From: Planctomycetales bacterium
GTDB lineage: Bacteria; 4484-113
Reading direction: 5' to 3'
Length of the DNA: 11,905 nucleotides
Assembly: GCA_037445915.1 (NCBI GenBank)
Contig: JBBIJQ010000057.1
Coordinates: 1-11,905, forward strand
Every line of letters starts with the position of its first letter. Within the stretch, counting starts at the first letter, position 1. The position numbers and the translations under genes were made by a program. Shown one piece after another: positions 1-11,905 of the stretch. The notes beneath the pieces are model-generated. The model was given only the letters and a program-made list of their open reading frames with translations. It made no database searches and was not told the origin of the DNA.

Positions 1-669
1 CAAATCCCCCATCGCGACGATGACCTCCTCAAAGCTCTCGCCCAGGCCAACCATCAGCCCGCTTTTCACCGGCATCCCCCGCCCAGGCTGCGTGGAGGCA
101 TATTCGCTTGCCTGCGCGAGAACGCCGATGGATCGCGCGAAGTCGGCATGCGGCCGCACATCCGCATACAGGCGCGGCACAGTCTCCACATTATGGTTAA
201 ATATCTCCGGCTTCGCCGCAAGCACGGTGTCCACCGCCGCTATGTTCCCGAGCAAGTCGGGCACAAGCACTTCCACGGTCGGTTTTGGGTCAAGCGCGTG
301 CAGCGACCTGATGACCTTTGCAAAGTGCTCTGCCCCGCCGTCGGGAAGGTCGTCGCGCGTCACACTGGTAACTACGACATGCTTGAGCTTCAGCGAATGT
401 GCGGCTTGCGCAACGCGCTTTGGCTCTTCGGGGTCGGGCGGCGCGGGAGTTCCGTGCGCCACAGCGCAGAAGCGGCAGCAGCGCGTGCAAAGCCCGCCGA
501 GAATCATGAACGTAGCAGTGCCTCGCCCATAGCATTCGCCAATGTTGGGGCAGTTGGCCTCTTCGCAGACCGTATGCAGCCCCGCAAGCAGCGTGGCCAT
601 TTCCGTGCGCTTTTGCGCGGACAGCGCCTTAACCCGTAGCCAGGACGGTTTCGCCTGTTTACCTGCCAT
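1..669 (-). CDS. lipA: Lipoyl synthase (radical SAM), 3' end outside the window
   Basis: Not in the ORF track; translated by hand from ATG at 669: [16 protein letters not shown]...[40 protein letters not shown]...[10 protein letters not shown]. It has the LipA CX4CX5C auxiliary cluster motif and the CX3CX2C radical SAM motif, and the frame continues to position 1. Confidence 0.96.
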
Positions 670-672
670 TGC

Positions 673-1269
673 TTACTCCATTTCGCGGCGGAACTTTAGC
701 GCCTGCGCAAGCGTATCCTCGTCGGCGTAGTCAATCTCTGCGCCAATGGGAAGCCCGCGCGCGGGCCGCGTAACCTTAACTCCCATTCCTGCAATCTCCT
801 CCGCCAGAACCGTCGCCGTCGCCTCGCCTTCAAAGCTGAAATCAAACGCTAGCAACGCCTCTCCTACGCGGGACTTGGCGATGCGCGCCTTCAGCTCGTC
901 AAGGCGTTCGCTGTTCAACATCTTTCCTTTAAGCGGGTCAATCAGCCCGCCAATCACAAAGTAATATCCTGGAAAGCCGCCTGTACGTTCAATTGGGTAA
1001 ATATCCAGCGGATCCGCCACGACGCACAGCATGGAGGCGTCGCGGGACTTGTCTGAGCAGATGCCGCACTCCCCGCCGCCCGAAAACCCGCCGCAGGTAG
1101 GGCATTTCTTCACCTTCGCCCCCACGCCGGAGATGCTCTCGGCAAGCTGCGAGGTGAACTGCGGGTCCTGCTCCAGGAGGTAAAGCGCAATTCTCTGGGC
1201 GCTTCGCGGGCCGATGCCTGGAAGCTGGGAGAGTAGCTGCACAAGCTGGCTTAGGGATTCAGGAAGCAT
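673..1269 (-). CDS. recR: Recombination mediator RecR
   Basis: 198 aa. HhH motif LPGIGPRSAQRIA, C4 zinc finger CPTC-X8-CGIC, Toprim region (YFVIGGLIDPLKG, EGEATA) and C-terminal ARGLPIGAEIDYADEDTL. Lies directly downstream of ybaB as usual. Confidence 0.97.
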   Translation of the reverse strand: MLPESLSQLVQLLSQLPGIGPRSAQRIALYLLEQDPQFTSQLAESISGVGAKVKKCPTCGGFSGGGECGICSDKSRDASMLCVVADPLDIYPIERTGGFPGYYFVIGGLIDPLKGKMLNSERLDELKARIAKSRVGEALLAFDFSFEGEATATVLAEEIAGMGVKVTRPARGLPIGAEIDYADEDTLAQALKFRREME

Positions 1270-1271
1270 TG

Positions 1272-1625
1272 TTACATGCCAAACGGCATCGCGCCGCCAA
1301 GCGCGCCCATGTCCATTCCGCCGGTGACTTCGCCCATCTTACGCTCGTTGAGTTCGCGCGCCAAAGTGAGAGCGGAGTTGAGGGCTGCGTAAACGAGGTC
1401 TTCCAGGTTCTCCACGCTTTCCTGCGCATCAGCAAGCGCCTCGGGCTTAATGCTGACGCGCACCAGCTCGCGGTGGCCGTTTAGCTCAATCTCCACCATT
1501 CCGCCTCCCGCCGAGCCTATGACGGTTTCGGTGGCGAGTTCATCCTGCGCGCGCTCCATGCGCTGTTGCATTTCGTTCTGGACCTTCTGCAGGTCTTTCA
1601 TCAGCTTTTTCATGTCCATTGCCAT
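1272..1625 (-). CDS. ybaB: YbaB/EbfC family nucleoid-associated protein
   Basis: 117 aa. N-terminal helix MKKLMKDLQKVQNEMQ, GSAGGGMVEIELNG, ENLEDLVYAALNSAL and a Gly/Met-rich tail. Conserved adjacency to recR with a 2-nt gap. Confidence 0.95.
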   Translation of the reverse strand: MAMDMKKLMKDLQKVQNEMQQRMERAQDELATETVIGSAGGGMVEIELNGHRELVRVSIKPEALADAQESVENLEDLVYAALNSALTLARELNERKMGEVTGGMDMGALGGAMPFGM

Positions 1626-1631
1626 TCGCCG

Positions 1632-1640
1632 ATTCTAGCA
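1632..1640 (-). promoter_or_regulatory. Extended -10 element (TGcTAGAAT) for a probably leaderless ybaB-recR-lipA transcript
   Basis: Minus strand reads TGC TAGAAT cggcga ATG, putting the -10 hexamer 6 nt before the start codon. No Shine-Dalgarno sequence. Confidence 0.65.
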
Positions 1641-1667
1641 TACGCGGCGCAGGGGACGGGCGAGCGC

Positions 1668-1673
1668 TACAAT
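1668..1673 (+). promoter_or_regulatory. -10 element (TACAAT) for a probably leaderless GGCT transcript
   Basis: TACAAT actcca ATG, 6 nt before ATG at 1680. No Shine-Dalgarno sequence. Confidence 0.6.
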
Positions 1674-1679
1674 ACTCCA

Positions 1680-2126
1680 ATGCCTTTCTACTTCGCATAC
1701 GGGTCAAACCTGAGCTTCGCGCAGATGGCGCGGCGCTGCCCCGGGGCAACGCCGCTTGGCAAAGCGCTGCTTACCGGCTGGCGCTACCTCATTTATGAAC
1801 GCGGCTATGCGAACATCGTGCCGGACGCGGCAGGCGAAGTATGGGGCGGCGTGTGGGAAGTGACGGAAGCCCATTTGCGCGAGCTGGATTACTTTGAAGG
1901 CGTGGCGCAGGGTCTGTATCATCGCGAGATTTGTGAAGTGGTGATGGACGGCAGCGGCGGCGAAGGCGCATCGCGCCTGACATGCGTTGTTTATGTTGAC
2001 GCTAACCCCAATGGCTCTGTCCCCGGCGTCCCGAAGCCTGAATACCAGTCCTGCATCCTCGCAGGCGCGCACGACTTCGCGCTGCCGCAAGCATACATCG
2101 CTTCCCTTGAGAAGCTAGCGAAGTAA
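1680..2126 (+). CDS. Gamma-glutamylcyclotransferase (GGCT/AIG2-like) family protein
   Basis: 148 aa from ATG 1680. Signature YFAYGSNL, ANIVP...VWGGVWEV, LDYFEG (catalytic Glu) and Y...ILAGAHDFALPQAYI. The ORF-track start at 1566 overlaps ybaB and is not used. Confidence 0.9.
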   Translation: MPFYFAYGSNLSFAQMARRCPGATPLGKALLTGWRYLIYERGYANIVPDAAGEVWGGVWEVTEAHLRELDYFEGVAQGLYHREICEVVMDGSGGEGASRLTCVVYVDANPNGSVPGVPKPEYQSCILAGAHDFALPQAYIASLEKLAK

Positions 2127-2130
2127 TCGG

Positions 2131-3534
2131 TTACTTCACCAGCGCGATGTCGGTGCGGAAGTGGGCGCCTGTGAAGTGGATGTTGCCCGCAGCTTCATAG
2201 GCAAGCCGCCTTGCCTCGGACAAGTCGCGCCCGCGCGCCGTCACCGAGAGCACTCGCCCGCCGGTCGCAATGAACACGTCGCGCTCACCGCCGGGATGCA
2301 GCGCGCGTGCAACCGCGCCAGCGACACCTTTACCCGGCTGCGATTCAGGCGCGAAGATGCGCGACTTGCTCACGCCCGCGTAGCACACGCTCACCCTCGG
2401 AAGCCTGCGGTAAATCGTGCCGTTGGGGTATGGCTCCTCGGCATCGTTTATCTGCACGATGCGCTCAAGCCCTTCAATCTCCGCGGGCGGCGAGCTGCCG
2501 TAAGGGTAATTAGCGCTGGCCAAAACTATGGTCACCGCCGCCTCGTTGCTGAAGTTGCATTTCGCGCGGTCAAGCTTGCCGCTTTCAACAGCGACGAGGA
2601 TGTCCACCAGGTCGTCCTGCAGCAGCGGCAACAATGCCTGTGTCTCCGGGTCGCCGAAGCGCACGTTGAACTCAAGCAGCATCATCCCGTGCGGCGTCGC
2701 CATCGTGCCGAAGTAAACGATGCCCCGGTAGTCAAGCTGCTCCTTGTTGCAGCCGTCCATGAACGGCGCGAGTATCTTCTTCTTGAACTCGTCAACCAGC
2801 GCAGGCGTGGCGTATGGCGAAGGGCACATGCAGCCCATCCCGCCGGTGTTAGGCCCCTTATCGCCGTCTTTCAGGCGCTTGTAATCGGAAGCAGGCGGCA
2901 TCATCACCGCCGTCTTGCCGTCAAAGAAGCAGAAGAACGATATCTCGGGGCCGGTAATGTGTTGCTCAACGAGGATTTTCTTTCCCGCGCCCTTGAACAC
3001 GTCCTCAACCATCATCTGCTCAAGCGTCTCGCGCGCAAATTCCAGCGTCTCGCAGATGACCACGCCCTTTCCTGCAGCCAGCCCGTCGGCCTTAATGACG
3101 GTGGGATACTTCACCTGCTCAAGGAAGCGGCTCGCCTCGCCGAAATCGGTGAAAGCCTCCGATGCTGCGGTGGGAATGCCGTAACGGCGCATGAAGTCCT
3201 TGGCGTAGCTTTTCTCCGCCTCAAGGCGCGCTGCCTCGCGGTCAGGGCCGACTATGCGCAAGCCCTGTTCCCGGAAAGCGTTTACGATTCCAGCAGCGAG
3301 CGGCGCTTCCGGGCCGACGAAAGTCAGGTTGATGCCTTCCTCCATCGCGAAGGCGAGTAAGCTTTCAATGTCATTCGCAGGGATGTCTTGCAGGCGCACG
3401 CGGCCGCGCCCGAAGGGATCATATATGCCGAAATTAGCGGGCGTTATGTATAAGCGGGTGACTTTGGGCGAAAGCAGCAGCGCCGAAGCGACGCTGCACT
3501 CCCTGCCACCATTGCCGACGACGAGTATTTTCAA
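2131..3534 (-). CDS. purD: Phosphoribosylamine--glycine ligase (GAR synthetase), divergent with C-domain insertions
   Basis: 467 aa. TTG start preceded by GGAGG. Motifs GNGGRE, VGPEAPL, IKADGLAAGKGV, DYKR..DGDKGPNTGGMG, EFNVRFGDPETQ, GGRVL and FRTDIA. Confidence 0.93.
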   Translation of the reverse strand: MKILVVGNGGRECSVASALLLSPKVTRLYITPANFGIYDPFGRGRVRLQDIPANDIESLLAFAMEEGINLTFVGPEAPLAAGIVNAFREQGLRIVGPDREAARLEAEKSYAKDFMRRYGIPTAASEAFTDFGEASRFLEQVKYPTVIKADGLAAGKGVVICETLEFARETLEQMMVEDVFKGAGKKILVEQHITGPEISFFCFFDGKTAVMMPPASDYKRLKDGDKGPNTGGMGCMCPSPYATPALVDEFKKKILAPFMDGCNKEQLDYRGIVYFGTMATPHGMMLLEFNVRFGDPETQALLPLLQDDLVDILVAVESGKLDRAKCNFSNEAAVTIVLASANYPYGSSPPAEIEGLERIVQINDAEEPYPNGTIYRRLPRVSVCYAGVSKSRIFAPESQPGKGVAGAVARALHPGGERDVFIATGGRVLSVTARGRDLSEARRLAYEAAGNIHFTGAHFRTDIALVK

Positions 3535-3551
3535 GAAGGGTCCTCCATAAA

Positions 3552-4994
3552 TTAGAAGCCGGCAACCCCGGCGTCTTCACGAGTATGGTCTTCAAACCTT
3601 GTGAATGGGTGGAGATATGTAAGGTATTCCATTTTGGTGGGGCCGTTGCGGTGCTTGGCGATGTTGACCTCAACCTTCGTCGCATAAGAGCCGCCGACAA
3701 CTTCGCCCTTTTGTTTTTCGTAATAATCCTCGCGGTAGAGCAGCATCACGACGTCAGCGTCCTGCTCAATGCTCCCGCTTTCGCGAAGGTCGGAGAGCAT
3801 CGGGCGGCGAGATTGGCGCTGTTCCGTCTGGCGTGAAAGCTGCGAGCAGGCGATTAATGGTATTTTTAGCTCGCGCGCAATCTGCTTCATTCCACGCGAG
3901 ATATCCGACACTTCCTGCACGCGGTTTAATTCCCCGCTATGCCGCATCCCGTCCATAAGCTGCAGGTAATCAAGCATCATGACATCAAGCTTGTCTTGCT
4001 GCTTAAGCCTGCGGGCGCGGTTGCGCAGTGAGCGGATGTTGAGCACTGACGTATCATCAAAGTAAATGGGGAGCGCAGCCAGCTCAGTGTATGCGGCGTG
4101 AAGCCTGCCAAGCTCATCCTCGCTGAAGTTTCCGTGGTCAACGCGCTCGGTGGGGATGCTGGAGGCCATGGAGAGCATTCGCATCGCGAGCTGTTCCTTC
4201 CCCATTTCCATAGAGAAGAAACCAACTTTTTTCCCCGCCAAGGCCATGCGGTGGGTAAAGTTAAGGAGCAGAGCGGTCTTGCCAACGCCGGGGCGGGCCG
4301 CAATGATTACGAGGTCCCCCGGCTTGAAACCACCCAGCGTCTTGTCAAGGTCAGTATACCCGGTTGTTATGCCGCGAGCTTTTACCAGCCTTTGCTCGAC
4401 GGTTCCGTCGGGTAGCACAACTTCCTCGTGCGAGAACGAGCCCATAAACGAGCGGATAGCATCGTCAATGCCTGAGAACTTGCCGGAAGAGATGCGCATG
4501 TCAAGCTGGAGTATCTGCCTTTCGGCGTGGTCAAGCAGCTCCTGCACATCGCGGCCCTGCTCGTAGGCGCGGCGGATAATTTCGTTGCACTCGGTGATGA
4601 GGTTGCGCAAAAGCGCCTTCTCGTGAAGTATTGTAGTGTGGGCTTCCACCGCCGAGGCGTTGGGGACGGAGGCGAGGATTTGGTAAATGTAGCTTTCGCC
4701 GCCGGCGGCGTCAAGGCGCTCCATCTCGCGCAAGTGGGCGATTAGCGCGATGGGGTCAGGCGGCACCCCACGGTTGTGGAGGTTCGCGGCGGCTTCCCAA
4801 ATTACTTGATGGGCTTCGTAGTAAAAGCTGTCGCGGCTCAGGGTTTCCAGCGTAATGCGGATAGCGTCAACAGGCTCTTGGAGTATTGCCGACAAGACGG
4901 CTTCCTCCAACTCCCGGGAATGGGGAGGTATCCTCCGCAGAAATTCAATGCTCTCAGGTTGTGCGCCCAAAGTATGCCCGTAAAACCAGTTCAA
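3552..4994 (-). CDS. dnaB: Replicative DNA helicase
   Basis: N-terminal PPHSRELEEAVL, Walker A AARPGVGKT, FSMEM, DYLQLM, SQLSR, SDLRESGSIEQDAD and KHRNGPT. No intein-sized insert. Start uncertain (TTG at 4994 or TTG at 4970). Confidence 0.96.
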   Translation of the reverse strand: MNWFYGHTLGAQPESIEFLRRIPPHSRELEEAVLSAILQEPVDAIRITLETLSRDSFYYEAHQVIWEAAANLHNRGVPPDPIALIAHLREMERLDAAGGESYIYQILASVPNASAVEAHTTILHEKALLRNLITECNEIIRRAYEQGRDVQELLDHAERQILQLDMRISSGKFSGIDDAIRSFMGSFSHEEVVLPDGTVEQRLVKARGITTGYTDLDKTLGGFKPGDLVIIAARPGVGKTALLLNFTHRMALAGKKVGFFSMEMGKEQLAMRMLSMASSIPTERVDHGNFSEDELGRLHAAYTELAALPIYFDDTSVLNIRSLRNRARRLKQQDKLDVMMLDYLQLMDGMRHSGELNRVQEVSDISRGMKQIARELKIPLIACSQLSRQTEQRQSRRPMLSDLRESGSIEQDADVVMLLYREDYYEKQKGEVVGGSYATKVEVNIAKHRNGPTKMEYLTYLHPFTRFEDHTREDAGVAGF

Positions 4995-5000
4995 TCTTGC

Positions 5001-5100
5001 CAGGGGGAAGTAACAGCAGTCCCGCTAAAGACAGTATATCGCGGATAGCCCAGAGGCTGTTAAATCTGAAGTAAGGGAACCAAAGGCTCCTTCCCCGTGC
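5001..5100 (-). ncRNA. Candidate structured 5' leader or small RNA upstream of dnaB (three-way junction)
   Basis: Complementary segments: 5090-5096 with 5004-5010 (GGGGAAG/CUUCCCC), 5056-5062 with 5011-5017 (UAACAGC/GCUGUUA), hairpin 5077-5089 (GAGCC-UUU-GGUUC) and inner stem 5041-5044 with 5022-5025. It begins at the predicted start site of the 5108-5136 promoter. No family recognised. Confidence 0.4.
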
Positions 5101-5107
5101 GACTCGC

Positions 5108-5136
5108 ATAGTAGCGAAGGCGTCGGAAACGCGCAA
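5108..5136 (-). promoter_or_regulatory. Sigma70-type promoter upstream of dnaB-purD
   Basis: Minus strand TTGCGC (5136-5131), 17-nt spacer, TACTAT (5113-5108). Confidence 0.6.
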
Positions 5137-5244
5137 GGGGTTTTGCGGATAAATCGCCTGCACAAGCTGTTCTACTTCTGCGGCCGTTTTTGCGCACGAT
5201 ATCAACGAAGCCAGTAATCATGCGGCTTTAACCGAAGTTTCCCG

Positions 5245-5421
5245 CTATATTGTGCTGCCCCAAAAGTAACCGATGGCGGCGAGGTCAGCCTCGTCAATCC
5301 GCCCGCTCAGATTCGCGTCCGCCCAGGGCAGGAAGCCTGCATCGGCGCTGCGAAGTCCCAGCAGCGGAACAAGCGCGTCGCGGTCAAGGCTGTTCACAAG
5401 GCGGTCGCCGTTCACGTCGCC
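5245..5421 (-). other. Dockerin-like domain of the S8 protease
   Basis: Two 12-residue calcium-loop repeats, DVNGDRLVNSLD and DANLSGRIDEAD, each followed by a hydrophobic helix, at the extreme C-terminus. Confidence 0.8.
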
Positions 5422-7986
5422 GCGCAGGTTGAATATGAAGATGGGTATCTGCACTACCGGGCTGCCGACACCATTGGCGTCAAACGCCTGTAGCTCCAGC
5501 ATCGCCGCCTGGTTGCCCAGCGTTGAAACGTCAAGGTTAAGCTCATATGGCGCGGCTATTTCGCCCGAAATGGGCGCGCCTCCCGTTGTCAGCTCGTAAC
5601 GAACCTTAACCGGGCTGTTGCTCGCAGCGACGGTTCCGGTGATTTGCCCCTTGGAATACACTGTGCCGTAATTAGCCGGCGTTGCGATGCCCGTGCTGGT
5701 GATGAACGGCACCGATTCCGCCCAGTTGCTCGCGACTACTACCTGGTCAATCCACCACCCAGCGGGCATGCTCGTGCTCTGGCCGCAGCCGCTGCCATCG
5801 GTTTGCAGCATGAAGCCCACGCTCACGGTCTGGCCTGCGTATGCCGCAAGCCGCACATGCGTGCTTACCCAGTCGGATTCAAAACCAGTCAAGCGCGCCG
5901 GATCGCCGCTGCGCAAATTAAGAAGCGTCCAATCGGATTGGAAGTTGTCGGTGCTGACCCAAACCGAGGCGATGTCTTTGCCGTTTTCAAGGTTGTAATG
6001 CGTCCTGAACGTCAGCGTCGGCGCGGGCGCGGGCGAGGCGGGGAGCTTCAGCCTCGGTAGCACCGCGAACGACTTCAGGCTGTTCGGGTAGTTGGGAGCC
6101 GTCGTGTTATAGACCCCGAATGAGTTGCCGCTATTGAAGCCGCCGGATAGCTTCTTGAAGCCGCCCGTGATGTCGCTTGCCCAGAAGGGGAGCGTCTCAT
6201 TAGCCCCCTCAAAATGGTAGACGACCGGATACGCGCCCGGCGTGTTGTCCACAATGTATGAAAGCAGGGTTTCGCTGCCAAGCTCCGGCAGCGTCCCTTC
6301 AGCGACCGCGCGCACAGATATGTTGCCAAAGCTTATGCCGCTTGTGTTGCAGCTAAAGCCCCAAGGCGCCCCATTCACTTTCGTTTGGAACACCCCGTCA
6401 AGATAGTAATCAATGGATAACGCGTTCTCAACTATATCCGGAATTATGTCCGCGCCCCCCGTCAGTATCATCGGCGATGGCTCAGGGAAGCGGACCTGCG
6501 GCCGCATTATTGGCGTCAGCGCAGCGAAGACATCCAGCCTGCGGATGGAAGTATTGCTCCATTGGGCAGACGGCAGAAGAGGGCCGTTTTGTATCAGCAA
6601 ATCGCGCACCTGGGTGTTTGTAAGTGTAGGCGCGTATGACTTGAGCAGCGCCGCAGCGCCCGCGACATGCGGACAGGCCATACTTGTTCCCTGCATGAGA
6701 ATATACTGGTTCGTGGTCTGATGCCCGCAAGATGCGATCATCCCATCGTCTGGAGGGTACTCGCCGCCCGGGGCTGCGATACTCACCCATGAGCCATAGT
6801 TGCTGTAGTCTGCGCGGCTATCTGTCGTCGTAGTGGCGCCGACGCTCAGAACGTTGCTGTAGGCGGCTGGGTATTGATATGTTGATACGTCGTCGTTACC
6901 AGCGGCCGCTACTAGAAAGCTCCCCTTGCCGTAGGCGTACGTGCAGGCATTTCGCAGGGATGAATCGTCAAACTCGCTGCCTAAACTCATATTCACCACT
7001 TGCGCGGACGCCTTGTCAACAGCCAGCACTAGCGCCGCAGCCACCATCGCAGCCGGGCATCCCGAGGCTGTCGGGCCGAATACCCGGATGGGGACTATTT
7101 TGCACTGGTAAGCCACGCCAACTACGCCCCTGCTGTTGTCCCCTACTGCTGCGATGGTTCCGGAAACGTGGGTACCATGTCCGTGTTCGTCGTCGGGCGC
7201 TTTCCAGTTTCCTCCTCCGTAATACCTGTCCCACAGGTCAAAGTACTCGGTAGGATACGCTGTGATGGGGTTGATGCAATTAGCAGCCAGGTCTTCATGG
7301 TTAGGGGAACCGCCGTCGTTGTCCGCTGAGTATTTAACTCCGCTGTCAATGACGGCTACTTTGACATTTGGATCGCCTCTCTCATGGTCCCACGCCGTTT
7401 CGCAGTTTATCTTTTCAATGTTCCACTGCCAAAGGTCGTTAGGGCGGTAGAGGGGGCGCACCCTCGCGGAGTACTCTACGTATTCCACCTGCTTTGCGTA
7501 GTCGGCCAGTATCCGCTCCATCACCGGGCGGGCATCGCTTCCGTCAAGCGTGCTGAACGTGGCAAAGTTCATCCCTTCAACGTAAACCTCTACTGTCAGG
7601 CGAATGCCGTAACGGCTGCGTATCTCCCGCGCCAGCGCGCCGAACTGGGGGTTGTTAACAAGCACCGACTGCGCGTCATAGCCCGAAAGGTCTTGCGGCG
7701 CGGCTGTGAACGCCTGCTTTGCGCCCGGCCTGAACCAAACGTTGAACCAATCGGCGTAGTAGTGCGTGCCTGCAACATAGCCGTCAGTGTTGAAGTTGTT
7801 GTCCGGCGAAGGCCGTGGGAGTTCGCCGCCGGACGCCGTGTTGCGGGAAGCGCCCCCGAGGGCTCCTGTTATGTCCTGCAGCTGCTTTGGCTTGCCGCAC
7901 GCCCCCGCGAGTAGCAGCGCTGCAAAAAGCATCATTGATGCCACACGCAATGCCCAAGCGCACCGAGTAATGTAACTTATGTTCAT
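5245..7986 (-). CDS. S8 subtilisin-like serine protease, putative lipoprotein, with C-terminal Ig-like/MAM-like/Ig-like/dockerin module
   Basis: 913 aa. Signal peptide ending LLLAGA-C30. Catalytic triad motifs VAVIDSG, DEHGHGTHVSG and QGTSMACPHVAG, plus oxyanion AAAGN. C-terminal GDVNGDRLVNSLD...DANLSGRIDEAD calcium loops. Confidence 0.93.
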   Translation of the reverse strand: MNISYITRCAWALRVASMMLFAALLLAGACGKPKQLQDITGALGGASRNTASGGELPRPSPDNNFNTDGYVAGTHYYADWFNVWFRPGAKQAFTAAPQDLSGYDAQSVLVNNPQFGALAREIRSRYGIRLTVEVYVEGMNFATFSTLDGSDARPVMERILADYAKQVEYVEYSARVRPLYRPNDLWQWNIEKINCETAWDHERGDPNVKVAVIDSGVKYSADNDGGSPNHEDLAANCINPITAYPTEYFDLWDRYYGGGNWKAPDDEHGHGTHVSGTIAAVGDNSRGVVGVAYQCKIVPIRVFGPTASGCPAAMVAAALVLAVDKASAQVVNMSLGSEFDDSSLRNACTYAYGKGSFLVAAAGNDDVSTYQYPAAYSNVLSVGATTTTDSRADYSNYGSWVSIAAPGGEYPPDDGMIASCGHQTTNQYILMQGTSMACPHVAGAAALLKSYAPTLTNTQVRDLLIQNGPLLPSAQWSNTSIRRLDVFAALTPIMRPQVRFPEPSPMILTGGADIIPDIVENALSIDYYLDGVFQTKVNGAPWGFSCNTSGISFGNISVRAVAEGTLPELGSETLLSYIVDNTPGAYPVVYHFEGANETLPFWASDITGGFKKLSGGFNSGNSFGVYNTTAPNYPNSLKSFAVLPRLKLPASPAPAPTLTFRTHYNLENGKDIASVWVSTDNFQSDWTLLNLRSGDPARLTGFESDWVSTHVRLAAYAGQTVSVGFMLQTDGSGCGQSTSMPAGWWIDQVVVASNWAESVPFITSTGIATPANYGTVYSKGQITGTVAASNSPVKVRYELTTGGAPISGEIAAPYELNLDVSTLGNQAAMLELQAFDANGVGSPVVQIPIFIFNLRGDVNGDRLVNSLDRDALVPLLGLRSADAGFLPWADANLSGRIDEADLAAIGYFWGSTI
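5323..6490. repeat. 1168-bp direct repeat, copy 1 (inside the S8 gene)
   Basis: Matches 8121-9288 at offset 2798. No mismatch found by eye, and the alternative-frame ORFs in the track are identical in both copies. First mismatches are at 5322/8120 and 6491/9289. Confidence 0.97.
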
Positions 7987-7996
7987 CTAACTTAAT

Positions 7997-8002
7997 AGTA
8001 TA
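7997..8002 (-). promoter_or_regulatory. Possible -10 element (TATACT) for the S8 gene
   Basis: Minus strand GGGG TATACT attaagttag ATG, 10 nt before the start codon, with no Shine-Dalgarno sequence. The upstream TTGACC is 20 nt away, too far for a canonical -35. Confidence 0.4.
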
Positions 8003-8042
8003 CCCCAATCTCTCTGCGTTGCGGTCAAGCTAGGCTGCGCTT

Positions 8043-8219
8043 TCAGAAGGTCCCTGTCCAGAAGTAGCCGACTGCAGCTAGGTCGCCAGTGTCCACTACT
8101 CCGTTGCTGTTTGAATCAAACCAGGGCAGGAAGCCTGCATCGGCGCTGCGAAGTCCCAGCAGCGGAACAAGCGCGTCGCGGTCAAGGCTGTTCACAAGGC
8201 GGTCGCCGTTCACGTCGCC
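8043..8219 (-). other. Dockerin-like domain of the M6 protease
   Basis: Calcium-loop repeats DVNGDRLVNSLD and DSNSNGVVDTGD with following helices at the C-terminus. Confidence 0.8.
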
Positions 8220-11036
8220 GCGCAGGTTGAATATGAAGATGGGTATCTGCACTACCGGGCTGCCGACACCATTGGCGTCAAACGCCTGTAGCTCCAGCAT
8301 CGCCGCCTGGTTGCCCAGCGTTGAAACGTCAAGGTTAAGCTCATATGGCGCGGCTATTTCGCCCGAAATGGGCGCGCCTCCCGTTGTCAGCTCGTAACGA
8401 ACCTTAACCGGGCTGTTGCTCGCAGCGACGGTTCCGGTGATTTGCCCCTTGGAATACACTGTGCCGTAATTAGCCGGCGTTGCGATGCCCGTGCTGGTGA
8501 TGAACGGCACCGATTCCGCCCAGTTGCTCGCGACTACTACCTGGTCAATCCACCACCCAGCGGGCATGCTCGTGCTCTGGCCGCAGCCGCTGCCATCGGT
8601 TTGCAGCATGAAGCCCACGCTCACGGTCTGGCCTGCGTATGCCGCAAGCCGCACATGCGTGCTTACCCAGTCGGATTCAAAACCAGTCAAGCGCGCCGGA
8701 TCGCCGCTGCGCAAATTAAGAAGCGTCCAATCGGATTGGAAGTTGTCGGTGCTGACCCAAACCGAGGCGATGTCTTTGCCGTTTTCAAGGTTGTAATGCG
8801 TCCTGAACGTCAGCGTCGGCGCGGGCGCGGGCGAGGCGGGGAGCTTCAGCCTCGGTAGCACCGCGAACGACTTCAGGCTGTTCGGGTAGTTGGGAGCCGT
8901 CGTGTTATAGACCCCGAATGAGTTGCCGCTATTGAAGCCGCCGGATAGCTTCTTGAAGCCGCCCGTGATGTCGCTTGCCCAGAAGGGGAGCGTCTCATTA
9001 GCCCCCTCAAAATGGTAGACGACCGGATACGCGCCCGGCGTGTTGTCCACAATGTATGAAAGCAGGGTTTCGCTGCCAAGCTCCGGCAGCGTCCCTTCAG
9101 CGACCGCGCGCACAGATATGTTGCCAAAGCTTATGCCGCTTGTGTTGCAGCTAAAGCCCCAAGGCGCCCCATTCACTTTCGTTTGGAACACCCCGTCAAG
9201 ATAGTAATCAATGGATAACGCGTTCTCAACTATATCCGGAATTATGTCCGCGCCCCCCGTCAGTATCATCGGCGATGGCTCAGGGAAGTGCAGGTATGCC
9301 GCGCCGATGCTCACGTCAATGATGGCGTCCGTCCCGTCGTGGCGGATGTTGCTGACGGTAACGTCGGTGGAATAGGAAAGCGTGTCCGCAAACTGCACGT
9401 AGGCGTTGGTGTCGGGCGTCGTATCAGGCGCGAAGCGGTTGGCATTTGCGTAAGCATCCGTCCACGGGTCGTATTTCCCGCCCATGTAGTCGGGGTCGTC
9501 AATTATCATGCCGTCTGCGCCTAAGTTGAGAGCATAAGAAGCGCTGCTCTCCTCAAGGTCTATAAACTTGCGCTCTTCGTGGTCGTTACAGCCAAATCCC
9601 CAGTCTTCCACGTCACCAAAAACGCCGTCTTTATACCAAACCCGCTCGTCAACATGCCAGATGAGCAGTCCGGGGTTCAGGACGCAAAGGGTTGGCGCGC
9701 TGGAGTAGATATCGCCGGAAGGCACGTAGGTCGGGTAATACAGGTATTGGTGGCTAAGGTTGTCGTTTTCAAGGATAAAATATTCCTGGCCTTCCTCGCC
9801 GTTGCGCCAGACACGGCGCACGTTGGCTGAACTGCTGTTGGTCGGCCCGAGCCGGAAGTCTTTCAAGTTGCCGGTAATCATGTCGGCGTTGGTCCAGCCA
9901 AGGCAATACTTAAGCGGGCCGCCAAGGTTGGCAGCCGGAAGGACATAAGACCCCGCGGCCATCATGCTCCAAAAGCCGTTGCCGCTGCTTTCATCGCCGT
10001 CGGGGCCGATATTGTTCCTGCCCGCGTAGTCTCCTCCATAATCATAGAGGTCGGGCAAGCCAAGTATATGGCCAACTTCGTGGTGCGGCGTGTATTCCCA
10101 CCAGGGGTAGGAAGCGTCGCTGTATCCCGCGAATGATGTGTAGTCCAGGAACGCGCCGCGAAGAATCTTCTTCCCGTCTTTTGTGAAGTCGGCTTCGTTA
10201 TACATGCCGTTCGGAAGGAAGCCGACGTGCTCGCGGCTAGTCCAGTTGTTTCTAAAGCGCTGGTAGACTATCGCGACCGAGTCGACGAAACCGTTGTTGT
10301 CGGCATCGTAATCGGCAAAGTTCACGTCGGGATTAGCGAGGTTGAGAAGCTGCCTTGCCTGATTGGTCGTCAATACGACAATTGAACCATTCCACAAAGG
10401 ACCGTTGTTAAGCTGGTACGCAGAATCCTCAGATCCGGTCGGGTAAACGTCGGCGTTCATGATCAGTTGGTTGTATGACTGCTGAGCGTAATACTCTTTT
10501 ACGCTGACGTTTTGCGCATCAGTTCCTGTCTCGCTGAACTTTTTTACAACCTGGCTTGTAGGCGCGATAGGTTGAGTAGACTCATCAGCCCATTTCACCT
10601 TAAGCACGAGTGTTCTCACCGTGCCGCTTTTGGGGCTGGCCATGCCATCAATGTTCATATCGTGCGGGCTGCCTGCTGAGGCTGCCTTGCCCTCGCCCGA
10701 AAACCCGCTGTAAAGCGCAGAGAGAAGCGCGGGGTCGCCTTCGCCGTAAACTCCAGGCTCCAGTTTGCCTTCAAGCTGGTATTCCTTGATGGTGTCGGCT
10801 GTGTATGCCCAGCGGTTGCGCGGCAGGCGGTAAGGTCCCGCATAAGGCGCATCTTTCCTGATGACGGCTGTTCCAGCAGGCGGCGCACTGGGAGAAATGG
10901 AGCTTGTTGACATAAAAACGTCCAGCGAGCCGTTTTCAAAGTGCAGGAGCTTCTTGGTGCCGCAGGATGCGAAGGCCGTAGTCAAAGTAAGTATTGCCAG
11001 GAGCAGGGCGCACCAGCGCAAGCATGATATGTGCAT
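8043..11036 (-). CDS. M6 family (immune inhibitor A-like) zinc metalloprotease, putative lipoprotein, with the same C-terminal module as the S8 protease
   Basis: HHEVGHILGLPDLYDY (HExxHxxGxxD), SVKEYYAQQSYNQL, DVNFADYDADNNGFVD, Met-turn WSMMAAGSY, EYFILEN and GLLIWHVDE. Start placed at ATG 11036 (997 aa) because GAGG lies 9 nt upstream, it gives a signal peptide ending TAFAS-C25, and it avoids overlap with the upstream gene. The track start is 11117. Confidence 0.92.
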   Translation of the reverse strand: MHISCLRWCALLLAILTLTTAFASCGTKKLLHFENGSLDVFMSTSSISPSAPPAGTAVIRKDAPYAGPYRLPRNRWAYTADTIKEYQLEGKLEPGVYGEGDPALLSALYSGFSGEGKAASAGSPHDMNIDGMASPKSGTVRTLVLKVKWADESTQPIAPTSQVVKKFSETGTDAQNVSVKEYYAQQSYNQLIMNADVYPTGSEDSAYQLNNGPLWNGSIVVLTTNQARQLLNLANPDVNFADYDADNNGFVDSVAIVYQRFRNNWTSREHVGFLPNGMYNEADFTKDGKKILRGAFLDYTSFAGYSDASYPWWEYTPHHEVGHILGLPDLYDYGGDYAGRNNIGPDGDESSGNGFWSMMAAGSYVLPAANLGGPLKYCLGWTNADMITGNLKDFRLGPTNSSSANVRRVWRNGEEGQEYFILENDNLSHQYLYYPTYVPSGDIYSSAPTLCVLNPGLLIWHVDERVWYKDGVFGDVEDWGFGCNDHEERKFIDLEESSASYALNLGADGMIIDDPDYMGGKYDPWTDAYANANRFAPDTTPDTNAYVQFADTLSYSTDVTVSNIRHDGTDAIIDVSIGAAYLHFPEPSPMILTGGADIIPDIVENALSIDYYLDGVFQTKVNGAPWGFSCNTSGISFGNISVRAVAEGTLPELGSETLLSYIVDNTPGAYPVVYHFEGANETLPFWASDITGGFKKLSGGFNSGNSFGVYNTTAPNYPNSLKSFAVLPRLKLPASPAPAPTLTFRTHYNLENGKDIASVWVSTDNFQSDWTLLNLRSGDPARLTGFESDWVSTHVRLAAYAGQTVSVGFMLQTDGSGCGQSTSMPAGWWIDQVVVASNWAESVPFITSTGIATPANYGTVYSKGQITGTVAASNSPVKVRYELTTGGAPISGEIAAPYELNLDVSTLGNQAAMLELQAFDANGVGSPVVQIPIFIFNLRGDVNGDRLVNSLDRDALVPLLGLRSADAGFLPWFDSNSNGVVDTGDLAAVGYFWTGTF
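8121..9288. repeat. 1168-bp direct repeat, copy 2 (inside the M6 gene)
   Basis: Matches 5323-6490 and encodes the same 389 aa (FPEPSPMIL...DAGFLPW). Confidence 0.97.
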
Positions 11037-11076
11037 GAGTCTCATCCTCTGGTTTGATACCGTTGTGCGCACTTGT

Positions 11077-11436
11077 TTATCCTGCCAGACCCCTAAGGAG
11101 GCTGATAGGAACGGCAAAGTGTATCAGGCTGCCACGCTGGTCTATGTTGGGTGACGCTTGTGCGACTCTTTCGCAAAACACTTTCACCTGCTCCGCGTCT
11201 TTGGTCAGGCAAATCAGCAAGCGGCTTTCGTGCTTGTCGGAAGTGAACAGCGACGACATCACCGACGCAATAGAAAGCTCTGCCGAATGCGTGTGGAACG
11301 TCGCCTGCGACAGTCCGTGGCTGTTCACAATTGTCACGCCGCTGGCGCCGGCTTCCATAAGCGCGGCGATGATCTCCTCGGAGTGTTCAACGTCGCGCAC
11401 AATAACACAAAATGCTATACCTTCAGATTCCGGCAT
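11077..11436 (-). CDS. P-II-like (GlnB-fold) small regulatory protein
   Basis: 119 aa, the size and pattern of the P-II superfamily: VIVRDVEHSEEIIAALMEAGASGVTIVNSHG, a T-loop-like segment, SRLLICLT and GSLIHFAVPI. Lacks the canonical GlnB/GlnK YRGAEY and GDGKIF motifs. Confidence 0.7.
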   Translation of the reverse strand: MPESEGIAFCVIVRDVEHSEEIIAALMEAGASGVTIVNSHGLSQATFHTHSAELSIASVMSSLFTSDKHESRLLICLTKDAEQVKVFCERVAQASPNIDQRGSLIHFAVPISLLRGLAG

Positions 11437-11497
11437 ATCCTTAGGATTTTACCCTATAACAAACCTTCCAGCTATCAGGTTCGCTCCTATTCTGTAA

Positions 11498-11506
11498 TGA
11501 TACAAT
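11498..11506 (+). promoter_or_regulatory. Extended -10 element (TGaTACAAT) for the MBL-fold gene
   Basis: TG-A-TACAAT about 42 nt upstream of the start codon, in an AT-rich divergent intergenic region. RBS AAGGAG at 11536-11541. Confidence 0.55.
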
Positions 11507-11548
11507 CTCACTCTTTGCTAATGAATGTTTTCCCAAAGGAGCCTCTTG

Positions 11549-11905
11549 TTGAAGATTGAAACTTTCGTATGCGGGCCGGTGCAGACCAACGTCTATCTCA
11601 TCTGGAATGAAGACACGCGAGAGGCTGCGCTTATTGACCCGGGGATGAATTCTGAAGAAGCCGGAGAAGCAGCCGCTAAATTTGGGCTTATCCCCAAATA
11701 TGTCTTCAATACGCACGCGCACTTTGACCACACCTGGCTAAACGCCTACTACAAGAGGCTGTGGCCTGCCGCTAGGCTTGTTTACAATAAGCTTGAGGAA
11801 CCGATGTTGGATGCTTCGCCACAGGCAGCCGCCCTTTTTGGCTTTCCCGCACCTGAAGCCTCGCCGCATGCCGATGTTTACTGCGTTGAAGGCGACGTAT
11901 TCATG
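11549..11905 (+). CDS. Metallo-beta-lactamase-fold hydrolase (glyoxalase II/YcbL-like), 3' end outside the window
   Basis: Not in the ORF track; translated by hand from TTG 11549 (7 nt after AAGGAG, alternative TTG at 11546): MKIETFVCGPVQTNVYLIWNEDTREAALIDPG...VFNTHAHFDH. Has the HxHxDH motif and stays open to the window end. Confidence 0.92.
   Translation, partial: MKIETFVCGPVQTNVYLIWNEDTREAALIDPGMNSEEAGEAAAKFGLIPKYVFNTHAHFDHTWLNAYYKRLWPAARLVYNKLEEPMLDASPQAAALFGFPAPEASPHADVYCVEGDVFM

Follow-up and report, generated by a model that had tools for sequence, protein, structure and literature searches.

Two protease genes with predicted lipid anchors

The window, the whole stretch of 11,905 nt that was analyzed, carries two neighboring, co-oriented protease ORFs with different catalytic heads. 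The genes, the spacer between them, and the features of their N-terminal parts are as follows.

8043..11036, minus strand: M6-like (immune inhibitor A-like) metalloprotease gene, from its translation
10962..11036, minus strand: lipoprotein-type signal peptide of the M6-like protein, by pattern match, with the lipobox AFAS before the Cys at its end
10050..10082, minus strand: zinc-binding motif HEVGHILGLPD, read from the M6-like translation
7987..8042, minus strand: 56-nt spacer from the M6 stop to the start of the S8 ORF, by ORF coordinates
5245..7986, minus strand: S8 subtilase gene, a 913-aa ORF, by Peptidase_S8
7897..7986, minus strand: lipoprotein-type signal peptide of the S8 protein, by lipobox pattern match, ending in LAGA before Cys30
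6586..7368, minus strand: S8 catalytic domain, Peptidase_S8 at residues 207-467

The ORF of the M6-like gene (8043-11117, minus strand) extends without a stop to a TTG at 11117, but the probable start of the gene is the ATG at 11036, where the database copy P0006 (MHIS...) also begins. The database copy of the S8 protein, P0005, begins at the position of Met18. A pattern scan of the minus strand from 4800 to 11905 found no terminator-like site.

The S8 protein scores 195.5 bits with PF00082 (cut-off, 21.8 bits) and has the subtilase triad motifs in order, VIDSG (Asp), HGTHV (His), and GTSMA (Ser), starting at residues 212, 270, and 433. In the other protein, HEVGHILGLPD fits the HExxHxxGxxD motif of M6 peptidases. 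Because the scores of the M6 catalytic models fall below the curated cut-offs (TIGR03296, 82.0 versus 110.8 bits; PF05547, 17.8 versus 22 bits), “M6-like” is the best label for it. Homologues are named “M6 family metalloprotease-like protein” in one source. The two heads are unrelated, and both look catalytically intact.

Both proteases are predicted lipoproteins. The prediction was made with a lipobox pattern of the PROSITE PS51257 type. Of 44 family members, 31 match it, the two window proteins among them, and most of the 13 members that it misses are truncated or have a doubtful start codon. In two related loci (L002 and L003), lspA is the immediate upstream neighbor of the M6 gene.

The shared C-terminal module

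The C-terminal 416 residues are common to both proteins, with 402 of the 416 being identical (BLASTP). An AlphaFold model of this module (pLDDT 95.4, pTM 0.87), a second model of its last two domains (pLDDT 96.5, pTM 0.88), and domain searches give the following order.

6235..6495 (M6 copy, 9033-9293), minus strand: domain 1, Ig-like beta-sandwich, module residues 1-87, from the AlphaFold strand pattern
5725..6234 (M6 copy, 8523-9032), minus strand: domain 2, MAM-like/choice-of-anchor-J-like jelly-roll, residues 88-257
5431..5724 (M6 copy, 8229-8522), minus strand: domain 3, second Ig-like domain, in X-module position, residues 258-355
5248..5430 (M6 copy, 8046-8228), minus strand: domain 4, dockerin, residues 356-416, from Dockerin_1 and the models

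Big_7 matches at the position of domain 1 in homologues and reaches 21.9 and 21.3 bits on domain 3, whose Foldseek matches are FN3/PKD-like domains and X-dockerin pairs. On domain 2, InhA-like_MAM scores 20.8 and 23.2 bits (cut-off, 26.9) and the NCBIfam model choice_anch_J scores 25.0 and 25.9 bits (cut-off, 30). The whole module matches the MAM-Ig module of RPTP-mu (2c9a), InhA2 (4yu5 and 4yu6), pro-meprin (7uab), and the Kgp K1 adhesin (4itc) in Foldseek. All Pfam and NCBIfam matches to the module in the window proteins lie under the curated cut-offs, which counts against the co-targeting reading proposed below.

Sequence motifs, weak matches to solved dockerins (E, 0.015 to 0.19), and the confident model support the assignment of the C terminus as a dockerin. 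Dockerin_1 scores 22.2 bits in the S8 protein, against a Pfam cut-off of 22.9, and is not reported at an E value of ≤1 in the M6-like protein; in homologues of the module, it scores 23.4 to 36.3 bits, above that cut-off (30.3, 27.0, 29.2, 36.3, and 33.7). The end has the two segments of PF00404, each with a 12-residue Asp/Asn-rich loop and then a helix. The loops read DVNGDRLVNSLD and DANLSGRIDEAD, with DSNSNGVVDTGD replacing the second in the M6 copy, and the helices occupy module residues 369-378 and 402-410 in the AlphaFold model. Loop residues D360, N362, D364, D371, D393, and D404 show little or no variation in sets of 12 and 49 sequences, and D360, D371, D393, and D404 are invariant in all 49. 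Between the window M6 protein and a distant M6 protein, the dockerin is the best-kept domain of the module (72% versus 41 to 51% for the other three).

A preliminary description of this DNA had proposed two adjacent co-oriented genes with different heads, an identical 389-aa C-terminal module ordered Ig, MAM-like, Ig, and dockerin, and a window without a cohesin gene. Each of these points agrees with our results; Pfam Cohesin matched none of the 13 ORFs scanned in the window.

The identity tract and the gene pair in other genomes

The two copies of the module are divided into an identical part and a short tail that differs.

5323..6490, minus strand: gene-conversion tract, S8 copy, 1168 nt, identical to 8121-9288
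8121..9288, minus strand: gene-conversion tract, M6 copy, 1168 nt, identical to 5323-6490
5245..5322, minus strand: S8-specific tail, unconverted (loop and helix 2 of the dockerin), ending in ADANLSGRIDEADLAAIGYFWGSTI and sharing 40 of 78 nt with the M6 tail
8043..8120, minus strand: unconverted M6-specific tail, ending in FDSNSNGVVDTGDLAAVGYFWTGTF, resembling the M6 tails of a distant clade

Base-by-base comparison (offset, 2798) and a repeat search found no mismatch over the 1168 nt, or 389 aa, of the tract. Outside it, identity collapses to 27 of 100 nt toward the heads, 40 of 78 nt across the 26 terminal codons, and 33 of 100 nt beyond the stops. Chance is ruled out. The two window copies are sisters in the module tree, with 100% support. 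In L002 and L003, by comparison, the paralogous modules are 53 to 54% identical in protein and about 65% identical in DNA, while orthologous modules are 78 to 84% identical. These comparisons show the 389-aa identity to be a recent gene-conversion tract that is peculiar to this lineage, with module copies evolving in concert. The exact identity does not mark the module as the standard adaptor inferred in the preliminary description.

The last 26 residues, spared by the tract, keep M6-type or S8-type signatures across genomes. The window M6 tail shares 18 to 22 of 27 residues with the M6 tails of the distant clade, versus 14 to 15 of 27 with the S8 tails of that clade. The S8-type tail of the window is also found on the M6 genes of L001 and of P0007 to P0010. 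The surviving difference between the tails may be a mere edge effect of gene conversion rather than a product of selection.

The lineage is poorly known: its metagenome-assembled genomes (MAGs) are labeled Planctomycetales, and one of them apparently gave the GTDB placeholder phylum 4484-113 its name. Tandems of an M6 gene followed by an S8 gene exist in at least two other genomes (L002 and L003), and the proteins P0016 and P0017 are both listed from one 15,646-nt contig. Other proteins with the module were represented by 30 distant sequences with the MAM-Ig-dockerin part, comprising 24 S8 proteins, 4 M6 proteins, and 2 headless fragments, with no other type of head. This distribution supports the view that the module behaves as a protease-specific add-on. 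The pairing itself is dispensable, since L001, L004, and L005 carry an M6 gene without an adjacent S8 gene. L001, the nearest related genome, has one M6 head with an S8-type tail directly before dnaB and no S8 gene. It aligns with the window in two collinear blocks (8121-11903 and 26-6490) that overlap on the module. This arrangement is exactly the product expected from recombination between the two module copies.

Pfam Cohesin was found in 0 of 75 ORFs of the window and seven related loci (L001 to L007); 22 of the 75 ORFs matched no family.

Possible roles of the module and comparison with known systems

Our preferred reading, in which we place middling confidence, is that the M6-like metalloendopeptidase gene and the S8 serine endopeptidase gene after it form a conserved two-gene cassette, that both products are exported as lipoproteins with the same noncatalytic module ending in a two-loop calcium-binding dockerin, and that the module co-targets both endopeptidases. 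Two chemistries would thereby be held at one place, the cell envelope or the same ligand. The dockerin, supported by its Ig-like neighbor in the manner of X-module-dockerin pairs, would be the part that binds a receptor, and the beta-sandwich would help to bind substrate. The predicted N-terminal lipid anchor would precede the pro-regions, which are usually cut off in these protease families; after activation, the dockerin could therefore keep the mature enzymes in place. Both the 0/75 Cohesin result and the gene surroundings, which are housekeeping (dnaB, purD, recR, and ybaB) rather than a degradative locus, count against co-targeting. So do the low or missing Dockerin_1 scores of the window proteins, their disagreement with X-dockerin structures in domain orientation, and the M6 genes that lack an S8 neighbor. 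A bolder version strikes us as distinctly improbable: the module would serve specifically to display enzymes in a surface proteolytic machine not described before, with the two enzymes docked next to each other on a single receptor, the converted stalk in common, the unconverted second helix as the address of each enzyme, and concerted stalk evolution and recombinational loss of heads tuning the enzyme set.

It is rather unlikely that the dockerins instead fit into the cohesins of a scaffold protein whose gene lies elsewhere in the genome, giving a cellulosome-like multiprotease complex in which the paralogue-specific second helix could provide separate sockets. The dockerin is real and well conserved, the last 26 residues keep their M6-type or S8-type signatures across genomes, and, besides the two dockerin-bearing enzymes of the window, more dockerin proteins occur near relatives (L006:3196-4302 and L005:18967-21117). 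Such complexes have also been proposed from genomes (PMC6461901 and PMC8542988), but these precedents are themselves models. Likewise, no Cohesin match was obtained in the 75 ORFs of the eight loci, and the lipid anchor already predicted on both enzymes means that a dockerin is not needed merely for holding them on the cell. Of the cellulosome-like protease system put forward in the preliminary description, the dockerin and the unrelated heads stand, and the tandem recurs in other genomes; no cohesin or scaffold was found in the 75 ORFs.

Without any scaffold, the module could be an adhesin for substrate or envelope, its MAM-like and Ig domains binding particulate protein or glycan and its dockerin-like end serving as a calcium-stabilized cap or as the binder of a noncohesin ligand, e.g., a cell envelope polymer. 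Foldseek groups the central domain with MAM, cleaved-adhesin, and carbohydrate-binding sandwiches (4itc, 2c26, 3k4z, and 7jrm), the NCBIfam choice-of-anchor J domain matches weakly, a MAM-like domain is native to M6 (InhA) enzymes, and the 75 ORFs nearby gave no cohesin. We nevertheless hold this reading to be unlikely: the part most conserved between distant M6 orthologues is the dockerin and not the sandwich, all calcium-loop residues of a cohesin-binding dockerin are kept, and none of the analyses run predicted a ligand.

By analogy with the MAM domains of meprins and RPTP-mu, which bind in such a direct fashion, the enzymes might bind each other through the shared module, with homogenization keeping a self-complementary interface. 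The central domain is MAM-like and the copies of the module are identical in this genome, but the paired modules elsewhere are only 53 to 54% identical and the M6 gene stands alone in L001, L004, and L005, making this reading very improbable. That the duplicated module is an assembly artifact, i.e., a chimeric or collapsed repeat, is barely credible: 1168 nt of perfect identity with knife-sharp borders in what looks like a whole metagenome contig, 11,905 nt also being the length of the longest contig in its cluster, might suggest it, but both head-module junctions are in frame, the near-identical S8 protein P0005, listed from another contig of 21,413 nt, has the same junction and tail, L002 and L003 hold the same two architectures side by side, and L001 has the structure that recombination at a true repeat should leave.

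To our knowledge, most noncellulosomal dockerins have no known function. The same dockerin-tipped stalk, kept on two unrelated protease heads in diverged genomes and conserved most strongly in its dockerin, offers a compact case in which to ask what such dockerins do in protein-degrading uncultured bacteria. The locus further provides a clear natural case of gene conversion limited to one part of two otherwise unrelated genes, and the same repeat mediates the loss of a whole catalytic head in the sister genome (L001). Conversion and loss of this kind can lead both orthology calls and metagenome assembly astray.

The module has partial counterparts in known proteins. (i) Immune inhibitor A (M6) peptidases (4yu5 and 4yu6; PF20773) likewise have HExxHxxGxxD followed by a MAM-like sandwich. 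Here, however, the M6 catalytic and PF20773 scores are below curated cut-offs, two Ig-like domains and a dockerin have been added, and the same module is also present on a subtilase. (ii) In the type II X-module-dockerin pairs of Clostridium thermocellum scaffoldins, an Ig-like domain is directly followed by a two-helix dockerin, as here. Among the top 10 Foldseek matches of the second Ig-like domain plus dockerin (last 160 residues), ranks 1, 2, 3, 5, and 7 are X-dockerin structures (3kcp, 5m0y, 2b59, and two chains of 4fl4), with E values of 1.5e-4 to 2.5e-3 and 14 to 17% identity. With a TM score of about 0.33 and an rmsd of 13 to 14 Å over about 130 columns, the X-module and dockerin are not in the same relative position, and only the domain composition agrees. 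Furthermore, the C. thermocellum pair sits on a scaffoldin, whereas the module described here sits on enzymes.

The gingipains of Porphyromonas gingivalis offer an analogy only. The Kgp K1 adhesin (4itc) structurally matches the central sandwich (TM 0.61 on the target). Both gingipains belong to one catalytic family, C25, and they are exported by the type IX route with a C-terminal domain of their own and no dockerin; in the window proteins, the catalytic domains are of the S8 and M6-like types only, and the C terminus is a dockerin. According to the excerpted text of PMC5266723, identical repeats encode the C-terminal adhesin domains of RgpA, Kgp, and HagA, so that proteases of different specificity share identical repeat-encoded C-terminal domains, as they do here; P. 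gingivalis can carry out gene conversion through homologous recombination, and the products form large outer membrane complexes.

The closest precedents, as far as the excerpts of the two papers go, are the “planctosome” of freshwater Planctomycetes, a proposed cohesin-dockerin complex with M12B and M14 peptidases (PMC6461901), and a proposed scaffold complex with S8 and C25 dockerin peptidases in “Ca. Stygibacter” (Cloacimonadota) (PMC8542988). In these systems, as here, secreted peptidases of different catalytic types bear a terminal dockerin, the hosts are uncultured aquatic or sediment bacteria, including MAGs labeled Planctomycetales, and the inferred role is protein degradation at the cell surface. 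The published models rest on cohesin-bearing scaffold or adaptor proteins of the same genome, whereas none was found here in 75 ORFs, and their peptidase families differ from the M6 plus S8 combination. Neither a shared Ig-MAM-Ig stalk nor homogenization of enzyme sequences is described in the excerpts of PMC6461901 or PMC8542988. The idea of a dockerin-based peptide-degrading complex is thus already in print for Planctomycetes and Cloacimonadota (PMC6461901 and PMC8542988), and since neither dockerin-bearing peptidases nor adhesin modules shared between proteases are a new idea, no new field is opened. What is new here is a variant of known surface-protease designs, in which M6 and S8 enzymes bear one dockerin tail.

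The protease pair and its module

The two protease genes, separated by a spacer of 56 nt, lie between dnaB and a gene encoding a metallo-beta-lactamase-fold protein; the window is chromosomal DNA with a G+C content of about 58%.

Genes in the window
1-669, minus: radical-SAM gene
673-1269, minus: recR
1272-1625, minus: ybaB
1566-2126, plus: GGACT-like gene
2131-3534, minus: purD
3552-4994, minus: dnaB
5245-7986, minus: S8 subtilase gene, downstream in the pair
8043-11036 (ORF open from 11117), minus: M6-like gene, upstream in the pair
11525-11905, plus: metallo-beta-lactamase-fold gene

A Peptidase_S8 match of 195.5 bits makes the downstream protein a subtilase, and its Asp, His, and Ser motifs begin at residues 212, 270, and 433. 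The upstream protein contains the motif HEVGHILGLPD, which conforms to HExxHxxGxxD; because it scores under the curated cutoffs of the M6 models (TIGR03296, 82.0 versus 110.8 bits; PF05547, 17.8 versus 22 bits), it is termed M6-like here. The likely start codon of the M6 gene is the ATG at 11036, as in its database copy (P0006). In a pattern scan of the window, the minus-strand promoter-like sites all fell within coding sequence, and the sole terminator-like site was on the plus strand, within the M6 gene. Neither Rfam nor tRNA scanning of the window gave any match. A small minus-strand ORF just upstream of the M6 gene (11077-11436) bears a weak likeness to P-II nitrogen regulators, under the Pfam cutoff (E values of 1e-4 in the window and 5e-5 at L001:3701-4066); its position is kept in L001, from the nearest related genome, and part of it coincides with the stretch by which the M6 ORF extends upstream.

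An AlphaFold2 model of the 416-residue module, built from a 49-sequence alignment, reached a mean pLDDT of 95.4 and a pTM of 0.87, and it resolves into four parts.

Domains of the modeled module
~1-87: Ig-like sandwich, from the strand pattern
~88-257: larger jelly-roll, from the strand pattern
~258-355: second Ig-like sandwich, from the strand pattern
356-416: two-helix end, from the helix pattern

The central domain matches Pfam InhA-like_MAM (20.8 and 23.2 bits; cutoff, 26.9) and NCBIfam choice-of-anchor J (25.0 and 25.9 bits; cutoff, 30) weakly. Among its matches in Foldseek are the MAM-Ig module of RPTP-mu (2c9a), immune inhibitor A2 (4yu5 and 4yu6), pro-meprin (7uab), a reelin repeat (7lyu), and the K1 cleaved-adhesin domain of Kgp (4itc). 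With the whole module as query, the 50 best Foldseek ranks held generic multidomain sandwiches and no cohesin; their query TM scores are low (0.15 to 0.30) because matching goes domain by domain.

The C-terminal end, which the preliminary description had identified as a dockerin, does model as one, with two loop-helix segments. It comprises the 12-residue loops DVNGDRLVNSLD and DANLSGRIDEAD, each followed by a helix (the M6 copy of the second loop is DSNSNGVVDTGD), and the loop residues D360, D371, D393, and D404 are invariant in the 49 sequences. Pfam Dockerin_1 scores 22.2 bits in the S8 protein (cutoff, 22.9), is not reported for the M6 protein, and reaches 23.4 to 36.3 bits in homologues of the module. 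A sequence search of solved structures returned dockerins only (2y3n, 1daq, and 2mte), at weak E values of 0.015 to 0.19. When the last 160 residues were modeled separately (pLDDT, 96.5; pTM, 0.88), type II X-module-dockerin pairs of Clostridium thermocellum (3kcp, 5m0y, 2b59, and two chains of 4fl4) took ranks 1, 2, 3, 5, and 7 of the Foldseek top 10. Their TM score of about 0.33 and rmsd of 13 to 14 Å indicate that the composition agrees while the mutual orientation does not.

Concerted evolution of the module copies

DNA comparison and domain scans confirmed that these co-oriented neighboring genes join different catalytic heads to a common 389-residue module. The S8 and M6 proteins are identical at 402 of 416 module residues, and positions 5323-6490 equal 8121-9288 without a single DNA mismatch (1,168 nt, or 389 amino acids). 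Identity collapses on either side of this tract, to 27 of 100 nt toward the heads, 40 of 78 nt over the tail (the final 26 codons), and 33 of 100 nt after the stop codons; the tract ends 78 nt ahead of the stop codons. A maximum-likelihood tree built from 30 modules pairs the two window copies as sisters (support, 100%), within a clade whose other members are all M6 modules. In two related loci that carry the M6-S8 tandem (L002 and L003), the paralogous modules are only 53 to 54% identical in protein and about 65% in DNA, with 26 nt as the longest common exact word in L002; comparison of these modules revealed no recent conversion in other genomes. Orthologous modules are 78 to 84% identical between genomes. 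Given the low identity of the paralogues elsewhere and the sister placement of the window copies, the architecture is old and the perfect identity is recent: it is a gene-conversion tract of the window lineage. Consequently, the identity does not mark a standard adaptor, as had been supposed.

Which copy was overwritten is hinted at by a contrast between heads and modules that is too slight to rely on. The window S8 protein is 64 to 67% identical to far S8 relatives in the head and 47 to 49% in the module, and the window M6 protein is 56 to 58% identical to far M6 relatives in the head and 49 to 52% in the module, which might mean that the S8 copy was replaced. In the tree, the clade of the window modules branches apart from the modules of far M6 and far S8 proteins and is equidistant from both (47 to 51%).

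The unconverted tails carry paralogue signatures, as judged from their sequences, and these bear on the history of L001, the nearest genome in our collection (module, 78% identical). Its alignment with the window consists of two collinear blocks whose overlap coincides exactly with the repeat: window 8121-11903 corresponds to L001 3239-7025 (78.4%), and window 26-6490 corresponds to L001 5855-12288 (83.4%). The order in L001 is the beta-lactamase-fold gene, an M6 head, a single module, a tail of the window S8 type, dnaB, and purD; relative to the window, 2,798 bp are absent, comprising the M6-type tail, the spacer, the S8 head, and one repeat copy. This arrangement is the expected product of homologous recombination between module copies, and it is read as a loss of the S8 head in the L001 lineage. 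The S8-type tail also occurs on four further M6 proteins (P0007 to P0010). The less likely alternative is that the window lineage gained an insertion. It would accord with two more distant loci, L004 and L005, in which the M6 gene also stands directly before dnaB and purD, and with the weak S8 affinity of the S8-type tail (that of the window S8 and of L001-type M6 proteins), which matches distant S8 tails at 14 to 17 of 27 residues versus 12 to 16 for M6 tails; for the window S8 tail by itself, the figures are 14 to 16 and 13 to 16. However, the tail of the window M6 protein is of the distant-clade M6 type (18 to 22 of 27 residues with M6 tails; 14 to 15 with S8 tails), unlike the L001-type M6 tails (12 to 15 of 27 with distant M6 tails). 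Because the M6-type tail is common to the window and the distant clade, we place a deletion in the lineage of L001 and P0007 to P0010.

Two observations concern the flanking genes. In L001 (7618-9371), dnaB and purD are broken up, with ORFs in which DnaB_C is joined to GARS_N; these breaks are probably frameshift errors of the metagenome assembly and not real pseudogenes. The 92-position GARS_C profile covers about 135 residues of PurD in L004 (12878-14287) and L005 (13092-14498) and matches window PurD (2131-3534) from residue 412 only, which suggests a lineage-specific insertion of about 45 to 50 residues.

Between the window M6 protein and a distant M6 protein, the dockerin is the best-kept module domain (72%; second repeat, 80%), and the three other domains are 41 to 51% identical, an argument for selection on the dockerin for some specific role. 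Separately, a near-identical S8 relative (P0005, putatively from another contig) differs from the window S8 protein at 8 of 480 aligned head residues (6496-7935) and at none of the 416 module residues (5248-6495); the module may be under tighter constraint than the head, or it may have been exchanged recently between strains.

Distribution of the module and search for a docking partner

A word-indexed search found the whole module in 14 proteins, the two of the window included, with 10 M6-like and 4 S8 heads. An exhaustive HMMER search over 1.84 billion representatives matched 299 proteins at E ≤ 1e-3, 92 at E ≤ 1e-10, and 26 at E ≤ 1e-30, and 37 of the best 150 matches were domain scanned. 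Thirty of the 37 carry MAM-Ig-dockerin (24 S8 proteins, 4 M6-like proteins, and 2 headless fragments), and no other head type occurred among these 30; in the other seven (5 S8, 1 M6, and 1 TIG-domain protein), the shared part is limited to the second Ig-like domain plus dockerin. The proposal of a dockerin-tipped, protease-specific module common to a conserved M6-S8 pair is borne out. Distant subtilases are collinear with the window S8 protein over their full length (head, 29 to 36%; module, 24 to 33% identical). Together with the head counts, this collinearity indicates that lipoprotein subtilases with an Ig-MAM-Ig-dockerin tail constitute a sizeable unnamed family, of which the M6 form is the rarer counterpart. 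Four proteins of about 550 to 565 residues (P0081, P0102, P0111, and P0118) resemble the module solely in its second Ig-like domain and dockerin and show no protease domain; P0081 has a TIG domain, and the others have weak LIC10067-lipoprotein-like matches. They might be noncatalytic members of the same docking system.

A genome scan with the module gave 23 loci. In L002 and L003, both from metagenome-assembled genomes, lspA, the M6 gene, and the S8 gene follow one another in tandem, and an S8 and an M6 protein (P0016 and P0017) are both listed from a 15,646-nt contig, putatively the same one. L002 to L005 and L007 are labeled Planctomycetales. The GTDB placeholder phylum 4484-113 corresponds to “Candidatus Niteriota” (PMC11382960), and L004, Planctomycetales bacterium 4484_113, is inferred from its name alone to belong there.

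No Pfam Cohesin match was found in 75 ORFs (13 from the window and 25 plus 37 from L001 to L007), 22 of which matched no family whatever. Several secreted-looking proteins stand out among the neighbors, none with a recognized cohesin: a 368-residue dockerin protein whose gene immediately precedes the S8 gene (L006:3196-4302), a 716-residue protein with a dockerin, PKD, and a beta-propeller (L005:18967-21117), and PKD-repeat proteins of about 1,100 residues encoded divergently beside the M6 gene (L004:4363-7740 and L005:4866-8171).

Predicted membrane anchoring, proposed co-targeting, and known systems

Both window proteases look like lipoproteins. A lipobox-type pattern modeled on PROSITE PS51257 is present in 31 of 44 family members, both window proteins included; the 13 misses are mostly truncated or have doubtful start codons. 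The predicted lipoprotein nature fits the presence of lspA (signal peptidase II, Peptidase_A8) directly upstream of the pair at L002:7203-7796 and L003:4388-4987. With an N-terminal lipid anchor, the dockerin would be superfluous for mere cell attachment. In both protease families, the N-terminal pro-region is usually shed, so the dockerin could retain the mature enzymes. We propose that the common stalk and dockerin would bring the two complementary endopeptidases, M6 and S8, to one putative receptor, a reading for which the case seems to us evenly balanced. Better grounded than this proposal are the concerted evolution of the module copies and the recombinational loss of the S8 head.

A cellulosome-like scaffold for the dockerin proteases is a hypothesis here, and the idea of such scaffolds for peptidases is already published. 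A 2008 survey of domain architectures includes subtilases joined to dockerins (PMC2605481). For freshwater Planctomycetes, a peptide-degrading cohesin-dockerin “planctosome” that has M12B and M14 peptidases has been put forward (PMC6461901). A model for Cloacimonadota has a scaffold and S8 and C25 peptidases that bear dockerins (PMC8542988); both proposals are genome based. In full-text searches, we found no description of an S8/M6 pair with a common dockerin module; Supplementary Figures 13 and 14 of PMC6461901, which concern cohesin/dockerin proteins, might list similar proteins. The closest precedent for proteases with common recombining noncatalytic modules is the gingipains: rgpA, kgp, and hagA have identical repeats in common that encode adhesin domains, and their products are found in outer-membrane complexes (PMC5266723). 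Here, by contrast, the two heads belong to different catalytic classes, and the common piece ends in a dockerin.
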